Shown piece after piece: positions 1 to 64,000 of a DNA stretch of 64,000 bases. Positions within the stretch are counted from its first letter, which is position 1; every line of letters starts with the position of its first letter. Under the pieces are notes generated by a model. That model was given only the letters and a program-made list of their open reading frames with translations. It was not told where the DNA came from and did no database searches. Source of the stretch: Candidatus Woesearchaeota archaeon (lineage in GTDB: Archaea > Nanobdellota > Nanobdellia > Woesearchaeales > GW2011-AR9). Both the position numbers and the translations under genes were made by a program. Where the stretch lies: positions 2,693 to 66,692 of the forward strand of contig JAGVZN010000025.1 in NCBI GenBank assembly GCA_018302605.1, given 5' to 3'.

Positions 1-543
1 AAGAGAGATTTAGTAATCATCTTTTGTTCCAAACGTTCGACTGTTGAACTACTCACCAAAAATCTTCGCCTGCAAGGCATCAAAGCTGACATGCTGCACG
101 GGAAGATGACCCAGAACAAACGGCTCCATGTCATCGATCAATTCCACGCCGGGAAAGCAACGATTCTTGTTGCTTCATCTGTTGCCGCTCGGGGCTTGGA
201 CATCAAAGATGTCAGCCACGTCTTTAATTACGATCTGGCGCAGGATCCCCAGGAATATGTGCATCGAATCGGGCGGACAGCGCGTGCCGGAGAATCAGGC
301 AAAGCAATCACCCTTTTGAGCCATCTGGATCACGATACGTTCCGCCAGATCCTTTCCCGCTACCACCTAACCGTCCATGAGCTGCCCAAAGAGAATTATC
401 CTTTGTTGGGCTTCAACACACACTTTGAAGACCGTGAACGTCGTGATGGCGGTTTCCATCGGGGCAGCCGCTTTCCGCGTGATGAACGACGTCCTTTCCC
501 TCCGCGCCGGCGCAATTACTCCCGGTCATTGACCCGGAATTGA
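1..543 (+). CDS. DEAD-box RNA helicase, C-terminal part (5' end lies outside the window)
   Basis: The frame of ORF 91..543 stays open back to nt 1. Helicase C-domain motifs are present (ILVASSVAARGLDI, HRIGRTARAG), followed by an R/D/E-rich tail. Confidence 0.8.
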   Translation, partial: KRDLVIIFCSKRSTVELLTKNLRLQGIKADMLHGKMTQNKRLHVIDQFHAGKATILVASSVAARGLDIKDVSHVFNYDLAQDPQEYVHRIGRTARAGESGKAITLLSHLDHDTFRQILSRYHLTVHELPKENYPLLGFNTHFEDRERRDGGFHRGSRFPRDERRPFPPRRRNYSRSLTRN

Positions 544-597
544 GCTGATGTAGTTTTTGGTGAAATGGGGGTTTATCTGTCCAATTCAGAATTCAGG

Positions 598-1023
598 CTA
601 AAAAAGTCTTGCTTTAATCCTATCGTATGCAGAAAAAACCCTTTCTATGTCATCGATAGTCGGCCTTCTTTCAAAATAACCAATCGCCAATGTATCTAAT
701 GGAAGATTCTCTCGATAAGCTACTACTCTTTTTACTCTTTTTTCTGTTCCTTCTGTTATTGTTCCGATTAAATCTAAAGCTTCACTTTCAGCGGTATTTT
801 TTACAATCCTATACTTTGTTAAATTTAACTCCATTTGTTCTGGTGAAACAACTGCAGAAAATAAAAATCCCAAACTAAATCCAAAACCGTCTCCAGGATT
901 TTCTTCTGAACCTCGTAATCCGAAATGTCCGTCTATCAAAGGGGAATATCTGTATGGTTTTTCCTCTAAATAGTCAAAAATCTCTTCCATCCAGCCGGGA
1001 ATCTGTGGGGGTACTTCAGCCAT
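598..1023 (-). CDS. hypothetical protein (141 aa), AT-rich gene
   Basis: Clean ORF with no recognisable motif. Its composition looks more AT-rich than the neighbouring genes. Confidence 0.45.
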   Translation of the reverse strand: MAEVPPQIPGWMEEIFDYLEEKPYRYSPLIDGHFGLRGSEENPGDGFGFSLGFLFSAVVSPEQMELNLTKYRIVKNTAESEALDLIGTITEGTEKRVKRVVAYRENLPLDTLAIGYFERRPTIDDIERVFSAYDRIKARLF

Positions 1024-1087
1024 GATAGAATAAGATATTGCTCATTTCTTTATAAAAGTTTGGGCAAAAAAAGCACAATTCACTTTC

Positions 1088-3592
1088 TCACCCGAACCGA
1101 TCAAGACTTCTCTGCTCTTCCAATCGTTTCACTTTTATCTTGCGCATCAGGTCGTCATCACGCTCCAGCAGCCGTTGAATTTCCTGCGCCCTGGCAATGA
1201 CCGGCTGAGGCAGGCCGGCGGCCTGCGCTACGTGGAGGCCATAACTCTGGTCCGTTCCTCCGGCAATCAGTTTCCGTAAGAAGACAACGTTCCCCTGTTC
1301 TTCTTTGACGGCAAGGTTATAGTTTTTTATTCTCGGCAGCTTCTCCGCCAGGGAATTCAAGACGTGGTAATGTGTTGCAAAAAGCGTTTTCGCTTTAAGC
1401 ACGTTATGGATATGCTCAGCGACGCTCCAGGCGATGGAAACGCCATCAAAAGTAGATGTCCCTCGGCCGATCTCATCCATGATCAGCAGGCTTCGTTCCG
1501 TGGCATTATGAAGGATTGCTGCGGTTTCAGTCATCTCCAGCATGAACGTGGACTGTCCTGAACTGATATCGTCAGCAGCTCCGACGCGGGTGAAAATCCG
1601 GTCGACGATACCCACCAGCGCTTCCTCGGCCGGAACAAAGCTGCCAATCTGGGCGAGGAGGACGATCAGCGCCACTTGCCTCATGATTGTACTTTTTCCC
1701 GCCATGTTTGGGCCGGTAATCAACATCATCTCTCCGGCAGCGAGTGAAATATCATTGGAGATGAAGCGCGGCTCGACTCGTTCAACGACTGGATGGCGCG
1801 CCTTGCGTATCTGGAGGACACTCTCGTCTACGAAGTGCGGGCGGCAGTACTGATATTCAACTGCCGTCTTGGCAAAAGAGCAAAGCACGTCAAGCATCGC
1901 TAATTTCCGGGCGATTTCCTGAAATTGTTCAATGTGTTGGAGAAGATCCTGAAGGATCTGTTGATATAATTGATACTCCAATTCGTTCATCTTCTCTTCG
2001 GCGGTAAGGATCTTTTCTTCAATCAGCCTTAGTTCTTCCGTGATAAACCGTTCGCCTTGGGCCGTCGTCTGTTTTCTGATGTAAAGAGCAGGGACATTTT
2101 CGAGATTTTTCTTTGCCACTTCGATAAAATAACCAAAGACGCGGGTATATCCGATTTTGAGATGGGCGATCCCGGTCCGCTCTCTTTCCCGCTCCTCGAT
2201 ATTCTGAAGAAAACGCCGGCTGTCTCTCTTGATTGTCGCCAATTCAGCTAATTCAGGGTGAAATTCTGGTTTGATCATCCCCCCTTCCCGGATCGTAGCG
2301 GGAGGGTCATCACGCAACACTCTGATAAGAAGATCAAGCATCGGCGTCAGCAGCGGCAATGATTTTATCTCCTGAAGCAATGGCGACGAAGGTGCGTTTT
2401 GCATTTTCAGTTGAATGTTTGGAATGGACTGCAGGGAAGTACGAAGCGAGATCAGATCACGTGGAGAAGCCGTCCCATACTGAACTCTCCCCATCAAACG
2501 TTCAATGTCGGCAATTTTTGTGAGGAGAAAACGCAGTTCTTCACGAAGAATCATCTCTTTAGCCAGAATCTCCACCGCATCCAGCCGTTGTTCGATCTCT
2601 TTCACATTGAGCAGCGGCTCGCGCAGCCATTTCCTGAGCAGCCGTGATCCAGCCGCGGAATTGGTCATTTCCAAGATGGAAAGAAGTGTTCCCCGCGGGC
2701 TTCCATCGCGGATGTTCTGGAGGATTTCCAGATTGCGGAACGTACTGGCATCGAGCAGCATCGTCTGCTGGTTGCTGCGCAGGACCAGAGTCTTGATATG
2801 GGCTGCTGAATTCTTCTGTGTATCAATGACATAATGAAGAAGAGCGCCAGCCGCACCGATCATGGAAGAATCTGCACTGATTCCAAAAGAATCAAGGGTG
2901 GGCCGCTGGAAGTGATCCAACAATTTCTGCCCAGCATTTTTCTTGCTGAAAAAATAATCATCAAGCGTGTTCACGGCACAGCCTTGCGCTTTTATCTGCT
3001 GGATCAGTTCGGTGTTAACCTGCAGGCTTGCGGGAATGATGCACTCTCTCGGCCGAAGCCGGACCAGATCGTGCAGGACTGCACTCTCCTGAGCATGACT
3101 GGTTACCCAGAATTCTCCGGTGGAAATGTCGCACCAGGCGACGGCATGTTCATCTTTGGAAACGGTTAATGCCAAAAGATAATTATTTTCTTTTTCTTCG
3201 AGGATCGACGATTCGATCACCGTTCCGGGTGTTACAATCCGCACCACGCCGCGCTTGACCAGCCCTTTGGCTAGCTTTGGATCTTCTAATTGCTCAATGA
3301 TCGCCACTTTGTGGCCTTTTCGGATGAGTTTGCCCAAGTAGGGATCGAGTGCATGAAAAGGAATCCCGGCCAAAGGCGCGCGTCTTTCTCCCTTTCCCCG
3401 AGCAGTAAGTGTAATTTCCAGTTCCCGCGCCGCAGTAACTGCATCTTCATAAAACATCTCGTAAAAATCCCCCATACGCAGCATGATCAGGCAGTCGGGA
3501 TGGATTAGTTTGGCATCACGATATTGTTTCATACCCGGAGTAAGGTTCTCCGGTTGAACATCAAAGACGCTGGGGGGGTCTGCCATATCCAT
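1088..3592 (-). CDS. mutS: DNA mismatch repair protein MutS (MutS1 type)
   Basis: N-terminal TPGMKQY..GDFYEMFYEDA..LAGIPFHA, Walker A GPNMAGKST and DEIGRGTS motifs. I place the start at the ATG at 3592 (MDMADPPS), 19 nt downstream of a TTTAAA box. The longer track ORF (to 3745) reads through a repeat element. Confidence 0.9.
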   Translation of the reverse strand: MDMADPPSVFDVQPENLTPGMKQYRDAKLIHPDCLIMLRMGDFYEMFYEDAVTAARELEITLTARGKGERRAPLAGIPFHALDPYLGKLIRKGHKVAIIEQLEDPKLAKGLVKRGVVRIVTPGTVIESSILEEKENNYLLALTVSKDEHAVAWCDISTGEFWVTSHAQESAVLHDLVRLRPRECIIPASLQVNTELIQQIKAQGCAVNTLDDYFFSKKNAGQKLLDHFQRPTLDSFGISADSSMIGAAGALLHYVIDTQKNSAAHIKTLVLRSNQQTMLLDASTFRNLEILQNIRDGSPRGTLLSILEMTNSAAGSRLLRKWLREPLLNVKEIEQRLDAVEILAKEMILREELRFLLTKIADIERLMGRVQYGTASPRDLISLRTSLQSIPNIQLKMQNAPSSPLLQEIKSLPLLTPMLDLLIRVLRDDPPATIREGGMIKPEFHPELAELATIKRDSRRFLQNIEERERERTGIAHLKIGYTRVFGYFIEVAKKNLENVPALYIRKQTTAQGERFITEELRLIEEKILTAEEKMNELEYQLYQQILQDLLQHIEQFQEIARKLAMLDVLCSFAKTAVEYQYCRPHFVDESVLQIRKARHPVVERVEPRFISNDISLAAGEMMLITGPNMAGKSTIMRQVALIVLLAQIGSFVPAEEALVGIVDRIFTRVGAADDISSGQSTFMLEMTETAAILHNATERSLLIMDEIGRGTSTFDGVSIAWSVAEHIHNVLKAKTLFATHYHVLNSLAEKLPRIKNYNLAVKEEQGNVVFLRKLIAGGTDQSYGLHVAQAAGLPQPVIARAQEIQRLLERDDDLMRKIKVKRLEEQRSLDRFG

Positions 3593-3610
3593 CTTTTCCC
3601 TCTTTCCACT

Positions 3611-3617
3611 TTTAAAG
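3611..3617 (-). promoter_or_regulatory. TATA-like box (TTTAAAG) for leaderless mutS; it is palindromic and also faces element A1
   Basis: An AT box lies 19 nt upstream of the mutS ATG. The same spacing pattern is seen at many genes in this window. Confidence 0.4.
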
Positions 3618-3631
3618 ATTATTGTAATCAA

Positions 3632-3791
3632 GGGCCTAGTAAAAAAAGTCGTCCGCCTGGCCTGAAGATTGACCGTGGGAAGCGATCTCCAGAAACAGGT
3701 GCGAAAACAAGCAACTTGAATGGCAGATCCCGCAACCATTAACACAACTGGTTTTCGCCGCGGTCGCCAGGACGACTTTTTTCACAGAGCT
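3632..3791 (+). mobile_element. MITE-like hairpin element, family A copy 1 (160 nt)
   Basis: The termini AAAAAGTCGTCC...GGACGACTTTTT pair with each other. The element is flanked by the direct repeat (T)GTAATCAA at 3623-3631 and 3791-3799. It is homologous to 11819-11981 and 44910-45071. Confidence 0.7.
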
Positions 3792-4215
3792 GTAATCAAA
3801 TGAAAGAAAGACAGCTCACTTTTTTCACCAATTTTTTTTACCAAAAAATCACCGTAAATTCCTTTTCCTGTTGAAAAGAATTACCCCTTTTTCTCCGACG
3901 AGAAAATAAAAAGAATCGTCGTGAAAAAAAAGAGGGAAACATTAATATAAGATAACCTCTATACTAGAATCATCAATTAAAAGAGGTGTGTGATTCAATG
4001 GCTAAGAAAAAAGCAGCTGCTAAGAAAAAAAGACAATAAGTAGGCATTGTCCTTAGCTCAGCATTTGGTTATTCTTTCTTTTTTTTTCTTTTTATCATTC
4101 TTTCTCAAAACCATTTTCTTTCAGAATCATCCTCTCTCAGAATCATCCTTTCTCTGGTTTTGCTTCCGTTTCTTTTCCGAAGATTAGTTTGAGGACTATT
4201 TGAGAATTAGTTTGT

Positions 4216-4836
4216 TTACTGATTTTCCCCTTTCAGCTTTCGGTGTTTATGGTAGTGCGCGCTTCTCACACCATCTTCTTTGATGCTCTTTTTTCTCAAT
4301 CCGAAGAGGATGAGCCAGCCGATGACGGAAATAATTGCAACGAAGAACAGCGTATACGCGAAACCGATAAATTCAGCAATTGCCCCTCCGATTGCGGCCG
4401 TCCCGGCAGTTCCTAATCCGGTTGCCGTCGAATAAAGGCTCCATTCGTAGCCTTCATGCTTCTTGTCCAGATTAATGCTCCATAACGCCAGCCACGTTGG
4501 AAAAGCAAGGGCACCGCCGATACCGTAAAGCACCTGCGCCGCATAAATATGATAGATGTTGGTCGAGAAAAGATAGAGGATCGGCGTGAGCACAGTCAGA
4601 AAAGCACCAATCAACAGCCATCCCACTTTGTTATCATGCTTGTCAACATAGCGTGAAAAAGGGAGCTGGGTAGTGCTCTTCACGAGAAGATAGATCGTAC
4701 TGGCGACGCCTGCCGTAAAGATTGTGCCGCCGGCAATATTATCTTTCACAAAAATGGCAAAAATCGGGCCGATCAGTCCAAAACCGGTGGCCACGAAGAG
4801 ATCCGAAAGAAGCAAGAGCTTGATTGTATTATTCAT
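4216..4836 (-). CDS. MFS-like membrane protein, half-size (about 6 TM, 206 aa)
   Basis: Six hydrophobic helices and G-rich MFS-like loops. It is half the usual MFS length. Confidence 0.55.
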   Translation of the reverse strand: MNNTIKLLLLSDLFVATGFGLIGPIFAIFVKDNIAGGTIFTAGVASTIYLLVKSTTQLPFSRYVDKHDNKVGWLLIGAFLTVLTPILYLFSTNIYHIYAAQVLYGIGGALAFPTWLALWSINLDKKHEGYEWSLYSTATGLGTAGTAAIGGAIAEFIGFAYTLFFVAIISVIGWLILFGLRKKSIKEDGVRSAHYHKHRKLKGENQ

Positions 4837-4851
4837 TAGTATTACCTTTTT

Positions 4852-5997
4852 CTATCTTCGGCGATGGACACGGGCAACAACGTGTGCCGGATGCGGATCG
4901 TTAAATTTTAATTCTACGATGAGGCGGTTCATCACCTGATCACGGGTAATATATCCTATCGTCTGTTTTTTCTCCTTAACCGGAATGATCTCTGTCTTTT
5001 CTTCCAAGAAAAGGCGGAAAGCAGTATAGGCAGAAGCTTTCCGAGCCAAAGAAGGAAGACGTGATAAAGGCAGGGCAAGTTGTTTTACTTTCATCACTTT
5101 CTGGAGCTGCGGGGAGATCTGGGCCAGCCGCTGCAGGTCGATAACTCCCTGGAATGCCGCGCCCTGCACGACAAAAAAACGTTTCCCAGAAAGAGCATCT
5201 TTCTTCAGGAATTCAGAGAAAGGCAAGTCTGCCGAAAGTACGGGCAGGTCGGTCTGCAGCAGCTCTTCAACTTTTACGGAAGAGAGTGTCTCTTTCACGA
5301 CGACTTGCTCATAGCTGGTGCCAGCGATGACATAGAGAAATCCTCCTAAGAGAACAAACCATAATCCGTTCGCTGTTCCGGCGAAGAGAGCATAAAGACC
5401 GAGGAAGAAAAGAACGCCGGCGACAAATTTTCCCCCGCCCGCGGCTATCCGCGTCGCTTTTTTCAGGTCTTTGAAGTATCCATACAAAACTGCCCGAAAA
5501 GCTCTTCCCCCATCTAAAGGATATCCCGGGACAAGATTGAAGATGGCCAGGACAAGATTCAGTTGAAAGAGATAATAGTTTATCGCCGTGACATAGAAAT
5601 TCACATCCCAGCGATATAGTCCATAACAGAGGCCCGCCAGAACCAGGGAAAAGAGCGGACCGGCGATGGCCATCAAGAATTCTGATTTTGGTTCGATGTC
5701 TTCTTTAGAGATTCCGGCAACTCCGCCAAAAAAGAAGAGGGTGATGGAATTGACTTTAATCTTCTTCCAGCGCGCAACCAGCGAATGGCTTAACTCATGG
5801 AGAAGGACGGAAACAAAAAGGAGGAGTGCGGCGCTGATGCCCATCAGCCAATAACTTTGAGTAGCAAGATTGGGATAATATTGCGGGAAGAAGCCGCCAG
5901 CCAGGCTCCATGACAGGATGACAAAGATAAACCACCAGGAAAAGTGGAGATAGATGTCAACTCCCAGAATACGCATGACTTTCGTTCCGCTCTCCAT
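4852..5997 (-). CDS. M50 site-2 protease family zinc metalloprotease with C-terminal CBS pair
   Basis: HELSHSLVA (HExxH) lies within a TM helix. NLVPGYPLDGGR motif and a CBS-like C-terminus are present. The start may be M8 (5976). Confidence 0.8.
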   Translation of the reverse strand: MESGTKVMRILGVDIYLHFSWWFIFVILSWSLAGGFFPQYYPNLATQSYWLMGISAALLLFVSVLLHELSHSLVARWKKIKVNSITLFFFGGVAGISKEDIEPKSEFLMAIAGPLFSLVLAGLCYGLYRWDVNFYVTAINYYLFQLNLVLAIFNLVPGYPLDGGRAFRAVLYGYFKDLKKATRIAAGGGKFVAGVLFFLGLYALFAGTANGLWFVLLGGFLYVIAGTSYEQVVVKETLSSVKVEELLQTDLPVLSADLPFSEFLKKDALSGKRFFVVQGAAFQGVIDLQRLAQISPQLQKVMKVKQLALPLSRLPSLARKASAYTAFRLFLEEKTEIIPVKEKKQTIGYITRDQVMNRLIVELKFNDPHPAHVVARVHRRR

Positions 5998-6101
5998 TTA
6001 TACTCTTGAGGGTGTATTCCTTTAAAATGCTTTGTCATCATTAAAGAATGGGGAATAAGAATGGAGCGAATGGCTTTTTCGGGATTCTGTCAGGATTATC
6101 T

Positions 6102-6872
6102 TTAGCCATTCTTTTTCGGCACTAACTCTTGAGCTATCTTCCATACCTCCAGAAAGTAGAACTCCATCGCCTTGGCTAATGGACCATGTAAAATCTGTAG
6201 ATTATATCTTTCCGGCGCCTCGCTTCCTTTTAGCGTGATTTTACATTCATTGCCGTCTGCGACAAAAATAGAAAAGTTGTCCAAAGGCATGTATCTAATC
6301 TTTATCCCGGCATCCCGATATGCCTGGATGACACTCCATTTCTTTTCCGGAGGGCCGACAAGGATAATGCGCACATCTACGCCCCGTTTGACGGCAGCAC
6401 GGAATTCGTGCAGACGATGATATTTGTCCGCGACTTGTGTCATTTTCCAGCCGAGGATATAATATGTTTTCTGGACACGTTTGACCACATCACTATAGAT
6501 GTTCATTGAAGCTTCCTGGCCCTGTGTCAGGCGGATAACTTCTTTTTTTTCAGAAAACATTTTGCTGTGAAAAATTTCTATGGCATCCTGCACAAGATCA
6601 TCTTGCAATCGGTGTAATTCTTCCTTCTTTTTGGCGATTAACGATGCAACACCATTTTGCGGATGGATGGCCTCATAGCAGGTGGTGCCTCCGCTAAAGT
6701 ATTGAACCAATCCTTTTTCAACAAGCTTTTTTGCCGCGGGATAGACTGCCGTTGGTGGAAGCTGGGAAAGTTCAGAGATCTTTCGTGCATTGAGTGAGCC
6801 AAAAGCCAGCAAGGTCTCATATACTTTTGCTTCGTATCTGGTCAATCCCAATTGGCGTAGTTTTGTTTCCAT
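6102..6872 (-). CDS. TrmB-family transcriptional regulator
   Basis: N-terminal wHTH (LGLTRYEAKVYETLLAFGSLNARKISELSQLP) followed by a TrmB-type C-terminal domain. Confidence 0.7.
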   Translation of the reverse strand: METKLRQLGLTRYEAKVYETLLAFGSLNARKISELSQLPPTAVYPAAKKLVEKGLVQYFSGGTTCYEAIHPQNGVASLIAKKKEELHRLQDDLVQDAIEIFHSKMFSEKKEVIRLTQGQEASMNIYSDVVKRVQKTYYILGWKMTQVADKYHRLHEFRAAVKRGVDVRIILVGPPEKKWSVIQAYRDAGIKIRYMPLDNFSIFVADGNECKITLKGSEAPERYNLQILHGPLAKAMEFYFLEVWKIAQELVPKKNG

Positions 6873-6929
6873 TAATGATCCATAATTAATAATAATTTAT
6901 AAATATTACGGCCAATCCTGAGTATTATA

Positions 6930-7057
6930 TAAAGAGAAGTTTGAATAATTCAATTATTGATTTACAAACTTCTCAAGAGGAGGTGAAATAGTCGTAATTT
7001 TGGCTTGAACCAAACGATTTATTTACCAAAATTACTCTTTTTCAAACTCCTCTAAAG
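6930..7057 (+). repeat. Mosaic hairpin element, family D copy 1 (two hairpin modules)
   Basis: GAGAAGTTTGAATAATTCAATTATTGAT..CAAACTTCTC and GTAATTTTGGC..CCAAAATTAC hairpins. This copy is the reverse complement of 39681-39869 minus two inner hairpins. Confidence 0.6.
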
Positions 7058-7082
7058 AAGAATAACCGGAGGATTGAGATAC

Positions 7083-7913
7083 ATGGATTACAACACAGAA
7101 AAACAAATAGTCTTACAGGTCGCCGAAGAAGCGGCAAAAGAGATTCGTAGATACTATTTTGGGGATTTTATGGTTACGGATAAAGCAGACGGTACACCGG
7201 TAACTAACGCAGACATTGCAGCTAATCGGATTATTGTCGATGGGCTTCAAAAAGCGTTTCCAGAAGACGGAATTATTAGCGAAGAATTGGATGATATTGC
7301 TGGTGGAAGAACGTGGTACATCGATCCCATCGATGGAACAAAACAGTTCATCAGCCATAGTGATCAATTTGCCATTCACATCGGGCTTGCAGAAGAAGAA
7401 AAGCCAGTCTTTGGTCTGGTCTACAAGCCGCTGACGCACGAAGCCTATGCGTCTCAAGAAGATGGCGCCGGGCGATTGTATACCATCAACGGTGGGGAGG
7501 GGCAGTCGAAACTGCATTTGCGAAAAGCAGATGATGATCTGATCCTCATTACAAATACGCAATTTCTTCGTAGTGGGTATGGCCTAAAAATTATTGAGGA
7601 ACTGGGCAGGACATTCAAAAATGGCTGCCGGATTATGACTTCCGGTTCTCAAGGGCTGAGAATGATGAAAGTAGCCGAGGGGTTTGCCGATGCAAGTATC
7701 ATCAACATGCCTAACGGTTGCAGCACCTGGGATCTGTGTGCGCCACAGGCAATTGTGGAAGCAGTCGGCGGCTACGTTGCGTATCTTGATGGAAGTGCAA
7801 TAACATACTCTGGTCAAAGAGGACTAACCCAAGATTTCATCGTCGCGCGTTCCAAAGAGCTGGGAATTAATCTTTGCTCGGTGATTAAATCGGTGCTGGC
7901 GGAAAGAAAATAA
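7083..7913 (+). CDS. inositol monophosphatase / CysQ-type phosphatase family protein
   Basis: EELD and WYIDPIDGT metal-binding motifs. ATG at 7083 is preceded by GGAGG; the track start at 7074 is TTG. Confidence 0.75.
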   Translation: MDYNTEKQIVLQVAEEAAKEIRRYYFGDFMVTDKADGTPVTNADIAANRIIVDGLQKAFPEDGIISEELDDIAGGRTWYIDPIDGTKQFISHSDQFAIHIGLAEEEKPVFGLVYKPLTHEAYASQEDGAGRLYTINGGEGQSKLHLRKADDDLILITNTQFLRSGYGLKIIEELGRTFKNGCRIMTSGSQGLRMMKVAEGFADASIINMPNGCSTWDLCAPQAIVEAVGGYVAYLDGSAITYSGQRGLTQDFIVARSKELGINLCSVIKSVLAERK

Positions 7914-7936
7914 TTGTTCTATTCCCGCATCTTTGT

Positions 7937-8797
7937 CTATTCCACGATGACTTTCATTGCTTTCGTGGTCATGTACACGTCAGTAAAGAAACACTTCAGC
8001 GGCTGGTCAAATGTCCACTCAAAAGAATCACCGGGCAATAATTTTCCGCTTTTAACTTTGCGGCAGGCTTGAGTACCGATTAATTGAGAAGAGGGAACTG
8101 AACCCGTTCGCACATTGCTAAACAGCACCGTATCTCCCGCTTTCAGAGTCAAGAGTTCCGGGGAGAAGCCGTAATTAGTCAATTCAACAACGATGTCTGC
8201 GCTTTTCGGAACAGCGGCAACAGCTCCGCCGGTAAGATCATCCGCAGTATTCTCTTCGGGATTTGGTTCTTCCTTCTTTTCGGCGGCGGGCAATGCTTTG
8301 ACAATCTCAATGTCGACCTCTTCCACAGCGCCGGCATCAGCACCTTTCAGCACATCGACAAACAGGTCAACGAACTTCAGCTTTAGTTTATGAAAGAAGC
8401 CTTTGGCCTGGTACGTGATCTTCTTTTCACCCAAAGCTTTTTGCAACTGGGCCAGCGGATTTGGCGAGATCAGGATCTGGGCCACTGTCTTTTCATCAGT
8501 ATACACTTCCAGTGACGGATCGGAAACTTCATTGAGGCTGAGCGCTTGTATCTTTTTGTCTTCGGTGATGATTCCGATGATTGATTCTCCTGCACCATTC
8601 TTGAGATGGACATTGATCCGTTCGTCGCCGAATAATCTGGCTACTGGCCCGGACAATTCCTGGCCGACAGCTTCGCCCTGAACTTTCATGATCTCTGCTT
8701 CCAGATTGACCTGTTTTGTTTCAGCCAAGGCTAAGGGGATGGTGAGGATGAGAGCAAAGATCAGTACAATCACGAAAGGTCTGCTTTTCATGTTCAT
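7937..8797 (-). CDS. secreted protein with an SCP2-like middle region and a cupredoxin-like C-terminal domain (tentative)
   Basis: N-terminal signal peptide. The domain assignments are weak and come from pattern resemblance only. Confidence 0.5.
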   Translation of the reverse strand: MNMKSRPFVIVLIFALILTIPLALAETKQVNLEAEIMKVQGEAVGQELSGPVARLFGDERINVHLKNGAGESIIGIITEDKKIQALSLNEVSDPSLEVYTDEKTVAQILISPNPLAQLQKALGEKKITYQAKGFFHKLKLKFVDLFVDVLKGADAGAVEEVDIEIVKALPAAEKKEEPNPEENTADDLTGGAVAAVPKSADIVVELTNYGFSPELLTLKAGDTVLFSNVRTGSVPSSQLIGTQACRKVKSGKLLPGDSFEWTFDQPLKCFFTDVYMTTKAMKVIVE

Positions 8798-8887
8798 TCT
8801 AAATCATTCACTATATAAAAAGATTGCGGATAGATTTTTAAAGAAAAGACGGCCTGAGAAGAGAAAACGATTTTTAGAGGAAGAAAA

Positions 8888-9184
8888 ATGGCATTAAATG
8901 GAAAATATGTTGTAACAGCAGTTTTAAGCGCACTTGTCGGTTTTGTAGGGGGCATGTATTCTACTGATTATTTCAAACAACCAACCGCAGTCTATGTTCG
9001 AAATCTAAATTATGATACGAGAACAGATCTCATTATTGAAGACCGAGCTGGTGAACGTACCGTCTTTCTTCAAATGATTGGTGGAGATTATATGTGTCTT
9101 GATGAGTACACTAATGGGATAAATAAAGACACCGAAGCATTAGAACAGAAGATTAAAACCGAAGCGGGGAAGATCCCAAAATAA
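8888..9184 (+). CDS. hypothetical membrane-anchored protein (98 aa)
   Basis: Single N-terminal TM helix. The stop lies 2 nt before the next gene. Confidence 0.5.
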   Translation: MALNGKYVVTAVLSALVGFVGGMYSTDYFKQPTAVYVRNLNYDTRTDLIIEDRAGERTVFLQMIGGDYMCLDEYTNGINKDTEALEQKIKTEAGKIPK

Positions 9185-9186
9185 AC

Positions 9187-9816
9187 ATGCTCCGTAAAAG
9201 TCTTGCCTCCTTTGCCCTGCTTTCCAGTTTAGTGCTGGGGCAAGGTTGTCCATACTTGTATCGTCAGGAAAACGCACTCACCGAACAACTCACTGAACAG
9301 CAGCAGAAGAATAAAACAGCCGTCCTGCTGATCGATATGCAGGATTATTTTCTGAAAGATGTCGCGGAAGCCGAGCTGGAAAAAGAGATTCCTCATCAAA
9401 TTGCCGTCTTGCGCTACGCGCAGCAGCACGGCTTGCCGATTTATGTCTTAGAATTGGAACGGCCGCAAAACGATGACCGCAAAGAAACAACTCAGCGTCT
9501 GAAAATGGTTCTGAATGACGGCCACTATCGTACGATCATCAAGCGGGAGAAAAATGGGTTTCAGAAAACAAACTTAGAATCACTTCTCTCCCGGGGCGGG
9601 GTTGAACAGCTGGTCTTGATGGGTGTTTATGCTTCATTCTGCGTGCAAAGCACAGCTCGAGGCGCGATTGAACGCGGCTATTCAATCATCACCAGCCCAG
9701 AGTTGATCGCCGACGCTGCGGAAGCAGAAGGATATTACGAATCTATTGATTGGTATGAACGAAAAGGCAAAGTTTTTGCGACGCATGAGAAATTGTTAGA
9801 GTACCTGAAAGAGTAG
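9187..9816 (+). CDS. isochorismatase-family cysteine hydrolase, lipoprotein-like signal
   Basis: AVLLIDMQDYF and LVLMGVYASFCVQSTARGA motifs. N-terminal LVLGQGC lipobox-like sequence. Confidence 0.75.
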   Translation: MLRKSLASFALLSSLVLGQGCPYLYRQENALTEQLTEQQQKNKTAVLLIDMQDYFLKDVAEAELEKEIPHQIAVLRYAQQHGLPIYVLELERPQNDDRKETTQRLKMVLNDGHYRTIIKREKNGFQKTNLESLLSRGGVEQLVLMGVYASFCVQSTARGAIERGYSIITSPELIADAAEAEGYYESIDWYERKGKVFATHEKLLEYLKE

Positions 9817-9823
9817 GAAATTA

Positions 9824-9979
9824 GTATTTGTTTAGCTTTTCCGGCAGGCCGCGCATCCGAGCGGAAATCTGCAAAGGTATTTTCTGCTTCTCGCTGTGAA
9901 CCAGAAGATTTCCGCGCCAAGCTAGGAACAAAATCTCTTCAGATGCGCATCTTGGCCTTGCCGCCAGCTAAACAAATAC
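9824..9979 (-). mobile_element. MITE-like hairpin element, family C copy 1 (156 nt)
   Basis: Termini GTATTTGTTTAGCT...AGCTAAACAAATAC. A perfect 8-bp direct repeat GGAAATTA sits at 9816-9823 and 9980-9987. The element lies between two convergent stop codons. Confidence 0.75.
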
Positions 9980-9984
9980 GGAAA

Positions 9985-10278
9985 TTATTTTCCCTCAGCA
10001 CTCTCTTCTGATCCTTCAACTCTTGCTTCTAACGCCGAAAGCTGACCACGTAAACTTTGATTGATGTATTGCAAATCCTCGATCGTTTCTCTGTGCTCTC
10101 TAGCTCTGTGCCTTTCTGAAGAAGCAATCGCTAATCCGCCGATAGTTGACAGAACGTATTCTTTTGTCAGAAGACCACCCACTAACCAACCATAACCAGC
10201 TACTTCTATTAATAGACCAAACTTATCCGTTCGTCGGAACCAATCTTTCCCTTGTGTGTACATCTCATGTAAAGTCAT
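9985..10278 (-). CDS. hypothetical small membrane protein (97 aa)
   Basis: ORF immediately downstream of rtcB, with one hydrophobic segment and a coiled C-terminus. Confidence 0.5.
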   Translation of the reverse strand: MTLHEMYTQGKDWFRRTDKFGLLIEVAGYGWLVGGLLTKEYVLSTIGGLAIASSERHRAREHRETIEDLQYINQSLRGQLSALEARVEGSEESAEGK

Positions 10279-10290
10279 TTTCTGTCCACT

Positions 10291-11793
10291 TTACCCCTTC
10301 ACATTGCCGATTGGCTTCAACGCCACGACCGGCCGGGTAATCCCCGCTTGATCTAAAGTATCGACAACAACGTCAATGTCTTTATACGCTTCTCCTGCTT
10401 CTTCGGCCAAACCTTTCATCGTTACGGCATGAACATAGATTCCCCGTTGTTCCATATCGTGCTGTAATTTTTCGCCTTTGATCGTACGCATCGCCTGCGC
10501 TCGGCTCATCGTCCTTCCAGCGCCATGGGCCGTAGAGGCAAAAGTCGTATCGGCGCTGTCCGTCCCTAAGAGAAGATATGATCCAGTTTCCATTGACCCG
10601 CCAAGGATGATCGGCTGGCCAATTTTTTGATATTCTGCCGGTAGATCTTTTGCCCGGGCTGGGCCAAAAGCGCGTGTTGCTCCTTTGCGATGGACGAGCA
10701 ATGTTTTTTCTTTTCCGTCAATGACATATTTTTCTAACTTGGCAATATTGTGAGCGACATCATATACAAGGTTCATTTCCATCTCTTCTGCCGTCCGGCC
10801 CAAAACCTTGCTGAATACTTCACGGATGCGGTGCGTGATGACTTGCCTGTTGGCAAACGCCATATTCGCCGCACAGGCCATCGCTTTAAAATAATCTTGT
10901 CCTTCCGGCGAATAAAATGGCGCACAGGCCAATTCTTTGTCGCGGATTTCAATGCCATATTGAGGCATGACATCTAAAAAGAGCCGTAGATAATCTGTAC
11001 CGACCTGATGGCCCATGCCTCTGCTGCCGCAATGGACCATCACGACAATCTGTCCCGGCTTGCTAATTCCCATCACTTTAGCTGCTTCTTTGTCAAAAAT
11101 ATTCTCTTCTTTCACGACTTGGATTTCTAGATAGTGATTACCGCTTCCTAAAGTTCCCAACTGATCAAAGCCGCGCTTGATCGCCCGATCTGTTACTTTG
11201 CTGGGATCCGCCCAGGTGATTTTCCCGTGATCTTCGATATGTTCGATATCGCGCGGCGTGGCCAAGCCTTTCTTCAGACACCATTGTGCACCGTCACGCA
11301 TGACTTCTTGGAATTCTTCTTTAGAAATCTTGATAAAGCCTTTACAGCCGACGCCTGCCGGGACAGCTTTGTATAATTCATCAACTAACTGCTTGATCTT
11401 TGGCTGAACTTGATCGATAGTCAGATTTGTCGTCATCAGGCGCATACCGCAATTGATATCAAAACCGATGCCGCCGGGCGAGATGATGCCTCCGGCATCG
11501 ACATCAAACGCGGCAACTCCACCGATCGGAAAACCATAACCCCAGTGGCCGTCAGGCATACAATAGGCATAGCCAATAATGCCCGGTAGTGTGGCTACAT
11601 TGGTCACTTGTTCAAAAACACCCGCATCCATGCTCTTGATCAATTCTTCGTTGGCAATAATTCGTGCGGGAACGCGCATCCCTTTCTTGTACGATATTGG
11701 CAATTCCCAAGTCGTATCATTGATCTTCTTTAATTCTGGCGGAGGGCCGGCGGGTTTTTGGTCATGTTCCATAGTCTGGTTGTTCTTTGGCAT
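10291..11793 (-). CDS. rtcB: RNA-splicing ligase RtcB (tRNA exon ligase)
   Basis: Full-length match to the RtcB pattern (GFDINCG, HCGSRGMGHQ, HGAGR). The start may be the second ATG at 11772, given the TATA box at 11797-11806. Confidence 0.9.
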   Translation of the reverse strand: MPKNNQTMEHDQKPAGPPPELKKINDTTWELPISYKKGMRVPARIIANEELIKSMDAGVFEQVTNVATLPGIIGYAYCMPDGHWGYGFPIGGVAAFDVDAGGIISPGGIGFDINCGMRLMTTNLTIDQVQPKIKQLVDELYKAVPAGVGCKGFIKISKEEFQEVMRDGAQWCLKKGLATPRDIEHIEDHGKITWADPSKVTDRAIKRGFDQLGTLGSGNHYLEIQVVKEENIFDKEAAKVMGISKPGQIVVMVHCGSRGMGHQVGTDYLRLFLDVMPQYGIEIRDKELACAPFYSPEGQDYFKAMACAANMAFANRQVITHRIREVFSKVLGRTAEEMEMNLVYDVAHNIAKLEKYVIDGKEKTLLVHRKGATRAFGPARAKDLPAEYQKIGQPIILGGSMETGSYLLLGTDSADTTFASTAHGAGRTMSRAQAMRTIKGEKLQHDMEQRGIYVHAVTMKGLAEEAGEAYKDIDVVVDTLDQAGITRPVVALKPIGNVKG

Positions 11794-11796
11794 TTC

Positions 11797-11806
11797 TATT
11801 TAAAGG
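11797..11806 (-). promoter_or_regulatory. TATA-like box (TATTTAAAGG) upstream of rtcB, palindromic core
   Basis: It lies about 25 nt upstream of the ATG at 11772 and 13 nt from the start of element A2 on the other side. Confidence 0.4.
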
Positions 11807-11818
11807 TTTCTTCGAGAA

Positions 11819-11981
11819 AAGCTTAGGAGAAAAAGTCGTCCGCTTGGCCTGAAGATTGAGCGTGGGAAGCGATTTACAGGAACAGGTGTGAAAACCAGCG
11901 ACGGGAATAGCTCGTACGCAACCATCCACACCACCGGTTTTCGCCACGGTCAATGGCCAGGAGGACTTTTTCTCCAGAGCC
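11819..11981 (+). mobile_element. MITE-like hairpin element, family A copy 2 (163 nt)
   Basis: Homologous to 3632-3791. It is flanked by TTCGAGAA (11811-11818) and TTCGGGAA (11982-11989). Confidence 0.7.
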
Positions 11982-12074
11982 TTCGGGAAGGCACAATCTT
12001 TTTTGTGAGTGATAGTGAGCCGCTTATTCGTTTTGAATGTGAATTTTTATAAATAATCCCCCCAAAAGGTCGTC

Positions 12075-12839
12075 ATGACACATTATTATCCAAAATTAGG
12101 TGAAATCCTGCGGGGAACAAATGGTGGAAGCAAAGTCGTCCTTAACCAGCATTTTGTGGACTGGCAAGAGCGGATAGAAGACCATCTGAAATTCCGACGG
12201 AGAGACAAAAGGTATTATCATGATGATGATAATGAAACTGCCCTCTTTCGCTATGCTCAGGAACATCAGGATCACTACGGGAAAGCCCTCTCCGGCCAGG
12301 AAGCGTTGGTTTTAATCCACCCTTTGTACCTTCCGTTAAGCCACCCGTATCTCTTGAAAGAAAAAAAGCATCAAACAGAAGCTGAGGACTATCTTCACAC
12401 TCTCTTGCAATTTTTGCAAAAGAGAAAACAGAAAGAGGATAAAGATGTTGGTGTTATTCTTTTTGATACGTTGTACCACTATACTGCGGCCAGCAGCCTT
12501 CTTCTGGAACAAGGCCTGGTTGATGTCGTGCTCTTTACGCTGTATGATGAAGGCGCTCTCTATAGAAACGAGGATATACACTCATTGAACAGAAAAACCG
12601 TCTTCGCCGGCGGCGCGTATAATGGCAAATGTTTTAGCGCGGGAATTGGTGCGTTATGGGGCGTGGTTGATAAGAGTTCGTTGTGGACAATTCCGGAAAT
12701 CATTCTCGATAGTCCTCAGAAATTGTCTGCTTCCCAGAGCTTAAGAGCAAACTGGATCAATTGCAAACGCTATGGTTATCCCATTCCCCATGAACAAGAA
12801 ATCTCTTTAGAACAGCTTGCTCAACGCTGGGGTATCTGA
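12075..12839 (+). CDS. hypothetical protein (254 aa)
   Basis: ORF with a TTTTTATAAATA box about 25 nt upstream. No confident motif. Confidence 0.55.
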   Translation: MTHYYPKLGEILRGTNGGSKVVLNQHFVDWQERIEDHLKFRRRDKRYYHDDDNETALFRYAQEHQDHYGKALSGQEALVLIHPLYLPLSHPYLLKEKKHQTEAEDYLHTLLQFLQKRKQKEDKDVGVILFDTLYHYTAASSLLLEQGLVDVVLFTLYDEGALYRNEDIHSLNRKTVFAGGAYNGKCFSAGIGALWGVVDKSSLWTIPEIILDSPQKLSASQSLRANWINCKRYGYPIPHEQEISLEQLAQRWGI

Positions 12840-12951
12840 ACTGATTGGAAGATCACAAATAAAAATCCCCACCACCGGAAGCAATTGGGTATCATCACAA
12901 ATCAATCATTTTTCCATAATTCTTTTAAAACACGGCCATTATCCCTCGCAG

Positions 12952-13548
12952 ATGCTTACCAAACAAGAATTATTCCGGCAGATCCTGCATATCGCCGTGG
13001 GAATCAGCACCGTTGCCCTTCTTTATTATAACATCCTCAGTTCACTTTCCCTGCTTTTGCTGATCATCAGCGGGATCATCGCCAGCTTCATCAGCAAGCG
13101 CAAAAATCTTCCCCTCTTCAATTTCTTTCTGATCCATTTAGAACGGGAAGAACAGAGAAAAACCTTTCCCGGGCGGGGACTGATTTTCTTTTTCATCGGG
13201 GCACTATTGGTAATAAAGCTCTTTCCTCGAGACATCGCTTACGCTTCAATCATGGTTCTGGCTTTTGGCGATTCCATCAGCCACATCATCGGGGAGCGTT
13301 TCGGTCAGATAAAAAATATCTTTAACGGCAACAGCAAGAAACTCTTTGAAGGGACGATCGCCGGCGCTCTTGTTGGTTTTCTCGCGGCAGCGATCTTTGT
13401 CCCGTTCACCCAAGCCTTTCTCGGCAGTTTTGCCGCGATGATCGCCGAGGTGATCGAAATTGACTTTAACCAGAAACCGTTAGATGACAATGTTGTCGTT
13501 CCTTTAGTTGCCGGGACCGTGATGTATTTGATCCAGATCTATCTGTGA
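12952..13548 (+). CDS. CTP-dependent polyprenol/dolichol kinase-like membrane protein (CTP_transf_1 family)
   Basis: FGDSISHIIGERFG...K.FEGTIAG motif and multiple TM helices. ATG at 12952 lies 22 nt after a TTTTAAAA box; the longer track ORF starts at 12817. Confidence 0.5.
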   Translation: MLTKQELFRQILHIAVGISTVALLYYNILSSLSLLLLIISGIIASFISKRKNLPLFNFFLIHLEREEQRKTFPGRGLIFFFIGALLVIKLFPRDIAYASIMVLAFGDSISHIIGERFGQIKNIFNGNSKKLFEGTIAGALVGFLAAAIFVPFTQAFLGSFAAMIAEVIEIDFNQKPLDDNVVVPLVAGTVMYLIQIYL

Positions 13549-14241
13549 TTTTTCACCCCCGGCCAAAGCCAGCTTTACGACTTTATATCCTTTCTTCCCG
13601 GCTAACCCAAGATGTCCTGTAGCAATCCGATAATGGGTGATATTCTCCTGTTCCAGTGGCAGACGGCTTCGTTCTTCGGACACGACCTCATCACGCGTTC
13701 CCTGGACCACCGTATATTTGATTTCTTCCGGAAGGCCGTCTTCCAGCAATCGCTGAAGATAAGCACTTCCCGGAAGCAGCTGTTCGGCGCTCTTTCCGAT
13801 TCCCAGACGTGCTTTCTGCGTCCCGCCAAAAGGTGTTCCCAAAAAAGTTGCCGTCGCCACAAGTTCGGGAACGATCCGTGACGCATCACAGGTTATCAAG
13901 CCGCCCATGCTGTGCGCAACGAGATGAAGTTTTCGTGGAGAATCCTGGCGCTGATGATATTGGCGGATTGTCTTTACCATCCTCAGCCCCACTTTCTCCA
14001 GATCACCCAGAAACCAATAATAGATGGGAATGACATTGAACTGCTGTTCATACAACTTTGTGGCGATATATTCTAACGAACGCCCGCGCGCACCGTACCC
14101 ATGGGTCAGTAAAACGGTTTCTTTTTCAGGATGAAAAGGGAAAGTCAGTCTTCCCCCTGCTTCTTTCCCGTAATAGATAATCTGTGAACCAAGATGGTCT
14201 AATTCAGCAAAAATACTTTTAATCCTTTCGGTTAAACCCAT
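13504..14241 (-). CDS. alpha/beta hydrolase (lipase/esterase-like)
   Basis: GxSxG nucleophile elbow (AHSMGG) and HGYGARG. The start is taken at the ATG at 14241 (MGLTERI), downstream of a TATA-like box. Confidence 0.65.
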   Translation of the reverse strand: MGLTERIKSIFAELDHLGSQIIYYGKEAGGRLTFPFHPEKETVLLTHGYGARGRSLEYIATKLYEQQFNVIPIYYWFLGDLEKVGLRMVKTIRQYHQRQDSPRKLHLVAHSMGGLITCDASRIVPELVATATFLGTPFGGTQKARLGIGKSAEQLLPGSAYLQRLLEDGLPEEIKYTVVQGTRDEVVSEERSRLPLEQENITHYRIATGHLGLAGKKGYKVVKLALAGGEKSQIDLDQIHHGPGN

Positions 14242-14386
14242 CTTAAGCTGGAAGCGGGGAGGGCTTAAAAATCTTAGGCATATGCTGTTAAAAGTGTCAA
14301 GCTGTAGTGAAACGCACTGAGTGGACAGATACAATAGCCACAGCACAACCACAATCCTTTTAAATCACCTTTCTCTTTACCTTGCT

Positions 14387-14755
14387 ATGGCACAGCCCGC
14401 AAAAAAGAAAAAAGAGTCAACTGACGAAGTATATCCTGCTGAAGAACAAGGCATCCTTCCCCGTGAAACTGAAGATGGACAGGAAGAAGCCATGGCTCTT
14501 GGCGAAGAAGATGAAGAAGTCTATTCCAAAAAAGGCCGGGAATTGCTTGAAGAAGATGACGAGCTTGAACCTTGGGAAGAAGGCTTTATGGAAGGCGCTA
14601 CTGATGCCGGCCAATTGGGGAAAGATGCGCTTACCGGCGAGCCGTTGATGGACGTGGAAGATGTCTCTGAATTGGAATTTGATGGAAAGTTATATCGGTT
14701 TGTCAACGAAGAGAATGCGCAGAAATTCTTAAAGAAGCAGAAAGAGAAAAAGTAG
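14387..14755 (+). CDS. acidic hypothetical protein with a YHS-like C-terminal segment lacking Cys
   Basis: ATG at 14387 lies 25 nt after CTTTTAAATC. The protein is E/D-rich. The domain call is weak. Confidence 0.45.
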   Translation: MAQPAKKKKESTDEVYPAEEQGILPRETEDGQEEAMALGEEDEEVYSKKGRELLEEDDELEPWEEGFMEGATDAGQLGKDALTGEPLMDVEDVSELEFDGKLYRFVNEENAQKFLKKQKEKK

Positions 14756-14840
14756 AGCTATTGGTTTAAAAAAAAGTTTAAGAAGTTAAATGAAGTAAGA
14801 AATCAAATAAAGATAATCTAATTTATTTCTCACTCTAAAA

Positions 14841-16013
14841 TCATCTACTTTTCACTCTCCTACCCTGCGTCTTCCGGAACATCTTTTGAACTTCATTCTT
14901 TGCACCATCAAAGGCTTTTCGTAAAGCCGTAATGATTTCCCAATCGGTAGCAGTCGCCTCCACTAATTTACCAGGATAATCAACACGCAGAGTCACGGAA
15001 TATTTCCGCCGGGCACCATCCCGATCGTATGACTTGAAATGCAGGTGCAGTTTGAAATCATTATGGATCAACCGCTGCAGCTTAAAGCTTTCATTTGCCG
15101 CCACCTTCTGGACACTTTCTTTTTCATAGGCTGTTACGTTCACATCATTGAGCCCGAGAAATTGGATATTGAAATTCTGCGGCACTTCCAGGCTGGCCAC
15201 ATAACGCAGGAGGTCTTTGGCCGTCAATAATCCAACATATTCTTTCCCGGAATAGACCGGCAAAGCAGAAATATTATGGCGGTTCATCATGCTTACCGCA
15301 TCGCGGAAGCGATCTTTAAGATCGATCGTTTTGATATTTTCGTTTGTACTAAACGAGGAAACGGGCAGATTTGCCACCGTCGGAACATCTGCTTCCGCCG
15401 AACGCGTGCCGCCTTTCTCTTTCTTCATCTTGGCGGAAGATTCGCGTTTTGCCGGCCAACGCGTATATTTTTGCAGAATGTCTTGATAACTTAAGATACC
15501 CGCTACGCCCTGTGCGTCAAAGACCGGAAGCTCATCAATTTTCTCTGTGAACATCAGCTTTAAGGCTTTCGATAATGGGTCGTTCCTCATGATCCGGGTG
15601 TTTTTAAGGATACGCAAGTCGCCGACACGGACATCGTTTGTCTCGGGTATTTCTGCCGCTAAATTCAGCAGGGCGAGCACTGGAAGCACGCCAACAATCT
15701 TGTTCGCGCTGACTACGGGTACAAGATCAGCATTGCTTTGATGCAAAGAGTAGGCTGTTTCAATGACATCCGCATGCTCATTAATGACCGGTGCGGCGTG
15801 GAGATAATTTCCAATTTTTGTCCGGACCGGATCAAGATTTACCCGTAATAATTTTTTCTTTTCCACCAGCCCCACGAATTTCCCGCCCCGAAAGACGAGG
15901 CCGGAACGAGAGCCTGTTTTCTGTAATGCGCCGATCATTTCGGAGACGCTCATCTCTGTGTCAAAACGAAGAAAATTTTTATTGATACCCGCCGTAATAT
16001 CCATAATAAACAC
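14841..16013 (-). CDS. CBS-domain protein (about 4 CBS repeats) fused to a ribosome hibernation factor (HPF/RaiA)-like C-terminal domain
   Basis: Repeated CBS-like segments. The C-terminal pattern YSVTLRVDYPGKLVEATATDWEIITALRKAFDGAKNEVQK resembles HPF/S30AE proteins. Confidence 0.7.
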   Translation of the reverse strand: MFIMDITAGINKNFLRFDTEMSVSEMIGALQKTGSRSGLVFRGGKFVGLVEKKKLLRVNLDPVRTKIGNYLHAAPVINEHADVIETAYSLHQSNADLVPVVSANKIVGVLPVLALLNLAAEIPETNDVRVGDLRILKNTRIMRNDPLSKALKLMFTEKIDELPVFDAQGVAGILSYQDILQKYTRWPAKRESSAKMKKEKGGTRSAEADVPTVANLPVSSFSTNENIKTIDLKDRFRDAVSMMNRHNISALPVYSGKEYVGLLTAKDLLRYVASLEVPQNFNIQFLGLNDVNVTAYEKESVQKVAANESFKLQRLIHNDFKLHLHFKSYDRDGARRKYSVTLRVDYPGKLVEATATDWEIITALRKAFDGAKNEVQKMFRKTQGRRVKSR

Positions 16014-16107
16014 CCCGCTATTTCTTGAGTGGAAGAGGGAGAGGAAGAAGTATTTAAAGGATTCGCTTAGTAAACTTTATAAAGAAAAAGCCTCCTCACA
16101 AAGAATC

Positions 16108-16566
16108 ATGGTCATGATCTTAGATTATAAAGATGGCGCATTGACCGCTCGTAATCTCGATCGGGATATTGGTTTCTCAACCCTCTTCTTTGACATGGGC
16201 AGTGTGGGAGCCATAGACCGGCACAGAATGGATCTCGTCTGCCAGTATTTTCCCAGAACACCGAGTGGGCCGCAATTTTTTCAAAACCAAGACTACCAGC
16301 GGAATGGGCCCGCTGATTTGGCGCGGGGATGGAAAGCGCTGGTAGATCATGTGAATGGACTCGACGGGGTTTATGTTACTTTTTCGAGTGTAGATGATTC
16401 ATTAGGTAATGACGGGGCCAGAACTTTTTTATCTTTTTTAGAGCCTCAAAGAATAGAATTGAAAAGATTAGCGGATATGGGTAATCGGAGCGAATATACT
16501 CACATTCAAAGATCGACTTCCCCAGCTAAGGGCCTGAATGACGCTTCCCTACGTCGATATTATTAA
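16108..16566 (+). CDS. hypothetical protein (152 aa)
   Basis: ATG at 16108 lies about 26 nt after CTTTATAAAG. The track ORF start at 15958 overlaps the CBS gene. Confidence 0.4.
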   Translation: MVMILDYKDGALTARNLDRDIGFSTLFFDMGSVGAIDRHRMDLVCQYFPRTPSGPQFFQNQDYQRNGPADLARGWKALVDHVNGLDGVYVTFSSVDDSLGNDGARTFLSFLEPQRIELKRLADMGNRSEYTHIQRSTSPAKGLNDASLRRYY

Positions 16567-16586
16567 TCCGTTATTTCTTAATCCCC

Positions 16587-17039
16587 CTATCCCAATCTCT
16601 CCTGTTTCTCTTTCAGCGTATTGAGGATGAGTTTTGTTTCCGTCCGTTCAATAAAATCATAGGTCTGGATCTTCTTCAAGAACGAATCGAGCATCTTTCG
16701 GCTCTGGAATTTGGCGATGACCACACAATCAAAATTGCCGGTAACATCATAGACGGCAAAGACCTGCGGCTCAACCGCAATTTTTTGCTCGACTTCGAAG
16801 AGCTTCCCTTTAGAAATACGCAGACTAATGATCGCCTGAACGTCGTATCCCAATTTCTCGTAATCAAGTTCTGCCGTGAATCCTTTCAGGACCATTCTCT
16901 CCTGAAGTTCACGCATCCTCTTGAGGACAGTCACCGTAGAAATACCCATCTTTCGGGCGATTTCCCGGGCAGAGAGCCGAGAGTTTTGGAGGAGTATATT
17001 CACTAATTGTTTATCTATTTCATCTAATGAAGAGGTCAT
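16587..17039 (-). CDS. lrp: Lrp/AsnC family transcriptional regulator
   Basis: N-terminal HTH (LSAREIARKMGISTVTV) plus a RAM/AsnC_trans_reg domain. It is divergent from glutamine synthetase. Confidence 0.85.
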   Translation of the reverse strand: MTSSLDEIDKQLVNILLQNSRLSAREIARKMGISTVTVLKRMRELQERMVLKGFTAELDYEKLGYDVQAIISLRISKGKLFEVEQKIAVEPQVFAVYDVTGNFDCVVIAKFQSRKMLDSFLKKIQTYDFIERTETKLILNTLKEKQERLG

Positions 17040-17210
17040 TTTGTGCTAAACATTTGTTTATTTTGAGCGGGATAAACCCAGCAGGACAAAACAGATATTT
17101 AAAGATTGTGAAAATAATAAACAAAGGGAAACTATTCTTGTCAAAATATTAATATACTAGCAGAAAGTGGCTGAAGCATTAAACATAAGTTCAAATGGCG
17201 AGGTGTGAAT

Positions 17211-18230
17211 ATGAATGAAAAGAGAATTTGTGCAGAATACCTGTGGTTGGATGGAAATGAACCGCCGCAGATTCGCAGTAAAATGAAAGTTATGGAACAG
17301 CCGGGTGGGGGCACACCACTTGCGTCTCCTGAGTGGGGCTTTGATGGAAGCAGTACAAATCAGGCCTCCGGTGCTGATTCAGATTGTGTTTTAAAACCAG
17401 TACGGACATATCAGGACCCGATCCGCGCCGGAGGAAAAGGTGGTCATCGGTTAGTATTAAACGAAGTTTGTTTGTCCAACGGCAATCCTCATCCTTCCAA
17501 TACGCGAGCTGCTCTTTCTAAAGTAGTTGAGAGACATGCCGATGAGGGATTTTGGTTTGGGATAGAACAGGAATATACGCTGTTCAAAGACGGCCGTCCA
17601 CTCGGTTTTCCCGCGGGAGGATTTCCTGAACCGCAGGGGAAATATTATTGCGGTGTTGGCGCAGATAAGGCCTACGGCCGCGAATTGGTGGAACGCCATC
17701 TCCAGGCCTGTCTTGATGCAGATGTCTTAATTGCCGGAATCAATGGCGAAGTCATGCCCGGACAATGGGAGTTTCAGATCGGAACGGGCGATCCTTTACG
17801 TGTTGCCGACGATCTTGTCGTCGCTCGCTGGTTATTAGCTCGTCTGGGAGAAGACTATGGCATCAGTGTTTCTTTTGAGCCAAAACCACTGAAAGGCGAT
17901 TGGAACGGTGCGGGGGCGCATACCAATTTTTCAACGGCAGCGATGCGCGAAAGCAATGCCGGGTTTGATGCGATCATCGAAAAGCTACGCGCTCACCACG
18001 CCGAACACATTGGCGTGTACGGGCCAGGTATCGAAGAGCGGCTGACCGGCAAACACGAAACTTGCAGTTATCGAGAATTTCGGGCAGGTGTTTCTGACCG
18101 CGGGGCAAGCGTCCGTATCCCCTGGCAGGTTGAGCGTGATGGCCGAGGTTACATGGAAGACCGCCGGCCGTGTGCCAACATCGATCCGTATGTTGTGCTG
18201 GAAAGAATTATCAGGACGGTGAGTGAGTAG
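17211..18230 (+). CDS. glnA: glutamine synthetase, type II (eukaryote-like GSII)
   Basis: YLWLDG, WGFDGSSTNQA, GINGEVMPGQWEFQIG, DWNGAGAHTNFS and RLTGKHET..GVSDRGASVRIP motifs. ATG at 17211 follows GAGGTG. Confidence 0.85.
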   Translation: MNEKRICAEYLWLDGNEPPQIRSKMKVMEQPGGGTPLASPEWGFDGSSTNQASGADSDCVLKPVRTYQDPIRAGGKGGHRLVLNEVCLSNGNPHPSNTRAALSKVVERHADEGFWFGIEQEYTLFKDGRPLGFPAGGFPEPQGKYYCGVGADKAYGRELVERHLQACLDADVLIAGINGEVMPGQWEFQIGTGDPLRVADDLVVARWLLARLGEDYGISVSFEPKPLKGDWNGAGAHTNFSTAAMRESNAGFDAIIEKLRAHHAEHIGVYGPGIEERLTGKHETCSYREFRAGVSDRGASVRIPWQVERDGRGYMEDRRPCANIDPYVVLERIIRTVSE

Positions 18231-18498
18231 GATTTCTTGTTTTTTTGTTTTTTTTCTCGTTCCATCTGGAAGCAGGAAACGAGATAAAAATGCGAAAGAA
18301 CGAAATGATTTGGGATATGATTTATGGGCAAGAGAACATGGATATGGGCATCGCTGGAAGGCGACAGAAGGGATTTTTAGCGCAATTAAGCGCATCTTTG
18401 GAGAGCAAATTCATGCGAGGTCAGAGCTGGGGATGATTCAAGAAGCAAAAGTAAAGTTTTGGGCATATCAAAGGATGAAACGCCATGGCGAAGCGTAG
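18223..18498 (+). pseudogene. C-terminal fragment of a DDE transposase (IS remnant)
   Basis: YGHRWKATEGIFSAIKRIFGE...IQEAKVKFWAYQ matches the C-terminal signature of IS4/IS5-like archaeal transposases. The N-terminal catalytic part is absent. Confidence 0.5.
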
Positions 18499-18719
18499 CC
18501 AAAGCTACGCTTTAATTATGCAACACAGCATAAAGAGTGAGCGACGTTCGGCAATGTTAAAATCTTGGCAAACAACTAACTATCAGATATCATTCGGACA
18601 AGATTTGTTTGGATATAGTAAATGTGTTAATTCATCGAACATTTTTTCACACATTTACTATTAGTAACTGTGAACAAACATTCGAAAATAATTCACAGTT
18701 ACTATATTAATCGCCCTCG

Positions 18720-19328
18720 CTATATCTTGTCTGATCCCGTCCCATCCATATTCATACCCAAATTCACACCCAAATCACGAACTGGACACTGTGAATAAAA
18801 AGAGAAATATAATTGTCCCATGTCTTCTTCAGGTTTGACAAAAGCATCATAACTTGCCTGGTCGTAGACCTGTTCTTCTAATCCCAGCGTACGGACAACA
18901 GTACGAAGCAGAGGCGGTGTTGCCCGCCATTGGCGGGCCTGCCATTCGATGATTACTCCGTTGATAAAATCTCTGCCGATAAAAGAGGAATTACTATCCG
19001 GGAAATCATAATTTGCTACAAAATGATACCAAGCATGTCCCAGCTCGTGGAATAAAGTTAAATCACGATTATATTCTCGTAACTTAGCGTTCAGGAAAAT
19101 CCTATATTTTTTATCTTTTTCTCGGGGGAGATAGAAGCCATCAAGTTTATCCAGAGATTCGGCCACGATTAATGTGATCTGACTTTTCAGAAAAATGGCC
19201 GCCACGGACTCGGTGAATGGATATTCTCGTAGCAAATCCAAACGAAAGTCGTGAGTATCCAGTTCTTGACGAACGAAAGAATCCAATTCTTCCCAGGACA
19301 TCCTTGCCGGAGCCCGAATATTCATCAA
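18720..19328 (-). CDS. ImmA/IrrE-like (M78) zinc metallopeptidase
   Basis: LTLFHELGHAWYH (HExxH) followed by the EWQARQWRATPPLL pattern typical of M78. It overlaps the udg stop by 4 nt. Confidence 0.6.
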   Translation of the reverse strand: MMNIRAPARMSWEELDSFVRQELDTHDFRLDLLREYPFTESVAAIFLKSQITLIVAESLDKLDGFYLPREKDKKYRIFLNAKLREYNRDLTLFHELGHAWYHFVANYDFPDSNSSFIGRDFINGVIIEWQARQWRATPPLLRTVVRTLGLEEQVYDQASYDAFVKPEEDMGQLYFSFYSQCPVRDLGVNLGMNMDGTGSDKI

Positions 19329-19942
19329 AATTCTCCCAGCACTTTTTGTTGACGCCGTAGTTTAGTCTGTTGATTCTGTTGTTCAATGACTTCTTTGATG
19401 ACCTGAAAATCCTGTTTCATCTCTTCAAATAACTGTGGATTCCGCCCAGAATACAGATAATTTGCCGGGTGGATGACTGGCACAACAGTCACTTGGTGGT
19501 TGGCGATTACAAACGGAAAAGTCTTGCCGCGTAAGGATTTGATGCCCGTTTTCCCGAGGATGCGTTCGGTTGCAAAATTGCCGATCGTGACGATGACTGT
19601 CGGTTTCATTAACTCAATCAGTTGGTCTAATCGCTGCCGGCAGTTTTCCACTTCTTCTTTTGCCGGATTTCGATTATTTTCTGGCCGGCAGAGGATCGTA
19701 TTAGTGATGAAAATATCTTCACGTGACAGATTGATCGTCGCCAGAAGCTCGCCGAGGATTTTTCCGGACATCCCGCAAAACGGGATCCCTTTGCTATCTT
19801 CGGAAGCACCCGGCGCTTCACCGATGAACAGGATTTCTGCTTGGGGATTACCCGAACCGAAAACGACTTGTGAACGTGACTGGCAGAGAGCAGGGCAGCG
19901 TTTGCACTGTGCATATTCCTGTTTAAGGGCAGCGAAAGGCAT
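19325..19942 (-). CDS. udg: uracil-DNA glycosylase, family 4/5 (Fe-S type)
   Basis: CKRCPLC-like Cys cluster (CKRCPALC), GEAPGASED and the HPA..L motif. Confidence 0.8.
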
Positions 19943-20093
19943 ATTCTCACACTGAAATGTTCAAGAATTTAAAAGGATGGCGGTTGGATGAAGAGAGGAT
20001 TGGTATTATAACGAACCTAAGTATAGCCGCCCCATTCGCCACATACCTTCTCTCCGCCTGATTTCAGCGAAATTTTCCAGAGATCTGGCGAGA

Positions 20094-20378
20094 TCATACA
20101 TAATCTGATCTCGACAGTAGTTCTTCATTTACATTTCGGGGATCTTTGTCATAGCCTGGCCCTAATGCATTTAGGTATAATCTTTCTGCTAAGCCGCGTG
20201 ATCCTATTTTTTTAGGTGCACCGGTTGCTTCCAACTCTGCACGATCAAGAACATACCGAATTGAGCGTTCAGCTTCCGTGACGTCGTCCGGTGAAATTTC
20301 CACTGTCGGAACTAATGAGTCTACTGTCCTTTGTACAATGTGAAGTGCCTGTTTGTTAATCCACTGATAGTCTGTCAT
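20094..20378 (-). CDS. hypothetical protein (94 aa)
   Basis: ATG at 20378 is preceded by AAGGAG and TATA-like boxes. The track ORF extends to 20444. Confidence 0.45.
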   Translation of the reverse strand: MTDYQWINKQALHIVQRTVDSLVPTVEISPDDVTEAERSIRYVLDRAELEATGAPKKIGSRGLAERLYLNALGPGYDKDPRNVNEELLSRSDYV

Positions 20379-20545
20379 ATTACAAATCTCCTTTTCTTTA
20401 AAAAGTGAGCTTTGGTTATAAATGTTACTCCTGATAATGAACAAATCGCTCGAACCGAGACCAGGAACAAATATTTTTGTCTAAAAATCAGAGATATCTA
20501 TTTCCAACAGCAACCTTTATAAATCTTGGCTTGGTTTGGCCTGTA

Positions 20546-20740
20546 ATGGAAGAGCAGCCGATTGAGCAGCCCAGCAAGATCAAGCGGTTCTTGAAAGAAA
20601 CAATACGCGTATTAAGAATCACCAAAAAACCCGGTCTGACGGAATACAAAGGACTGCTCAAAGTAACAGGTATTGGCATCTCGATCATCGGGCTCATCGG
20701 TTTTATCATCTTCCTGTTAAAATATGCTTTCGTCAAATAA
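20546..20740 (+). CDS. secE: protein translocase subunit SecE/Sec61-gamma
   Basis: Small protein with a single C-terminal TM helix, immediately upstream of spt5 (conserved archaeal gene order). ATG lies 25 nt after CTTTATAAAT. Confidence 0.7.
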   Translation: MEEQPIEQPSKIKRFLKETIRVLRITKKPGLTEYKGLLKVTGIGISIIGLIGFIIFLLKYAFVK

Positions 20741-21223
20741 ATGGTACATATTATGACCGACACACATATCTTAGGCTTGCGTACAGCAGCAAACCGTGAG
20801 GATCAGGTTGTAGACTATCTTATTTCTAAATTGTTTAAGTCTAAAGGAATCCTGGCAGTTATCCGCCCTCATGGAATGCGGGGTTACATCTTTATCGAAG
20901 CAACTTCTCAACCGGATGCCGAAGCAGTATTACAAGGTGTTCCTTATGCGCGTGGTCTTTTACCACGCGAAATTCCTTATCAGGAAATAGAACATATGCT
21001 TGAGCAGGTAAAGATCGAGATGAACATTCGCAAGAGTGATATTGTGGAGATTATCTCCGGGCCGTTCAAGCGGGAAAATGCTAAGGTCATCCGGATCAAC
21101 AAGCAGAAAGAAGAGATTGTTGTTGAACTGCTGGAATCGGCTGTTCCCATTCCCATTACGGTCAAGATGGACGCGGTAAAAGTCATCAGACGGGAAGAAG
21201 GATCGGAAGATACGGATGAGTAA
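20741..21223 (+). CDS. spt5: transcription elongation factor Spt5 (archaeal NusG)
   Basis: NGN domain (GYIFIEA) plus a KOW motif (DIVEIISGPFKRENAKVIRI). Confidence 0.85.
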   Translation: MVHIMTDTHILGLRTAANREDQVVDYLISKLFKSKGILAVIRPHGMRGYIFIEATSQPDAEAVLQGVPYARGLLPREIPYQEIEHMLEQVKIEMNIRKSDIVEIISGPFKRENAKVIRINKQKEEIVVELLESAVPIPITVKMDAVKVIRREEGSEDTDE

Positions 21224-21234
21224 GGTGAAACAAA

Positions 21235-21636
21235 ATGAATGAAACTCAAGAAATGCTATTGGAGCACATGCGTACATTTCCAAACAAATTGCCATCAGCC
21301 CTATTGGAAGCCACAGTAGAAAGTGAAGTACAGCTTAATCTGGGAGATTTCACTCTGAGAAGAATACCTACTGGAGATTTATTTTATGAAAACATGTTGT
21401 ACCCTGGATTTCAGGGAAAAGATGTTGTTTTTCTAAGTACTCCCGATGTTAGATTCGCATATGACCCCGCAACTGGTGAAGAAATTGCAAATACAATGCA
21501 AAGATATGGTGTGAAAGATAGATCATCACTTTTATCTCAATGGAAAGAGTTGTTAAGATATGATAGCTCACGTTTACGAGGAAAAGGACTAGGCGGTTTT
21601 GCAGATCGACAGGATGAATTTATCAAAGAACTGTAA
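21235..21636 (+). CDS. hypothetical protein (133 aa)
   Basis: ORF only. It occupies the position where L11/L1 genes usually follow spt5. Confidence 0.5.
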   Translation: MNETQEMLLEHMRTFPNKLPSALLEATVESEVQLNLGDFTLRRIPTGDLFYENMLYPGFQGKDVVFLSTPDVRFAYDPATGEEIANTMQRYGVKDRSSLLSQWKELLRYDSSRLRGKGLGGFADRQDEFIKEL

Positions 21637-21639
21637 ATT

Positions 21640-22113
21640 CTAAATTCTCTTTTCGAATGAAGCAAAACCAAACCTTCCAATACTTTCTGATGTCATCCTT
21701 AGACTGTAACCATTTCTTCTAAAGAATCTCCCGGGATCATCGTGTATTCCTTCTTTGGAAAAAACCATTTCCGATTCAAATTCAACAGATGAAGCCCCAT
21801 ACCGCTTTTTGAACAATCTCTCAGCAGTTTCAAGAACTCGCGTACCAAGACCTTTTCCCCGGAACTGTTCTGCTTCTTCGGGAGCTATGTATGTCGTTGA
21901 GACTTCTCCGATAGAAAATCCATCGGCGAGAATTTTCTGGGGGAGAACACGAAAATAGATGTAACCAATATCCCTCTCGGCTTCTTCTACTTCAGTGATG
22001 AGCAGCCGGTTTCTTCCCGATTTTTGCTCTCGTAACCGGGCAACCGTTATTTTGCGTTCTAGAACTGCCGGCTCAGTGGAAAGGTTCTCCCATCCGGGAA
22101 GATAAGTTTCCGA
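21640..22113 (-). pseudogene. GNAT N-acetyltransferase domain ORF without a canonical start (frameshifted fusion or pseudogene)
   Basis: My own translation gives 157 codons from stop to stop with the acetyl-CoA motif FRGKGLGTRVLE. There is no ATG/GTG/TTG in the first ~100 codons. It overlaps the end of ORF 22059-22811 in another frame. Confidence 0.5.
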
Positions 22114-22811
22114 TTACTACCTAAAGGGATTCGAGGGAGGACGATGCTCTTCACTGCGTCGTGTTCTACGATTCCCTGTATTTCTCTGATTTCTCGGTCT
22201 ACATTCTGGGGAAAATTCAATAATAGCTTATTGAAATCTTTATTTACATACCATCTCTCCACCCCAGAAGTATTTACCATATACCAACCAATATTGTAGC
22301 GATAAGCACACAGTTCAAGTACTCTATCGACGATCATCACCGCAAAAGGATCATTTTCTTGGAACAGATCATCGAGGTTTGTTATTTCTCCACTTTCTTG
22401 TCTGATTAACCCCCGGATATCAAGATATGCAGAGGGGATATTTTCCCTTGTTCTTCCGGTTTTTTCAACTAAAGAGAGGTGTCCAATTTTTCTACAGGAC
22501 GTCGTTCCAATTTCGGTAAGATGAAAATCCCCACGCAACATCTGTTCATAGGGATCTTTTGGTTTCGTTCTTGTTGGGTGTTCATTAAAAGTGGCAACGA
22601 TAAGCTGATCTCCTCTTCGATAAAAACCACAGATCAATTCATTTTCTGGTTCGTAGAGGGGTATTGATGAGCTAATTGGATAAGGAATAAGAAACACATT
22701 TCCTTCAAAGTGAAGACGCACAGCTTCTTCCAGTGGCAAAGGAGTGTCTATCGTAATCTCTGCGGGTTTTGGTTCCGCAAATCGCGCGGGGAGGGCATAA
22801 TATCGTGGCAT
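22059..22811 (-). CDS. hypothetical protein (250 aa)
   Basis: The start is taken at ATG 22811 (MPRYYALP), 20 nt from a shared TATA box. The track ORF start at 23042 overlaps the divergent gene. Confidence 0.55.
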   Translation of the reverse strand: MPRYYALPARFAEPKPAEITIDTPLPLEEAVRLHFEGNVFLIPYPISSSIPLYEPENELICGFYRRGDQLIVATFNEHPTRTKPKDPYEQMLRGDFHLTEIGTTSCRKIGHLSLVEKTGRTRENIPSAYLDIRGLIRQESGEITNLDDLFQENDPFAVMIVDRVLELCAYRYNIGWYMVNTSGVERWYVNKDFNKLLLNFPQNVDREIREIQGIVEHDAVKSIVLPRIPLGSNRKLIFPDGRTFPLSRQF

Positions 22812-22830
22812 GTACCTAAAAAAGAGCAAA

Positions 22831-22840
22831 TATTTATAAA
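22831..22840. promoter_or_regulatory. shared palindromic TATA box (TATTTATAAA) of a divergent gene pair
   Basis: It is centred in the 55-nt spacer between the ATG at 22811 (-) and the ATG at 22867 (+). Confidence 0.4.
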
Positions 22841-22866
22841 CATTACTGCTAAATAGTAACAGAATC

Positions 22867-23952
22867 ATGATCCACGATCTGCTTTTGGAAAGGGAACAGC
22901 GTCGAACAATCTCTAAGCTCGGTTTGGATTTAATGATTACACCCGAGGGGAATATTAAAGTAGTTGAAATTAACGGGGTAAATTCGGGGAGTTCCGGTGT
23001 CCGAGAATTAACGGGCAGGGATATTGATTTGGAGATGATCACCGATCTCGCTCAGAATGGCCTTCCTCTGTTTCATCTTGGAAAGTTGAAAGATCAGGTT
23101 TTTCCTCATTTTGTCTCTGAATTATCTCATCAGCAGCTCTTGGCACAAAAATGGATGCATCCACGCGCTCCTCAGAAAACCGCGCGTTTTGTTTTACCAA
23201 TCGTCCCGGAGTCGTCAGATATTCTTGAAGGGATAATCTGGAATGCCGATAGTGATTATTATGTTTTTAATGAGCGGAAATACCTTCTGATCAACCCCTT
23301 TGCGGTTGAACATGCGGCGGGTGATAAATCACGAGTTCATGCTTTGTTTCAGGGCGATCTTTTAGCTCCACTACGGCCGAAAATGGCCTTTGTTGTTCGG
23401 GCAAATAAAGAGTGTGATGTTTCAGATTTTAAACCAAATACGACATATTTGGTTCTAAAACCAACAGATGAAATGATCGGCCGTAATGTGATCGTTGTCC
23501 CTACGGAAGATGTTTTCTGTCCTGATGGAAGTTTAAAAGAGCATCCTTTAGCTGCCTATCGGCGTCGTGAGGAAGGTTGGTATCAAGAACCGAATGTCAT
23601 CATGGAAGAATTGATCTCCAGTAAAAAAATCGGCTCTTCACGAACAGGGAAAGAGCATAATGGGTGTATGCGTTACCTGATTTTGGTGGAGAGCGATAAA
23701 GGTGAAATCACGATCAAGCATTACGGGGGATATTGGCGTCTTGCACCGAGTTCAATCCAAGATTCTAACCTCCAAAGACAGCTTGTTGCAAATTATTCTA
23801 ATGGTGCTATTCCAGAACATATTTCTGATGATGATCTTGCGGAGGTAAGGAAATGTGTTGATACTTTTGTTCCGGTTCTCTATCGCCGTATGCTTCGTCT
23901 GCCTATTAATGACCGGCCAGATGATCTTCCGCTAGAAGCGTATTGTTATTGA
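22867..23952 (+). CDS. ATP-grasp-like ligase family protein (tentative)
   Basis: VVEINGVNSG and YLVLKPTDEMIGRNV..GCMRYLILVE patterns resemble ATP-grasp folds. Confidence 0.5.
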   Translation: MIHDLLLEREQRRTISKLGLDLMITPEGNIKVVEINGVNSGSSGVRELTGRDIDLEMITDLAQNGLPLFHLGKLKDQVFPHFVSELSHQQLLAQKWMHPRAPQKTARFVLPIVPESSDILEGIIWNADSDYYVFNERKYLLINPFAVEHAAGDKSRVHALFQGDLLAPLRPKMAFVVRANKECDVSDFKPNTTYLVLKPTDEMIGRNVIVVPTEDVFCPDGSLKEHPLAAYRRREEGWYQEPNVIMEELISSKKIGSSRTGKEHNGCMRYLILVESDKGEITIKHYGGYWRLAPSSIQDSNLQRQLVANYSNGAIPEHISDDDLAEVRKCVDTFVPVLYRRMLRLPINDRPDDLPLEAYCY

Positions 23953-24040
23953 TCAGTATCTGATTTATTGAGGTTTTTTCGATAGGGTCTTTTCTTGCGA
24001 AAGATTTAAGTATTTTGTTCTTCGAAATCTGCTCCATTAT

Positions 24041-24194
24041 ACGGCTGTGGTCAAGTGGTACGCGCTAAGGTTTCTGCGGAAACCCGCTGACCTTGCCCGC
24101 GCAAGATGACACGAGCTTCCCACGAAAATATTTTCGGAATAAGCTTGTAGTCCGGGTTCGATAGATATGTAATCCGAATGTCCCGGCAGCCGTA
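24041..24194 (+). tRNA. tRNA-Gly(CCC) interrupted three times (D-loop, 37/38, T-loop)
   Basis: Hand-folded. Acceptor ACGGCTG/CAGCCGT with C2:G71, G3:C70 and A73. D stem GTCA/TGAC is separated by a 46-nt insert (24061-24106). Anticodon stem CGAGC/GCTTG with loop TTCCCA, a 19-nt intron (24123-24141) and A38. T stem CCGGG/CCCGG has an 18-nt insert (24162-24179). A TATA box lies about 28 nt upstream. Confidence 0.55.
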
Positions 24195-24198
24195 TTTT

Positions 24199-24546
24199 TT
24201 ATATTAACCCTAAGCTGACCTTTAATGCCTCATTTACTTTCTCTACTGTTTCTTCATCTAATCGTCCTATTCTTTTGATGAGCCTTTCTTTATCAACAGC
24301 TCTAATTTGATTTAGAAGTACTTTTGAAGTCTTTTCTATTTCTGCGTTCTCTTTCGTGATCAAAACCTCGATTGGAAATACTTTTTCCGTATGCTGGGAG
24401 GTGATTGGCGCAATGATGGTCATCGGGCTATATTTGTTTCCGATATCGTTTTGGATAATAATTGCAGGTCGCAATTTTTTGATTTCGTGTCCAATAGTAG
24501 GATCAAGACTTACCGTCCAAATATCTCCTCTCTTTATCTCTTTCAT
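24199..24546 (-). CDS. mazF: MazF/PemK-family endoribonuclease toxin
   Basis: IKRGDIWTVSLDPTIGHEIKKLRPAIIIQND and QIRAVDKERL motifs. Confidence 0.85.
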   Translation of the reverse strand: MKEIKRGDIWTVSLDPTIGHEIKKLRPAIIIQNDIGNKYSPMTIIAPITSQHTEKVFPIEVLITKENAEIEKTSKVLLNQIRAVDKERLIKRIGRLDEETVEKVNEALKVSLGLI

Positions 24547-24765
24547 TTAGTCCCAGCTAGGTGAAGCACTTTCCCACTCTTTGTTCAGCTCTTTGTCTTC
24601 TGTTGCTTTTACTTTATATGCGGTAACTAGCTCTCTTACAAGGTTCTTGTGTTTAACTTCAGAGACAACCCTCTTAATAACTTCATCATAGCTCTCATCA
24701 TCAGTTTTAATTTCATCTAGGACATTTTTTGTACTTTTATGAATTTTAACTGTTGTCGTTTCCAT
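24547..24765 (-). CDS. putative antitoxin (COG1753-like, VapB/MazE functional analogue)
   Basis: A small gene abutting mazF (its stop at 24547 is adjacent to the mazF start at 24546). The KIHKSTKNVLDEIK..ESYDEVIKRV pattern is typical of archaeal antitoxins. Confidence 0.6.
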   Translation of the reverse strand: METTTVKIHKSTKNVLDEIKTDDESYDEVIKRVVSEVKHKNLVRELVTAYKVKATEDKELNKEWESASPSWD

Positions 24766-24850
24766 GGTATACCCAAAGTATACTGCTTATATAAATTTTT
24801 GGTTTTAATTCCCATATCTTTATTAATTACACTTTTCTTTCAGATACTAT

Positions 24851-25046
24851 GGGCGCGTAGTTCAGTGGTACTTCGCTGGAATTCCAATGGTTTGCCGGAA
24901 GCACAACAGAATGCACCGTTCGCAACGGTGAGATCTCGGGTTCAATCAGATGTCACGTCATCTGAAAGACGAAGCGACTTCGCAGATTTGCTCAGTCGCG
25001 AATAATTTAGAGAGGTCGTGAATCTTTGAAAATCCCGACGCGTCCA
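24851..25046 (+). tRNA. tRNA-Ala(CGC) with a D-loop insert and an 86-nt T-loop intron
   Basis: Acceptor GGGCGCG/CGCGTCC with the G3:U70 Ala identity pair. D stem GTTC/GAAT is split by about 38 nt (24871-24908). The anticodon arm CACCG-TTCGCAA-CGGTG is intact. T stem TCGGG/CCCGA has the loop TTCAA[24946-25031]AT. Confidence 0.75.
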
Positions 25047-25175
25047 TGTTTTTCACATAGAATAAGCACTTAATAGCAAATCTCGTAAATTATGGAACTT
25101 GTCGAGATCTGCTAGTATAGTAAAGTGCCCATCTCAAAGTTCCATTATTTTTGTACTTTACTATAACAACCAGAT

Positions 25176-26126
25176 TTAGTACGTCACTAACCGCTGTTCG
25201 CCCCTTCTCGCATAAAATGCATGAACACCATCTTTCTTGAAAAGTATTGCTGCCGGTTCTCCTTCTCCATAAGTCGGACACATCCCGACATCGATATTGA
25301 AAATGTGGTCGCCGAAGCAAGTTACCCCTTCCTGCGGCGTGTGTCCGATGACAACATAATCGACGCCGACATTTCGGACGAGCTCCTCCACTTCTTCTCG
25401 GTTAAGGGAATTCAGCTGGCGATCCCAGAAAATACTATGGCCGTCAACCAAACGATGTTTAAGAAATTTCTGACTTGCGCTGCCAAATTGCACACTATCA
25501 GTAGCCACATGCTCCTCAAAATCTTTGACATAGTGTTTTAAAGATTGAGGATTTTCCAAAGAAGTGGGGATCCCGCCATGAACAAAAAGAATGTTTTTAT
25601 CTTGCATCTGGGCAAGATAAAGAGGTTGAAGTTTGCGCATCCAACTGCCAATGTCTCCTCCTCGCGCCATTCTCTGGACGTAATCCTCTAAAGCAGTACG
25701 CGGAGTAGACCCAAATTCTTCGAGAAAAGCCAGCCCGCCGTTCCTTCCGTGGACAGTACATCGGTAGTATGCGGAGAGCAGATCATCATCTCTGGGTTGA
25801 GTTGTGAGCAAATCTCTGGCTCTTCCCAGTCCGGCCAGGGCAAGCAATTCATGATTGCCAAACAATTCATGTACCTGCGTAGGGTTTTCCTCTTGAAGAC
25901 GCATCAGTGTTTCGATGACTGTTAGGTTCTGCCTTCCCCGATCGATATAATCTCCGGTAAAGACCAATTCAACCCCCTGGCGAAGTTCAAAGTATGGAGC
26001 ATTGCTAAAAATAGCATACTTTTCTTCTAATTCTTCCAGCAGACATTGTAAAGCCGGAAAGTGTCCATGGAGGTCTCCGATCCCAATCAGGAGCGACTCT
26101 TCTTGAGGATTTTGATGATTGTTCAT
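25176..26126 (-). CDS. PPP-family Ser/Thr phosphatase / ApaH-like metallophosphoesterase
   Basis: GDLHGH, GDYIDRG and GNHE motifs in canonical order. Confidence 0.8.
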   Translation of the reverse strand: MNNHQNPQEESLLIGIGDLHGHFPALQCLLEELEEKYAIFSNAPYFELRQGVELVFTGDYIDRGRQNLTVIETLMRLQEENPTQVHELFGNHELLALAGLGRARDLLTTQPRDDDLLSAYYRCTVHGRNGGLAFLEEFGSTPRTALEDYVQRMARGGDIGSWMRKLQPLYLAQMQDKNILFVHGGIPTSLENPQSLKHYVKDFEEHVATDSVQFGSASQKFLKHRLVDGHSIFWDRQLNSLNREEVEELVRNVGVDYVVIGHTPQEGVTCFGDHIFNIDVGMCPTYGEGEPAAILFKKDGVHAFYARRGEQRLVTY

Positions 26127-26343
26127 TTGTCTATGCTCTCAACAGTGAGTTATCTGAATTATTGAGAGATTCTTTAAATATGTTTCTGCTCGGTTTTCGG
26201 CACAGTTCATTTTCTGAGTGATGAAAAAATCTAAAATCACTCACTTTTTTTCTGTGTCCTTTTTTTTCGAATGGCAGATACACGGGCTAAGGCCGCATAA
26301 TTCATCAGAATCTCCATGCGCTCCATAGGCAACTATTTTAAAA

Positions 26344-26565
26344 ATGGGAAAATCACTCACTTTTCGAGGTATAATGAAAATAGTTATAGGGGGATTGTTG
26401 TTGCTTAATGCCTATGTTTGGCCATTATGGATGGGCATTGACGGTTGGGTTGCATGGGTTGCTGTTTTAATGGTTCTTGGTGGTGTATTAAAATTAGTCG
26501 CACCAACCTGTCCTCATTGCGCAGCAATGTGCGGTGGAGTGATGGAAGCTAAGAAAAAGAAATAA
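26344..26565 (+). CDS. small membrane protein with C-terminal CPHC..C motif (73 aa)
   Basis: Two TM helices. ORF only. Confidence 0.45.
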   Translation: MGKSLTFRGIMKIVIGGLLLLNAYVWPLWMGIDGWVAWVAVLMVLGGVLKLVAPTCPHCAAMCGGVMEAKKKK

Positions 26566-26598
26566 GTTTTCTTTTTTTAATTTTTTTAAATTTTTATT

Positions 26599-27321
26599 CT
26601 AAAGTGGAATTTCTATTACGATTAGTTTTGCTGCACTAAGAGCAGTAAGTGTCAGAGAAGGAACTTCTTTGATTTCTAAAGAATCTCGAGAACTAATCAT
26701 TTGATCGTTAACTTTTACACTTCCTTCTACACTAAAGACAAACAGTCCTCTCCTCGGGTTTAAATGATATAATATTATCATCCCCAGTTCCAAGTCGCCA
26801 CGGAAAAGACTAGCATCCTGATTAATTGTTAGATTATCTTTGCTTTTTTCTCCACTAACAATCGGGTATAACCTATTTTTAAACAATTCTTGTTCAAACC
26901 GTTTCTGTTGATAGCGTGGCTTTAAGCCGTATTCTCGCGGTTCGATCCAGATCTGAAAGAGATGGACCGGCTGTGTATCACTCGGGTTGATTTCAGAATG
27001 AGCAACCCCCGTGCCGGCAGTCATTGTCTGAACTTCACCAGCAGTTATATCTGTTTTGGATCCAATACTATCTTGATGTTGGACGGTCCCTTCAATGACA
27101 AGCGTAATAATCTCCATATTATCGTGTGGATGGGTAGAGAAGCCTTTTTGAGGAGCGATAGTGTCGTCGTTGAAGACAGCCAAAGTACCAAAACCAGTTC
27201 TTTGAGTATTAACGTAGCGTCCGAAGCTAAAGCTGTGAACTGACTCTAGCCATTTGAATTTGGTGAGACCCCGTTCTGTAGATTTGTGAAGAATGATCGG
27301 CACTTTCACGAATATTCCCAT
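26599..27321 (-). CDS. pirin-family cupin protein
   Basis: WLESVHSFSFG and HPHDNMEIITLVIEG motifs. The start is uncertain (27321 or 27393). Confidence 0.8.
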   Translation of the reverse strand: MGIFVKVPIILHKSTERGLTKFKWLESVHSFSFGRYVNTQRTGFGTLAVFNDDTIAPQKGFSTHPHDNMEIITLVIEGTVQHQDSIGSKTDITAGEVQTMTAGTGVAHSEINPSDTQPVHLFQIWIEPREYGLKPRYQQKRFEQELFKNRLYPIVSGEKSKDNLTINQDASLFRGDLELGMIILYHLNPRRGLFVFSVEGSVKVNDQMISSRDSLEIKEVPSLTLTALSAAKLIVIEIPL

Positions 27322-27354
27322 AATTCTTTTAAAGTAATCGCTTTTTGGCAGTAT

Positions 27355-28029
27355 ATGAGACCACAACAAGAGTATTGGGACAAAGTTTGGCAAGAAAGAG
27401 ATTGGTGTATTGCCAGCAACTTTGGTTACGGTTTGCTTGATGATTCGGATCCAGAATTTCTTGTGGGTAAGGACGTCCTTGATGTTGGTTGTGGTAATTC
27501 TGAGTATTCATCGATTCCGGATAACACAAAAATGTTTATCGGCGTTGATATTTCTGGAGTTGCACTCCGGAAAATAAAACGGGAGTCTACTCGTGGCGGT
27601 TTGCTTCAAGCGTCAGCACTCGCTCTTCCTTTAGGGGACAACGTTGTCGATTATAGTGTCTGTTTTGAGGCTCTCCCACTTTTTGGTGAACATTGTGGTG
27701 TTGCTTTGGCAGAGATGGCGCGCGTTTCGCGTGAAGGATTGCTTTTTACAGTCTCTCATCCCGATCATAAGTTGGCTCTTGGAAACCATTCCCCTCGGGA
27801 TCTTCCTTTCGGGAAGTTATTTACGGGAACTGCCGTTAGCGTGACCGCGTTTACTGAATCGGAGATCAGTACTCTTGTCACTTCTCTAGGAATGCATTTA
27901 GAGACGCTTGCCATTTATACTTTTAATCAAGTGATGAATTATGGTGTTCCGGTCAGGCAGCAGACGGCCTATGTACATGGTAATGAGAAAGAAGCGATGT
28001 ATGTGAAAGCAGTCCATCCCAAAGTTTAA
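27355..28029 (+). CDS. class I SAM-dependent methyltransferase
   Basis: VLDVGCGNS motif I and the LPLGDNVVD acidic loop. ATG at 27355 lies about 22 nt after TTTTAAAG. Confidence 0.75.
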   Translation: MRPQQEYWDKVWQERDWCIASNFGYGLLDDSDPEFLVGKDVLDVGCGNSEYSSIPDNTKMFIGVDISGVALRKIKRESTRGGLLQASALALPLGDNVVDYSVCFEALPLFGEHCGVALAEMARVSREGLLFTVSHPDHKLALGNHSPRDLPFGKLFTGTAVSVTAFTESEISTLVTSLGMHLETLAIYTFNQVMNYGVPVRQQTAYVHGNEKEAMYVKAVHPKV

Positions 28030-28056
28030 AAAGTAAGTTAAGATTTGTCTTCTTAC

Positions 28057-28167
28057 GCCAGCGTGGCACAATCCGGTACTGCGTCAGCATCTGCATGACG
28101 AATCTCGAATCGAATTGTGAGCGAACTGATCCTTCTGGGATTCCCGGTTCAAATCCGGGCGCTGGCG
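28057..28167 (+). tRNA. class II-like tRNA (Ser-like: 3-bp D stem, long variable arm, G73); anticodon region interrupted and isotype unresolved
   Basis: Acceptor GCCAGCG/CGCTGGC. D arm GCA-CAATCCGGTAC-TGC. Variable arm TCC-TTCT-GGA resembles that of tRNA-Leu at 52631. The T arm CCCGG-TTCAAAT-CCGGG is intact. About 30-36 extra nt lie in the anticodon region that I could not splice unambiguously. A TATA box lies 25 nt upstream. Confidence 0.5.
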
Positions 28168-28244
28168 CTTTCTATTTGCTTTTTCGTTTGTTGTTAGCCC
28201 GGATTTGAACGGGGTCACGAACGGAGCGAAGCGGAGTGACTCGA

Positions 28245-28301
28245 CCCGGTTCAAACAGATGTTCACGTTACGGTGAGTCTAAGAAAATCCGGGCGCTGGT
28301 G
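28245..28301 (+). other. orphan duplicate of the preceding tRNA 3' end (T arm plus acceptor strand), carrying a T-loop intron
   Basis: CCCGG-TTCAA[ACAGATGTTCACG...AAGAAA]AT-CCGGG-CGCTGGT-G. No matching 5' acceptor strand is nearby. An inverted T-arm-like piece lies at 28196-28214. Confidence 0.5.
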
Positions 28302-28309
28302 CTTAACGT

Positions 28310-28490
28310 ATGGGGCCCTGTTGAATACCCTCGAATACTTGGAGAGGTTGAATTTTAGTGCAACGTTCGGCGGAGCCGAAAAAATCAAAGTAAATTTGGA
28401 GTCCGTCCATTAGGCGAACAAAGTGAGCAATTCAGAACAATGGTCAAAGGAACAATTTTATTTAGTAGTTCGTCGTAAGGGGAGGGGGTG
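28310..28490. repeat. left arm of a long imperfect inverted repeat bracketing the AIPR gene
   Basis: Four colinear blocks (ATGGGGCCCTGTTGA, TAAATTTGGAGTCC, GGAACAATTTTA, GGAGGGGGTG) recur as reverse complements at 30271-30390. Confidence 0.55.
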
Positions 28491-28495
28491 TTAGT

Positions 28496-30208
28496 TTAGT
28501 TCTCAAATAAATTTTCTATTTCTCTTTTTAGATATGCAGGAACACTCTCAGATACAACTTTGTATGTATCTTTATGTTTAAAGAAATCTCTTTGTCCTGA
28601 GTCAACATCTACAAATTTAGATTTTTCATACTTCTTGTATATGATGTCAAATAATTGTTTTACTGGAGATTCGTTAAATTCAAATGATTTACTATTCAAT
28701 TTTTTAAAGAGTTCATTTAGTTTAAGATTATTATTCAAATCACTGCAATGGTCATAAATTACTCTTAATACATGGAAAGAAGCTAATTTGTGAAATCTCT
28801 TTCTTTTTTCTCCGCGATAGTTTTTACCTATCCTCGAAATATAATCCCATATAATGTAAGGTATTAAATAATCTAATGGTGTTTTTTTGTCTTTAAAAAC
28901 ATCACTAAAATGGCTTGAAAATAGGTCATCCTCATGTGCGTGTGAGGTGTGGGGAAGTTTAATTATCGCCAGATTACACTTAATCAAATCTATATTTTTT
29001 ACACATTTCAAAGCATTTATTCTTGAAGATTTTGCTCTTTCTTCCCTAAATTGTCCCTCTTTTCTTTCAAAATAATAACCTAATGTTTCTAAATGTCTTT
29101 GTAATCTGACTTGGAGAGGGTGATTTGACTTTAACATTCTTTCATCAACGGGAGTTTGTCTGTTGTTTGCTTCGATTATACCATCAATTAATTCTTGATT
29201 GATTAAACTGTCTCCAATTTCAACAATCTTAGCAAACAAACAAGAATCACTAGGTCTATTTTCTCCTATTGTGCTAATAGTTTGACAACCATTTATTATT
29301 TGTGGATTCTTTAAGATTATTTTTTTGTCTTCTTTTAACAAAGTAACTTTTTCTGATAAAATAGTTATTCCATTGTTGAAATACCAGAAATTTTGAGGCT
29401 GTTCTGCCAGAGTGTCTTTCATAGCTTTATTAGGTTTCTTCGATTCACTATAAAATATTCTTACATTTCTTGAAAATAACTTTTCTTGTATTTGTTTAGC
29501 TGGCGGCAAGGCCAAGCGGTGTATCCACAGAGACTTTGTTCCTAGCTAGGTGCGGAAATCTTCTGGTTCACCGCGAGAGGCAGATTCACTTGAGATATTT
29601 ATCAAATAGGCATTAGGATTTTTTGGTCCCTCCATAAGTTCCAAATACGAAATTTCAACATCTCCTAATTCAGGGGTATGCCCATGCTTCCATTCTTCAT
29701 ATTTTCGTTCGATTTCTTTTGCGGAGATTATTTCTACGCCCTGACATTTATTGTCATAAATTGAGTAGTTTGGATTAGATTTATTTGTGGTAATAAAGTA
29801 CAACTTTACTTTATATCCGTCCTCTTTTATCAATCTTATAGCTTTGTCTAATTTTTCTTTTAAACTCGCATGGATATACGCTCTTAATTCGTAATAATCA
29901 AATGTTCCAGTTAGATACTCATAGACTTTATTTAGTTTGTTCAGTTCATCTTTGTTAAATGGGGATTCTCCAATCTCTCTAGAAAATTTAGATTGAATTA
30001 TTTTTATTGTTTTTATGTTGTGATCTATAATCACAGCATCACTTCCAGCATCTTTCCCTCTGTCTGTAATTACTTCAGTTATTTCAGAATCAGCTAAATT
30101 TTCTGTATCTTTGATATACCAAAAAATGAATGCTCTAAAATCTTTTATCTTAAAACGATTACTTATCTCATCTATCTCTTGTAAAAATTGAGTTTTCCAG
30201 TTAGCCAT
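28496..30208 (-). pseudogene. AIPR-family abortive-infection protein, interrupted in frame by a repeat element carrying a TAG stop
   Basis: ORFs 29546-30208 and 28496-29515 are in the same frame and separated by one TAG. The C-terminal part has AIPR hallmarks (LFSRNVRIFY, FWYFNNGITI). The gene is strongly AT-rich. Confidence 0.7.
29488..29585 (+). mobile_element. family C element, truncated copy (about 96 nt) inside the AIPR coding sequence
   Basis: Matches the first ~96 nt of the 9824-9979 element (read on its minus strand), beginning GTATTTGTTTAGCTGGCGGCAAGGCCAAG. Confidence 0.6.
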
Positions 30209-30270
30209 TCTAATACCCTATTGATAATTAAATAGGTCTCATATTTATAAATTGTTCTTTTTCGGTTCGT

Positions 30271-30390
30271 CACCCCCTCCTCGCTTTTAGTTTTGAATTA
30301 TTTTAAAATTGTTCCCATTCTATTTTTTAGGACTCCAAATTTATTGTATTAAACTGGCGTTTCAACACCGCATGGCCTCAACAGGGCCAT
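30271..30390. repeat. right arm of the inverted repeat bracketing the AIPR gene
   Basis: CACCCCCTCC, TAAAATTGTTCC, GGACTCCAAATTTA and TCAACAGGGCCAT appear in mirror order relative to 28310-28490. Confidence 0.55.
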
Positions 30391-30412
30391 GTCTTTCTTT
30401 CATTTGTCAGAT

Positions 30413-30943
30413 TCACTTCTCAGAAGAGCAGGAAAACTGGTTTAGCAGATATGCTCTGATCAAAGCTCTTCTCCGCAATTTTCTGTCGTGAGGAAGTGCG
30501 ATCTTTACTCCCCCCAAATCCTGAACCTGTGTAGAATCATAGGCCAGAACAGTTAATGCTAGTCTGCGTTGTTCTTCCGAACTCAGATTTTGGGCAGCAT
30601 AACGAGCTAAATTCTGGAGAGCATTGGGGATGAACATCAAGTACAAATTATTTCTTCCTGAATAGGGTGCTACCCTTGTCACGATCCCTTGTTCAATTTT
30701 ATCTTCTGGCCGGTCGATAGGTACGTCCCCCGCATCGAGTAATAATTCCGTTCCGTTAGCAACAATTTCCTCAATACTCCTTACCATTGCATCATTTCCT
30801 GCTTCCGTAAATTCTTTTAGCGTAATCTCTCCGCTTCTGGAAGAAGCAATACTCCGTAGATATATTGGAAATCGGGAGCGTAGTTCTAGGTTGATTTTTT
30901 CCAAAGCTCCACGATAACAACAAACTTCGACAATTTTTGACAT
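30413..30943 (-). CDS. hypothetical protein (176 aa)
   Basis: ORF only. Confidence 0.5.
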   Translation of the reverse strand: MSKIVEVCCYRGALEKINLELRSRFPIYLRSIASSRSGEITLKEFTEAGNDAMVRSIEEIVANGTELLLDAGDVPIDRPEDKIEQGIVTRVAPYSGRNNLYLMFIPNALQNLARYAAQNLSSEEQRRLALTVLAYDSTQVQDLGGVKIALPHDRKLRRRALIRAYLLNQFSCSSEK

Positions 30944-31016
30944 AAATTGTTATTTATTCACTTTCTTTAAAAAGGTTAATCCACGTAATTGTTACTCAGA
31001 TTTAATCCACTTGTTC

Positions 31017-32201
31017 TTACTCATACCGTAACGCGTCTACTGGTTTCAATTTCGAACCTTGATATGCCGGCAGAATCCCCGAAAGAACTCCAACAACAAA
31101 CGCAAATAATAAGCCGAACACGACAATTGCTGGCTCGATGGTGATGTTTAACGTAAATCCAGCTTCTTTAGATATAGAACCAACACCGAGAGCGATTCCT
31201 GTTCCTAAAGCGGTTCCAATGATCCCGCCGACTAATCCAATTAAACCTGCTTCGATGATAAAGAGCTTGAGGACATCACTATTCCGCGCACCGATGGCTT
31301 TCATGATGCCGATCTCTTTCGTCCGCTCTAAAACGCTGGTATACATCGAATTCATGATGCCGATGGCGCCGACGATCAAAGAAATGGCCGCGATGCCGAC
31401 CAGTACGATCTGCATCACTCCGAGAATTTGATTGATCTGTTCGAGGATCTGTGATGATGTCAAGACTTGAAAATTAGTGTCTCCTCTCTTCCGTTCGAGA
31501 TCTCTCTTGATCTTTTCTTGCAGTTGGGGTATTTCTGTCGTCGACTTTACTTGAGCGATGATCGCATCTACTTTTTCTGGTTCGTGGAAGATTTCACGCG
31601 CAGATTCCAGAGGGATGATGATTTGGTTATCATCTTGGGCGTTGCCGATCTCTTCGACGATGCCCACAACTTTAAATTCCATCTTGTTAATTGTGATCTT
31701 GTTGCCGAGACGTATTTCTTTCCCGAACAATTCTGTTGCGGCTCGAGCACCAACGAGGGCAACTCCTTTCTCGCCTTCTTTAATAAAACGACCTTCTTGC
31801 AAGCCGACGCCCATATCATCGTAGAACTCTTTGAAGTTATCCGTGGGAAGCGCAGTTATGGAAGTAAATCCTTTCTGTTGATGATATTGCACTTCCGTGC
31901 TTCTGAACAGTGTCGGCAGGACATAGGAGAGTCCGCCGATCTTCTTGATCGTCTCGACATCTTCGATCGTCAGCCCTTCTGATACATGTCCAGGACCTTG
32001 GAATCCTTTAGCGGAAATCATAATCCGATTAGCGCCGAATTGTTCAAACTGTTCTTCGATTGTACTCTCTAAACTACGGGAAATGGTGATGAGGGAAATA
32101 ATCGCTGCAACGCCGATGACAATGCCGACGACGGTTAACCACGACCGTAATTTACGATGGCGGATACTGTGCACCGCCAGGTGAAAGTAATCAAGCAGCA
32201 T
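31017..32201 (-). CDS. ABC transporter permease, FtsX/MacB type
   Basis: N-terminal TM helix, a large extracytoplasmic domain and a C-terminal FtsX 3-TM bundle (MKAIGARNSDVLKLFIIEA). Confidence 0.85.
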   Translation of the reverse strand: MLLDYFHLAVHSIRHRKLRSWLTVVGIVIGVAAIISLITISRSLESTIEEQFEQFGANRIMISAKGFQGPGHVSEGLTIEDVETIKKIGGLSYVLPTLFRSTEVQYHQQKGFTSITALPTDNFKEFYDDMGVGLQEGRFIKEGEKGVALVGARAATELFGKEIRLGNKITINKMEFKVVGIVEEIGNAQDDNQIIIPLESAREIFHEPEKVDAIIAQVKSTTEIPQLQEKIKRDLERKRGDTNFQVLTSSQILEQINQILGVMQIVLVGIAAISLIVGAIGIMNSMYTSVLERTKEIGIMKAIGARNSDVLKLFIIEAGLIGLVGGIIGTALGTGIALGVGSISKEAGFTLNITIEPAIVVFGLLFAFVVGVLSGILPAYQGSKLKPVDALRYE

Positions 32202-33042
32202 GTTTTCGTTTCCTCTTGCGCTGATACCAAAAGAATATCACGATGATCAGTACAACAATCAGGATGATGGAAAGAGTAGAACTTTTTTCCGGCACCAATC
32301 CCCGCAGTTTTGCTTCTTCGGGCGTGTACACTTTCAGTTTTAGTAATTTTGGTTGGCTGATAACATTGTTGTCCGTGTCGCGATATTCCACCGTCAAGGC
32401 CAGGATAGGATCAGTTCCTTTAGGGAGAATAGTAAACTCTTCAGTTTCAAAGTCGCCGACATCAACGTCTCCAATATATAACGATTGCGGAGAGATGACT
32501 TCGTAGTATGGGCTCTCCTGCATGGTCACTTTGAGAAATTTAATCTGCATCAAGCCGTTATTGACAAATTTCAAGACGACGGGGCCGGATGTGCCCACCA
32601 TTGTCACTTTTGATTCTCCGAGAATCAGGTCTAGTGCCGCTTTCGCTTTGACTTCGATGCTGATCATCGACGTTTTGCTGATGTTATTTTGGCTGACAAT
32701 CACCGGAATTTTGTAGATGCCTGGTGTTGCTGTTGGCAGAGCTCTGACAAAGAGAGATACCATTTCGTGATCGTGGTCATCAATTTTGTCAATGACCATA
32801 GTATTTGATGTTGAGACGGGTGCAAAAGGCACATTTGTTAAGTCTAACGAGACGAGGATGTTTTCTGCTGTTTCGTCTGCACTATTATCCAACGTCAAGC
32901 GTAGTGTCAATTCTTCCCCTGGTAAAACGGTCTGTGGTTCGACTGTAAATGATGTCACTGCCACTTCTGCACCGACTACAGGGAGAAAAAGCACAGCTAC
33001 AGCCATGAGAATGGCAATCTGTATTCCTACTTTTGTGTTCAT
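32191..33042 (-). CDS. secreted beta-rich protein with a C-terminal TM anchor, ABC-transporter associated
   Basis: Signal peptide from ATG 33042 (MNTKVGIQIAILMAVAV) and a C-terminal hydrophobic anchor followed by KRKRK. It sits between the ATPase and permease genes. Confidence 0.55.
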   Translation of the reverse strand: MNTKVGIQIAILMAVAVLFLPVVGAEVAVTSFTVEPQTVLPGEELTLRLTLDNSADETAENILVSLDLTNVPFAPVSTSNTMVIDKIDDHDHEMVSLFVRALPTATPGIYKIPVIVSQNNISKTSMISIEVKAKAALDLILGESKVTMVGTSGPVVLKFVNNGLMQIKFLKVTMQESPYYEVISPQSLYIGDVDVGDFETEEFTILPKGTDPILALTVEYRDTDNNVISQPKLLKLKVYTPEEAKLRGLVPEKSSTLSIILIVVLIIVIFFWYQRKRKRKHAA

Positions 33043-33052
33043 TGTTTTTCCC

Positions 33053-33775
33053 TCATCGTTTTTTATGACTCTTTTGAGTTTGTGTATGACTAGTGATCTT
33101 ACCGTCTTTGAGATACACAATCGTATCGGCTAATTTTGTTAATTCGTTATTATGCGTGACGAGAATGATTGTCTTTCCCTGTCGGTTGAGATCTTTGAGT
33201 AAAGTCATGACTTCGTCTCCTGTTTTAGTGTCGAGATTTCCGGTTGGTTCGTCGGCCAGGATAATTTCTGGATCATTGATCAGGGCACGGGCGATAGCTA
33301 CTCTCTGTCGCTGGCCTCCAGAAAGCTGATTGGGAAGATGTTTCATTCTATTTTCCAAGCCGACTCTTTGGAGAAGCCTTGCTGCTTTTCTCATCCGTTC
33401 GTCTCTTGAGACATCTTGAAACATCATCGGTAGGGCGACATTTTCTAAAGCATTGAGGCTGGGAATGAGATTAAATATCTGAAAGATAAAACCAATTTTC
33501 TTCCCGCGGATTTGGGCCAGATCACTTTCTTCGAGGAGGTTGATATTATGTTCTCCGAGGTAGATTTTTCCTTTTGTTGCGGTGTCTAAGCAGCCGACAA
33601 GATTCATCGCTGTGCTCTTTCCAGAGCCGCTGGGGCCGACGATAGCCACAAAATCCCCCTGCCTAATCTCTAAAGAGATGCCATCGATTGCCGGAACGTC
33701 TATTCCGTCGAGATGATAGGTCTTATAGACGTCTTGAAGAGAGATGACTGGTTGGGCGGTTGTAGCCATAATCAC
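33053..33775 (-). CDS. ABC transporter ATP-binding protein (MacB/LolD-like)
   Basis: Walker [10 protein letters not shown], signature LSGGQRQR, Walker [12 protein letters not shown]. Confidence 0.9.
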
Positions 33776-33967
33776 TTTTAAAGAAGATTCTTTTTAAATG
33801 TTTAGGGTGGATTTATTATTTCAGAATCAATATCCTTTATGACCTATAATAGCGGATGTAAGTAATTAATATTTAGACCGCTATTATGTTCGGAGGAACA
33901 AACAAATTACTATTAATCACTTTGTTCCTCCGTTATAGAATTTAGGATAAAACAATCTCGAAAAAGT

Positions 33968-34282
33968 TCACTTCTCAATCATCTCAATTTCGATATTGAG
34001 ACCATCCGGAATAGGCACCCGCATGACCAAGCGCAATGTTCGTTCATCGGCGGAAACATCGATCAGGCGTTTGTGGATCCGCATCTCATAACGCTCCCAG
34101 GTTGCTTTTCCTTCTCCAGAAGGGGATTTACGGGTGGTTACTTTCAATTTTTTGGTTGGAAGTGGGATGGGGCCTTTGAGAACGACACCCGTCTTCTCGA
34201 CGATAGACTTTATGTCAGTACAGATCTGATTAATCTTATCAATCTCGGTACTCGCCAATTTGATCCGTGCATGTTGTGCCAT
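33968..34282 (-). CDS. rps10: 30S ribosomal protein S10 (uS10)
   Basis: ARIKLAST...[35 protein letters not shown] pattern. It lies downstream of EF-1alpha, as in archaeal str-type operons. Confidence 0.9.
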
Positions 34283-34438
34283 AGTTTTTGTTTCCCGCAT
34301 GATAAACCCGCGGTTTCTTATCATGCCCTATCGTGAGGGATTTTCCCTCAATGCCGATGGCTTATATTTAAGCCTTTCCTTTCACGACAAATCACTTGGA
34401 ATTATTTAAAAATAAAAAAATAAATTATGATCTCATAT

Positions 34439-35731
34439 TTACAGTTGTTTCTTGACAAGATCGATACACATTCCCGCAGCAACAGTCGCACCGGAATCGC
34501 GGATAGCGAAGCGGGACATCTGAGGGATATCCGTGTTCTTTTCGATGACAACTGCCTGCATCGGCTTCAATTTGACGATCGCCGCATCACCGTTACGCAG
34601 GACTTCTTTGTTTTCCGTTACTTCCTGACCCGTTGTCGGATTGAGCTTCTTGATGATTTGTTCAAAGCGGCAGGCAACCTGTGAAGTGTGGATGTGGAAG
34701 ACCGGCGTATAACCGACGGTAACAACACTCGGATGACTCATGATCACAACTTGAGCAGTGAACTCTGTCGCAACGCTTGGTACATTATCGGCTGGGCCAA
34801 GAACGTCTCCACGGGCGATATCTTTCTTACCGATACCACGCACGTTGAAACCGATGTTATCCCCTGGTTCAGCTTGGTTGACTTGCTCGTGGTGCATTTC
34901 AATTGTCTTGACTTCACCAGAAACACCTTTGCCTTCACGTCCGGGTACGACAACAACTTTGTCACCGACTTTCATAATGCCCGTTTCAACACGGCCGACG
35001 GGAACAACACCAATACCGGTGATGTTATAGACATCCTGAATCGGCAGGCGCAGAGGCAGATTAGTTGGTTTTTGCGGCGTATCAAATTTATTGATCGCTT
35101 CTAAAAGAGTATCGCCAGTCCACCACGGCATTTTCGCAGATTTTTTGGTGATATTTTCACCAGGGAAAGAAGCGATCGGGATGAAACGCACCAGATCAAC
35201 TTTCCATCCTGCCTGAGTGGCGTGTTTTTTCACTTCTTCGACTACTGCTTTATAGCGGGCTTCGGAGAAGTCAACACCGGAAATATCCATCTTGTTAACA
35301 GCGACCATCAACTGGCCGACACCAAAGATTTTGGATAATTTCAGATGTTCAATAGTTTGAGCATTTACTCCATCGTTAGCGGCAACGACAAGAACAGCGC
35401 AATCGGCTTGTGATGCACCGGTGATCATGTTCTTGATGAAATCCCTGTGGCCGGGAGCATCGATGATCGTAAAGTAATATTTATCTGTATCAAAGCGTTT
35501 GTGGGCAAGATCGATGGTAACTCCCCGCTCCTGCTCTTCTTTGAGATTATCCATGACGAAAGCAAATTCGAAGCCTTTCTTACCAAGCTGTTCTGCTTTC
35601 TCTTTCAATTTGCGCATCGCCTGTTCGTCGACGTTTCCCGTGTCAAATAGTAAACGTCCTACGGTCGTGGACTTACCGTGGTCTACGTGACCGATGAATA
35701 CCAAGTTAATGTGTTCTTTTGTTTTTGCCAT
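34439..35731 (-). CDS. tuf: translation elongation factor aEF-1alpha
   Basis: [17 protein letters not shown] and NKMD GTPase motifs. Full length at 430 aa. Confidence 0.95.
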
Positions 35732-35817
35732 TTTCTCTATTACTCCTCCGTTTTTTGAATGGAATTTGTTGTTTTATAAACCACTCTCGGTGTATCTGTC
35801 TCAGGGAGATGTTTTGT

Positions 35818-37647
35818 TTATAAAGGTTTCGGTGGTGCTGGTGATAGGCGCTCGGCAGCGATTCTGGCCAATGCCTGCGTGAAAAAATCCACAAATGTTC
35901 GATCGTAATCGCCCGCGCCGGTGACATGATGCCCCAATTCGTGGATGTAGGTGTCAGCAAAATTTTTAAGATCGCCTAATTGGTCTCGCATTATACCGAT
36001 ATATTTCGTTCCATCGGGGAGTGTTGTATGTACACCCAAAGAACCGATGATCTTTCTTCCGGCTTTGGTATATAATCCGGAATACACCCTTACGTTAACC
36101 GGAATCACTTCTCCGAGAACAATCCGGCTTAGATCATCTACTCTGCTGAGCACTGCTTGTTCTTCGCGAGTAAGATCGGCAGGTTCAACCCAACGATATT
36201 CTGTCTCTGAATTAATTTCTCGAATAAGAACGTCGGCTCTTTTGATGCCTACCTCATTAAGATGCATTGCAACATACGGATGTAACGTAATCGGACGATA
36301 GCCCATTAATTCGGCATCAGCGTTCTCGTTAGTGTTTGTAGAAGCGATAATGGCATCGTCGCCATACATCTCTTGAAAAATACGCGCCCATGGGGATTGG
36401 TAGCGGGGAGATGATTTTGTAAAAGATGTATAATCAAAAGATCTCAGCTTTTCTTCGATTAGGGAAAGTTCCGAAATTGCGAATTCCTTAATTCCATTTC
36501 TGATTGTTTTTATCAGGGGCTGTTTAAAAACAAATCTCGGAGGAAATTCTTCTGTCGTTAAAGAATCCTGCTGAGATTTTCCAAGTGCCTCAAATTCCGT
36601 ACAGGGATGGTAAAAATCTGGTTGATCATGCGCTTCCTGCAGGATCCGGTGAATGACCGTCGGATTGTCACAGTTCTTCAACAGATAACGAATCTGACCA
36701 AGAACAGTATCCCGGTCGGCGGTCTTTCGGTCTGGGGAGATGTTATCGATTCCCAGATCATAACTAAATAAGCTTTTCCCAGACCAGCTAAAGCGTATGC
36801 CTTTGACAAACAATGAAGGGGGATTACCTTCTCCCAAATCGAGAATTCGGGAAGGATGAGCCAAAAATGAGTGAGGGGCATACCATTCTGTGTAACGATC
36901 ATTGAGGGCCAATACGTTGTTTGGCAACCCATATATCTCATCAAGGAAATCTTCGGGTGGGTTGACGAATACTGTCCGGGAACCTTTTATCTGATCTTTT
37001 CTCAGAGAGACTTGAAAACACAATTGTTTGATCTTTTGGTCGTCCACCAGATGTTCTTCTAACGTTGGCCGGGCCCGCCAGTTTTGTGAGCGGTATTCTA
37101 TCGAGATGCCCTGTCGTAAAGCAGCAGCGGCAATTAATTTCAATCCTTCGCCAAATTGGCCGATGCTGAACGTATCTACGCCTTTGGTCGAAAATAAGAA
37201 AGATAACAATCTGTAATCGTAACCAGAACCATCATCTTCAAAGACGACTTCTGTCGTCTTGGCTTCTTCATCGGCATCTTTCAACGCGACGTATTTCCCA
37301 TTTTGTTTCAATTTGACTGAGATTGTTGTTCCTTTGCTGTCTGCCGGCAAATGATTCGCAATTCCATCGAGTACAATCCTTTCCAGGCCCCAAGTGTCTT
37401 TTCTATAGTCGAGGGTGATACTAGTCGGTAGAAGAATATCTTTCTCTTTCTTAAAGACCTTCCTCCAAAGATTAGATAGGAAAGGAAAATAACCATCCCT
37501 CTTTTCTGTAGCTGGGGGGACCAGATAATCATACCCATCAACTTCGTGGCCGAGCAACACGCGGGCAACTGTTTTGGACACGGCTTTTTCAAACTGGGTG
37601 TTGAGAGAGCGCCGCCCCTGTTCTAATATCTCGAGTAGATCACTCAT
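35818..37647 (-). CDS. GHKL (Bergerat-fold) ATPase fused to a C-terminal HExxH metallopeptidase-like module
   Basis: N-box LDGIANHLPAD, G1 box EDDGSGYD, G2 box IGQFGEGLK. The C-terminus carries YIHELGHHVTGAGDYD. ATG at 37647 (MSDLLEILE) overlaps the upstream small gene. Confidence 0.65.
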   Translation of the reverse strand: MSDLLEILEQGRRSLNTQFEKAVSKTVARVLLGHEVDGYDYLVPPATEKRDGYFPFLSNLWRKVFKKEKDILLPTSITLDYRKDTWGLERIVLDGIANHLPADSKGTTISVKLKQNGKYVALKDADEEAKTTEVVFEDDGSGYDYRLLSFLFSTKGVDTFSIGQFGEGLKLIAAAALRQGISIEYRSQNWRARPTLEEHLVDDQKIKQLCFQVSLRKDQIKGSRTVFVNPPEDFLDEIYGLPNNVLALNDRYTEWYAPHSFLAHPSRILDLGEGNPPSLFVKGIRFSWSGKSLFSYDLGIDNISPDRKTADRDTVLGQIRYLLKNCDNPTVIHRILQEAHDQPDFYHPCTEFEALGKSQQDSLTTEEFPPRFVFKQPLIKTIRNGIKEFAISELSLIEEKLRSFDYTSFTKSSPRYQSPWARIFQEMYGDDAIIASTNTNENADAELMGYRPITLHPYVAMHLNEVGIKRADVLIREINSETEYRWVEPADLTREEQAVLSRVDDLSRIVLGEVIPVNVRVYSGLYTKAGRKIIGSLGVHTTLPDGTKYIGIMRDQLGDLKNFADTYIHELGHHVTGAGDYDRTFVDFFTQALARIAAERLSPAPPKPL

Positions 37648-37807
37648 CCCGCACCTCAACCGGTTTCAACAGTGCTTTTCTTAATACTTTGATCTTCAAT
37701 TCTACCAGTGTGCCAGGAGATAAATCTCCTTCCAGAATTTTGGGAAGCACGATTATTCCCTGCTTCCCGTGTTTCGCTACTTGTTTAGTAAGAGTAAATT
37801 CGACCAT
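37640..37807 (-). CDS. AbrB/MazE/SpoVT-like small DNA-binding protein (55 aa), not in the ORF track
   Basis: My translation is MVEFTLTKQVAKHGKQGIIVLPKILEGDLSPGTLVELKIKVLRKALLKPVEVRDE. Its stop overlaps the GHKL start (ATGAGTGA), which suggests translational coupling. Confidence 0.45.
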   Translation of the reverse strand: MVEFTLTKQVAKHGKQGIIVLPKILEGDLSPGTLVELKIKVLRKALLKPVEVRDE

Positions 37808-37939
37808 GGATGTATCACCGATGTATCTTTATGATCCGCCGATACAGCTCAAGAACACCGTTTATTGATAAACTTTTCGGTTAATTTGTTTCTTGGCAGT
37901 AGTTAAAAATCAAATAAACATGGAGGTCGCCCGCGCCTA

Positions 37940-38764
37940 CTAAAACTTTACTTTTAGCACTTTCTCTTTTCCTGCCTGCGCGACCAGAAGATCATAGATT
38001 GCCAGATAGGGCAGGACTAAAGAAACACTGCTGGCATACAGTCCTGCTCCACCGATCGGGAGAATCACTTTTTGCCCGGCCAAAGCCGGATCATCGTCGA
38101 TAAACAGCCGGGTAAGATCCGCCAACTCGGCGCTGGTCGGAAAAGGAGTTCGTGTGGCTGCTTCCATCGAAGAAGGAGTATATTCCTCTAGCATCGTTGG
38201 GGAGAGGGGAACAGTATTTCCTGCACTTTTCTCGCTGGAAATGCTACTGTCCTTTTCTCTGACCTGAGAAAAAAGTACCTGAGAAAAAACTTTTTGCCTT
38301 ATTTCTTCGGAAAGAATTTTTCCTTGGGAAAAAATATAGCCGCAGCGTTGCGTCCCTTCCTGAAAATATCGAGCATGAATTATTTTTTCTAATGAGTCCT
38401 GTTGTCGGGAAGATAAATATCGTTGTTGGGAAGAAGCTTGTCCTTCACGGCCAAGAATCGCTTGGTCAATGCGGAAATCATATTCAAAATCTGCTTCCGC
38501 CAATTGCGCAAACACCCAATCCCAGCGTCCTTTTAATTCATGGAGTGTATTTCTCCAGCCTTCATCTTCATCGCGGTATGTGCAAATGTGAAGCTGCCGG
38601 GAAGTACTTTTTGTCCCGACGAGTGCTTTTAAAGGATGCAGATGGGGACATTCCAAATTTTCCCGCGCGCCGCAGAGTTGTCTTTTGCCAAAAGGAAGCT
38701 GATACGTTCCTTCATTCTCCAGGCAGAATTCCCATTCTTGTGGCGCAATCGTTTTTTTGCTCAT
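37940..38764 (-). CDS. hypothetical protein (274 aa)
   Basis: ORF only. The N-terminus is Cys/His-containing and the centre is S/Q-rich. Confidence 0.5.
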   Translation of the reverse strand: MSKKTIAPQEWEFCLENEGTYQLPFGKRQLCGARENLECPHLHPLKALVGTKSTSRQLHICTYRDEDEGWRNTLHELKGRWDWVFAQLAEADFEYDFRIDQAILGREGQASSQQRYLSSRQQDSLEKIIHARYFQEGTQRCGYIFSQGKILSEEIRQKVFSQVLFSQVREKDSSISSEKSAGNTVPLSPTMLEEYTPSSMEAATRTPFPTSAELADLTRLFIDDDPALAGQKVILPIGGAGLYASSVSLVLPYLAIYDLLVAQAGKEKVLKVKF

Positions 38765-38769
38765 GTGTT

Positions 38770-39060
38770 AAAACGCGGAGTATTCCACCACTCTCCACAG
38801 TGAAAAGAATATTTCACTGGGACACTAATGAAGTCGTTGCTTCATTAAGTGTTTCGAGTGGTGGTTTGCAAGCAAACCACTTATTTATCAGTGGAATACT
38901 TGCGTGCAAGAAATGAGAAAACGATCTCATTTCTGCACAGAAAACAAATCGTTGTTTGTTTTCTTGTGCTCAAAATTAGGCAGGGGTGAGCGAAGCGAAC
39001 ATGCCACCGGTCTATTTGACCGGTGGTCCCCTGCCTATTTTGACAAGAAAGAGTACTATC
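38770..39060. repeat. array of 5-6 intergenic hairpin modules (family D/E mosaic, copy 3)
   Basis: It shares ATCTCATTTCTGCACAGAAA with 39681-39869, and shares CCACAG-hairpin-TGGGAC..AATGAAG..TTGCTTCATT with 44786-44838. Confidence 0.5.
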
Positions 39061-39082
39061 TTTCTTTGTGTACTATTGATTA

Positions 39083-39349
39083 TCAATGAACCCCATACGA
39101 TCTCTCTTCAAGAAGAAGAATATCTCCGTTGGGGATATACAAGCAGGATTGCTGTTCTGTGAGCAGGTACTTCCTGAATCCAAAATACGAAAGCGGTTCT
39201 CCTTTTTCAGTATCTTCTCCGGCATCATTTCCCGCATCATTTCCAGAATCGAGATATAGCATACCTCCTTGCGCAGCGATAGTTCCTTCGAGAGTTTGTT
39301 GTTGATGGCTTTCCCTTTCTTCCCGACGAGAACGATCAGATAGGCCCAT
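39083..39349 (-). CDS. hypothetical protein (88 aa), low confidence
   Basis: It starts 4 nt after the stop of 39353-39655. It competes with the overlapping ORF 39073-39549. Confidence 0.3.
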   Translation of the reverse strand: MGLSDRSRREERESHQQQTLEGTIAAQGGMLYLDSGNDAGNDAGEDTEKGEPLSYFGFRKYLLTEQQSCLYIPNGDILLLEERSYGVH

Positions 39350-39352
39350 AGT

Positions 39353-39655
39353 TCACCGATGATTATAGACCTCTTTTTTCGTGAGATCTTTGAGATATGA
39401 GGCGGGCATTTGGCTTTGTTTGTCGGGATTATTTCTCCAAAAAGAATTGAAAGCGTCTGCATGACAGCATAAAAATTCATCGATGGCCTTTTCCATATCG
39501 CCGCCCAGCTCTTCGGCAATGATCTGGACCAGCTGGAATTGAGCGACAAAATAATCGTGCTGTGGAAAAACAGAGCAAGGTTCTTGATCTTTAAGCATTG
39601 CTGACGCAGAAAGAATTATTTTTCTTTGATATGCGTCATATATTCCGCTGATCAT
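39353..39655 (-). CDS. hypothetical protein (100 aa)
   Basis: ORF only. Confidence 0.4.
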   Translation of the reverse strand: MISGIYDAYQRKIILSASAMLKDQEPCSVFPQHDYFVAQFQLVQIIAEELGGDMEKAIDEFLCCHADAFNSFWRNNPDKQSQMPASYLKDLTKKEVYNHR

Positions 39656-39680
39656 GCGCTGACATTACCTTGTTTCTTTC

Positions 39681-39869
39681 TTTAGAGATGTTTGAAAAAG
39701 AGTAATTTTGGCAAATAGGTTGTTTATTTCTAGCCAAAATTACGACCACCAGAAATAGAACAGAGATTCTATTTCTGTGCAGAAATGAGATAGTTGTTTC
39801 ATCTCTTGCATTTCAAATTCTCTGGAGAAGTTTGGAGATCAATAATTGAATTATTCAAACTTCTCTTTA
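39681..39869 (-). repeat. mosaic hairpin element, family D copy 2 (four hairpin modules)
   Basis: It is the reverse complement of 6930-7057 with two extra hairpins inserted between the shared modules. Similar 13-mers flank it: CCTTGTTTCTTTC and CCTTGCGTCTTTC. Confidence 0.6.
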
Positions 39870-39883
39870 CCTTGCGTCTTTCT

Positions 39884-40753
39884 TTATTTCGTGTCTCGCC
39901 GCGGGCTGCTTCCTTCTTCTTCTGGCACACGGTAAAACGGTGAGTGCGCCGGCTCTTTCTGGTTAATTCTCCAGACGTCTTCTAATTCAGACATTTCCGT
40001 TGCCAGGCCAAATCCTCCGCAAATGCCCATTGCATGCGGCATACATATCCGGATCTGCCCAACGAGATAGATCCTTCCATCATCCTCTTTAACAAAGACC
40101 GGACTGCCGCTGTGCCCCGGCTGGACGGTGATATCAAGCATAGTATAATAGTGGCCGTCTAATTCCACCTGCGGGTTAAAGACGATACCTTTGGTCACGC
40201 CTCTCTCAAACGCAAGAGGCACGCCGAGGACGTACACATCATCGGCCAGATGTTCCTGCAATGATGAAACTTCATAGGCACGAGAGACATACAATGGTGT
40301 TTCAGCGCGCAAGACAACCGTGTCTAAACTTTGATCTTCACGGATCAGTTCCAGCAGGATGTCATCAGCGGAATTGGAGTCATACTTGCTGTCGACGATA
40401 GCGATCTCTTGTTCTATCTTTTTCCAGACTTTTGCCGGCATCGCGCTAAAGAAATCAACCCTGCTGATCTCATCGGGAAGGTTGACCACGTGATGGTTGG
40501 TGGTGACATAGGACCAGCCGGCCTCTTGTTTATATGCCAGCCCAGACCCAAACTGGGCGGTGGTAAAGGTATCCCCGTTCTCATCTTGATACTTCCCTTT
40601 GCTCCGTACGCAGACAATGGATTTAAAAATATCCTCCAGCGGATCGCTCTGCACGCATTGCTGTTGAGATTCGACGGGATAGCAGACACTAGAACAGCCG
40701 GGTGCGGAGATGATAGTCGCTGCAGCAACGATTGCCGTCAGTAGCTTTTTCAT
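39884..40753 (-). CDS. trypsin-like (S1/Trypsin_2) serine protease lipoprotein
   Basis: Lipobox IISAPGC after ATG 40753. Catalytic His (TTNHHV), Asp (DTVVLR) and Ser (GHSGSPVF) are present. Confidence 0.7.
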   Translation of the reverse strand: MKKLLTAIVAAATIISAPGCSSVCYPVESQQQCVQSDPLEDIFKSIVCVRSKGKYQDENGDTFTTAQFGSGLAYKQEAGWSYVTTNHHVVNLPDEISRVDFFSAMPAKVWKKIEQEIAIVDSKYDSNSADDILLELIREDQSLDTVVLRAETPLYVSRAYEVSSLQEHLADDVYVLGVPLAFERGVTKGIVFNPQVELDGHYYTMLDITVQPGHSGSPVFVKEDDGRIYLVGQIRICMPHAMGICGGFGLATEMSELEDVWRINQKEPAHSPFYRVPEEEGSSPRRDTK

Positions 40754-40885
40754 GGGAAATACCTCTTTTCTGCCTATGCTGATCAGCACGAGCAATTATT
40801 ATTCTCTGGAATGTATTTCCCGTTCAATAAGTTTTTTTACATCGGTCTGCCCTTTTTCTTGGACACGTATTTAGTTTGCTTGAGC

Positions 40886-42112
40886 TTATTTTTGGGAAAC
40901 GACAGTTCTACTGCAACGCGAAGGATCAACATAGGCGTGTTCAAAACGCTCGGCAAGGCGGACAATATCGCCATCCCTCTTTGAGGTAATTTCCACGGTC
41001 CAAAAACCCATCATATTATCTAAATTTCTAACCTCATGAAACTCATCCGCTAATTTCATTGTCCCTGCCTGGAAAACGTAGACATTACGCAGAAGGTTCA
41101 TATCCGCTTTATGATAATGGCCGATTTGAAGGATATGCGGCTTTATTCTCCTGCCGTTAGGGTTGGTCATGTTCTCAAAAGAATATAAAAGCATCGTCAG
41201 ATTCTTGATGATTTGCTGTGGCTTGTAAGATAATGTCCGTGCAGAACCATCTCCGGGATGTAGCATCATCATGATTGTATTACGTTGTTCTGGTGGGAGA
41301 TGATCAGGCCCGATTCTTACTGCCCCAACCCGGCCGCTACCAAGTTTTTTACTTTCCAAAATTCGAGCAAGATGCTCCGGGTCATAGTCATCTCTCCCAA
41401 AAACATCTTCTATGCTCTCGCTTTTAAGATATTTCATATCTCCTCGGGCAGATGCTATATGACGACAGATGTCTACTCCGGCGTTTGTTTGAAAGAAATG
41501 GTCATGATTTCCCGCAATAAAAAAAGTCGTCACTCCTTCACGGCGAGGCCATTTAGTAATTACGCGTTCGTACTGGCCATCAAAGGTCTGGCATCCGTCA
41601 CGTAAATAAAGGTACATATCCCGATGAGCAAAAGCGCCATCTACCAGGTCTCCGGAGTGAAGAATGGTCTTTGCACCAATAGCGACTGCCCGATCGAACA
41701 TCTTTTCCAAGCCTTCGATATTATCATGTTTTGACCCAATGTGCGTATCGCTTACAAAAATGTGACGGGAAGTATAGGTCGGATCAATCGTGAGACGATA
41801 GCCTGGCGAAACTACTTTAATCTGTTCTGATCCATCTAAAACTAAACCTTCCATGCTTCTGACACTTACTTCTGCAGGACCTTTCTTTTTGCCGTTGGAC
41901 AATGCTTCTTCAATTCCGTCATAGATTATTTGGTATAACGCCTGAGTATCTTTGGGAGATAACCCACTATGACCACAGAGAGCAAGCAGATCTGAAGGCT
42001 GGCTAGCTTCTAGGTCATTGAGAATTATTCCTTTGAGAAATGCTTTTAATTCAGCGGGTTTTTTCCCCGATTTTATTAATTTTTGATCCAAACTGCGTTC
42101 ATCTATTTCCAT
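40886..42112 (-). CDS. calcineurin-like metallophosphoesterase with an N-terminal ~120-aa helical domain
   Basis: All motifs are intact: VSDTHIG, HSGDLVDG, AGNHDH, LHPGDG, IGHYH. Confidence 0.75.
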   Translation of the reverse strand: MEIDERSLDQKLIKSGKKPAELKAFLKGIILNDLEASQPSDLLALCGHSGLSPKDTQALYQIIYDGIEEALSNGKKKGPAEVSVRSMEGLVLDGSEQIKVVSPGYRLTIDPTYTSRHIFVSDTHIGSKHDNIEGLEKMFDRAVAIGAKTILHSGDLVDGAFAHRDMYLYLRDGCQTFDGQYERVITKWPRREGVTTFFIAGNHDHFFQTNAGVDICRHIASARGDMKYLKSESIEDVFGRDDYDPEHLARILESKKLGSGRVGAVRIGPDHLPPEQRNTIMMMLHPGDGSARTLSYKPQQIIKNLTMLLYSFENMTNPNGRRIKPHILQIGHYHKADMNLLRNVYVFQAGTMKLADEFHEVRNLDNMMGFWTVEITSKRDGDIVRLAERFEHAYVDPSRCSRTVVSQK

Positions 42113-42145
42113 TTTTAAGTACCCCCCATTTTCCGATTAAAAAGA

Positions 42146-43168
42146 TTATTTCTCTTTCGGTTTGGTCATGCTTCGTTTCCAGACGGGAAATGTCTCGACA
42201 TACGTCCAAATCTTCTCCTCTTCCGGAATAACATTGAGGATCATAAAGCCAACATTGCAGCTATATGCTCGATCTCGCATCTTAAGCGTCTGATGTTGCA
42301 GCCCGGGGAGTTTAAGAGCTTCTACGTCCTGATAACGGCTGTACCATAACTGCTGGGTGCCACTGACAAGCCAGATATTTGGTTTGTCGCCGCCGGTCAT
42401 CGCCTCTAATTTCTTTTGAGGTTGATATGATACACCGTAAGTATAATAGGGCCGCTCATTATAGATGCGAATCGTAAACGATTTCTTCCCATCTGGATTA
42501 AAAACGAGATCTGTTTCAACGACACCAAGATAATTAAAATCATTTTGTGCTTCACCAATATCATGCGCAGGGTTAATCTGACCAACTTCAAATGTTGCAT
42601 CAGCATGACCGAGAATAAAATGGGTTGTGATTCCCGTATTCTTTGGGAAATGATCTTTTAGTAATTCTATTTGCTCTTCTAATTCTACAGTTAATCTGTC
42701 AGCCTGGCGGTATCGCTTATCTGATTTCCCTGCCAAAACATTTCCACAATGGAGAACGTGTTCAATGCCTTGATCTGAGAAATAACGATAAGCGGCTCGG
42801 ATGACGCCGTGGTCAGTTGTAGGCGAGCCATAATGGGTATCGCTAACGATTCCAATGCGCAGGCCAATTTTTTCCTCGCCCATGACCATTACTTTTCCCA
42901 GCGGAAAGAGATCTTCATGTGTCCACTTAGTAACATCGATGCTTTCTCTGGTTAAAATCCGGTTATTATGGACATAAATATTCGCTCCCCACAGGGGGAT
43001 GTTTTCCAATAGTACCAGTGCTTCTTGCGGTGACAGCTCGACCATATCTGAAAAATGGCTAAGGAGCATTCCCTTTTCATGCATTGTTGCTTTCTTGAGT
43101 CTACTCAGAATCGCTCTTCTCCCACTACGCCAAATTTCTCTCATTCTCTTCTCTTGTACTGCATCCAT
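42146..43168 (-). CDS. metallophosphoesterase paralogue with degenerate metal-binding motifs
   Basis: IVSDTHYG is retained, but GD is replaced (HCGNVLAG) and GNHD is replaced (ILGHAD). It shares the SY(K/Q)PQ segment with the 40886-42112 product. Confidence 0.65.
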   Translation of the reverse strand: MDAVQEKRMREIWRSGRRAILSRLKKATMHEKGMLLSHFSDMVELSPQEALVLLENIPLWGANIYVHNNRILTRESIDVTKWTHEDLFPLGKVMVMGEEKIGLRIGIVSDTHYGSPTTDHGVIRAAYRYFSDQGIEHVLHCGNVLAGKSDKRYRQADRLTVELEEQIELLKDHFPKNTGITTHFILGHADATFEVGQINPAHDIGEAQNDFNYLGVVETDLVFNPDGKKSFTIRIYNERPYYTYGVSYQPQKKLEAMTGGDKPNIWLVSGTQQLWYSRYQDVEALKLPGLQHQTLKMRDRAYSCNVGFMILNVIPEEEKIWTYVETFPVWKRSMTKPKEK

Positions 43169-43262
43169 TATTTCCTCCCCCCTGTCTGTTATTCTTTACT
43201 TTGATGTTTTTATGAAACATTTCTCTTTTTCTTACTTTTTTTTTAAAACAACATGTTTTAAT

Positions 43263-44024
43263 CTACAAATAATCATCCGCTAACGGCGTGTCGGTAAGGA
43301 AAGCGCGGATCGTCCCTGCTTCGATAATCCCTCCCAGCCCGCGCAGTTCTTTCGCATTATCCTCATAGCGAAAATTGATCTCTCCGGCATAGAACGGAAC
43401 GCCTTTCTGGAAAATGTAAAATCCGCCGCCGGAATAACCTTGATTGATGTCTCCGCCAACAATCTGATGAGAAATCCCAACCTCTTTTTCTCCGGCGACC
43501 CGGCCGAAGAAAAGAGTCCTTCTCTCAAAGACCGTAAAACCGACCCCCGCACCCAAATAGCCCGGCAAGAGGAGCGAGGCAATCTTGCCCGGGAACGCCG
43601 AACCATATCCTCCGTTGAGCTTGAGCAAAGCCAGATCACTGTCGGCATCAATTTTGAATATCTCCGGTAGAAGATCATACACTTCCGGACATACTTCCAC
43701 TGCTAAAGAGGAACTGCGGAGGTTGTGGAGCGCCGTCAGGACATAATTATCCCCTGTTTGATGATCCTCTAATAATGTTCCGGAACCAAAACCATCATCA
43801 TTTAAGATGCGAACCGACGAAGAGAGCAGCATTTCAATTGTCTTTCTGTTGAGATGAAAATCAGTATAATCAAAATTATCGAAATCTTTCCTGCTCTCCG
43901 CACGAACCGGTGAAGTCTGCTCAGCAGGGTTGACTAATTCAGAAATTGTTCCAGAGGGAGAAGGAGAACAAAAAGACATCGAGAGAGACAACAGAAAGGG
44001 CGCAATCGTCCTCCTGAATTTCAT
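43263..44024 (-). CDS. trypsin-like serine protease, lipoprotein-like signal
   Basis: MKFRRTIAPFLLSLSMSFC signal from ATG 44024. His (LTALHN), Asp (DLALLK) and Ser (GYSGGG) are present. The track start is 44060. Confidence 0.7.
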   Translation of the reverse strand: MKFRRTIAPFLLSLSMSFCSPSPSGTISELVNPAEQTSPVRAESRKDFDNFDYTDFHLNRKTIEMLLSSSVRILNDDGFGSGTLLEDHQTGDNYVLTALHNLRSSSLAVEVCPEVYDLLPEIFKIDADSDLALLKLNGGYGSAFPGKIASLLLPGYLGAGVGFTVFERRTLFFGRVAGEKEVGISHQIVGGDINQGYSGGGFYIFQKGVPFYAGEINFRYEDNAKELRGLGGIIEAGTIRAFLTDTPLADDYL

Positions 44025-44040
44025 CTCGTAGCAAACCTCC

Positions 44041-44379
44041 TCATGATATTTCTCCAACAATCACCGGTGCTTTTTCAATCTTTCCTTTATCTTCCGAGGG
44101 ATTACTTTTCCTCAGCTGATTGATGTAGCCGACGATTTCTTTAACGTTATCTGATGCAAAGACCACTTTGGCATTTTTAGGAAGCGGGCTATGCCGGCAA
44201 TTCTTGCAGACAAAGCGGCTGACGGCCGTGCTGATCTGCAGATAATTACAATGCGGACAATGGGCCAGCGCAAGCTGCTTGCTTCCTTTACACCCATAGC
44301 AGATTTTACTATAGCGATGGATCGTCTGGAAATACGAATCACATTTAGTACAGCGCCTTATCTTTGGAGATAATTGCAT
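44041..44379 (-). CDS. double zinc-ribbon protein (112 aa)
   Basis: Four CxxC pairs: CTKC..CYGC and CPHC..CKNC. Confidence 0.5.
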   Translation of the reverse strand: MQLSPKIRRCTKCDSYFQTIHRYSKICYGCKGSKQLALAHCPHCNYLQISTAVSRFVCKNCRHSPLPKNAKVVFASDNVKEIVGYINQLRKSNPSEDKGKIEKAPVIVGEIS

Positions 44380-44765
44380 TGGTTACACAGATGGGTGGTT
44401 ATTGCTCGTTTGATATAATATGACCCGTCGAAGTTGACGCCCAGGACATTGTCATTGTGTTCTTTCATCTGGATATTGCAATGCGGACAAAAAGCATCTT
44501 TCATTTCTTTTCTCTTTCCTTTTGCCGAGAGATAAGAATGGTAGAGCGAATGTCGAATGTGCATGGGCTTATTTTTGGAAAATACTGCTGTTTTCACATC
44601 ATCCACCCCCCTTATCAGTTCATCTATAGTAATAAACGAATATGTTTCTAAAAAGTGATTGAAGATATATTCTTTCTGTATATGAAGTATATTCTTCTTT
44701 GGAAATTCCTCTTTTGAAAAAGGCACGTACTTCTTTCTTTTATGCAAAAATAGCCAGAAAACCAT
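44358..44765 (-). CDS. zinc-ribbon protein (up to 135 aa, start uncertain)
   Basis: C-terminal CPHC...CNQC. The annotated ATG lies inside an upstream hairpin, so a later start (for example M68) is possible. Confidence 0.4.
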   Translation of the reverse strand: MVFWLFLHKRKKYVPFSKEEFPKKNILHIQKEYIFNHFLETYSFITIDELIRGVDDVKTAVFSKNKPMHIRHSLYHSYLSAKGKRKEMKDAFCPHCNIQMKEHNDNVLGVNFDGSYYIKRAITTHLCNQCNYLQR

Positions 44766-44875
44766 TGACTTTAGTCAATGGATGTCCACAGCAAAGCTAC
44801 GACTTTGCTGGGACGCCAATGAAGCCTTTGCTTCATTGACGGCTTCACGCATTTTTATGATTTTTTGGCTTAACA
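44766..44875. repeat. three tandem intergenic hairpins (family E modules)
   Basis: CATTGACTTTAGTCAATG, CAGCAAAG..CTTTGCTG and CAATGAAGCCTTTGCTTCATTG. The middle part is homologous to 38795-38848 with compensatory stem changes. Confidence 0.55.
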
Positions 44876-44909
44876 AATCTATCTTGAAAAACAGAAGTCG
44901 TTGACCGTT

Positions 44910-45071
44910 GGCTCCGGAGAAAAAGTCCCCTTGGCCATTGACCATGGCAAAAACCAGTCGTGTTCAGTGTTGCAGAACTCGCCATTCAAGCATATCGTTT
45001 TTGCACCTGTTCCAGGATACCGCTTCCCACGGTCAATCTTGAGACCAGGCAGACGACTTTTTCTCCTAAGC
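44910..45071 (-). mobile_element. MITE-like hairpin element, family A copy 3 (162 nt)
   Basis: The reverse complement aligns over its full length with 3632-3791 and 11819-11981. Confidence 0.7.
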
Positions 45072-45081
45072 ATTTATCATC

Positions 45082-45257
45082 GTACGTATTAAGTCTGTGC
45101 TTGGGCAGGTCGGCCTGCCTCGTCTCGCCCGGAAATGGTAATCAACTTCTCTCCAAAAATATTCTCGAAGATGAGCGAAACTCTGAATTTCTTGCTCAAA
45201 GCCAACGCTCGGCAGGCCATCTTGACCAAGCCCGCACAGACTTAACTTAATACGTAC
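45082..45257. mobile_element. MITE-like hairpin element, family B (176 nt)
   Basis: Terminal inverted repeat GTACGTATTAAGTCTGTGC / GCACAGACTTAACTTAATACGTAC. The 8-bp direct repeat TTATCATC sits at 45074-45081 and 45258-45265. Confidence 0.7.
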
Positions 45258-45301
45258 TTATCATCCTAACCTTTAAAAAGAAACAGCAATTCTTCAGAGT
45301 C

Positions 45302-46342
45302 ATGCTTACCGACAAACAAGTTGCTTTCCTGCGGGAAGAACTGGCACTGGCAAAGAATCCATTGTTCTTCTACGATGGCGATGCCGATGGTTTGACTGCT
45401 TTCCTCCTCTTGTATCGTCTCCATCGGGAAGGCAAAGGCTTTGCCCTCAGTACTACCTCTACTTTAGGCGAACAATTTCTGCGGAAGGTGGAGGAATTCA
45501 ACCCCGACAAGATTTTCGTTCTTGATATTCCGCTGGTAACCCAGGAATTCATCGATGGGGCAAAACGACCGATCTTCTGGATTGACCACCATCCCGTTCA
45601 AGACCGGACTGGAGTGCATTATTACAATCCCCGGATCAAAGAACCTTCGGCCTATATTCCGACGAGCAGGATGGCCTGGCAGGTCAGCGAACGGCCAGAA
45701 GACCTGTGGATTGCCGTGGCCGGCTCTTTGGCGGATTGGCATGCTCCTGATGAGTTGTTGGACCAATTTGTTCAGCGCTATCCTTTGCTGCTTCCAGAAA
45801 AAAGTGACTTGGCGACGATGATCTACACGCAGCCGGTGGGAAAATTGGTGAAATTTTTCTTTTTCATCCAAAAGGGGCCCTCTTCGGAAGTGCGTAAATC
45901 GATCAAAGTCCTGACAAGGATCAACGCGCCGGAAGAGATTTTTGAGCAACAGAATGCTGCCGGAAAATTCCTCTTTAAGCGCTTTGCGGCAATCAACCAG
46001 AAATATGAAGCAGTTTTGACTAAAGCCAAAAAAGTAGTGACGAGCAGCAAGATCATCCTCTATAAGTACACTGAAAATGAATGGTCATTTACCGTCAACC
46101 TGGCTAATGAATTGATGGCTTTCTATCCTGATAAATATGTGGTCATCGCTCGCCAAAAAAGCGGCGAGATGAAATGCAGCCTGCGCGGCAAGAACATCTT
46201 GTCTCTACTGCAGCGGGCACTCGTCGGAGTAAGTGGTTCTGGCGGGGGACATGACGATGCCTGTGGTGCCGTCATCAAAGAAGAGGATTGGGATATCTTT
46301 TTCCGAAATCTTAATGAAGCAGTAACGGCTTCCTCAATCTGA
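45302..46342 (+). CDS. DHH/DHHA1 phosphoesterase (RecJ/GAN- or NrnA-like)
   Basis: DGDADG, VLDIP, WIDHH and GGGHDDACGA motifs. Confidence 0.8.
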   Translation: MLTDKQVAFLREELALAKNPLFFYDGDADGLTAFLLLYRLHREGKGFALSTTSTLGEQFLRKVEEFNPDKIFVLDIPLVTQEFIDGAKRPIFWIDHHPVQDRTGVHYYNPRIKEPSAYIPTSRMAWQVSERPEDLWIAVAGSLADWHAPDELLDQFVQRYPLLLPEKSDLATMIYTQPVGKLVKFFFFIQKGPSSEVRKSIKVLTRINAPEEIFEQQNAAGKFLFKRFAAINQKYEAVLTKAKKVVTSSKIILYKYTENEWSFTVNLANELMAFYPDKYVVIARQKSGEMKCSLRGKNILSLLQRALVGVSGSGGGHDDACGAVIKEEDWDIFFRNLNEAVTASSI

Positions 46343-46343
46343 G

Positions 46344-46610
46344 ATGGCCTACCACTCTTTCCTTTTTCCTGTTCTGGTTGTGATCTTAGGGCCTTTTTGT
46401 GGATTCCTCCTTGCCCGGATCGCGGAAGAAGAACTTCTCCCCGCTCGGAAATATCTGATTCCCTTAGCCTGGATTTTGGGAGCGGGTGCTTTCCTGACGC
46501 TCGCTTTTCTCTTTTCTGATCCCAGTCTGTGGCCGGTTCTTGCTGTTGTCCTCTTTCTCTGGGGCATGAACTTTGGAGTTTTGTCTTATGAACATTGGTG
46601 GAAAAGATGA
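46344..46610 (+). CDS. small membrane protein (88 aa)
   Basis: Three hydrophobic helices. It starts 2 nt after the DHH stop. Confidence 0.45.
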   Translation: MAYHSFLFPVLVVILGPFCGFLLARIAEEELLPARKYLIPLAWILGAGAFLTLAFLFSDPSLWPVLAVVLFLWGMNFGVLSYEHWWKR

Positions 46611-47272
46611 GACAGAGAGCGACGCTGGAAGAAGCAGTCAAAGAGAAAGTGCTGTCTTTACTGGAAGAGACATTGAGCAAGAATCTGGGAATAATTGTCC
46701 CGCAATTAGAGACAGATATCACCGCTAAGCTTGCCCAGGGTTCTTTTCCGATCTATATCCAACGAGATCTTCATTTTACGGAAGCAAAACAAAAATTTAA
46801 AGAACATTTTCTGCGGCGCGAATTGGAACGCCACTTTGGCAATATTTCACTCACTGCCCAGGCGCTGGGGATTAATCGGAGAAGCTTGCATCGTACTATT
46901 CACGAATTCCGGATTCTGGTTCAGAGAGGAAAAGCTCAGAGAGGAAAGAATGGCGAACAGCAGCAGCAGCAGCAGCAGGAGCAGAAAGAAGTAGGAGAGA
47001 CGATTCGCCAGACTTTAGATCAGTATAAAGATGTGTTCCATCCTTTGAAGATGGAAAAGCTCTATGAAAACATCTCGACCCTCTCCCAGGATATCGCCAG
47101 CCTCCTCCCTCCGGTTCAGTTCAGCTGGAAAGAAGCAGAAGCCGAATTTGAACGGCAATTCCTCCGCGAAGCGTGGCTGAGGAACAAGCAGTCCTTTCTG
47201 TCGATGGCACGGGATATCGGCTTGCGTCCGGAGACCTTATCACGGAAGATGAAGAAGCTGGGATTGAGATGA
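46595..47272 (+). CDS. protein with two Fis-type HTH (HTH_8) modules joined by a poly-Gln linker
   Basis: FGNISLTAQALGINRRSLHRTIHEF and QSFLSMARDIGLRPETLSRKMKKLGL. A (CAG)n tract lies at about 46958-46985. Confidence 0.6.
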   Translation: MVEKMRQRATLEEAVKEKVLSLLEETLSKNLGIIVPQLETDITAKLAQGSFPIYIQRDLHFTEAKQKFKEHFLRRELERHFGNISLTAQALGINRRSLHRTIHEFRILVQRGKAQRGKNGEQQQQQQQEQKEVGETIRQTLDQYKDVFHPLKMEKLYENISTLSQDIASLLPPVQFSWKEAEAEFERQFLREAWLRNKQSFLSMARDIGLRPETLSRKMKKLGLR

Positions 47273-47296
47273 AAAAGCGCCGGAAGATAGCTGAAA

Positions 47297-48250
47297 TCAT
47301 CTGAAGAAATAGGTTATTAAATGTTCTAATGCTTTTCGGATAGCTAGCTCCGGTCTTTTCTCTGAATAAAACTCGCCGTGAGTCTGGACAAAAATTTTTG
47401 TGTTGTAAAAATAGATGATAATCTCTTTTTCTCTCTTCTCGCCGTCGATCACGGCTCGAATCAGAAATGGAAATTTCAGAATGGGTATTTTCTTAATTAA
47501 TTTTTTTGGTTCGTATTCCTCTCTATGCCATTCCCCTTGGTAAAGTGCTAGATGAAGAGAAGAAGCACGGGCAAAGCTCACCGATTCCTCTTCCTTCCGT
47601 TCGGGGATGGCTTTGACGGCAATCACTTTTCCGGGCAATAATACTTGAAGCTGTCTCTCGATTGTCCTTTGGATATATTCCTTGTTCTTGCGCAGATAAT
47701 TGTTCCCCAATTGCTGTTTCTCGAGAAGCCAGTCTAAAGCTTCAACATGAAGATGTGAATAGATGCTCTCCCAATACATCTCCGACTTATGGACAAATGT
47801 ACTGATATTAATAGTTGGATCCACTAACTGTTTTGCTCTTGCCCATCCCCCTATCCAATCACTAGTCGTATGTAGCCATTTCAGGTATCTTTCAAAAGAA
47901 CGAAGGTCATGGATTACAATTCCCAGAAGTTCGGCAATATGGCTGGGTATGGAATCTTCCCGGCGTAAGATTCGTTCGTACTCGGTCCCAATATGTCCTT
48001 CAACCATGGCGATCTTATCCTGAAGACGGAACAGAAAACGAAATGCTTCCACAACTGTTTTTTCACACCAATGTTCAATGGATGGTCGTAAAGTATTCGC
48101 TCCAGATTTGATTGTTTGTCTAACTTTATCTAAATTCTCATGGATTTTCTTGAATTGAGGTAATTCCCTTTTTAGAACGCTAATGGCATATTTGAAGGTC
48201 AATTTCTCTTCTGCGATAATTTTCTCGAGTTCTGCTTGGAAATCAGCCAC
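47297..48250 (-). CDS. hypothetical protein (317 aa)
   Basis: ORF only. Confidence 0.5.
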   Translation of the reverse strand: MADFQAELEKIIAEEKLTFKYAISVLKRELPQFKKIHENLDKVRQTIKSGANTLRPSIEHWCEKTVVEAFRFLFRLQDKIAMVEGHIGTEYERILRREDSIPSHIAELLGIVIHDLRSFERYLKWLHTTSDWIGGWARAKQLVDPTINISTFVHKSEMYWESIYSHLHVEALDWLLEKQQLGNNYLRKNKEYIQRTIERQLQVLLPGKVIAVKAIPERKEEESVSFARASSLHLALYQGEWHREEYEPKKLIKKIPILKFPFLIRAVIDGEKREKEIIIYFYNTKIFVQTHGEFYSEKRPELAIRKALEHLITYFFR

Positions 48251-48380
48251 TTATCCAGAGAATCAAAGAGAGTATTTAATCTTTTTGTTGGGGTGACAAA
48301 TCCAATGAACCTAGACAAAAATAGATACCCACTCTCACTCGAAAACTATATAAGCAAAAATAGCTTTCCCCGCAGTTCAG

Positions 48381-48800
48381 ATGAAAAAGAGGCGGAAAGA
48401 TGTTCATATCGGAAAAAACCCGGCGAGATATGAACGCCATCCGATTTTCCGCCAGCATCTGACCCGCGGACAGAAAGCAGCCGATAAGATATCAACCTTC
48501 GGCGGAAGCTGGACTTTCCTTGCTGTTTTCTTTATCTTTCTCGCCTTTTGGATTGGAATTAATTCCTGGTATCTGCTCAGCGACTATTTTGACCCCTATC
48601 CTTTCATCCTGCTCAATCTTATCCTCTCCTGTCTTGCTGCCGTGCAGGCGCCGGTCATCTTGATGAGCCAAAATCGCCAGGCGGAGCGTGACCGGATTGA
48701 TGCAAAGTATGATCACCAGATCAACCGGAAAGCGGAACGGGAGATCCAGTATTTACATAAACGGTTTGATGACCTGGAAAAAACACTGCGTAAGAAATGA
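48381..48800 (+). CDS. DUF1003-family membrane protein
   Basis: FGGSWTF...DPYPFILLNLILSCLAAVQAPVILMSQNRQAERDR pattern. Confidence 0.6.
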   Translation: MKKRRKDVHIGKNPARYERHPIFRQHLTRGQKAADKISTFGGSWTFLAVFFIFLAFWIGINSWYLLSDYFDPYPFILLNLILSCLAAVQAPVILMSQNRQAERDRIDAKYDHQINRKAEREIQYLHKRFDDLEKTLRKK

Positions 48801-48899
48801 GATTAAACGTATTTTTTTGAGTACAGATTTAGTTGAATAAAATCTGGATTAGCTCACTAGCGAAATATTTATTAAGATACACCTAGGATTAATAAACCG

Positions 48900-49388
48900 A
48901 TGGCAATCAAAATTTTCCTAACGGGGGGGACTTTCGATAAAGAGTATCACGAGCTAGACGGCTCTCTCTTTTTCAAAGATACACACCTGCATGAAATGCT
49001 CAGACTTGGGCGGAATCGTGTTCCGGTAGATACACGCACTTTAATGATGATCGACAGCTTAGATATGACCGAAGCTGATCGTGAAACAATCGCCCAAAAT
49101 GTAATCAAAACTGATGCCGATAAAATTCTCATTACACACGGCACCGACACAATGGTAGAAACCGCCCAAGTGCTCGCTGAAAAAGTCAAAGGTAAGATTA
49201 TTGTTTTAGTTGGTGCAATGATTCCCTACAAGTTCGGAAATTCCGATGGTCTTTTCAATCTTGGCGCGGCTCTTGCTTTTGCTCAAACTTTACCGGCAGG
49301 TGTGTATATCGCTATGAACGGACAATACTTTGCTCATGACAACTGTCGCAAAAATAAGCATACGGGTTATTTTGAATCCTTAAAGTAA
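48900..49388 (+). CDS. L-asparaginase-like N-terminal domain protein (162 aa)
   Basis: LTGGTFDK and ITHGTDTM motifs. It is short compared with full asparaginases. Confidence 0.6.
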   Translation: MAIKIFLTGGTFDKEYHELDGSLFFKDTHLHEMLRLGRNRVPVDTRTLMMIDSLDMTEADRETIAQNVIKTDADKILITHGTDTMVETAQVLAEKVKGKIIVLVGAMIPYKFGNSDGLFNLGAALAFAQTLPAGVYIAMNGQYFAHDNCRKNKHTGYFESLK

Positions 49389-49428
49389 GTCGTCCCGCCT
49401 TTTTCTAAAGGGGCCAACCTGGTGCTTT

Positions 49429-49815
49429 TCATTCCACCAGCAGCACTTTCTTCCCTTGGCGGATGGTCAGATAAGGCTTCTTCAGATGCTTCTTGAGTTC
49501 CTTGTCCTGAGTCAAGACCAGCCGGCCCTGATGTGAATGCCCAACTAATTCATCATCGACAAAATCGGTGGAAGGGATCACCTGTACTTTTTTGATCTCC
49601 AATAATTTGAGGGCAATCGCCGCCGCAATTTTATATTTCCCGCGCTGTTCCAATTGAATTCTCTTTAATTCATCAATAGTCCCACTTAATACGGCCAGCT
49701 TGTAGGGAAAAAGACAGGATTTCTCTATCTCTAAGAATAGGTCTAATTTCTGTTCTCCTACCGCCATGACCGCGTTAGTGTCCAGGATGATCGTTTTTGT
49801 TCTTGTTGTTTTCAT
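49429..49815 (-). CDS. PIN-domain protein, Fcf1/Utp24-like
   Basis: ILDTNAV acidic motif and C-terminal LTQDKELKKHLKK. Confidence 0.65.
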   Translation of the reverse strand: MKTTRTKTIILDTNAVMAVGEQKLDLFLEIEKSCLFPYKLAVLSGTIDELKRIQLEQRGKYKIAAAIALKLLEIKKVQVIPSTDFVDDELVGHSHQGRLVLTQDKELKKHLKKPYLTIRQGKKVLLVE

Positions 49816-49838
49816 GTTTGGACATTCTCAGCCTGGTG

Positions 49839-50696
49839 TCATCCGTTTTTTTCGGTCAAGAGAATGATCTGTTGTTGGGCTTTAATCCAGAAAAGCCGGG
49901 TGAGAACAATAACCGTGGCGAAGAAGATTGTAGACGAGACAAGAAGAGCAAAAGAGGTGGAGAGTTCCATCACCAGCTTTACGAGATATCCGGCTCCCAT
50001 AATGAACAAAAAAAGAATGACGGCCAAAGGCAGTGAATAACGAATCTTTTTTATTCCTGTCGTAAAACTCTGCCAAAACATTTTTTTCAAACTAGAAGCG
50101 CCGATCTGGGCTGCGGCGCAAATGAAGAGATAATAAACCACTAGGAATAAATAACCGAGCATGGTCAGCCTGGCGTAAAGCCGTTCCTGATCGGGGTCGC
50201 CAAACAGCGATGCCTTGACAGTTACGGAAAAAAGAATAAAACAGGACAATCCTAGAATAATAACCAATAAAACAAAGTACAGCCAGCGCTTTCGTTGTTT
50301 CTGGAGTACATCTTTCCATGAGGAATATTTCTCAAAGAACGAATGACTGCCCAGCCAGAGGGCGGCATAAAGAGTCACGGCGATAATGGCAAGTGAGAAT
50401 AACCAGCGCAGCGCATATGTCTGGACAAGTTGGTAACTCTGGTATAAAGGAGTTATGTCTTCTAAAAAAGGCTGGCCGTCACTTATTTTTTGGGGATCAA
50501 GGTTGGCTTGTTCTACTTGATTAAGGACCCCCTGGGTTCCCACCAGCATCTGTTGGAGGTTTGTCGTCGTGACACTGCCCAAAGCACCAAAAAAGATGAG
50601 CTGAAGAAGAATGAGAATGACAAAGAAGACTTTACGTTTCTGGATAGCCTGTGCTGTTTCTGTTCCTGCCTTGTTAATCAGTGATCCAAAATGCAT
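49839..50696 (-). CDS. polytopic membrane protein (285 aa)
   Basis: Six or more hydrophobic helices and no further motif. Confidence 0.55.
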   Translation of the reverse strand: MHFGSLINKAGTETAQAIQKRKVFFVILILLQLIFFGALGSVTTTNLQQMLVGTQGVLNQVEQANLDPQKISDGQPFLEDITPLYQSYQLVQTYALRWLFSLAIIAVTLYAALWLGSHSFFEKYSSWKDVLQKQRKRWLYFVLLVIILGLSCFILFSVTVKASLFGDPDQERLYARLTMLGYLFLVVYYLFICAAAQIGASSLKKMFWQSFTTGIKKIRYSLPLAVILFLFIMGAGYLVKLVMELSTSFALLVSSTIFFATVIVLTRLFWIKAQQQIILLTEKNG

Positions 50697-50739
50697 AAAT
50701 GAGTGTTAGCGTTATAGTTTAAAGACTTTTCTCTCCCGC

Positions 50740-50800
50740 GTATTTGTTTAGCTGGCGGTAAGACCAAGAGAGGCCAGGCGGCTGACTTTTTTGACAGAGC
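50740..50800 (+). repeat. 61-nt chimeric remnant joining a family C left end to a family A-type right end
   Basis: GTATTTGTTTAGCTGGCGGTAAGACCAAG is followed by GGCCAGGCGGCTGACTTTTTTGACAGAGC. Confidence 0.5.
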
Positions 50801-50898
50801 CATTCCAACCAGAATGTTTATATAGGCTGCCTTTCTTTTCTTGAAATATATATATCCCCTCCAAAAAATCAAACTGGATATATGTTATCTGTGATCTT

Positions 50899-51864
50899 AT
50901 GGAATACCGCAAATTAATTTCTTTCGGAAAAAATAGTTTTGTCATTTCTTTGCCTAAAAGTTGGGTGCGCCAGAATAATCTCCAAAAAGGCGTTTTGATC
51001 TATGTGGAAGAACAAGAGAATAATCTTCTCTTAAGTTTGGGGAGTAAACAAGAGACTGTAGAAAAAGTAAAGGAGATCCCCGTAGACGGAAAGAGTGTGC
51101 GCCGCTTAAAACGCGAGATCATCTCTGCCTACATTAAAGATTACAAGACGATTGTTCTCTTTGGAGAAGAATTAAAAGATAAAGCGGTAGATATCCAGGA
51201 TACGATTCAGAATCTGATGGCATTGGAGGTGATGGAGCAGACTTCTCGTAGATTGGTTGCACGGGATTTTCTGGACATGAGTACCATTTCCATCATCAAT
51301 CTTCTCCGCAAGGTCGATGTCATCATTCGGGCGATGATGGAAGATTGTGAAGAGATGTTTGCCAAAGATGATTATGAAAGTATCCTTCATCGCGATAGTG
51401 ATATTAACCGTCTGGCGTTCCTGATCTTCCGGGCAGTGGATTTCGGCCTGAACAATTCGGCATTTATCTATAAAAAGCAAAACCTGACCAGTCAGAAATT
51501 GCTGACACACTGGTGGACGGTGTATCATCTGGAAGCAATCGGCGACGATGTCAAGCGCATCGCCCGCTATATGCGGATGACTCATCTCGAGCCAAAGCAG
51601 CGTGACTGCTTCTTGAAATTATTAGCGACGGCGAAAGAGACCTATTTGCGTGTGCTGAAAGGCCTCTATGCTGAAGATGTCGAATTGGTCCATGCCGTTT
51701 TGGATATGAAAGAGAAGCTGATTGATGATTGTGAAACTTTCTACCAAGCCAACAAGAAAGTGGAAAACGCCGGCCCGCTGGTCGATCATCTCAAGTCGAT
51801 CATCACCGAGATCTATAGCTTAGGCAGGGTTATTTATCAGTCGGATATTAAAGAAAAAGCGTAA
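50899..51864 (+). CDS. AbrB/SpoVT-domain plus PhoU-domain regulator
   Basis: N-terminal FGKNSFVISLPKSWVRQNNL swapped-hairpin motif. Two PhoU-like helical repeats (EAIGDDVKRIARY). Confidence 0.7.
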   Translation: MEYRKLISFGKNSFVISLPKSWVRQNNLQKGVLIYVEEQENNLLLSLGSKQETVEKVKEIPVDGKSVRRLKREIISAYIKDYKTIVLFGEELKDKAVDIQDTIQNLMALEVMEQTSRRLVARDFLDMSTISIINLLRKVDVIIRAMMEDCEEMFAKDDYESILHRDSDINRLAFLIFRAVDFGLNNSAFIYKKQNLTSQKLLTHWWTVYHLEAIGDDVKRIARYMRMTHLEPKQRDCFLKLLATAKETYLRVLKGLYAEDVELVHAVLDMKEKLIDDCETFYQANKKVENAGPLVDHLKSIITEIYSLGRVIYQSDIKEKA

Positions 51865-51924
51865 GTTATTTAAATAGTACGCGTAATTTTTATTCTCAGA
51901 TGTTCTGATGGGGGGGTATTAAAA

Positions 51925-52497
51925 ATGAGTTTACGCAATGTTGTAGCCGGTAGTTTAGCCACGCTTCTGCTGTCTGGTTGTGACGGAAAAGAAGAAGAAG
52001 AGAAAGAGCGCATTGGTCGTGTTGTTGTCGATGAAATAGAAGAGATCAGCAAAGAAGTGACGAAGCGATTCACATTTTTAGAAAATGATTCTCCATTAGA
52101 AGAGAAAGCGCGTGATCTGATGGAATATACTGCTGAAATTGGTGTTGAAGTTAAAGATGGTCTCCCCGTGTTCGCCAATGATGTTAGATCATCTAAAGTA
52201 ACTCTTGATAATGGGATGATCCTTGTTGCTCGGCAGTATGAGGGGCGTGCGAATAAGGACGACAGATCCATTGTGTGGCATGAAGCAAGGGGCTATAGTT
52301 TTCTATCAGTTGATACCGGCCGGATGAGATTTCAATTTTTTAATCTCGATGGTTATGATAAGACAAGACAGGTAGAAGCGTATGTCCGTGGACCTGCTTC
52401 TGTAGTCAATCGAGATATACACTCTCTGGTTGAAGCAGCTCTTGAAAGTGCTTATCAATCGATTGTCCATCCGAAAAGCGGCTGTGTTGATCGATAG
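51925..52497 (+). CDS. hypothetical lipoprotein (190 aa)
   Basis: LLLSGC lipobox. Confidence 0.5.
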   Translation: MSLRNVVAGSLATLLLSGCDGKEEEEKERIGRVVVDEIEEISKEVTKRFTFLENDSPLEEKARDLMEYTAEIGVEVKDGLPVFANDVRSSKVTLDNGMILVARQYEGRANKDDRSIVWHEARGYSFLSVDTGRMRFQFFNLDGYDKTRQVEAYVRGPASVVNRDIHSLVEAALESAYQSIVHPKSGCVDR

Positions 52498-52630
52498 GGA
52501 TGACGATTTTTAGACAGTGACTTTCAGATTACTTTTTTTCTCTCTCATTTCTCTGTTTCTTTTCTCTCTTTTCCCCGGTCCAAAAAAGAAAGATTTTTAA
52601 ACGAGATAACTCCCTGCTCTGCTGATGAAT

Positions 52631-52855
52631 GCAGGGGTAGCAAAGCCTGGTCAAATGCGCAGGACTTAAGCCCCATAACGGAACACCAATCAGCATGATT
52701 GGCTTCATCGCGAAGATATCCTGTTCCTTAGTGGATTCGGGAGTTCAAATAGATGTCACGTCACCTGAAAGACGAAGCGACAATCGCTGATCTCAATCAC
52801 GATGTCGCAGGAATTCAAAAGAGGGCGTGTATCTTTGAAAGTCTCCTCCCCTGCA
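52631..52855 (+). tRNA. tRNA-Leu(UAA) with a canonical 37/38 intron (47 nt) and a 92-nt T-loop intron
   Basis: Acceptor GCAGGGG/CCCCTGC plus A73. 3-bp D stem GCA/TGC. Anticodon stem CAGGA/TCCTG with loop CTTAAG[52671-52717]A. Long variable arm. T stem GGGAG/CTCCT with TTCAA[52749-52840]GT. A TATA box lies about 27 nt upstream. Confidence 0.75.
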
Positions 52856-52861
52856 CTTATC

Positions 52862-52879
52862 GCCCCCGTGGCTCAGTGG
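52862..52879 (+). other. orphan copy of the first 18 nt of tRNA-Thr, fused to intron-like sequence
   Basis: GCCCCCGTGGCTCAGTGG is identical to 53005-53022. It is followed by CAGATGTCACGTCACCT, which is the 5' end of the T-loop intron family. Confidence 0.5.
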
Positions 52880-53004
52880 CAGATGTCACGTCACCTAAAA
52901 TGTGAAGAAAATCACATTTTTGTGCAAAAATAGGTTTAGAGTTCCTATTTTTTGCATCTGAAAGACGAGGTGACCTGCGCTGCGCTTAGTCACCAGAAAT
53001 TATT

Positions 53005-53135
53005 GCCCCCGTGGCTCAGTGGTTGAAGAAATTCCACGAAAGAGCGTGTCCTTGGTATGCGAAAACAAACAGGACAAGGTCGCGAGTTCAATTGCTGATG
53101 TCCAAAACATCATCCTGAAAATCTCGCCGGGGGCT
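53005..53135 (+). tRNA. tRNA-Thr(GGU) with three short inserts (D-loop, a 13-nt 37/38 intron, a 29-nt T-loop intron)
   Basis: Acceptor GCCCCCG/CGGGGGC. D stem GCTC/GAGC is separated by about 24 nt. Anticodon stem TGTCC/GGACA with loop TTGGTA[53058-53070]A. T stem GCGAG/CTCGC with TTCAA[53092-53120]AT. Confidence 0.7.
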
Positions 53136-53157
53136 TATTTTTTCTCCAGAACCAAAC

Positions 53158-55395
53158 CTATTTACATTTCCCTTGTTCACAAGCCGTATACTCAACACCA
53201 CAATCCGTAACACCGGCCTCGATTTTTTCATTGGTATCGGGATCACATTGATACTGATAAAGAACGTTTCCTTCACAGATATCAGGATATGGTACGTTAT
53301 TGAAATCGAAGACCATGCCCGCAGCTGTCGGCTCATTAGCCGGATCAGTGTCAATACAGGCTTTGACACAGGCAAAAGTCTTGCTCTGCGGATCTGCCTG
53401 ATCGGAGAATATGTTACAGGTCTCTCCCCCAGCGCAATAATAAAATGAGGAAACGGGCACAGTTCCCAGACAATTAAAATCTACAATTCCTTTCCCGGGG
53501 CCGAGAGAGAAACAGTAATCGCTCTTAACATACTGGTTGCCATGATGATCTATTCCATCAACTTTACCTTTCTGCGGAAAATTTTTCCCGCCATCCGAAT
53601 CTTTACACGTTGGCTGATACGGCGAAGGGATACATTGCAGTGTCGTCTTTGCCGCTCCTTCGATAACTGTCACCTCTCCAACACAGATCTCATTGATCTT
53701 ACACCAAGAATAGGAGATGATGGGGAATCCTCCGTTACTACATATCCAATCGTGAATCGCATCGCCACTACTGTTGTGTGTGCACCCATCATTCTCATTG
53801 AATTCCCCTCCATCTTTATACATTCCGGCAACATACCCTTTGACCGGATAATTCATCGTTCCATCAGAATCAAAACAACTCGGCATAAATCCCGGCACGC
53901 AGGCTAACGTCGGCTCGCCATCGATCAGCTCTTCGAGGCAAATCTCATCAGCCAGGCACGGCTCGGTGATTGATTTCACTTTATTCCCCTCACAAGTATA
54001 GTCAACGATGAACTCACTTTCATTAGAATTTGAGCATTGATCATTTTTGGTCGTAATTGAACCATTTAGTTCGAGTAAGAGAACTGAACCTTTTACACTC
54101 ATGTTTCCTTTGCCATCGGTATCGTGACACTGACTGCAGGCACCATTAACGCAGGACATGCCATACTTGCAGTTGGTGACATCGGTATGCCATGTTCCGT
54201 CTGCACTACAGATGACGTGAAGAACTTTGTCTACTTCGCTTTCCAAGCAGAAGCCAATATGCCAATCGCTATCATAACTATACAGTGTTGCGAGAGGATA
54301 TTTCCCCTGTGGATCTGGTTCACTGCAGAAATCTTCGTCCACGGGAACACAGCTGTCCTTAACCCCATCGCCATCAAGATCATAAGGATATTCCGTCTGG
54401 ATACCAACGAGTAGATTTTCCGGACAAAGATCGAGGATACAACTCTCCGCAAAGCCATCATTGTCGTTATCATACGGAAATTCCTCCTGCACACCGGCCA
54501 ATGCTGGACAGAAATCAGGAGCGCAGCTATCAGCTGTCCCATCACCATTGGTATCATACAAAAAATCGGTCTGGAGGCCTTCCACAAAAGGACAAATATC
54601 TACCGCCGCACAGCTTTCACCCCATCCATCGCCATCGTTATCGTAAGGGAAACTAGTTTGCAGGCCGGGCAGATCCAGACAGACATCCTCCGGCTGGCAG
54701 TAGGCTTCTCCCACGGAATTGAGCGCGCAGGTTGATTTGGGAAGATAATCCTGGCATTTCATCCCTTTGCCATTCGGCAGACCATCTGAACAATAAGATT
54801 CGATCAGGACCATTGGCCCTTTACACACATCCGGGAACGATTCCATAATCTCCGGGTCGGCAGAAAAGCTGAATGTTGTCGTCCCACCCCAGCCTAATGA
54901 GGGATCACTGTTGGGAATGGTCTCCTCAAAGAAATCGCCAAACACGCTTTTCTGGAAGAACACCTTTGTGTCATCAGAATCTTTACAGACAACCTCTTCT
55001 AAGGTGATGCACTTCCCAGCCAGATAGATCGGCTTTTCTGGCGGGCACCATTCCTGATGGTGGTCATTGCCAACTTTTACCCAGCGCTCATCTTCGGGTT
55101 CTTGATTTGTCTCCGGAGAGATTTCCGCATCTGGAACAACGGCATCGGGCTGTCCTGAACCAGCAGTATCTGGATGAGGGAAGGGCAAGACAAAAGAAAG
55201 TCCATCGGGCATTGTGTGTCTGTAGGTAAAAATATCCGGAAAAGATGACGTTGCTGAAACCTCTTCTGACCCCTCTCGTGTTTCCTGGAGCGCATCTGTC
55301 AGAGAATTTTGCAATGGAGTTTCTGCCGTTCCGCCACAGGCGAGAATGATCCCGCTTAAGCCGCTGAGAACATAACTCTTGAACCGCCGTCGCAT
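53158..55395 (-). CDS. large secreted Cys-rich surface protein with four TSP3-like Ca-binding repeats and repeated Cys modules
   Basis: Signal peptide or lipobox (ILACGG). Four repeats of the form YD.DGDG...SC. Four modules start with C.D(S/T)DG..N...KG. Confidence 0.7.
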   Translation of the reverse strand: MRRRFKSYVLSGLSGIILACGGTAETPLQNSLTDALQETREGSEEVSATSSFPDIFTYRHTMPDGLSFVLPFPHPDTAGSGQPDAVVPDAEISPETNQEPEDERWVKVGNDHHQEWCPPEKPIYLAGKCITLEEVVCKDSDDTKVFFQKSVFGDFFEETIPNSDPSLGWGGTTTFSFSADPEIMESFPDVCKGPMVLIESYCSDGLPNGKGMKCQDYLPKSTCALNSVGEAYCQPEDVCLDLPGLQTSFPYDNDGDGWGESCAAVDICPFVEGLQTDFLYDTNGDGTADSCAPDFCPALAGVQEEFPYDNDNDGFAESCILDLCPENLLVGIQTEYPYDLDGDGVKDSCVPVDEDFCSEPDPQGKYPLATLYSYDSDWHIGFCLESEVDKVLHVICSADGTWHTDVTNCKYGMSCVNGACSQCHDTDGKGNMSVKGSVLLLELNGSITTKNDQCSNSNESEFIVDYTCEGNKVKSITEPCLADEICLEELIDGEPTLACVPGFMPSCFDSDGTMNYPVKGYVAGMYKDGGEFNENDGCTHNSSGDAIHDWICSNGGFPIISYSWCKINEICVGEVTVIEGAAKTTLQCIPSPYQPTCKDSDGGKNFPQKGKVDGIDHHGNQYVKSDYCFSLGPGKGIVDFNCLGTVPVSSFYYCAGGETCNIFSDQADPQSKTFACVKACIDTDPANEPTAAGMVFDFNNVPYPDICEGNVLYQYQCDPDTNEKIEAGVTDCGVEYTACEQGKCK

Positions 55396-55610
55396 CTGTC
55401 GTTTGGCAGGTATCTATCTTATAAGTGTTTATCACTTACAATATAATCATTACGATATATGTATCTGTTTAGCCTTTTTGGTATATCCCAAATGAATTAG
55501 GCTCGAAAGCTAATTCCTTTTAGTAGATATATCACTGAGAAAGAATATTCTGAAACATCTGTTGGCTGCCCAATACAAATAAATAAGAATGTCCCTCCTC
55601 TTCCCCGTCT

Positions 55611-56552
55611 ATGCTTCCGCCAATTTCAGCCCATCTCCATGATCTTATCCAAAATTTCTCGGAAAAGGATACATTTTTGCTCGATGATACCACAGTTGCT
55701 TTTGATCAGCAACGCTATCAACGAATCTTTGATCTTCCAGAAACCCGAACCATTGCTTTCGTTGACGGCGGTCAGGCAGAAATCGTCCGCGCCGGTAATT
55801 TTACCGTTTCGTTCATTAGAATTCATGCTCAGATCTTTGCCGACCTGAAAAAGAAAGATTTTCAGCACCATGAATTTTTTGTGGTTACGACCGCGAACTG
55901 GCATCACGATAAGATCTGGTATAAAAGTGTTATTTTTACAGAAAAAGAAAAATTATTCCCCGAAGAACAGCTCTTTGTCGATTCAGCTGATCCGTTATTA
56001 CGGCGAGGAGCCGAGCGGGCAGGTACCGATTTGATCATGTCGATGGCGCGGCGGTTTGCCGAACTGGCAGTGGCGAAAAAGATCAACGCCGATTTTGTCG
56101 TTTTAGATGGAACGCTGGAAGCAACATTCCCTGGCGAGGAGAAAGTGCTTGCAGAACTGCCCAGTACTGTTTGCGCCATCGCCAAGTCATCTTCGCTTCT
56201 TACCCAAAAAGGCAATAGCCCGGCAGTCCTTTTGCAGAAGTACGGCCTAACTCAACCCTGGTTTTATCCGCTGAATGAACGAACGGCGTTTGTGAAATTG
56301 CATGCCAACGCGAAGCATGTCTTCCGCTTCGCCGGAAATCGAGAAGTCTTACCCTATTTATTACCTCATGCCGCTGATGCGCTCTTCCTGGGATATCCTT
56401 ATGGCTTAGTCTTTGCAGATAAAATGGCCCGGGTGAGTAATCAGGAACAGAAAGCTCTTAGTGCCAGAATTCTGCTCAGTTCTGAAAATAAAGATATTCT
56501 TGAATATCTTACGACACAGGACGCTCATGCCATTCTCGATTCGTTAGGATAG
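55611..56552 (+). CDS. NurA-like nuclease domain protein (tentative)
   Basis: The IAFVDGGQ, VVLDGTLEA and GYPYGLVFADKMARVS patterns resemble NurA catalytic segments. Confidence 0.5.
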   Translation: MLPPISAHLHDLIQNFSEKDTFLLDDTTVAFDQQRYQRIFDLPETRTIAFVDGGQAEIVRAGNFTVSFIRIHAQIFADLKKKDFQHHEFFVVTTANWHHDKIWYKSVIFTEKEKLFPEEQLFVDSADPLLRRGAERAGTDLIMSMARRFAELAVAKKINADFVVLDGTLEATFPGEEKVLAELPSTVCAIAKSSSLLTQKGNSPAVLLQKYGLTQPWFYPLNERTAFVKLHANAKHVFRFAGNREVLPYLLPHAADALFLGYPYGLVFADKMARVSNQEQKALSARILLSSENKDILEYLTTQDAHAILDSLG

Positions 56553-56804
56553 GCGATAGCCGGGTTTAATTTGGGTAGAAGAAGGTTCATAGCTTTCTGT
56601 TGTTATTTGCGTCCGTTCAATGATCCTTTGATCTAACAACGAGACAAGAGCACGTTCATAGTCTTGCATTTCTACTGGATTTTCAGTGCTTCCGATTCTG
56701 CCCACGACGGTGTTAAGCAGTTTTTCCTGAGAAAGTTTCTGTTGTGGAGCATTAACTAACAGATTGACGATAGCTTCTTCCAGAGAACTAACCGTGACCA
56801 TCAC
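56544..56804 (-). CDS. small hypothetical protein, possibly winged-helix (86 aa)
   Basis: ORF only. Confidence 0.4.
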   Translation of the reverse strand: MMVTVSSLEEAIVNLLVNAPQQKLSQEKLLNTVVGRIGSTENPVEMQDYERALVSLLDQRIIERTQITTESYEPSSTQIKPGYRLS

Positions 56805-56871
56805 CTTTCGACAGCGGTGACTTTAAAAATCTTTATGGAAGATAGTTCGGGATGGTTGGTTAAGAGGTGTT

Positions 56872-57282
56872 ATGTGCAATATTACTCCGGGCGCTACATT
56901 TATATTTTCTCTCGCGTTCATTATGCTTATGAATTTGTCAAATATTAAAAAAATGGCTTCTCAAGCGAGAGCGGACTTTGAAGCTCGAAGAATTGATGAA
57001 GCTGAATTGAAACAGTTATATCAACAATATAATCCTCTTGAGGATATTTATTCTTTTATGAAAAGTGCAAGAGAAATGTTTCCAAATTTAAATTGTGGAT
57101 TAGCAACGGTCTATTTGCAGAGATTACTTCTAGATGGAAAAATTATAAACGGAAAATATAAAGATAATAATCACACATTTCTCTTGCTTGAGGAATCAGT
57201 TGTTGTTGATATAACATCTGACCAATATGGTGGTCCTAGCGTTTATGTCGGTTCGCTTCAAAGTCCTTGGTCATTAGAGTAG
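56872..57282 (+). CDS. hypothetical protein (up to 136 aa), AT-rich
   Basis: ORF only. The start is uncertain. Confidence 0.4.
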   Translation: MCNITPGATFIFSLAFIMLMNLSNIKKMASQARADFEARRIDEAELKQLYQQYNPLEDIYSFMKSAREMFPNLNCGLATVYLQRLLLDGKIINGKYKDNNHTFLLLEESVVVDITSDQYGGPSVYVGSLQSPWSLE

Positions 57283-57337
57283 CGCTCCTGCGTCATACCG
57301 TCGGTCGCTACGCTCCCTCGTTCGTCTTGCAGGCTCA

Positions 57338-58381
57338 TCACATAACAGCGATCGCGATGTTAGCCGCCCTTTCCGCTTCCGCCCGAACCCGCCGATACTC
57401 GTTGAGGAACTGCTGGGCAATCTCCTCACTGTCAATGATGAGGACATTTTCGTCATTCCTTTCATTGCCATTATTTGTCGGATTCATCGAGCCGGTGATC
57501 ACCGTCCGGTCATCGATGATAAAGACTTTATGATGCATCGTCTGAGGGTTGCCATCTTTTAATGTGCTGATGCCATTCTGATTGAAGCGTTGAAACGGGC
57601 TGTCTTTTGTTGCCTGGCGTCGTTCTATAACACCTTCCACGCTAACGCCATCGAGATTCTTCAGCAGGAGAATATTGGCAATTTTTTCGTGCGTGAACGA
57701 AAAAGTCATGAAATAGATCGATCGCTTCGCCTTCTCCAGCTCTCTGCTAATCTGCTGAGCGCAATTGTCTTCTGGACAAAAATAATTCTGGATGGTCGTG
57801 TTTTCGGCAAAGATGATCTGGTTTTTAACTTCACGGCCTTTTTTGAATGTGCCGTTCCATAATTCAGCAAACTCGTCTTCGTAGTTCCCAACGAGAGTCG
57901 GCAGATCAGTGATCAGGAGGTTATTATTATTCTTCTGTACGCCGTTTTCGGTCGGATTAGTCGAACCGGTAAATAACCATTGCTGGTCAATGATGCAGAA
58001 TTTGTTGTGCATCTCTCCAAATGCATCAGGCTTGACGAAGATTTTGTTAAACTTCTGCAAATAGTTATTATCCGTGACCAGACGGACATCAATGGATTTT
58101 GCTTTCTCGATAAGAAGCTGCTGCAGGCTGGTGAGTCCGATGTCATAGAGAGCACAGTGGATGGATTGTTCTGCCTGTCCCAGCAGGCGCAGGATGTGTC
58201 CTTCACAATCATCTCTGGGACACAAAAAAACACGTAGAGAGCCACTATCCTCTATCCCACTTTGTAAGGAGACTGATTTCTGTTCGATGGTTATCTGTTC
58301 AATTGGGTAAGCCTGTCCAAAAACAAGAGCAAGACTGAGAAAAGCCAGGCACAGTGAGAGGATTATTTTGCGATGCATCAC
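57338..58381 (-). CDS. secreted phospholipase D / Nuc-like protein with two HKD motifs
   Basis: HNKFCIIDQQWLFTGSTN and HHKVFIIDDRTVITGSMN. N-terminal signal peptide. Confidence 0.8.
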   Translation of the reverse strand: MMHRKIILSLCLAFLSLALVFGQAYPIEQITIEQKSVSLQSGIEDSGSLRVFLCPRDDCEGHILRLLGQAEQSIHCALYDIGLTSLQQLLIEKAKSIDVRLVTDNNYLQKFNKIFVKPDAFGEMHNKFCIIDQQWLFTGSTNPTENGVQKNNNNLLITDLPTLVGNYEDEFAELWNGTFKKGREVKNQIIFAENTTIQNYFCPEDNCAQQISRELEKAKRSIYFMTFSFTHEKIANILLLKNLDGVSVEGVIERRQATKDSPFQRFNQNGISTLKDGNPQTMHHKVFIIDDRTVITGSMNPTNNGNERNDENVLIIDSEEIAQQFLNEYRRVRAEAERAANIAIAVM

Positions 58382-58504
58382 CGCCCCTGATTTTTCATTA
58401 TTCTTAAAGAGATGTGTACTTAATTAAAGAGATTGCAGGATGATTAATAGGGTAATCGGAGGACAACCGCAAGCCTTTTAAACTAGCGTTCACTAAAATA
58501 AGTT

Positions 58505-58681
58505 ATGACTCACGGAATAACCCCTCACGATTCACCAGCAACAGCCGAATCCCCTTATGGGGAACTGAAAAAAGAAAAGCTTTCCCAGAAGAAAAAGAAT
58601 CCGCTGGACAAGATGCTTGAAGAACTAGAAACCTATGAAGAAGGCTGTGACGAAAAAGATCTCCTGTCCTCCGGTGAATAG
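58505..58681 (+). CDS. hypothetical small protein (58 aa), low confidence
   Basis: ATG-initiated ORF found by hand. It overlaps ORF 58635-58829 in another frame. Confidence 0.3.
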   Translation: MTHGITPHDSPATAESPYGELKKEKLSQKKKNPLDKMLEELETYEEGCDEKDLLSSGE

Positions 58682-58829
58682 GATGGGTCTTGATGATTCT
58701 CTGGATATCGAACTCGTTTCCAACAAAACATATAAGATCAGCTGCTGTCGTTCTTATCTGACGCCGAAAGGCAGATGCTATACCTGTCCGGAGGAGGATC
58801 TGGAGCGGGATCCGGATGAGGAAGAGTAG
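58635..58829 (+). CDS. hypothetical Cys-containing small protein (64 aa), low confidence
   Basis: Track ORF with CC...C..C residues. Its stop codon lies within the flanking repeat of element F. Confidence 0.35.
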   Translation: MKKAVTKKISCPPVNRMGLDDSLDIELVSNKTYKISCCRSYLTPKGRCYTCPEEDLERDPDEEE

Positions 58830-58832
58830 CGG

Positions 58833-58994
58833 CTAATATGAAACCCTCTCGCGTTGCTCGGTTACTGCCAGCTCCGCACTTGCTGTAGAACACAATCAGC
58901 GACGTTCCCCGTAGGGGGCAACCCCCTTGTCGCTTTGATATTTCTATCGAGAGTACTCCGCAAAGGGCAGTAACTTTAGGGTTTCATATTAGCC
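58833..58994. mobile_element. MITE-like hairpin element, family F (162 nt)
   Basis: 17-bp perfect terminal inverted repeat GGCTAATATGAAACCCT / AGGGTTTCATATTAGCC. The 10-bp direct repeat AAGAGTAGCG sits at 58823-58832 and 58995-59004. Confidence 0.75.
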
Positions 58995-59074
58995 AAGAGT
59001 AGCGTAATACATATAAACAACAACATACTCCCAAACGGTATGCTTACGCCAACAACGCAGTTCTGGTAGAAGCT

Positions 59075-59356
59075 TTGGTCAATCAGTACGAAAGTCCGGC
59101 GTTAGGAACTCAGGAAATAGCAGAAGGATCATCAAGAGGCCATATTGTGAAAAATGTGATTATACGCGGCGTCACCCGTGACCTGAGCACGTCTGGGCGT
59201 CAGTTTGTCGAAATTCATCAATGGAAAGATATTCCGTCAGGATTGGAAAAACTTCTTGACGATCTGCCGGAGCACGTAACAGAATTGCTAAGGAAAGAAT
59301 ATTCTGACCCCGGTGTTACTCCTTACACATTTGATTTCCTCCCCGGTGAGATTTGA
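59075..59356 (+). CDS. hypothetical protein (93 aa)
   Basis: ORF only. Confidence 0.4.
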   Translation: MVNQYESPALGTQEIAEGSSRGHIVKNVIIRGVTRDLSTSGRQFVEIHQWKDIPSGLEKLLDDLPEHVTELLRKEYSDPGVTPYTFDFLPGEI

Positions 59357-59440
59357 TATTTAATCTAATACTGCTCTTTAAGATAGGGTGATTATTTCTA
59401 ACCCGGAACTTTAATAAAGAAATCGGCTTCTTATCAATCC

Positions 59441-60199
59441 ATGAAACTGATCTCCTGGAATGTCAATGGCATCCGCGCCTGTCTGCGCAAAGACTGCCTC
59501 AATCCCGTCGTTGAAAAGGAGAAACCGGATATCCTCTGTCTCCAAGAAACGAAAGCGCATCCTGAGCAAGTTGACAAAATTCTCTCTGATTATGAGTACC
59601 AGTATTGGAATAGTGCGAAACGACCGGGGTATTCCGGAACGGCTATCTTTAGTAAAGTGAAACCCAAAAGTGTCGCCTATGGCCTGGGAAAAGAAGAACA
59701 CGATCAGGAAGGCCGCGTGATCACTCTGGAATTTGATCATTTTTTTCTGGTCAATGTTTATGTTCCCAATTCCGGACGCGGCCTGCCGCGTTTGAAATAT
59801 CGGGAAACCTGGGATCATGATTTTTTGAGCTACCTCCAAAATCTAGAGAAGCAGAAACCAGTGATCATCTGCGGTGATCTTAATGTTGCTCACACAGAAT
59901 TAGATCTGGCAAATCCCCAAGAGAATTATAACAAGACGGCGGGGTATACGCAGGTGGAAATAGATGGATTCAGCGGCCTGATCAAAGGGAAATTCATCGA
60001 TACGTTCCGTGAATTTGAAAAAAATGGGGGGTATTATTCATATTGGGGGCAGTGGAACAACCTGCGGGCGCGTAACATTGGCTGGCGGATCGATTACTTT
60101 CTTATCTCGGAACCATTACGCTCCCGGCTGAATCATTCTTTTATCTTGCCGCACTATCTCGGTTCAGATCATTGTCCGGTAGGGATTGAATTATTTTGA
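59441..60199 (+). CDS. xth: exodeoxyribonuclease III (Xth-type AP endonuclease)
   Basis: MKLISWNVNGIRA, LCLQETK, GDLNVAH and SDHCPV motifs. Confidence 0.9.
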   Translation: MKLISWNVNGIRACLRKDCLNPVVEKEKPDILCLQETKAHPEQVDKILSDYEYQYWNSAKRPGYSGTAIFSKVKPKSVAYGLGKEEHDQEGRVITLEFDHFFLVNVYVPNSGRGLPRLKYRETWDHDFLSYLQNLEKQKPVIICGDLNVAHTELDLANPQENYNKTAGYTQVEIDGFSGLIKGKFIDTFREFEKNGGYYSYWGQWNNLRARNIGWRIDYFLISEPLRSRLNHSFILPHYLGSDHCPVGIELF

Positions 60200-60258
60200 T
60201 ACTCTAAATCAGTAGTAAATAAACAAAACCTTTATAAAAACATCCTCCTCGTAAATCC

Positions 60259-60942
60259 ATGACTATGGACTGGGATTATTCATCGTGGATGGAAAGAAAG
60301 AGAAACATCTATCTATTTAGAGATACAGATCATACTTCAGCGAGAATACAACGTTCCCTACTGAGTGAAATAGAGCGGTTGGCTTGTAACGGTTCATTAT
60401 CTGTAATAGTGGTTGAGGGGATTATTGGTACGTTTCCAGTACAATTTGCACCTGGTCAGCTACCGAGAGATCTTGAAAACGCTTTAGAACGAGCAGCAGG
60501 AAATTCTCGTTGGGAGCAAATGAGACTGTTAGCTTACAGATGCCGACAACCGATTGCCTCTAGACAATTTTCGATCTCCGGTGCAGAAAATAGTTTTCTT
60601 CTCACGGAACATAGAAAAATTAGGAGCAGAATTCACGAGCTTGGCCGTAAATGGGTGGAAGAAGGCTTGACGGATACAGAGAAAATAGAATCATCATATC
60701 TGATGAATAGGGGAGAGCCTTTCTTCGTCAATAAACGAAGTAGATTTGCCGTTGATCTGATCTTTCGCATGGAACAACCTTCTTCTGGTCATATTGGTTT
60801 GCTCTATGGAGATGGTCACTACTCCGAGATTATTGATGGTCTTACCGAACAAGGCATAGGTTATTGTACTTTTTTTCCAGGAGAACCAGACGATCGTGTT
60901 GCGAAATTGAAAGAGATGAGGAAAAAGCTAAGCAATCCGTAG
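60259..60942 (+). CDS. hypothetical protein (227 aa)
   Basis: ORF only. Confidence 0.5.
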   Translation: MTMDWDYSSWMERKRNIYLFRDTDHTSARIQRSLLSEIERLACNGSLSVIVVEGIIGTFPVQFAPGQLPRDLENALERAAGNSRWEQMRLLAYRCRQPIASRQFSISGAENSFLLTEHRKIRSRIHELGRKWVEEGLTDTEKIESSYLMNRGEPFFVNKRSRFAVDLIFRMEQPSSGHIGLLYGDGHYSEIIDGLTEQGIGYCTFFPGEPDDRVAKLKEMRKKLSNP

Positions 60943-61530
60943 GAGTAGCAATTCCTTTTCCAACTCTTCTGCCCTTTCCCGATCCCATTTCCGGATCAGT
61001 CCCAGATATTTCTTTCCCAAAGCAATACTTCCCACGCAGTCCGAATTGCACGGAAAATGAGAAAGCAAAACTTGGTCTGCCGCCCTTTTCGTCAGATTGG
61101 TGAACATATTTGTCGGCTTCAGCTGGAGGTTAGGATTCTGCTCGCTAAAGCGTTTGCAGAAGAAATCAACACAGCAGCCCGGATATCCCAAGAGGAGTCC
61201 TAATTCTTTATCTTTCCCTGCCGCTTCAAAATGGCTTGCTTGCCAGGCTTTATACTGATCCAATGAAAGATAGACAAAGAACATCCCCGGTCGGAGATCG
61301 GTCACGGGGAGACGGATGCCTTTATTGGAATAATTACTCCCATCAGCGAGATGTACTTTAAATCCGGACTTAACCAAATAAATTTCATTTTCTTTGCAGA
61401 ACTGTTCGACCTGGGGCAGTTCATACTCATAAAATCCCTGGCGGACGACGGGCTTGAGGCCAGCAACAAGGAGAAGGATCTCCTGTGCTTTGGTCTTAGA
61501 ACCGAAGATGCGGGCGAGTTTGCTGATCAT
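60928..61530 (-). CDS. hypothetical protein with a GYPGCC motif (200 aa)
   Basis: The start is taken at ATG 61530 (MISKLARIF). The track ORF extends to 61839 through repeat-containing sequence. Confidence 0.5.
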   Translation of the reverse strand: MISKLARIFGSKTKAQEILLLVAGLKPVVRQGFYEYELPQVEQFCKENEIYLVKSGFKVHLADGSNYSNKGIRLPVTDLRPGMFFVYLSLDQYKAWQASHFEAAGKDKELGLLLGYPGCCVDFFCKRFSEQNPNLQLKPTNMFTNLTKRAADQVLLSHFPCNSDCVGSIALGKKYLGLIRKWDRERAEELEKELLLLRIA

Positions 61531-61594
61531 GGAAAAGAAGAGAAAAGAGAAGAAGATTATATTATTTTCTGAAATGGAGTAAATGCGTCTTTGT

Positions 61595-61618
61595 GTACGT
61601 ATTAAGTCTGTTCTTGGG
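61595..61618 (+). repeat. solo family B terminus (24 nt, 23/24 identical to 45082-45105)
   Basis: GTACGTATTAAGTCTGTTCTTGGG. No matching right end is nearby. Confidence 0.5.
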
Positions 61619-61639
61619 TGACCTGCGCTTTTGCGGTAA

Positions 61640-62254
61640 TTATATAAACTTGATTTTCTAGCATTACCTATCGCAAAAAGAAAAATAACTTCAAAAAAGA
61701 GGCGTGCACTCTCTCCGGGAGAGAAATATCCCAAGCTGCTTCTCCTGCTTTTTTCTATCATCCTTGCTACCTTCCTGATTATCGAAAGGGATGTTGCCCC
61801 CCTGCAACGGTTTATTTCTTCCTTCGGTCTCTTTGGCATATTCCTTGCCGGATTTCTCTACGCCTACAGTTTCACGGCCATCCCAGCAACGGCACTTCTT
61901 CTGCTTTTGGCTCCAGAGCAGAATATTTTGCTTGCCGGCCTGATTGCCGGAAGCGGGGCGATCATCGGTGATTTCATCTTCTTTAAGTTGATGCGCGGTT
62001 CTTTCTCGGAAGAACTCCATCGCCTTGCCCGGGAAAAAACGGTTGCGGCGTTAGGAAAACCTTTTCGTCGTTTCAAGAACCCCCTCCTTATCGCCCTTGC
62101 CGGCCTTGTCATCTCCTCACCCCTGCCGACAGAGATTGGCGTCGCCCTATTTTCTTCATTAAAAGAGATGACCACCAAACGGTTCTTAGTCATCGCTTAT
62201 ATCTTGCACACGGCCGGGATTTTTGTAATTTTGCTGATTGGGAAGGTGTTGTGA
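61640..62254 (+). CDS. membrane protein (DedA/VTT-like?), stop-to-stop open frame with an unresolved start codon
   Basis: The track starts at TTG 61907. However, the frame is open from 61640 and encodes an additional TM helix (LLLLLFSIILATFLII) with no ATG/GTG/TTG available. Confidence 0.45.
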   Translation, partial: LYKLDFLALPIAKRKITSKKRRALSPGEKYPKLLLLLFSIILATFLIIERDVAPLQRFISSFGLFGIFLAGFLYAYSFTAIPATALLLLLAPEQNILLAGLIAGSGAIIGDFIFFKLMRGSFSEELHRLAREKTVAALGKPFRRFKNPLLIALAGLVISSPLPTEIGVALFSSLKEMTTKRFLVIAYILHTAGIFVILLIGKVL

Positions 62255-62261
62255 ACGACAG

Positions 62262-62413
62262 GCTCTGTAGAAAAAGTCAGCCGCCTGGCCAAGAGGTTGC
62301 CTGAGAACTGCAATGAACTGAAGTTATTGGTGCTGCTCAGCCGTATCCCGAGTAGCAAGAGCAGCACGAAGGCAACGGCCAGGCTGACTTTTTCGAGATT
62401 TTCTACAGAGTCC
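62262..62413 (+). mobile_element. MITE-like hairpin element, divergent family A copy 4 (152 nt)
   Basis: Family A termini (GCTCTGTAGAAAAAGTCAGCC...GGCTGACTTTTTC..CTACAGAG) with a different core. The perfect 9-bp direct repeat GAACGACAG sits at 62253-62261 and 62414-62422. Confidence 0.75.
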
Positions 62414-62458
62414 GAACGACAGAAACTCTTTTAAACCCCCCCTCCCATTTTAGTTCAA

Positions 62459-62641
62459 ATGACCAATCTAGTCGTCCGTACGCAGGTAAAAGACCTCCTC
62501 AAAGATTCTGGAATGGGGGTAGAAAATATGTCCGGCGATTTTATGGATGTTCTCGATGAAAAAGTAAAAGAGATTGTTTTCACCGCCACCAAAAGAGCAA
62601 AAGAGAATGGCCGTAGAACGGTAATGGCCAAAGATCTTTAA
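62459..62641 (+). CDS. short histone-fold (DUF1931-like) protein, 60 aa
   Basis: The VKDLLKDSG..V..MSGDFMDVLDEKVKEIVFTATKRAKENGRRTVMAKDL pattern resembles archaeal histone-like singlets. ATG lies about 25 nt after CTTTTAAAC. Confidence 0.55.
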   Translation: MTNLVVRTQVKDLLKDSGMGVENMSGDFMDVLDEKVKEIVFTATKRAKENGRRTVMAKDL

Positions 62642-62647
62642 GGGCGT

Positions 62648-63355
62648 TTATCTATTTTTAGGTACGCTGGGTGTCGACAGATCTGAAGAAGGAGAGCTTT
62701 GAAAGAGAAGTGTATGTCTAACCGGCTGCTGTTCTTGCTTCTCTTCTTTTAATTGTTGGATCCTCTCTTCAACTTGAGCTATTCTCTGTTCGAGGAGTGG
62801 AATAATCCCTCCGTTAGTCCCATCTACTTTTTTCTTTTCCAGAAATTTTTTAAGAGATCCCAAGCGCAGCTCTAATTCTACCAGAGAAGAATGCCCATCT
62901 TTTACCGCTTGGCGCGGGAGAACGCGAGCGATCTCTCGGCTGAGTGCTACATCTTGTTTGATTTCCTGACGAGAAACTACTTCTGCCAACAGATGGCTTA
63001 AGCGATCCACTTTCCGCTGCAGATCTTTATCCTCGGCGGCAGCCAGACGCTTGTGCAGGAACTCATTCTGTTTCTTTAAAAGCGTAATCTTATCTGATTC
63101 CCGTTTCTCTTGCTTCTGCAAGGCGTGCTCCACATTCAGGACAGAATGCAGAAGTTCCTCTAAATGAAGAATCTCTTTCCTCAGGCTGAGGCGGGGCACT
63201 TTTTTTTGTGCAGAAAGATACTTGAGCTCTTCTATGCGCTGGCGAATCTTTTCTTTTGGAATCTGCCGCGTCGACTGGGCATATGCTTGTGCGGCGAGTA
63301 CGAGGCTGTGCCGCGCCCGAAAAAGATCAATATTCGTCAAATCTACTGACTTCAC
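62648..63355 (-). CDS. coiled-coil protein (235 aa)
   Basis: Heptad-rich and K/E/L/Q-rich. It overlaps the upstream gene by 4 nt. Confidence 0.55.
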   Translation of the reverse strand: MKSVDLTNIDLFRARHSLVLAAQAYAQSTRQIPKEKIRQRIEELKYLSAQKKVPRLSLRKEILHLEELLHSVLNVEHALQKQEKRESDKITLLKKQNEFLHKRLAAAEDKDLQRKVDRLSHLLAEVVSRQEIKQDVALSREIARVLPRQAVKDGHSSLVELELRLGSLKKFLEKKKVDGTNGGIIPLLEQRIAQVEERIQQLKEEKQEQQPVRHTLLFQSSPSSDLSTPSVPKNR

Positions 63356-63861
63356 GAGAAAACACCCATCCTCTTCTTTGATTCGGGCGGCGGCGGCGGG
63401 GGGAGATTTGTCTCAAAGCTCGGACTTGTCGGCATTGCTGGACGTGGCGCAAGCCGGCTTGGACCGCTTGGCGCTCCCATCGTATGCTGCACGGGGTAAG
63501 GTAGAGCACTCCGACTTGGAGAAACTCTTCCTCCACTTGGGCGAGCTGTCACATCACCGAGCCGGTCGGAGATGGCAATCATTCCTCGGGCAATTGTTTC
63601 GTTCTGGCTGACGACAGCATCGATTTTTTCGATAACCGTACGTAGATTCTTGCTTGGATCGTCTGTTTTCAGGCCATCTAATACTCTTTGAAAGATGCCC
63701 GTTAATTGATGAATGTTTTCTTTGAGGCTTTCCATTTCCAGAAACAGTTCATTCAGCCGCGTATCGGGCTGAGTTAATTTCTTCCTGAGGTCATCGATAT
63801 CTTGTTTAAGATTGTCTAATACCTGATGTGGAACATCAGAATCTGCTTTGTTCATGCGCAT
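63352..63861 (-). CDS. coiled-coil protein with a Pro-rich C-terminus (about 169 aa)
   Basis: ATG at 63861 lies downstream of CCTTTATATAT. The track start is 63954. Confidence 0.5.
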   Translation of the reverse strand: MRMNKADSDVPHQVLDNLKQDIDDLRKKLTQPDTRLNELFLEMESLKENIHQLTGIFQRVLDGLKTDDPSKNLRTVIEKIDAVVSQNETIARGMIAISDRLGDVTARPSGGRVSPSRSALPYPVQHTMGAPSGPSRLAPRPAMPTSPSFETNLPPPPPPESKKRMGVFS

Positions 63862-64000
63862 CACCCTTTCTTGATGGGTGAAGTGAAGAGAATGTGATAT
63901 ATAAAGGTTTCTTGGGCTGGGCACAATCCGAAAAGTGAGTGATGGTGACGCCAAATGGTCGCTGAAGGATAGCTATAATACTAGAAAATGCGAGATGGCT

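Follow-up and report, generated by a model that had tools for sequence, protein, structure and literature searches.

The DNA analyzed in this work, referred to below as the window, is a stretch of 64,000 nucleotides of contig JAGVZN010000025.1 (assembly GCA_018302605.1) from a Candidatus Woesearchaeota archaeon, and has a GC content of 44%. Along with the gene for RtcB and a divergent gene for a 254-aa protein, it carries genes encoding MutS, a DUF483 protein and a DHH protein, and it includes at least five families of hairpin repeats, at least three of which show target duplications. The repeat studied here is designated family A, and its full copies are given with the boundaries that fit the family consensus. 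The features relevant to this analysis are the following.

3623-3631 or 3624-3632: left duplication of copy 1, TGTAATCAA or GTAATCAAG, respectively, the boundary being ambiguous by 1 nt
3633-3791, plus strand: family A copy 1, subtype A1, putative hairpin MITE of 159 nt, with the termini GGCCTAGTAAAAAAAGTC and (reverse complement) AGCTCTGTGAAAAAAGTC
3791-3799 or 3792-3800: right duplication of copy 1, TGTAATCAA or GTAATCAAA, respectively
11811-11819 and 11982-11990: flanks of copy 2, TTCGAGAAA and TTCGGGAAG, identical at 7 of 9 positions
11820-11981, plus strand: family A copy 2, subtype A1, 162 nt
18223-18498: open reading frame, C-terminal remnant of an IS5-family transposase (NF033579 positions 222-288, E 1.2e-10)
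44910-45072, minus strand: family A copy 3, subtype A1, 163 nt
50770-50801, minus strand: family A half copy, a single terminus with its subterminal sequence (reverse complement GGCTCTGTCAAAAAAGTCAGCCGCCTGGCCTC)
62261-62412, plus strand: family A copy 4, subtype A2, 152 nt

The original prediction placed four copies in the 64 kb; all of them were found at positions that agree within 1 nt, and the half copy at 50770-50801, which is joined to one half of an element from another MITE family (50739-50769), had been overlooked. The 18-nt consensus of the terminus is GGCTCTGTAGAAAAAGTC / GACTTTTTCTACAGAGCC, and a 20-nt pattern of the terminus occurs five times in the window, the expected number being 0.03. 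The termini of the window copies agree at 15-18 of 18 positions either with this consensus or with the terminus variant present in the full-length elements described below (GGCTTAGTAG..., ...AAAATCTC). In copy 4 the left terminus is identical to the consensus (18/18) and the right terminus is the other end type of the insertion sequence (GGCTCTGTAGAAAATCTC, 17/18). Copies 1 to 3, of subtype A1, show pairwise identities of 76-80%; copy 4 is only 57-58% identical to them overall, the common part being restricted to approximately 30 nt at each end, and it shares 93% identity with one copy (L182) of JACQNE01, a Woesearchaeota metagenome-assembled genome (MAG).

Every full copy folds as one long hairpin, with energies of -62 to -73 kcal/mol and z-scores of -3.7 to -5.6, and none of 200 shuffled sequences folded as well; the pairing of the ends into a single long hairpin, which had been proposed from inspection, is therefore in agreement with the folding of all four full copies. 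The elements (152-163 nt in the window) have no capacity to encode a transposase. One stop-free frame of 50-54 codons runs across each copy, which is fairly frequent by chance at such a length and is not taken as coding. At gathering thresholds Rfam 15 gave no match in the window, at permissive E-values it gave only chance-level matches over copies 2 and 4 (E ~5, 10-15 bits), and no tRNA was found with ARAGORN.

All the family A copies are intergenic. Copy 1 lies 41 nt upstream of the start codon of MutS (ATG at 3592, minus strand; 47 nt if translation starts at 3586) and begins just past a TTTAAA box. Copy 2 is located between the divergent promoters of RtcB (start at 11772, minus strand) and of the gene encoding the 254-aa protein (start at 12075, plus strand). 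Copy 3 is 8 bp away from an unrelated MITE (45081-45257, with the 8-bp duplication TTATCATC), from which it is separated only by the left duplication of that MITE (45073-45080), and copy 4 is found 68 nt upstream of a small open reading frame. No promoter-like box was seen inside the elements, and their positions near promoters would reflect tolerance to insertion rather than function.

Regarding the flanking repeats, which had been described as 8-9 bp long, the duplications are real and their length is 9 bp. The repeat TGTAATCAA around copy 1 is perfect, as proposed, and with the consensus boundaries the flanks GTAATCAAG/GTAATCAAA agree at 8 of 9 positions. The bracketing of copy 2 also stands, with the two differences listed above. 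For copy 4 the repeat GAACGACAG is perfect at the boundaries initially assigned, and a shift of 1 nt to the consensus boundaries gives TGAACGACA/CGAACGACA (8/9). No recognizable duplication flanks copy 3 (5/9). For a broader comparison 63 short elements of 130-205 nt that have a terminus at each end were collected from the terminus-matched loci and the window, representing at least 26 assemblies, and the 62 with enough flanking sequence were evaluated. The flanking 9-mers were identical in 30 of the 62 and matched at seven or more positions in 48, whereas two control comparisons of neighboring 9-mers peaked at 2-3 matches and reached a maximum of 5. The 30 perfect duplications all have different sequences, except for one pair common to two tandem copies. 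Given that the flanking 9-mers vary from one insertion to another and that they are lacking in the shifted controls, the idea that they are part of the conserved element is ruled out, and we consider them target-site duplications that lie outside the element.

The terminus is not restricted to the window. When one genome per species was scanned for the exact 18-mer GGCTCTGTAGAAAAAGTC, further copies were found in large numbers, in at least 112 stretches; nearly all of those listed are labelled as archaea and many are at contig ends. At least 26 archaeal assemblies, the majority of them from Woesearchaeota and Nanoarchaeota, contain the exact terminus, and it was not found among viral contigs. 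A degenerate pattern of the terminus gave mostly chance matches in the genome collection, with the exception of six contigs of JACQNE01 that are real; this MAG has at least 15 loci and includes both subtypes. Clustering of the elements by their cores revealed at least nine unrelated cores that have only the termini in common. Subtype A1 has nine members, all from the window and JACQNE01, and subtype A2 has 16 members, with 53-98% identity, from the window and about ten other assemblies or species with 35-45% GC. Several labels among the matches are doubtful, i.e. Methanosarcinales, Thorarchaeota, Nitrosotalea and 'Bacteroidetes'. The RtcB proteins of the MAGs labelled 'Methanosarcinales', including the element-carrying CAYIZT01 and CAYWPJ01, are 66-82% identical to that of the window, which is the same range observed for Woesearchaeota MAGs, and the other odd labels belong to contigs of only 1.3-4 kb. 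On these grounds a spread across phyla is not trusted, and it is claimed here only within Woesearchaeota and Nanoarchaeota.

An insertion sequence with matching termini was also found. In three loci (L145, L172 and L164) two termini are separated by approximately 900 bp; the open reading frame of L145 is intact and has 283 aa, that of L172 has 279 aa, and that of L164 is frameshifted. In a further locus, L110, a MITE with a perfect duplication is followed, 36 bp away, by a 900-bp element with an open reading frame of 303 aa. The full-length elements measure 890-910 bp and contain a single open reading frame for a DDE transposase of 274-303 aa, which runs into the terminal repeat; the terminus is GGCTCTGTAGAAAATCT at the side where the transposase starts and GGCTCTGTAGAAAAAGTC at the side where it stops. 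Perfect 9-bp duplications flank five of them (L233, L251, L253, L279 and L282), and the combination of these termini, a 9-bp duplication and a DDE open reading frame was noted for L145/L228, L164, L172/L229, L110, L233 and L302-L309. The transposase matches the Pfam family DDE_Tnp_1 (PF01609) with 42.2 bits (cutoff 23), its sequence shows the motifs DGTGF, MDKGFD and YWQRNIVECLFSALKRLFG, and its best NCBIfam model is NF033579, with a full-length match of 118-127 bits that is below the curated cutoff of 140. The IS1 family, which the 'GGnnnTG' ends and the 8-9 bp repeats had first suggested, was discarded given that the full-length element encodes an IS5-type DDE transposase. The partner lineage belongs to the IS5 family and is IS903-like, its transposase being a distant relative of IS903; it is not filed in the IS903 group itself, given its score below the curated cutoff of NF033579 and its 22% identity to IS903.

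Using a profile of three of these transposases, 67 loci were detected in genomes and more than 212 in metagenomes. Nearly all the genomic loci carry labels of Woese-, Nano- or Pacearchaeota or unspecific or doubtful archaeal labels, and three are short contigs in MAGs labelled as bacterial. The metagenomes include Ga0209541, Ga0209542 and C687J35174, and two of these, Ga0209542 and C687J35174, also hold the population to which the window belongs. The left end of the A1 copies is the GGCTTAG variant, which full-length elements from Rifle metagenomes also have as a terminus; one of them, L302 (44.2% GC), combines it with a GGCTCTG terminus, the same pairing seen in the A1 copies. The matching elements in these metagenomes indicate that partners exist in the same community. 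A tblastn search of the window with the partner transposase gave no match, and no partner could be tied to the genome of the window.

The transposase fragment that had been pointed out at 18223-18498 is a genuine IS5-family C-terminus. It was rejected as a remnant of the partner, to whose transposase it shows only 33% identity over 36 aa. No family A terminus was found near it, and it gave no tblastn match to any of the fetched elements. The fragment is the remnant of another element, from a different IS5-family lineage.

Look-ups with exact proteins identified contigs that are 99.8-100% identical to the window in several assemblies of the Rifle aquifer (among them ANAN16-1_SAMN03842431 scaffold_3716, JGI 3300002502 and JGI 3300025323), and every one of these near-identical contigs carries copies 1 and 2. 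Other look-ups of this type gave no match, so that this occupied population was the only one recovered in this way. Many of the independent assemblies of this population end inside or beside MITEs, as expected of dispersed repeats. One contig (L218) was considered a possible variant of copy 3, but an assembly that jumped across the palindrome explains it better.

Sites free of the element were sought in related genomes. RtcB of the window shows 89% amino acid identity to its counterpart in the Woesearchaeota MAG JACOZP01 (L383), and approximately 80% to those of many Woesearchaeota and Nanoarchaeia MAGs. In JACOZP01, the closest genome, the divergent pair formed by RtcB and a 255-aa gene is kept and the element is absent. 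The 255-aa product and the 254-aa protein of the window share 29% identity (E 8e-36); this ortholog was recognized by synteny, and peptide patterns detected no relative of the 254-aa protein in the genome collection. The spacer between both genes measures 302 nt in the window and 101 nt in JACOZP01, a difference of 201 nt that leaves enough room for the 171 nt of the MITE and its duplication. A TATA-like promoter next to RtcB can be recognized in both, and the spacer is too diverged for a base-by-base alignment; we count it as an unoccupied orthologous site and not as a precise empty site. The empty sites predicted for copies 1 and 4 are TTATTGTAATCAAATGAAAG and GTTGYGAACGACAGAAACTC, respectively; the latter had no match in the metagenome collection, and a search for paralogous empty sites among all the fetched loci returned only self-matches. 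The search for empty sites yielded only an orthologous region lacking the element, and a base-precise one was not found.

Taken together, the number of copies, the 9-bp duplications and the termini common to a transposase-bearing element support the MITE signature recognized at the outset. We conclude, with a probability of about 0.9, that the family A elements are MITEs, that is, non-coding derivatives that keep only the ~18-bp termini of a ~900-bp IS5-family insertion sequence, and this parent is widespread in Woesearchaeota and other DPANN archaea. By analogy with the IS5-family DDE transposases, the protein of 274-303 aa would bind in trans the termini GGCTCTGTAGAAAA(A/T)(G/C)TC, excise or copy the element, and join it to a target cut with a stagger of 9 nt, whose gap repair would generate the 9-bp duplication. 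A1 elements have two ends of the 'AAAAAGTC' type and A2 elements have one end of each type of the full element, which accounts for the 'GAGATTTT' bulge near the right end of A2. The copies of the window are old, given their mutual identity of 76-80%, and are fixed in the Rifle population; they were probably mobilized in trans and would at present be inactive in this genome. Several observations weigh against the MITE reading: the near-identical contigs are all occupied and a base-precise empty site is missing, the window and its genome have yielded no autonomous partner, copy 3 lacks a duplication, the transposases score below the curated cutoff of NF033579, and the inner helices covary, which is not expected for a core that is purely neutral filler.

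The last observation leads to the proposal that, in part of the family, the MITEs have a folded core under selection: a rod whose bulges are fixed, together with a three-way junction, maintained by compensatory changes in different Woesearchaeota species. Such a core may be needed to mobilize very short elements, through single-strand fold-back or subterminal sites for the transposase; alternatively, these reduced genomes may have co-opted it, either as a structured RNA or as a promoter-adjacent element with a regulatory or protein-binding role. Covariation was analyzed in 15 aligned A2 copies, which come from about ten species and are 53-98% identical. Their terminal helices do not vary, in line with what transposase sites should show. 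In helix 4 all seven pairs show double-sided changes and pairing is kept at 100%; the covariation score of 0.245 was not reached by any of 500 shuffles, which gave 0.086, and slid controls did not exceed 0.04. A direct reading of the sequences also shows that the inner stem is compensated across subgroups (GCTGCTC/GAGCAGC, GCCGC/GCGGC, GCCACTT/AAGTGGC and CTTTTTC/GAAAAAG). In addition, different core types have in common the asymmetric bulges (CCG, and one of 6 nt similar to AAGAGG) and a side hairpin whose loop has the motif ATTCGTAAGAC. The same motif TTCGTAAGA is present approximately 20-30 nt inside one end of the distant full-length relatives L262 and L279; the insertion sequence may have passed it on as a subterminal site.

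Other results do not favor selection on the core. Both strands fold equally (mean difference of -0.2 to -0.6 kcal/mol, the plus strand being better in 15 of 25 copies) and the few G-U pairs occur on both strands, so that the test for a strand-specific RNA signal was negative. Palindromes can stay symmetric through template-switch repair, as in quasipalindrome mutagenesis; the absence of wobble intermediates in helix 4 fits a DNA palindrome kept by this kind of correction, or founder effects in a few subfamilies, which could mimic covariation, better than a strand-specific RNA. Moreover, further core types that share these termini are rich in A+T and have little structure, Rfam gives no match, and related sequences can exceed shuffle controls without selection for structure. 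A selected core is, on balance, rather unlikely.

The strong hairpin folds and the covariation of some helices could also be reconciled with a multi-copy small RNA gene that is not mobile and whose inverted ends form the closing stem of the RNA. We consider this highly improbable: half of the 62 copies have perfect 9-bp duplications of varied sequence, the 18 nt at each terminus recur unchanged at the ends of a transposase-bearing element, the same ends enclose at least nine unrelated cores, folding has no strand bias, and there is no Rfam match; the duplications and the insertion-sequence termini effectively refute it. That each copy is an independent full-length insertion sequence decayed in place by internal deletion agrees with the origin of the termini and with the two end types of A2, and is barely credible, given that the same cores recur at different sites and genomes (nine A1 and 16 A2 members), which indicates that the short form itself has multiplied, and that the cores are unlike the interior of the insertion sequence beyond ~18-20 nt.

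MITEs have been described in archaea such as Sulfolobus, Halobacterium and Haloquadratum (review PMC10969869), and in a census of 8220 archaeal genomes a Woesearchaeota genome is among the densest, with 105 MITEs per Mb (PMC11602168). DPANN genomes are small and reduced, yet the window has a heavy load of repeats, which fits this census. In the searchable literature no description was found of family A, of its 18-bp terminus or of the ~900-bp IS5-family partner. Family A resembles other prokaryotic MITEs in its length of 130-205 nt, its hairpin structure, its many intergenic copies, its terminal inverted repeats taken from an insertion sequence, its target-site duplication, and the presence of several families in one genome.

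IS903, as recorded in ISfinder, is about 1.05 kb long, has ends that start with GGC, generates direct repeats of 9 bp and has the 18-bp inverted repeat GGCTTTGTTGAATAAATC. The partner of family A shares with it, as known from ISfinder, the 9-bp duplication and the GGC ends (GGCTCTG), and its termini, GGCT.TGT.GAA.AA.TC, agree with the IS903 repeat in 14 of their 18 nt. Both also have a single DDE transposase open reading frame that runs into the terminal repeat, and both have NF033579 as best model; the transposase of IS903 (from a Klebsiella plasmid) scores 353 bits with it, whereas that of the partner stays at 118-127 bits, under the cutoff of 140, and its identity to IS903 is just 22% (E 5e-5). 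In contrast with IS903, the partner is shorter (890-910 bp) and resides in archaeal hosts. The nearest relatives of its transposase in annotated plasmid records are less than 30% identical and are mostly haloarchaeal IS5-family elements.

The 18-bp terminus, the 9-bp duplication and the linked insertion sequence provide a marker for annotating genomes of this kind, for explaining assembly breaks, for flagging mislabelled bins and for tracing gene flow in Woesearchaeota, and the compensated helices may hint at a constraint on the cores of very short MITEs.

Among structured bacterial repeats, QMITE2 is one of the MITE-like elements that fold as RNA hairpins (PMC10969869). Family A is similar to Correia/NEMIS, ERIC, RUP and QMITE2, which form long imperfect hairpins with terminal inverted repeats, are often located by promoters, and have duplications of 7-9 bp, compared with 9 bp in family A. 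It differs from them in that its pairing has no strand bias. The REP/BIME elements, mobilized by a RAYT Y1 transposase and devoid of target duplication, are a different case, given that family A has 9-bp duplications and a DDE transposase. Apart from the compensated helices, family A is an ordinary kind of element, a plain selfish repeat.

Besides family A, the window holds hairpin MITEs of a second and a third family and further hairpin repeats, and elements of this MITE-like kind make up, by rough addition, about 3-4% of it.

Hairpin repeats in the window
9824-9979, second MITE family, termini GTATTTGTTTAGC...
29488-29584 (-), second MITE family
50739-50769, second MITE family, half copy
45081-45257, third MITE family, termini GTACGTATTAAGTCTGTGC
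58831-58994, further hairpin repeat, termini GGCTAATATGAAACCC
38768-38950, further hairpin repeat
6930-7059, further hairpin repeat
39678-39869, further hairpin repeat
38905-38977, further hairpin repeat
26199-26363, further hairpin repeat
63920-63986, further hairpin repeat

Perfect duplications flank the second-family copy at 9824-9979 (8 bp, GGAAATTA), the third-family element (8 bp, TTATCATC) and the repeat at 58831-58994 (9 bp, AAGAGTAGC). The third-family element is separated from copy 3 of family A by 8 bp, and these consist solely of its own left duplication. The second family is also present in the Woesearchaeota MAG JACQNE01 (locus L020), where five loci show 77-86% identity to the third-family element; the further hairpin repeats are likewise found in other Woesearchaeota MAGs, and 92% identity was observed both between locus L193 and 58831-58994 and between locus L152 and 38768-38950. 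A tandem arrangement was detected in assembly CAYYQL01 (L202:5127-5417), in which two different MITEs, both with family A termini, share a 9-bp unit, CTGATTGAC, of which there are three occurrences; it looks as though the duplication made by the first element served as the insertion site of the second.

The transposase C-terminal fragment that the original prediction placed at 18223-18498 was recognised as a remnant of an IS5-family transposase; it directly follows a 341-aa ORF (17205-18230) that, judged by eye, encodes a putative glutamine-synthetase-like protein. No recognisable terminal repeat accompanies this remnant, and it was rejected as the partner of family A.

The 5' end of the ORF at 44358-44765 (-) carries a cluster of short palindromes (44760-44850) that differs between strains. 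In L216 and L219, contigs from other samples that are identical elsewhere, this sequence is replaced by a different segment of about 92 nt, which has a hairpin of its own (GAAGCCGTCTC...GAGACGGCTTC) and is matched in part, with 90% identity, by the Nanoarchaeia locus L135.

The sequence at 53006-53134 (+) looks like a tRNA gene split by several introns (GCCCCCGTGGCTCAGTGG ... GAGCGTGTCCTTGG ... CAAGGTCGCGAGTTCAAT ... ATCTCGCCGGGGGCT); it was detected neither by ARAGORN nor by Rfam. Its 5' part has a second copy 143 nt upstream, and the motif GATGTCACGTCACCTGAAAGACGAAGCGAC is repeated at three places.

Pieces related to the possible tRNA gene
52863-52900, related piece
52743-52781, related piece
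24940-24978, related piece

Family A elements are also present in CAYIZT01 and CAYWPJ01, two of the MAGs labelled 'uncultured Methanosarcinales archaeon'. The RtcB proteins of MAGs with this label, these two included, are 66-82% identical to that of the window, the same range as that of Woesearchaeota MAGs; such labels are probably wrong.

What the first reader, a model, noticed from the sequence alone, without database searches (positions are those of the whole stretch)
24041..24194. tRNA-Gly(CCC) broken by three insertions (D-loop 46 nt, 37/38 19 nt, T-loop 18 nt)
Hand folding yields a canonical cloverleaf only after removal of three segments. The Gly identity elements C2:G71, G3:C70 and A73 are present. 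The first pair is an unusual A1:U72. Three introns in one tRNA is rare and is known mainly from Thermoproteales.
Basis: partly seen in the sequence, partly recalled or inferred. Interest (0 to 1): 0.6.

Follow-up and report, generated by a model that had tools for sequence, protein, structure and literature searches.

The report
Three-intron glycine tRNA gene, Woesearchaeon
This is a real glycine tRNA gene of a tiny groundwater archaeon (Woesearchaeota, DPANN), broken by three short introns that the archaeal tRNA-splicing enzyme must cut out; it is a known kind of gene structure that standard tRNA finders miss.

Summary
Window 24041-24194 (+) is a 154-nt gene. Removing 46 nt (D-loop, 20/21), 19 nt (37/38) and 18 nt (T-loop, 59/60) leaves a 71-nt cloverleaf, which ARAGORN calls tRNA-Gly(CCC). 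ARAGORN and Rfam find nothing in the raw DNA.

The 37/38 and 59/60 introns sit in perfect bulge-helix-bulge (BHB) motifs. The D-loop intron has one A·A mismatch in its 4-bp central helix.

The decisive evidence is comparative. Genomes of the same order (65 of 401 sampled, plus close relatives) carry the same gene, with the same A1:U72 start, holding none, one, two or all three of these introns. The junctions are the ones I predict. Intronless copies pass Rfam at 59-69 bits. Exon bases 32 and 57 covary with their intron partners.

The genome encodes one EndA, RtcB and a CCA-adding enzyme. EndA is a single unit and lacks the Nanoarchaeum-type specificity loop.

Three introns per tRNA is the published archaeal maximum, reported from Thermoproteales. 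Heavy tRNA disruption in DPANN has already been noted (PMC5829648). This scan has also reported many such genes before, on other DNA and in this genome.

Verdict: a new member of a known kind, of modest interest.

The parts
23997..24012 (+). Putative archaeal promoter: purine-rich BRE-like GCGAAAG followed by the TATA-like box ATTTAAGTA, about 36-29 nt upstream of the tRNA 5' end
   Evidence: Read directly. A TTTAAA/TTTATA-type box peaks at -33 to -29 upstream of the orthologous genes in relatives. Inferred, not tested.
24041..24059 (+). Exon 1: acceptor 5' strand (A1-G7), U8, G9, D-stem 5' strand, D-loop up to position 20
   Evidence: Matches residues 1-19/20 of orthologues that continue without an insert (G010).
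24060..24105 (+). Intron 1, 46 nt, D-loop 20/21 (24061-24106 gives the same product). Near-canonical BHB: central helix AGTG/CGCA has 3 pairs plus one A·A mismatch; bulges GU|A and AG|A; long intron-internal helix
   Evidence: Introns at the same site occur in G006, G134 and G041. No other copy in this genome.
24106..24122 (+). Exon 2: A21, D-stem 3' strand, A26, anticodon stem 5' strand, loop positions 32-37 (UUCCCA). Anticodon CCC at 24119-24121
24123..24141 (+). Intron 2, 19 nt, canonical position 37/38. Perfect hBHBh': central helix UUCC/GGAA, bulges CA|C and UA|A, 4-bp intron helix GAAA/UUUC
24142..24162 (+). Exon 3: A38, anticodon stem 3' strand, 4-nt variable loop, T-stem 5' strand, T-loop 54-59 (UUCGAU)
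   Evidence: In G010 this exon is followed directly by exon 4.
24163..24180 (+). Intron 3, 18 nt, T-loop 59/60. Perfect hBHBh': central helix UUCG/CGAA, bulges AU|A and UG|U, 3-bp intron helix
24181..24194 (+). Exon 4: U60, T-stem 3' strand, acceptor 3' strand, discriminator A73. No CCA is encoded
24195..24200 (+). Oligo-T tract (TTTTTT) directly after the discriminator; likely archaeal transcription stop
   Evidence: Read directly. Inferred from general knowledge of archaeal oligo-T terminators.
10294..11610 (-). RtcB RNA ligase gene, the enzyme expected to join the exons (same contig, 13 kb away)
   Evidence: PF01139, 572 bits, at G000:C17:12986-14302

Best explanation
A working tRNA-Gly(CCC) gene interrupted by three protein-spliced (bulge-helix-bulge) introns.

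Proposed pathway. The 154-nt precursor is transcribed from a TATA/BRE-type promoter and ends at an oligo-T tract. Each intron pairs with the four exon bases just upstream of its 5' splice site. This forms a 4-bp helix flanked by two 3-nt bulges, and the D, anticodon and T stems serve as the outer helices. The genome's single EndA cuts after the second base of each bulge, six cuts in all. RtcB joins the four exons (19 + 17 + 21 + 14 nt) into a 71-nt tRNA. The CCA-adding enzyme then completes the 3' end.

Shown here: the gene, the exon/intron borders, the motif geometry, conservation and covariation across relatives, and the presence of the enzymes.

Inferred: transcription, actual cutting and joining, and the order of intron removal.
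For: - The spliced product is called tRNA-Gly(ccc) by ARAGORN, 71 nt.
- BHB geometry: the central helix is 4/4 bp at 37/38 and 59/60 and 3/4 bp at 20/21, and the outer helix is 3/3 at all three.
- Orthologues from the same order begin and end with the same ACGGCTG...CAGCCGTA. Among 60 unique genes parsed, 10 had no intron, 19 had only 37/38, 12 had only 59/60, 13 had both, 2 had D+T and 3 had all three.
- Intronless orthologues score 58.9-69.3 bits on RF00005 and are called Gly(ccc). Ours is 65/71 identical to one of them after splicing.
- Across orthologues the central helix has at least 3/4 bp in 35/35 introns at 37/38 and 30/30 at 59/60. Junctions slid by 7-9 nt reach this in only 14% of cases.
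- Covariation: exon C32 pairs with intron G in 19/19 cases and U32 with A in 14/16. A57 pairs with U in 13/15 and G57 with C in 12/15.
- A TATA-like box lies at about -30 upstream of orthologues and of this gene.
- Enzymes: EndA has N-terminal and catalytic domains, and residues aligning with the M. jannaschii catalytic triad are conserved. RtcB and the CCA-adding enzyme are present.
- No ORF of 50 aa or more overlaps the gene.
- It is the only copy of this gene found in the genome.
Against:
- The three-BHB precursor fold is 7.6-9 kcal/mol above the computed MFE (-48.8/-50.2 against -57.8), so enzyme binding or co-transcriptional folding must favour it.
- The D-loop motif has an A·A mismatch next to the D stem. 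The only EndA lacks the loop insertion present in Nanoarchaeum EndA, which was proposed there to broaden specificity (PMC3488258).
- No orthologue was found in the three same-genus genomes, which are 72-89% complete.
- Related genomes are not independent samples.
Confidence: 0.88

Rival explanations
1. A decaying pseudogene: a former tRNA-Gly(CCC) that picked up insertions and is no longer processed into a working tRNA. GGG codons would then be read by another glycine tRNA.
For: The D-loop BHB is imperfect at 3/4 bp. I did not find a tRNA-Gly(UCC) to rule wobble reading in or out. The genome is only 90% complete. There is no expression data.
Against: All exon stems are intact and all identity bases are present. 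All three inserts keep splice-motif geometry, which would decay quickly without selection. The same imperfect first pair occurs in the G134 orthologue. Promoter-like and terminator-like signals are intact. Nearly every tRNA gene found in this genome is interrupted in the same way, so interruption is the norm here and not a sign of decay.
Confidence: 0.07
2. A different fold or isotype. One example is the single-intron 'tRNA-Phe(AAA)' that ARAGORN proposes once only the T-loop intron is removed. Another would be a non-tRNA structured RNA.
For: With the T-loop insert removed, ARAGORN -i returns an 85-nt tRNA-Phe(aaa) with a 51-nt intron. The unconstrained MFE fold of the 154 nt is not the three-BHB fold.
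Against: That alternative has a 2-bp D stem, two G·U pairs in the anticodon stem and a 20-nt unpaired extra arm. It arises only because ARAGORN can model just one intron. The intronless orthologues show what the mature sequence is. Rfam finds no other family here even at E<=10.
Confidence: 0.02
3. A real spliced gene, but the D-loop insert is removed at other borders or by another route than EndA cutting at a BHB. For example, cutting could occur at the single CCC bulge seen in the MFE fold.
For: In the MFE fold the insert forms GCGC/GCGC plus a 3-nt CCC bulge, not the BHB register. The BHB register has one mismatch.
Against: Only removal of exactly 46 nt at 20/21 (or the equivalent 21/22) restores the 7-nt D-loop AGUGGUA found in intronless relatives. 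Three other genomes have introns at the same site. Two of those have 4/4 central helices and all share the same bulge layout.
Confidence: 0.03

Closest known systems
Multiple-intron tRNA genes of Thermoproteales, e.g. Pyrobaculum calidifontis tRNA-Glu(UUC) and P. islandicum tRNA-Pro(UGG) (Sugahara et al., as summarised in PMC4390854 and PMC4033280)
   Same: Up to three short BHB-type introns in one tRNA gene, at 37/38 plus non-canonical sites in the D and T arms. They are invisible to standard tRNA finders and are removed by EndA and RtcB.
   Different: The lineage is different: Woesearchaeota/DPANN, mesophilic groundwater, 44% GC. The endonuclease here is a single alpha-type unit, with no second subunit found. 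It lacks the NEQ-type loop and is colinear with loop-less M. jannaschii EndA. Thermoproteales use (alpha-beta)2 enzymes with the Crenarchaea-specific loop. The motifs here are strict or nearly strict, not relaxed.
Disrupted tRNA sets of DPANN archaea with alpha4-type EndA (Kaneta et al. 2018, PMC5829648; ARMAN epsilon2 EndA, PMC3488258)
   Same: Same superphylum. [quoted passage not shown]
   Different: That work ties disruption to the L3 (Nanoarchaeum-type) loop. The EndA here shows a 6-residue gap at exactly that loop when aligned to 3iey_A. This particular gene and its intron distribution across the order are not described there, as far as I could read.
Canonical archaeal 37/38 tRNA intron with hBHBh' motif (Marck and Grosjean 2003; from my own knowledge)
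   Same: Intron 2 is a textbook example: a 4-bp helix made by loop positions 32-35, two 3-nt bulges, and cuts after the second bulge base.
   Different: Introns 1 and 3 use the same geometry but are built on the D and T stems.

Membership tests
Archaeal BHB (EndA-spliced) tRNA intron | Two 3-nt bulges on opposite strands separated by a 4-bp helix, with flanking helices, at each exon-intron junction | tested here: met
   37/38 and 59/60: central helix 4/4, outer helix 3/3, inner helix 3/3. 20/21: central helix 3/4 (A·A mismatch), outer 3/3, inner 2/3. The D-loop intron is therefore near-canonical, not perfect.
Archaeal BHB (EndA-spliced) tRNA intron | Excision at the bulges restores a canonical cloverleaf | tested here: met
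   ARAGORN calls the 71-nt product tRNA-Gly(ccc). The product is 65/71 identical to an intronless orthologue.
Archaeal BHB (EndA-spliced) tRNA intron | Splicing endonuclease and RNA ligase encoded by the organism | tested here: met
   EndA at C14:111181-111441, 100.6 bits on PF01974 plus PF02778. RtcB at 572 bits.
Archaeal BHB (EndA-spliced) tRNA intron | Introns are actually removed from the RNA | not testable with these tools
No RNA data were available.
tRNA (Rfam RF00005) | Score at or above the gathering threshold of 29 bits | tested here: not met
   The raw gene gives no hit at gathering or at E<=10, as expected with three inserts. The spliced sequence could not be submitted because the tool takes stored DNA only. 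Intronless orthologues score 58.9-69.3 bits.
tRNA-Gly, archaeal/eukaryal type | Anticodon NCC in a 7-nt loop with U33 and a purine at 37 | tested here: met
   The loop UUCCCAA forms after splicing, with CCC at 24119-24121.
tRNA-Gly, archaeal/eukaryal type | C2:G71, G3:C70 and discriminator A73 (identity set recalled from the literature, not tested biochemically) | tested here: met
   Read directly from the sequence.
tRNA-Gly, archaeal/eukaryal type | G1:C72 first pair, the usual state | tested here: not met
   The first pair is A1:U72. It is conserved in all orthologues found, which come from 65 of 401 sampled genomes of the order plus close relatives, including intronless genes. It is a lineage trait, not a folding error.
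Split or permuted tRNA genes (Nanoarchaeum, Caldiarchaeum, Thermofilum) | Exons encoded at separate loci or in permuted order | tested here: not met
   All four exons are colinear within 154 nt.
Transposed/mobile tRNA intron families (Fujishima et al. 2010, as cited in PMC4033280) | Intron sequence repeated in other tRNA genes of the same genome | tested here: not met
   blastn-short of the three introns against the genome returned significant matches only to themselves. The listed matches elsewhere, for the 46-nt intron, are 12 nt or shorter with E >= 1.9.

The most novel reading that the evidence does not exclude
In Woesearchaeales, tRNA introns may have multiplied at three fixed hot spots (20/21, 37/38, 59/60) while keeping strict BHB motifs. 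A plain single-unit EndA would then suffice: one that lacks the Nanoarchaeum-type loop, shows no room for the crenarchaeal or ARMAN-type loops, and carries only a lysine-rich N-terminal tail. That would mean heavy tRNA-gene disruption does not need a broadened-specificity endonuclease, contrary to the usual co-evolution picture. It would also make this one gene a natural series for studying intron gain and loss, since relatives carry none, one, two or three of its introns.
Probability: 0.4. Interest if true: 0.5.

Novelty: new member of a known kind. Interest (0 to 1): 0.32.

Why it matters
Genes like this are why DPANN genomes seem to lack essential tRNAs. ARAGORN finds 2 tRNAs in this 1.16-Mb genome without intron handling. 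About 30 appear once BHB introns are removed in silico. Correct annotation changes estimates of genome completeness and decoding capacity.

The gene also comes with a clean comparative series. The same tRNA is found with 0-3 introns at fixed sites across one order. That series could be used to study how archaeal tRNA introns are gained and lost, and whether a simple alpha-type endonuclease can handle D- and T-loop introns.

Tried and rejected
- ARAGORN found nothing in the raw window. With its intron option on the whole genome it returned nothing at this gene.
- Rfam at the gathering threshold and at E<=10 returned no tRNA here. The only hit was a chance snoRNA match nearby at E=4.7.
- ARAGORN -i after removing only the T-loop intron gave 'tRNA-Phe(aaa)'. 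I rejected it: it has a 2-bp D stem and a 20-nt unpaired arm.
- I searched the same-genus genomes G001-G003 for the gene's 3' end. Hits were no more frequent than in the control, and no orthologue was recovered. These genomes are 72-89% complete, so this does not show absence.
- The search for a second EndA subunit gave one weak hit (E=0.14), which is TruD pseudouridine synthase.
- The introns are not a repeat family within this genome. The shared ACGCGCUA start of the D-loop introns here and in G041 is too short to call homology.
- I looked for a C/D-box guide RNA in the 46-nt intron by eye. There is a CUGA but no convincing C box, and the intron is too short.
- The unconstrained MFE fold does not reproduce the BHB register of the D-loop intron.

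Full report
**1. What is at the coordinates**

Window 24041-24194 (+) lies in a 246-nt gap between a 361-aa ORF of unknown family (ends 23952) and a MazF-type toxin gene on the minus strand (24199-24546). No ORF of 50 aa or more overlaps it.

ARAGORN finds no tRNA in the whole window. Rfam finds none at the gathering threshold, and none within 23900-24300 at E<=10.

The stretch starts with ACGGCTG and ends with CAGCCGT plus A. That is a perfect 7-bp acceptor stem with a discriminator, followed by TTTTTT.

**2. Exon-intron structure**

I applied the archaeal bulge-helix-bulge rule. The rule is a 4-bp central helix flanked by two 3-nt bulges on opposite strands, with a cut after the second base of each bulge. 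It reproduces the canonical 37/38 case exactly.

| Part | Window coordinates | Size | Position |
|---|---|---|---|
| Exon 1 | 24041-24059 | 19 nt | |
| Intron 1 | 24060-24105 | 46 nt | D-loop 20/21 |
| Exon 2 | 24106-24122 | 17 nt | |
| Intron 2 | 24123-24141 | 19 nt | 37/38 |
| Exon 3 | 24142-24162 | 21 nt | |
| Intron 3 | 24163-24180 | 18 nt | T-loop 59/60 |
| Exon 4 | 24181-24194 | 14 nt | |

The joined 71-nt sequence is called tRNA-Gly(ccc) by ARAGORN. It has a 7-bp acceptor stem, a 4-bp D stem, the D-loop AGUGGUA, a 5-bp anticodon stem, the loop UUCCCAA, a 4-nt variable loop, a 5-bp T stem and the T-loop UUCGAUU.

C2:G71, G3:C70, A73 and A1:U72 are all as described.

Motif quality:
- **37/38:** central helix UUCC/GGAA 4/4, bulges CA|C and UA|A, inner helix 4 bp.
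- **59/60:** central helix UUCG/CGAA 4/4, bulges AU|A and UG|U, inner helix 3 bp.
- **20/21:** central helix AGUG/CGCA with 3 pairs and an A·A mismatch next to the D stem, bulges GU|A and AG|A, and a long intron-internal helix.

The D, anticodon and T stems act as the outer helices, so all three motifs can form at once. That combined fold evaluates at -48.8 to -50.2 kcal/mol, against an unconstrained MFE of -57.8. This gap is a caveat, but nearest-neighbour rules penalise 3-nt bulges that the enzyme binds.

**3. Comparative test (the decisive evidence)**

A BLAST of the 154 nt against 60 related genomes returned piecewise matches that stop exactly at my exon borders.
- In G010, residues 1-20 run straight into residue 66 onward, and 102-122 run straight into 141-154. 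That genome has no D-loop and no T-loop intron.
- In G020, residues 66-82 abut 102-122, so it has no 37/38 intron.
- In G039 the gene is 71 nt in total.

A pattern built from the two gene ends hit 65 of 401 genomes sampled from the order. The reversed-pattern control gave 0 hits.

I parsed 60 unique orthologous genes with a profile aligner that allows long inserts:

| Intron state | Genes |
|---|---|
| None | 10 |
| 37/38 only | 19 |
| 59/60 only | 12 |
| 37/38 + 59/60 | 13 |
| D-loop + T-loop | 2 |
| All three | 3 (this genome, G006, G053) |

One further parse looked like a D-loop-only intron but is an exon-fragment duplicate (see section 7).

- Intronless orthologues score 58.9-69.3 bits on Rfam tRNA, and ARAGORN calls them Gly(ccc).
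- The spliced product here is 65/71 identical to one of them.
- All orthologues share A1:U72, so that pair is a lineage trait.

Across orthologues the central helix has at least 3/4 pairs in 35/35 introns at 37/38 (21 of them 4/4). The same holds for 30/30 introns at 59/60 (26 of them 4/4). When junctions are slid by 7-9 nt, 14% reach 3/4 or better and 2% reach 4/4.

Exon bases covary with their intron partners:
- C32 with G in 19/19 cases.
- U32 with A in 14/16 cases, plus 2 U·G.
- A57 with U in 13/15 cases.
- G57 with C in 12/15 cases, plus 2 G·U.

Related genomes are not independent. However, the introns differ in length and sequence, so this is good evidence that the splice motif is under selection.

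D-loop introns at 20/21 also occur in G006, G134 and G041. G006 and G041 have 4/4 central helices. G134 shows the same mismatched first pair as here. G053 has its D-loop intron two bases upstream, which probably reflects a separate insertion.

**4. Signals and machinery**

- A TATA-like box peaks at -33 to -29 upstream of the orthologues. This gene has GCGAAAG-ATTTAAGTA at 23997-24012.
- CCA is not encoded. A CCA-adding enzyme is present.
- The genome has one EndA gene, a 231-aa ORF with the N-terminal and catalytic Pfam domains.
- Aligned to M. jannaschii EndA (1a79), it is colinear over 171 residues and keeps the catalytic Tyr/His/Lys (Y167, H177, K208 by my count).
- Aligned to the Nanoarchaeum alpha subunit (3iey_A), it shows a 6-residue gap exactly where that enzyme has its lysine-rich specific loop in front of the catalytic His. 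That loop is described in PMC3488258 and named L3 in PMC5829648.
- The only other weak endonuclease-domain hit is TruD.
- The enzyme therefore looks like a plain alpha4-type unit with a lineage-specific ~60-aa lysine/glutamate-rich N-terminal tail. This fits introns that keep strict motifs. Whether it forms a homotetramer was not tested.
- RtcB lies 13 kb away in the window, at 10294-11610 (-).

**5. Organism and genome context**

EndA's closest relatives are groundwater 'Candidatus Woesearchaeota' MAGs at up to 94% identity. The assembly is 1.16 Mb, 44% GC and 90% complete.

ARAGORN without intron handling finds 2 tRNAs, one of them miscalled. I ran a simple survey: T-arm plus acceptor stem, optional BHB excision at 59/60, then ARAGORN with one intron. 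It finds 32 full-length calls at 30 loci, against 0 in the reversed genome. Seventeen carry a 59/60 intron and only one is intronless. Interrupted tRNA genes are the rule here.

This gene is the only tRNA-Gly(CCC) found. A tRNA-Gly(GCC) with two introns is on C29. The survey is incomplete, and ARAGORN's anticodon labels for multi-intron genes are unreliable.

**6. Comparison with what is known**

Three introns is the published maximum for archaeal tRNA genes, reported from Thermoproteales (PMC4390854, PMC4033280). Kaneta et al. 2018 (PMC5829648) surveyed DPANN, including one Woesearchaeota MAG. They reported marked tRNA disruption with alpha4-type EndAs and stated that missing tRNAs imply unidentified disrupted genes.

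This gene is therefore a new member of a known kind. It works like the Thermoproteales genes but sits in another lineage, with a simpler endonuclease and strict motifs.

Earlier notes of this scan describe many multi-intron tRNA genes in Woesearchaeota, including others in this genome and some with four to six introns. I did not test those notes, and they did not set my score.

**7. Limits**

- No same-genus orthologue was found.
- The D-loop motif is imperfect.
- The introns are not repeated elsewhere in the genome, so nothing here speaks to their mobility.
- Several relatives carry duplicated fragments of exon 1 or exon 4 next to the gene. I only noted these in passing.

Noticed in passing
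window 24199-24765 (-): A MazF/PemK toxin (115 aa, PF02452, E=5e-36) and a small antitoxin-like gene (72 aa, DUF7557/VapB) start 4 nt after the tRNA's 3' end. They fill the gap to the next tRNA gene.
   Followed up: partly
window 24851-25046 (+) (G000:C17:27543-27738): The next gene downstream is another interrupted tRNA. ARAGORN calls it Ala(cgc) after an 86-nt insert at 59/60 is removed. Rfam sees only a weak partial hit (17.3 bits).
   Followed up: partly
L004 (G020), L153 (G183:C1:43461-43721), L157 (G398:C69:17092-17319): In three relatives, a degenerate extra copy of the first ~12-20 nt of the tRNA-Gly(CCC) gene lies 60-160 nt upstream of the intact gene.
   Followed up: no
L005 (G010), L038 (G033), L129 (G118:C7:106076-106274), G120:C37:21697-21860, L167 (G141), L164 (G221): In several relatives the last 12 nt of the gene (CCGGCRGCCGTA) recur once or twice 58-130 nt downstream. 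In G010 and G033 they are preceded by a conserved AAGGCTGACGG...CCTTTGTCTA segment. This could be a footprint of an integrated or intron-like element.
   Followed up: no
G000:C21:22065-22178 (+): ARAGORN labels this gene tRNA-Gly(tcc). By the BHB rule, however, the loop reads UUCGUA before a 37/38 intron, and the discriminator is U. It is more likely tRNA-Thr(CGU). No tRNA-Gly(UCC) was found in my partial survey.
   Followed up: partly
L040:1474-2169 (-) (G000:C14): The only EndA has a ~60-aa lysine/glutamate-rich N-terminal extension. Only the closest relatives share it. It lacks the Nanoarchaeum-type loop in front of the catalytic His.
   Followed up: partly
whole genome G000: Only one clearly intronless tRNA gene was found (Pro-GGG, C27:2357-2429). 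17 of 30 surveyed tRNA loci carry an intron at T-loop 59/60.
   Followed up: partly
window 22867-23952 (+): The 361-aa ORF directly upstream of the tRNA has no Pfam match at E<=0.01.
   Followed up: no

Follow-up and report, generated by a model that had tools for sequence, protein, structure and literature searches.

Interrupted tRNA genes in the window

The window, as we call the whole 64,000-nucleotide stretch of DNA that was analysed, carries an archaeal gene set (aEF-1alpha, Spt5-NGN, TrmB, and RtcB) and has a G+C content of about 44%. A metagenome scaffold from the Rifle aquifer is identical to it in sequence. ARAGORN, and Rfam at gathering thresholds, reported no tRNA in the raw 64-kb window, because the tRNA genes are interrupted by inserts. 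We read five such genes from the intergenic DNA, making at least five in the 64 kb, each with one to three inserts. When the inserts were deleted in silico at the sites predicted by the bulge-helix-bulge (BHB) rule, ARAGORN called all five as tRNAs with normal cloverleaves. Their exons are intact and well paired, with identity elements present, and the G3:U70 pair is kept in the in-silico-spliced tRNA-Ala(cgc). The genes and their smaller inserts are listed here together with the gene for the tRNA-splicing ligase RtcB, which is host machinery outside the element discussed below.

10291-11793, minus strand: RtcB tRNA-splicing ligase gene, full length (Pfam PF01139, E = 1.5e-171)
24041-24194, plus strand: tRNA-Gly(CCC) gene with three inserts, called by ARAGORN after in-silico splicing
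24163-24180, plus strand: T-loop mini-intron of tRNA-Gly, AGATATGTAATCCGAATG, 18 nt; exon TTCG and intron CGAA form a compensated central helix
24851-25046, plus strand: tRNA-Ala(CGC) gene with a D-loop insert and a T-loop intron, called by ARAGORN after both are deleted
24871-24908, plus strand: D-loop insert of tRNA-Ala, 38 nt
28057-28167: tRNA-Ser(CGA) gene, intact, with no intron in the T loop, called by ARAGORN after in-silico splicing
28245-28300, plus strand: orphan T arm and acceptor 3' strand, 77 nt downstream of tRNA-Ser(CGA)
28256-28287, plus strand: degenerate insert of the orphan arm, 32 nt, CAGATGTTCACG...AAGAAAA; three of four central-helix positions pair (TTCA against AGAA)
52631-52855, plus strand: tRNA-Leu(UAA) gene, called by ARAGORN as tRNA-Leu(taa) after both inserts are deleted
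52671-52717, plus strand: 37/38 intron of tRNA-Leu, 47 nt
53005-53135, plus strand: tRNA-Thr(GGU) gene with D-loop, 37/38, and T-loop mini-introns, called by ARAGORN as tRNA-Thr(ggt) after their deletion
53093-53121, plus strand: T-loop insert of tRNA-Thr, 29 nt, TGCTGATGTCC...CCTGAAAA, with a textbook hBHBh' fold

Toxin-antitoxin and abortive-infection genes lie on either side of the tRNA cluster. No EndA splicing endonuclease was found among the window ORFs of at least 150 amino acids (50 ORFs scanned, from 64 kb of the genome), and the 50 ORFs scanned likewise held no transposase, integrase, or reverse transcriptase.

Homologous inserts in the T loops of tRNA-Ala and tRNA-Leu

Two of the T-loop inserts, which we assign to a family termed here family A, share far more than their position, 59/60. 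Their boundaries were set by the BHB rule, and runs of A and T leave an ambiguity of one nucleotide.

24947-25032 (±1 nt), plus strand: putative family-A intron of tRNA-Ala, 86 nt, position 59/60; T-arm fold z = -2.8; aligns with the Leu intron
24948-24974, plus strand: 27-nt core of the Ala intron, AGATGTCACGTCATCTGAAAGACGAAG; 45.2 bits, E = 4e-10 (core model R1)
52750-52841 (±1 nt), plus strand: putative family-A intron of tRNA-Leu, 92 nt, position 59/60; fold z = -3.1
52751-52777, plus strand: 27-nt core of the Leu intron; 42.9 bits (core covariance model)

The Ala insert reads CAGATGTCACGTCATCTGAAAGACGAAGCGAC...AGGTCGTGAATCTTTGAAAA and the Leu insert TAGATGTCACGTCACCTGAAAGACGAAGCGAC...GGGCGTGTATCTTTGAAAG. 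Aligned, they are identical in 86% of columns, with columns 1-33 and the final 18 columns nearly identical and the divergence concentrated mid-intron. The common 5' block of 31 nt is AGATGTCACGTCA(T/C)CTGAAAGACGAAGCGAC, and the common 3' block of 18 nt is CGTG(A/T)ATCTTTGAAA. A terminal inverted repeat lets AGATGTCACG pair with CGTGA(C)ATCT. The 19-mer GATGTCACGTCAYCTRAAA is present three times in the window (24949, 52752, and 52882), against a chance expectation with a mean of 0.05, and none of 100 shuffles reaches three. A preliminary description of this DNA had placed both inserts at one T-loop position and called them homologous; the position, the sequences it described, and the homology all hold, as the near-identical 31-nt block attests. 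Its coordinates agree with ours within the A/T ambiguity, but the boundaries given by the BHB rule lie one base to the right.

A predicted, relaxed splice motif at position 59/60

The minimum-free-energy (MFE) folds of the Ala and Leu T arms show this kind of motif. That of Ala runs from the T stem through a 3-nt bulge, a UUCA(A):(U)UGAA helix, and a 2-3-nt bulge to an inner helix, AGAU.UCACG:CGUGA.AUCU. In both the MFE structure has a 5-bp central helix and a 2-nt 5' bulge, with a 4-bp/3-nt alternative available. As modelled, the motif is a relaxed bulge-helix-bulge, near-canonical rather than strict, and the T arm of tRNA-Thr with its 29-nt insert gives the exact arrangement (helix, 3-nt bulge, 4 bp, 3-nt bulge, helix), so that the BHB folding envisaged at the outset is borne out in both forms. 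In this fold, T-loop bases 54-57 (UUCR) pair with a YGAA located 3 nt before the 3' exon. The 5' bulge consists of bases 58-59 and the first intron base, the 3' bulge of two intron bases and T60, and the inner helix of the two intron ends, AGAU(G)UCACG with CGUGA.AUCU. A family copy in an anticodon loop (L129) folds with the same architecture.

Compensatory pairing is found in the central helix. Among 30 curated T-loop introns from the window and related genomes, an exon G57 is matched by an intron C in six of seven cases and an exon A57 by a T in 18 of 23 (Fisher p = 3e-4). RNAalifold, applied to 12 full sequences of T arm plus intron, returned a local hairpin only, the variable linkers having misaligned the T stems. 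In these models the T-loop inserts of the window have the hallmarks expected of BHB introns lodged between positions 59 and 60. The common 3' end that had been listed as a mark of the family is indeed present; however, unrelated introns at 59/60 in the same genomes (L078, L100, L125, L058, and L129) also end in ...YGAAAG before the exon T, and we therefore ascribe it to the constraint of the splice motif.

A 27-nt core with covarying pairs

The three copies in the window score 45.2, 42.9, and 27.8 bits with the core covariance model, and the rest of the 64 kb stays at or below 7.5 bits except for 52938-52970. Copies in metagenome-assembled genomes (MAGs) of DPANN archaea match the core of the Ala intron exactly or almost exactly. 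Across 45 DPANN loci the scores are bimodal, with 57 of 65 hits at about 40-48 bits, three at 27-32, and five below 16. The middles of the introns diverge to 21-83% identity while the core stays nearly invariant, which argues for constraint on the core sequence itself, with the qualification that members were gathered with exact-match core patterns and its conservation is in part a product of ascertainment.

Base pairing within the core is accompanied by covariation. AGATG/CATCT is replaced by AAGTG/CACTT, and position Y11 faces R22 as C-G in 14 cases, U-A in five, and U-G in one, with two unpaired. For free copies, one alternative that fits is a predicted 5-6-bp hairpin with a 3-bp pseudoknot. 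In the closed intron, a model with a closing helix and a 4-bp hairpin, CGYC[AUCUGARA]GRCG, in a three-way junction fits. A K-turn or C/D reading of GAUG...CUGA was rejected because the AAGUG/CACUU variant keeps Watson-Crick pairs and not the sheared G·A register. The core has no C box (RUGAUGA), and the best C/D match is a 9.5-bit chance hit outside the intron. No Rfam family matched the core at the gathering threshold or in permissive scans, which at both loci gave a sub-threshold tRNA match and chance matches only, with no ribozyme, riboswitch, or C/D family among them. Hammerhead, pistol, and preQ1-like readings likewise had no support in Rfam. A hairpin end of the IS200/IS605 type was also set aside: the hairpin abuts the junction with no guide-sequence spacer, and no TnpA or TnpB is nearby. 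A binding site for a mobilising factor or for an RNA-binding protein are our leading guesses at candidate roles for the core.

A third copy and doubtful members

The third copy in the window lies between a duplicated piece of a tRNA gene and the full tRNA-Thr gene.

52862-52879, plus strand: second copy of the first 18 nt of tRNA-Thr (GCCCCCGTGGCTCAGTGG), reaching as far as the D loop and identical to 53005-53022
52880-53004, plus strand: long-form family-A copy, 125 nt, truncated, with no 3' inverted repeat; fold z = -3.6

Two additional hairpins interrupt its core (52881-52896 ... 52955-52970), whose two halves score 27.8 bits and, for the displaced 3' half (52938-52970), 16.6 bits. This long form is also found elsewhere, as a complete T-loop intron in L227 and again in L097, with a similar hairpin module in L081; in the window, L227, and L097 the two extra hairpins enter the core at the same point. 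The 125-nt copy together with the 18-nt tRNA duplication points to a rearrangement at the DNA level. The preliminary description had recognised family sequence after the orphan tRNA-Thr fragment, rightly, but what lies there is this 125-nt long form beside an 18-nt duplication.

The same description counted five members. The core model recovers three of them (the Ala, Leu, and 52881 copies), but at E<=10 it detects neither the Thr insert (53093-53121) nor that of the orphan arm (28256-28287). The resemblance of the Thr and orphan-arm inserts to family A is confined to a short hairpin start and a ...GAAAA end before the exon T, an end also present in unrelated T-loop introns of related genomes. 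All that the Thr and Gly mini-introns and the orphan insert retain is a GAT(G)...ATC hairpin and the family-like 3' end. Judged from sequence, these three may be deletion derivatives of family A, although homology is not demonstrable.

Distribution and host sites

Genomes, metagenomes, and viral contigs were searched with the exact core pattern GATGTCACGNCANCTGANAGNCG. It matched 25 stretches in 185,579 species genomes and 23 stretches in metagenome contigs, with no match in viral contigs and none in the Thermoproteales genomes of the species set. DPANN-type archaeal MAGs account for 23 of the 25 genome stretches; the other two are bacterial (Acetobacter and Burkholderiales), single, and chance-like. 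The archaeal MAGs are labelled Woesearchaeota, Nanoarchaeota, or simply 'archaeon', with three Methanosarcinales-labelled ones that have the same DPANN-style tRNAs. Scans of genomes with 16-base patterns gave mostly chance bacterial matches, and among the matches listed one such pattern added only L227. By these pattern matches, the 27-nt core AGATGTCACGYCATCTGARAGRCGRAG is limited to about a dozen DPANN genomes, the chance-like bacterial matches aside.

At most archaeal loci the core sits after GGTTCRAAN in the T loop. The host tRNAs comprise at least ten species: Ala CGC/GGC, Leu UAA, Ile UAU, and Ser CGA/UGA, and further Arg UCU/GCG, Thr UGU, Gly UCC, and a class II tRNA. The sole anticodon-loop case is L129, where a family-A intron occupies position 37/38 of tRNA-Ser(CGA); the anticodon loop CTCGAA resembles the T-loop TTCGAA, and the intron's 3' end, CGAG, matches the new exon. 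Introns as short as 43 nt (L006) and as long as about 290 nt (L001) occur, and the idea of a '~90-nt' family has to be given up; from the sequences compared, the conserved hallmark is the 27-nt core with the terminal inverted repeat and not length.

Evidence on movement

We compared the middle regions of the introns, defined as the intron minus the core and the 3' end. The middle of the window's Leu intron is closest to that of a tRNA-Ile(UAU) intron in another genome (73%). Other matches that cross tRNA identity are Ser(CGA) with Arg(UCU) at 76% and Ala(GGC) with Ser(UGA) at 79%, whereas introns of the same tRNA in two genomes share 51% for Ile(UAU) and 42% for Arg(UCU). The best middle-region matches cross tRNA isotype in most cases; the window's Ala intron, closest to an Ala(GGC) intron of another genome (71%), keeps to its isotype. 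The incongruence between intron subtype and tRNA identity is suggestive rather than conclusive, given short sequences and covariation that reflects few events.

Copy number and orientation also vary. The window holds just three core copies. In one genome, MAG274, exact matches to the core number 21, spread over 13 stretches; contig ends hold many of them, and many are nested, as where AGATGTCACGC runs directly into AGATGTCACGCC... In T-loop introns of three MAG274 tRNAs (L001, L058, and L100) the whole element is inverted, with the junction-proximal ...TGAAAG before the exon T unmoved. The terminal inverted repeat reaches about 27 nt in MAG274 introns.

Free-standing copies, made up of the core and hairpin without the 3' repeat, are found about 40-55 nt upstream of 5S rRNA or of divergently oriented gene starts, and about 10 nt beyond BRE/TATA. 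Pieces of host genes accompany several copies. Duplications of 13-14 nt from tRNA 5' ends are found upstream of tRNAs in L141, with a core-bearing insert, and in L005 and L009, where inserts of 40-50 nt without a full core separate the 5' fragment from the tRNA. At L151 the layout is [tRNA]-T8-[antisense element]-[16-nt tRNA 3' piece], and at L140 and L123 it is [5S rRNA]-T8-[antisense element]-[30-38-bp 5S 3' piece]. The orphan T arm beside the intron-free tRNA-Ser of the window fits this pattern of host-gene duplication. The T-loop copies show no direct target duplication, and the host-gene duplications beside the other copies vary (13, 14, 16, 18, and 30-38 bp), unlike those of classical cut-and-paste elements. 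No ORF bracketed by inverted cores was found at the loci inspected, where ORFs are unannotated.

Spread at the DNA level is likely because copies occur in both orientations, at sites that lie upstream of promoters or are not transcribed, and with duplications past terminators. The preference for gain or transposition over simple vertical descent that was voiced from the window alone is supported in turn, since subtype does not follow tRNA identity and cores are found outside tRNAs and in both orientations.

Interpretation and alternatives

We consider it likely that the inserts in the window undergo splicing as BHB introns and come from a family of repeated, mobile elements. The T stem and its 7-nt loop would imitate an anticodon stem-loop: pairing of exon bases 54-57 (UUCR) with the YGAA near the intron's 3' end would create two bulges of about 3 nt that hold the cut sites, and the inner helix would come from the inverted repeat at the two ends of the intron (AGATGTCACG ... 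CGTGA(C)ATCT). Once the archaeal splicing endonuclease had cleaved the two bulges, RtcB would ligate the exons, and the excised intron would probably become a circle. The introns would belong to a repeated, non-coding element confined to a DPANN group and built of the near-invariant 27-nt core, then a variable hairpin, and a remainder that diverges. This element may have spread among tRNA loops, mostly by targeting the universally conserved T-loop TTCRAA, with one insertion into the anticodon loop of tRNA-Ser(CGA), whose CTCGAA resembles that target, and others at non-tRNA sites. Insertion into tRNAs would be tolerated because the host splicing machinery removes the element. As a more tentative proposal, which we regard as possible rather than probable, the core might be the cis-acting signal of undescribed non-autonomous DPANN mobile elements whose insertions the host endonuclease and RtcB would render silent and that would move at the DNA level, leaving target-gene duplications of 13-38 bp.

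Somewhat less probable still, and in our judgement doubtful, is that the core is primarily a functional RNA module (a protein-binding platform, a compact pseudoknot or three-way junction for T-loop maturation, or a stable or circular small RNA), with mobility secondary or absent. Free-standing copies would then be independent small-RNA genes, and the idea is compatible with the main explanation. It would account for a core far more constant than the flanking intron parts (21-83% identical), for pairing backed by covariation both in AGATG/CATCT and at Y11-R22, for the CGYC[AUCUGARA]GRCG hairpin inside the closed intron, and for the recurrence of the long form with its two extra hairpins in the window and at least two genomes (L227 and L097). 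Yet in MAG274 the whole element appears to work as a T-loop intron in antisense, which implies that sense core RNA is not needed for splicing, and the site also houses unrelated introns in the genomes concerned. The core also matches no Rfam family, C/D box, or K-turn consensus, and the TATA box beside free-standing copies is positioned to serve the neighbouring divergent gene rather than the element.

Vertical inheritance of ancient T-loop introns, homogenised by gene conversion between the T arms of tRNA genes and never mobile, we judge unlikely. Concerted evolution between tRNA genes could mimic transposition, and the same tRNA does carry a family-A intron in different genomes: Ile(UAU) in L003, L139, and L125, Ala in the window, L010, and L227, and Ser in L005, L142, L152, and L156, with the window's Ala intron closest to one from Ala(GGC) at 71%. 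Against this, the best middle matches mostly cross tRNA identity, an anticodon loop, the surroundings of 5S rRNA, and sites upstream of promoters also harbour copies, inverted copies and nested arrays exist, and conversion between tRNA exons cannot put copies in intergenic DNA. Very improbable is a reading of the interrupted genes as pseudogenes, or as scars (att-site remnants) that integrated elements left behind, with inserts that are never removed: an orphan 3' T-arm fragment by tRNA-Ser, a duplicated 5' fragment by tRNA-Thr, and flanking toxin-antitoxin and abortive-infection genes, as in genomic islands, would suit it, but all five interrupted genes have intact exons and identity elements after deletion, compensatory changes keep the BHB helix paired from genome to genome, about a dozen genomes share this design, and decay is seen only in the orphan fragment (three of four central pairs, no core).

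Relation to known systems

Spliced and mobile introns of the kind we favour have precedents. Transposition of BHB introns among tRNAs is established, as outlined in the work on Thermoproteales, where similar introns occur in tRNAs of different identity, genes with multiple introns are common, and the mechanism of spread is given as unknown, with the DNA level suspected (Fujishima et al. 2010, Mol Biol Evol 27:2233; PMC4090602, PMC4033280). In these respects family A is alike, but it is found in DPANN rather than Crenarchaeota, most of its copies lie at one site (T loop 59/60), and it has a 27-nt near-invariant core and a terminal inverted repeat. Its copies are not confined to tRNA genes, occur in either orientation, and can form high-copy repeats. 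At 43 to about 290 nt its introns are also longer than those of Thermoproteales, which are reportedly short.

In Caldiarchaeum subterraneum, a tRNA-Thr 5' fragment, inserted DNA, and an intron-containing tRNA-Thr were interpreted as left by the integration of a mobile element (Sugahara et al. 2012, PMC3293823). The layout is exactly that of positions 52862-53135 of the window, except that the intervening DNA in Caldiarchaeum is 1.8 kb and encodes a recombinase, whereas in the window it is a 125-nt non-coding family copy with no recombinase nearby; in L005, L009, and L141 it measures 40-50 nt, against 1.8 kb. In Euryarchaeota, a Box C/D small RNA is described inside the tRNA-Trp intron (PMC12558985). 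As far as that account goes, it and family A are alike in placing a conserved, structured, functional-looking RNA in a BHB intron, from which splicing releases it, often as a circle, as would also happen in family A. Family A differs in having no C box (RUGAUGA) and no Rfam hit, in lying in the T loop of many tRNAs and not at 37/38, and in a GAUG...CUGA that pairs as a covarying Watson-Crick hairpin instead of a C/D K-turn.

MITEs and eukaryotic introners are short, non-coding, multi-copy elements with terminal inverted repeats that insert in either orientation, nest, and are tolerated through host splicing. Family A resembles them in each of these features, its removal by splicing being predicted. 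Unlike introners it would rely on the protein-only tRNA endonuclease and ligase and not on the spliceosome, and unlike MITEs it makes no fixed-length target duplication and has no autonomous partner in the window. In the full-text literature we found no description of the core, of a T-loop-centred DPANN family, or of copies outside tRNAs. Transposition of tRNA introns is thus already known from Thermoproteales, and what appears to be new, on the evidence of sequence comparison, is the DPANN T-loop family with its core and its copies outside tRNAs.

Since the Thermoproteales work it has been asked how tRNA introns of archaea come to lie at non-canonical positions and how they spread. A sharp core, many independent insertions, inverted, nested, and promoter copies, and duplications of gene fragments could reveal the mechanism of insertion, and the invariant core is a candidate for a new structured RNA or protein-binding motif. 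DPANN archaea show increased tRNA disruption and, in some genomes, tRNA sets that are incompletely predictable (PMC5829648), and interrupted genes such as those in the window may bear on these incomplete sets and thereby on estimates of genome completeness and on metabolic inference. If the tentative proposal of a non-autonomous element moving at the DNA level were true, which we put no higher than possible, these elements would be an archaeal counterpart of eukaryotic introners, whose insertions in essential tRNA genes would be phenotypically silent.

Interrupted tRNA genes and their surroundings

A fifth interrupted tRNA gene of the window, tRNA-Gly(CCC), was absent from the preliminary description of T-loop inserts shared by different tRNAs. 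It carries a D-loop insert, an intron at 37/38 and an 18-nt T-loop mini-intron, the CGAA of which is matched to TTCG of the exon. At the tRNA-Ser(CGA) locus (28057-28300), the gene is recognised by ARAGORN only once two inserts are removed: 15 nt at 30/31 (CATCTGCATGACGAA), similar to the 3' half of the core (the 27-nt near-invariant sequence of family-A inserts), and a 14-nt intron at 37/38. Downstream of this gene, its T arm recurs as an inverted copy, and a core-like stretch is present. An orphan T arm and acceptor strand are also found downstream, within the same locus.

Features of the window
1088-3745, minus strand: MutS, bacterial-type, five-domain
10291-11793, minus strand: RtcB tRNA-splicing ligase, full-length
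24041-24194: tRNA-Gly(CCC), interrupted
24199-24765, minus strand: PemK-family toxin and its small DUF7557 partner, between tRNA-Gly and tRNA-Ala
28197-28211: inverted T-arm copy, reverse complement of 28146-28160
28213-28241: core-like stretch
28496-29515, minus strand: AIPR abortive-infection protein, adjoining the tRNA-Ser/orphan-arm locus

With the PemK toxin, its DUF7557 partner and AIPR, the surroundings of the tRNA cluster are island-like in content.

Duplicated gene ends and element copies in related genomes

Three other genomes contain 13-14-nt duplicates of a tRNA 5' end, 40-50 nt upstream of the full gene, in the same layout as tRNA-Thr of the window.

tRNA 5'-end duplicates
L005, minus strand: upstream of tRNA-Ser at ~6500-6760
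L009
L141, 1690-1760

Such duplicates may be a general signature of D-loop insertion repair or acquisition in these genomes.

Related contigs, drawn from metagenomes and MAGs, also have the element (core plus variable hairpin) flanking 5S rRNA genes (L140, 1400-1640; L123, 2780-3000; L144, 2260-2510). At L140 and L123, the element copy is antisense, and after it the 3' end of the 5S gene recurs as a 30-38-bp duplicate that takes in the T8 terminator. At L144, two copies stand in tandem, divergent from the 5S promoter. Tandem arrays directly adjoining promoters occur at L134 (1700-2074), L144 and L147/L153, with units of 59-71 nt that each open with the core and continue into a GGGGATTCAC...GTGAACCCC hairpin. 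These arrays may be small-RNA genes or nested insertions.

A second intron family at position 59/60

Another T-loop family, AGCCAGCAATCT...GGCGGGCATAAAGC...TTGCAGCTTGRAAG, is unrelated to family A and is common to different tRNAs and genomes (L100, minus strand, ~3292 in reverse-complement coordinates; L125; L078). From this, position 59/60 is suggested to be a general intron hotspot of the lineage.

Follow-up and report, generated by a model that had tools for sequence, protein, structure and literature searches.

Five tRNA genes lie in the 64-kb stretch of DNA analysed here (64,000 nt; hereafter the window), and in all likelihood they are working genes of the Woesearchaeota/Nanoarchaeota (DPANN) lineage interrupted by bulge-helix-bulge (BHB) introns. 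On the evidence of the sequence, the 12 inserts that they carry, two or three per gene, are probably protein-spliced archaeal (BHB) introns in real, functional tRNA genes. This is a known kind of archaeal intron in a well-documented new case; the mechanism is not new, and all four intron positions were known before from Crenarchaeota and Nanoarchaeota. The window has a G+C content of 44%, and its source is a DPANN archaeon of the Woesearchaeota/Nanoarchaeota group. The EF1A that it encodes (34439-35731, − strand) is at most 87% identical to proteins of metagenome-assembled genomes (MAGs) labelled Woesearchaeota, Nanoarchaeota and "uncultured Methanosarcinales," the last label being apparently wrong. 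The public runs that hold the locus are all groundwater or soil metagenomes, no RNA run being among them, one assembly record carries a Rifle-type sample name, and the scaffold ends just past the right end of the window.

Applied to the raw window, neither ARAGORN nor Rfam (at the gathering score and at E ≤ 10) reported any tRNA, and the exon models were therefore made by hand. A custom scan, which required a T stem followed by TTCRA, allowed an insert before the T stem returned and demanded a matching 7-bp acceptor stem, recovered exactly five credible tRNA genes, all on the (+) strand, plus one fragment. The five genes are as follows.

24041-24194, + strand: tRNA-Gly(CCC), 71 nt when mature, three introns; ARAGORN on the spliced form; X1-X3 contigs with 0 differences.
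24851-25046, + strand: tRNA-Ala(CGC) with G3:U70, two introns; ARAGORN on the spliced form.
28057-28167, + strand: tRNA-Ser(CGA), two introns, T loop intact (CCCGG TTCAAAT CCGGG); ARAGORN on the spliced form.
52631-52855, + strand: tRNA-Leu(UAA), 86 nt when mature, two introns; ARAGORN on the spliced form.
53005-53135, + strand: tRNA-Thr(GGU), three introns; ARAGORN on the spliced form.

Splicing in silico followed the archaeal BHB rule, with each cut set two nt downstream of a strand of the 4-bp central helix. All five spliced products were accepted by ARAGORN as complete cloverleaves with sensible anticodons, and the identity elements came out correct (G3:U70 in Ala; discriminator A in Gly, Ala and Leu, G in Ser and U in Thr). 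The tRNA genes are preceded by TATA-like boxes and, except for Leu, followed by T-runs; since Leu has no terminator at its 3′ end, the Leu and Thr genes are probably co-transcribed. The exons of each gene are collinear and contiguous within 111-225 nt, which is not the arrangement of split or permuted tRNA genes. Group I and group II introns have a ribozyme core of at least ~200 nt that covariance models can recognise, whereas the inserts here are 13-92 nt long and Rfam stayed blank for such introns even at E ≤ 10.

An earlier note on this DNA had already described interrupted Gly, Ala, Leu and Thr genes, and the scan, the splicing and ARAGORN confirm all four on the (+) strand. Its lengths for the T-loop inserts (18, 86, 92 and 29 nt) and for the 13-nt Thr insert at 37/38 proved exact, its D-loop inserts in Gly, Ala and Thr are upheld, and the 37/38 inserts that it placed in Gly, Leu and Thr are found at 19, 47 and 13 nt. 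Its tally of at least 11 inserts in these four genes was too high, however, as we count 10 (12 with Ser as the fifth gene), and the T-loop occupancy that it called uniform extends to four of the five genes. Individually, the introns are as follows.

24060-24105, + strand: Gly D-loop intron at 20/21, 46 nt; relaxed BHB, AGTG/CGCA with the A14 mismatch; read from the sequence.
24123-24141, + strand: Gly intron at 37/38, 19 nt; strict hBHBh′ (h = 6, H = TTCC/GGAA, h′ = 4); BHB scan.
24163-24180, + strand: Gly T-loop intron at 59/60, 18 nt; strict hBHBh′, H = TTCG/CGAA; BHB scan and minimum-free-energy fold.
24870-24907, + strand: Ala D-loop intron at 20/21, 38 nt; mature D arm GTTC AGTGGTA GAAT; sequence and ARAGORN.
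24947-25032, + strand: Ala T-loop intron at 59/60, 86 nt, H = TTCA/TGAA; starts with the repeat-family module CAGATGTCACGTCATCTGAAAGACG; covariance-model match of 43.8 bits.
28088-28102, + strand: Ser intron at 30/31, 15 nt; H = CGTC/GACG, perfect, with no outer helix.
28110-28123, + strand: Ser intron at 37/38, 14 nt; H = CTCG/TGAG.
52671-52717, + strand: Leu intron at 37/38, 47 nt; relaxed BHB, 3 of 4 central pairs; an X1 contig skips exactly these bases.
52750-52841, + strand: Leu T-loop intron at 59/60, 92 nt, H = TTCA/TGAA; family module at its start; BHB, fold and covariance model.
53024-53040, + strand: Thr D-loop intron at 20/21, 17 nt.
53058-53070, + strand: Thr intron at 37/38, 13 nt; relaxed, 3 of 4 central pairs.
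53093-53121, + strand: Thr T-loop intron at 59/60, 29 nt, H = TTCA/TGAA; BHB in the minimum-free-energy fold.

Read from the sequence, the introns at 20/21, 37/38 and 59/60 share one layout, in which the arm stem, four loop nt and two further nt precede the intron and one nt and the returning arm stem follow it, with the 7-nt loop split 6|1. In the T-loop introns, the T stem serves as the outer helix, positions 54-57 pair with an intron 4-mer located 3 nt before the returning T stem, and both cuts fall inside 3-nt bulges. The resulting central helix is a perfect Watson-Crick 4 bp in all four window genes concerned and co-varies between TTCG/CGAA (Gly) and TTCA/TGAA (Ala, Leu and Thr). Four exact complements of this kind have a chance probability of about (1/256)^4, which excludes chance. 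At minimum free energy, the T arms of Gly and Thr fold into the textbook hBHBh′, and in those of Ala and Leu the central helix is one pair longer. The D-loop introns of Gly, Ala and Thr all follow AGTGGT, and the D loop left behind is the classic AGTGGTA; in the central helix, AGTG stands against CGCA, CACA or CACG, and the A14 mismatch is constant, making these motifs relaxed.

Classified in this way, Gly 37/38, Gly 59/60 and Thr 59/60 are strict BHB motifs, Ala and Leu 59/60 are near-strict, and the D-loop introns, Ser 30/31 and Leu and Thr 37/38 are relaxed. The strict BHB scan missed all of this relaxed group as well as the Thr T-loop intron, and the introns that it missed were settled by eye with the same cutting rule and then checked by folding. 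In a MAFFT alignment of the family introns, RNAalifold recovered the T stem and a local hairpin but not the BHB; this alignment is not a structural one, and the invariance of the module is built into it by the search pattern. The earlier note had deduced a splicing endonuclease of relaxed specificity. The junctions in the T loop, however, are near the canonical hBHBh′ and by themselves do not require such an enzyme.

In this layout, the arm's own stem provides the outer helix, four loop nt and four nt near the intron 3′ end form the 4-bp central helix, and each predicted cut falls after the second nt of a 3-nt bulge. In the proposed pathway, EndA would cut both bulges and RtcB would join the exons, both being presumed to act on these junctions. 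The exon contributes the near-universal UUCR of the T loop to the central helix at 59/60, and an intron ending in YGAA-NN could therefore be spliced from any tRNA. With one site per arm, this near-universal half-helix would offer a simple reason why the 59/60 site is hit repeatedly and why one intron family occupies the T loops of different tRNAs. The ligase is encoded in the window:

10291-11793, − strand: RtcB RNA ligase (3′-phosphate/5′-OH); Pfam PF01139, E = 1.5e-171, full length.

RtcB is the joining enzyme of archaeal tRNA splicing and a universal archaeal housekeeping gene. The gene is thus present where the earlier note put it, but the nearness to the tRNA genes that the note stressed is uninformative, since a universal gene located 12-40 kb away says nothing about them. 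For EndA, no Pfam family matched among the 63 window ORFs, and tblastn with the Methanocaldococcus jannaschii protein, a query first confirmed to be identical to PDB 1A79, found no match in the window or in any of the fetched loci.

Related organisms in the same samples provide intronless alleles exactly at three of the predicted junctions. An X1 contig, from a related organism, lacks the Leu 37/38 intron, skipping precisely the 47 nt assigned to it. Relatives' contigs run from ...GTTCAAAT straight into CTCCT..., i.e., they have a Leu T loop without an intron (TTCAAAT|CTCCT). In X1-X3, a relative of the Gly gene reads AGTGGTA|TGAC, with the D-loop intron absent and with 37/38 and T-loop introns that differ from those of the window. 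The variants seen in Ser across the community lie within the predicted introns. Intron gain and loss is frequent in this lineage, and alleles with and without introns in related genomes of the same groundwater samples make a natural system for studying both.

We found that 59/60 introns are common among the relatives of this archaeon. Of the tRNA genes that the scan recognised in related Woesearchaeal loci totalling ~420 kb, roughly half carry a 59/60 insert (14-89 nt), and the tRNA genes downstream of EF1A in related genomes, which are probably one orthologous gene, split about evenly between presence and absence of a T-loop intron. Among the 18 plausible T-loop-intron genes of the window and related loci, 12 have 4/4 central pairs and 6 have 3/4; in comparison, three AT-rich spurious hits have 1/4. 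A pattern scan of 185,579 species genomes, made with one T-stem variant and a short 59/60 intron, gave at least 120 loci. Among the matches listed, the acceptor stem fits in 62 cases, and ~57 can plausibly be taken as tRNA genes. At least 55 other species-level genomes, mostly Woesearchaeota/Nanoarchaeota, have 59/60 introns that share the 3′ signature seen here; the matches listed also include a few Aenigmatarchaeota and Hadarchaeota, one Helarchaeota record and one Omnitrophota record, the last of which we suspect to be mislabelled. The 58 listed matches that have no matching acceptor stem are nearly all bacterial records with no tRNA context and look like chance. The earlier note had called T-loop introns known but rare in archaea, which is right for Archaea as a whole and wrong for this lineage.

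The non-canonical BHB positions 20/21, 30/31 and 59/60 are catalogued in reviews (PMC4090602), and up to three introns per tRNA gene are described for Crenarchaeota (PMC4090602, PMC4033280). The closest likeness is to Thermoproteales (Pyrobaculum, Thermofilum and Caldivirga), whose genes also have at most three BHB introns at 20/21, 30/31, 37/38 and 59/60 (PMC4090602), with a mix of strict and relaxed motifs that standard finders miss. In contrast, the host here is a mesophilic groundwater DPANN archaeon rather than a hyperthermophilic crenarchaeote, and occupancy is centred on three sites of the same layout, one per arm; the Thermoproteales endonuclease is an (αβ)2 enzyme with an L1 loop, whereas the window is without EndA. 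In ARMAN-2, the endonuclease is of the ε2 type (PMC3239211). Within DPANN, the superphylum of this archaeon, a markedly increased disruption of tRNA genes was reported for lineages with an L3-loop EndA (Kaneta et al. 2018; PMC5829648). That study, with one Woesearchaeota genome in its data set, pointed from incomplete predicted tRNA sets to undiscovered disrupted genes; it gives per-genome counts and describes neither a shared layout of loop sites nor an intron family nor 5′ copies upstream of the genes. A eukaryotic three-intron tRNA is also similar in having one intron in each of three arms and BHB-dependent removal, but it belongs to an unrelated lineage, and the introns here differ from it in length, the eukaryotic ones being shorter.

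One repeat family recurs among these introns. The T-loop introns of Ala and Leu open with its module CAGATGTCACGYCAYCTGRRAGRCG, as does an element lying upstream of Thr; introns of the family start CAGAUGUCACGYCAYCUGRRAGRCG. Window copies of the 24-nt module (AGATGTCACGYCAYCTGRRAGRCG) lie at 24947-24970, 52751-52774 and, in two parts, 52880-52896 and 52955-52975, and others occur in loci L081-L108; exact-pattern scans found it in 5 MAG loci and 23 metagenome loci. The module comprises two overlapping helices (AGAUG/CAUCU and CGYC/GRCG) with co-variation in both, and in the T-loop copies its TGTCACG pairs with a CGTGACA-like stretch near the intron 3′ end, closing an inner helix. Many copies open 59/60 introns in Ser, Ala and other tRNAs of other genomes, while others lie away from any tRNA, 12-14 nt past TATA-like boxes, and some of these are tandem or nested. 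The same module is thus found in non-homologous tRNAs and at different positions (Ala and Leu T loops; a D-loop-type element upstream of Thr), as is characteristic of a transposed intron. A covariance model of the module found no copy in 80 EF1A-neighbourhood loci of other Woesearchaeota, so the family is limited to some lineages even though 59/60 introns are widespread. Several identities were considered for the module (C/D-box sRNA, K-turn, hammerhead or another small ribozyme, IS200/IS605 end) and set aside, as on reading it fitted no consensus and Rfam was blank.

Similar introns in different tRNAs of Thermoproteales have been described as "intron transposition" (Fujishima et al. 2010, as summarised in PMC4033280 and PMC4090602). 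The near-identical introns in the Ala and Leu T loops and the D-loop-type copy upstream of Thr resemble that case. The module here differs in also lying off tRNAs (~12-14 nt past TATA-like boxes, in tandem and nested) and in having one copy with a nested insertion and a 5-bp target duplication. The family element upstream of Thr and the fragments in the window are the following.

52862-52879, + strand: direct copy of Thr nt 1-18 (GCCCCCGTGGCTCAGTGG); X2 and X4 contigs span it with 0 differences.
52880-53004, + strand: family element upstream of Thr, between the two Thr 5′ copies; module split into 52880-52896 and 52955-52975; covariance model and sequence.
52897-52954: nested insertion in the module of that element, 58 nt, AT-rich, two hairpins, flanked by a 5-bp duplication (CACCT/CATCT); covariance model.
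28245-28301, + strand: Ser-type tRNA 3′ fragment with T arm, decayed family intron at 59/60 and acceptor 3′ strand.

The 3′ end of the Thr-upstream element is a D-loop-type 3′ splice signal, CACC AG|A. DNA transposons leave short target duplications such as 5 bp; the duplication around the 58-nt insertion points to insertion at the DNA level, and the insert looks like a miniature DNA transposon. At contig ends of MAG274 (L082 3770-3982 and L081 6553-6908), a tRNA-like 5′ fragment (GGGCCTGTGCTCTTGCGC) precedes several module copies inserted into each other, a repeat that breaks the assembly. Just downstream of the tRNA-Ser gene, an inverted copy of its T arm lies at 28197-28214 (− strand). This copy and the decayed 3′ half beside it suggest a past rearrangement or integration at tRNA-Ser. 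An AIPR (abortive-infection-type) gene at 28496-29515 follows the Ser 3′ fragment. A 51-nt segment at 28341-28391 (GGAGAGGTTGAATTTTAGTGCAACGTTCGGCGGAGCCGAAAAAATCAAAGT) has a depth of 500-1,700× in four metagenomes, compared with ~10-15× for the genome, indicating that it is common to many community members or highly repeated; it matched nothing in the fetched loci or in Rfam.

Could the interrupted loci instead be decaying pseudogenes hit by small mobile DNA elements, with functional, uninterrupted copies elsewhere in the genome? We consider this improbable. The intron family does occur outside tRNA genes and in nested or broken copies, the window does hold dead fragments (the Ser 3′ piece and the Thr 5′ copy), and a nested insertion with a 5-bp target duplication is what DNA transposons produce. 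However, all five exon sets are flawless after splicing, every insert has a complement specific to its arm in the exact BHB register, and T-loop introns at the same site interrupt similar tRNA genes of many other genomes. Real decay looks different, as in the Ser fragment, where CAGATGTTCACGTTACGG has only 3/4 central pairs, and no uninterrupted tRNA gene was found within the 64 kb. Assembly error, e.g., chimeric joins at repeats, is an explanation of inserts and duplications to which we give virtually no weight. It is true that tRNA exons are conserved across the community and that contigs break there: at the 5′ exon of Leu, depth reaches ~2,800× and contigs part ways exactly at 37/38, so many community members share this exon and differ in their introns. 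Yet the contigs of four separate runs show 0 differences over 24000-25100 and 52721-53200, stretches that contain the T-loop introns and the duplicated Thr 5′ end. This rules out an assembly artefact, and a separate ENA assembly has the same Thr locus (L109).

Where exactly the T-loop inserts sit is a narrower question. The earlier note placed them at 58/59, directly after TTCRA; such a placement, or removal by a route other than BHB splicing, appears very improbable. Exon sequence alone leaves some ambiguity of register, and in Leu a T on both sides of the cut allows two placements with the same mature sequence. Cuts at 58/59, however, would give bulges that lack the symmetric 3-nt form of a BHB, and the mature loops would read TTCAAGT or TTCGAGT, whereas intronless relatives have TTCAAAT, the Leu relative continuing directly into CTCCT. 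A cut 2 nt after each central-helix strand fits four of four genes and, at 59/60, leaves the mature T loops TTCGATT, TTCAATT and TTCAAAT. Functional genes with BHB introns, those of the T loop at 59/60, are accordingly the reading that we prefer.

The Thr 5′ copy has counterparts elsewhere. An exact copy of the first 13-20 nt of the tRNA, located 51-143 nt upstream, accompanies 9 of ~50 genes in the window and related loci, about one in five (window 52862-53022, L007, L016, L023, L044, L083, L084, L093 and L103), and controls that searched the wrong sides came back empty. In four Ser genes, probably orthologous, sequence changes in the gene are matched in the upstream copy. Between species, compensatory changes are seen in the spacer hairpin, and a segment of the spacer pairs with the upstream copy. 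A TATA box lies ~24 nt upstream of the copy and is not placed for the gene, whereas tRNA-Ser genes without a copy have TTTATAAA-N24-26 directly before +1. That TTTATAAA box stands very regularly 24-26 nt before the mature +1 of Woesearchaeota tRNA-Ser genes (L012, L014, L043, L088 and others; window 28020-28056), a spacing that would imply leaderless or nearly leaderless pre-tRNAs. Such pre-tRNAs have reportedly been described in Nanoarchaeum equitans. We rejected the upstream copy as a true exon 1 joined by EndA: two identical copies cut at equivalent sites have no way of pairing into the complementary central helix, which makes such splicing geometrically impossible.

Two readings of the copies are plausible from sequence comparison. 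Copy and hairpin may form a functional, hitherto undescribed 5′ leader structure that RNase P would remove, or the copies may be a trace of RNA-templated gene replacement. A bolder proposal, which we rate as doubtful, is that the intron family and the upstream exon copies are direct traces of archaeal tRNA intron movement. A structured repeat (24-nt module plus hairpin) would then spread among tRNA loops and non-tRNA sites, and cDNA of a tRNA or pre-tRNA would have replaced the downstream part of a gene. If so, duplications would be expected to begin at the transcript start, and the better-resolved ones do begin at the predicted start; in L023 the duplication takes in a further 16 nt on the upstream side, reaching approximately the predicted transcription start. 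Both the upstream copies and the repeat family could bear on the mechanism of tRNA intron transposition.

That ARAGORN and Rfam see no tRNA in 64 kb holding five has practical weight, because tRNA counts feed MAG quality standards and claims of "missing" tRNAs. The tRNAs of DPANN archaea would be under-called without BHB-aware tools and hand curation, as has been warned already (PMC5829648).

Several toxin-antitoxin-like or defence-like genes share the window with the tRNA genes. Between Gly and Ala lie a MazF/PemK toxin gene and a small upstream ORF, probably its antitoxin (24199-24546 and 24547-24770, both − strand). Beyond these and the AIPR gene, the window encodes a PIN_9 protein (49429-49815) and a MazE-like plus PhoU domain protein (50899-51864).
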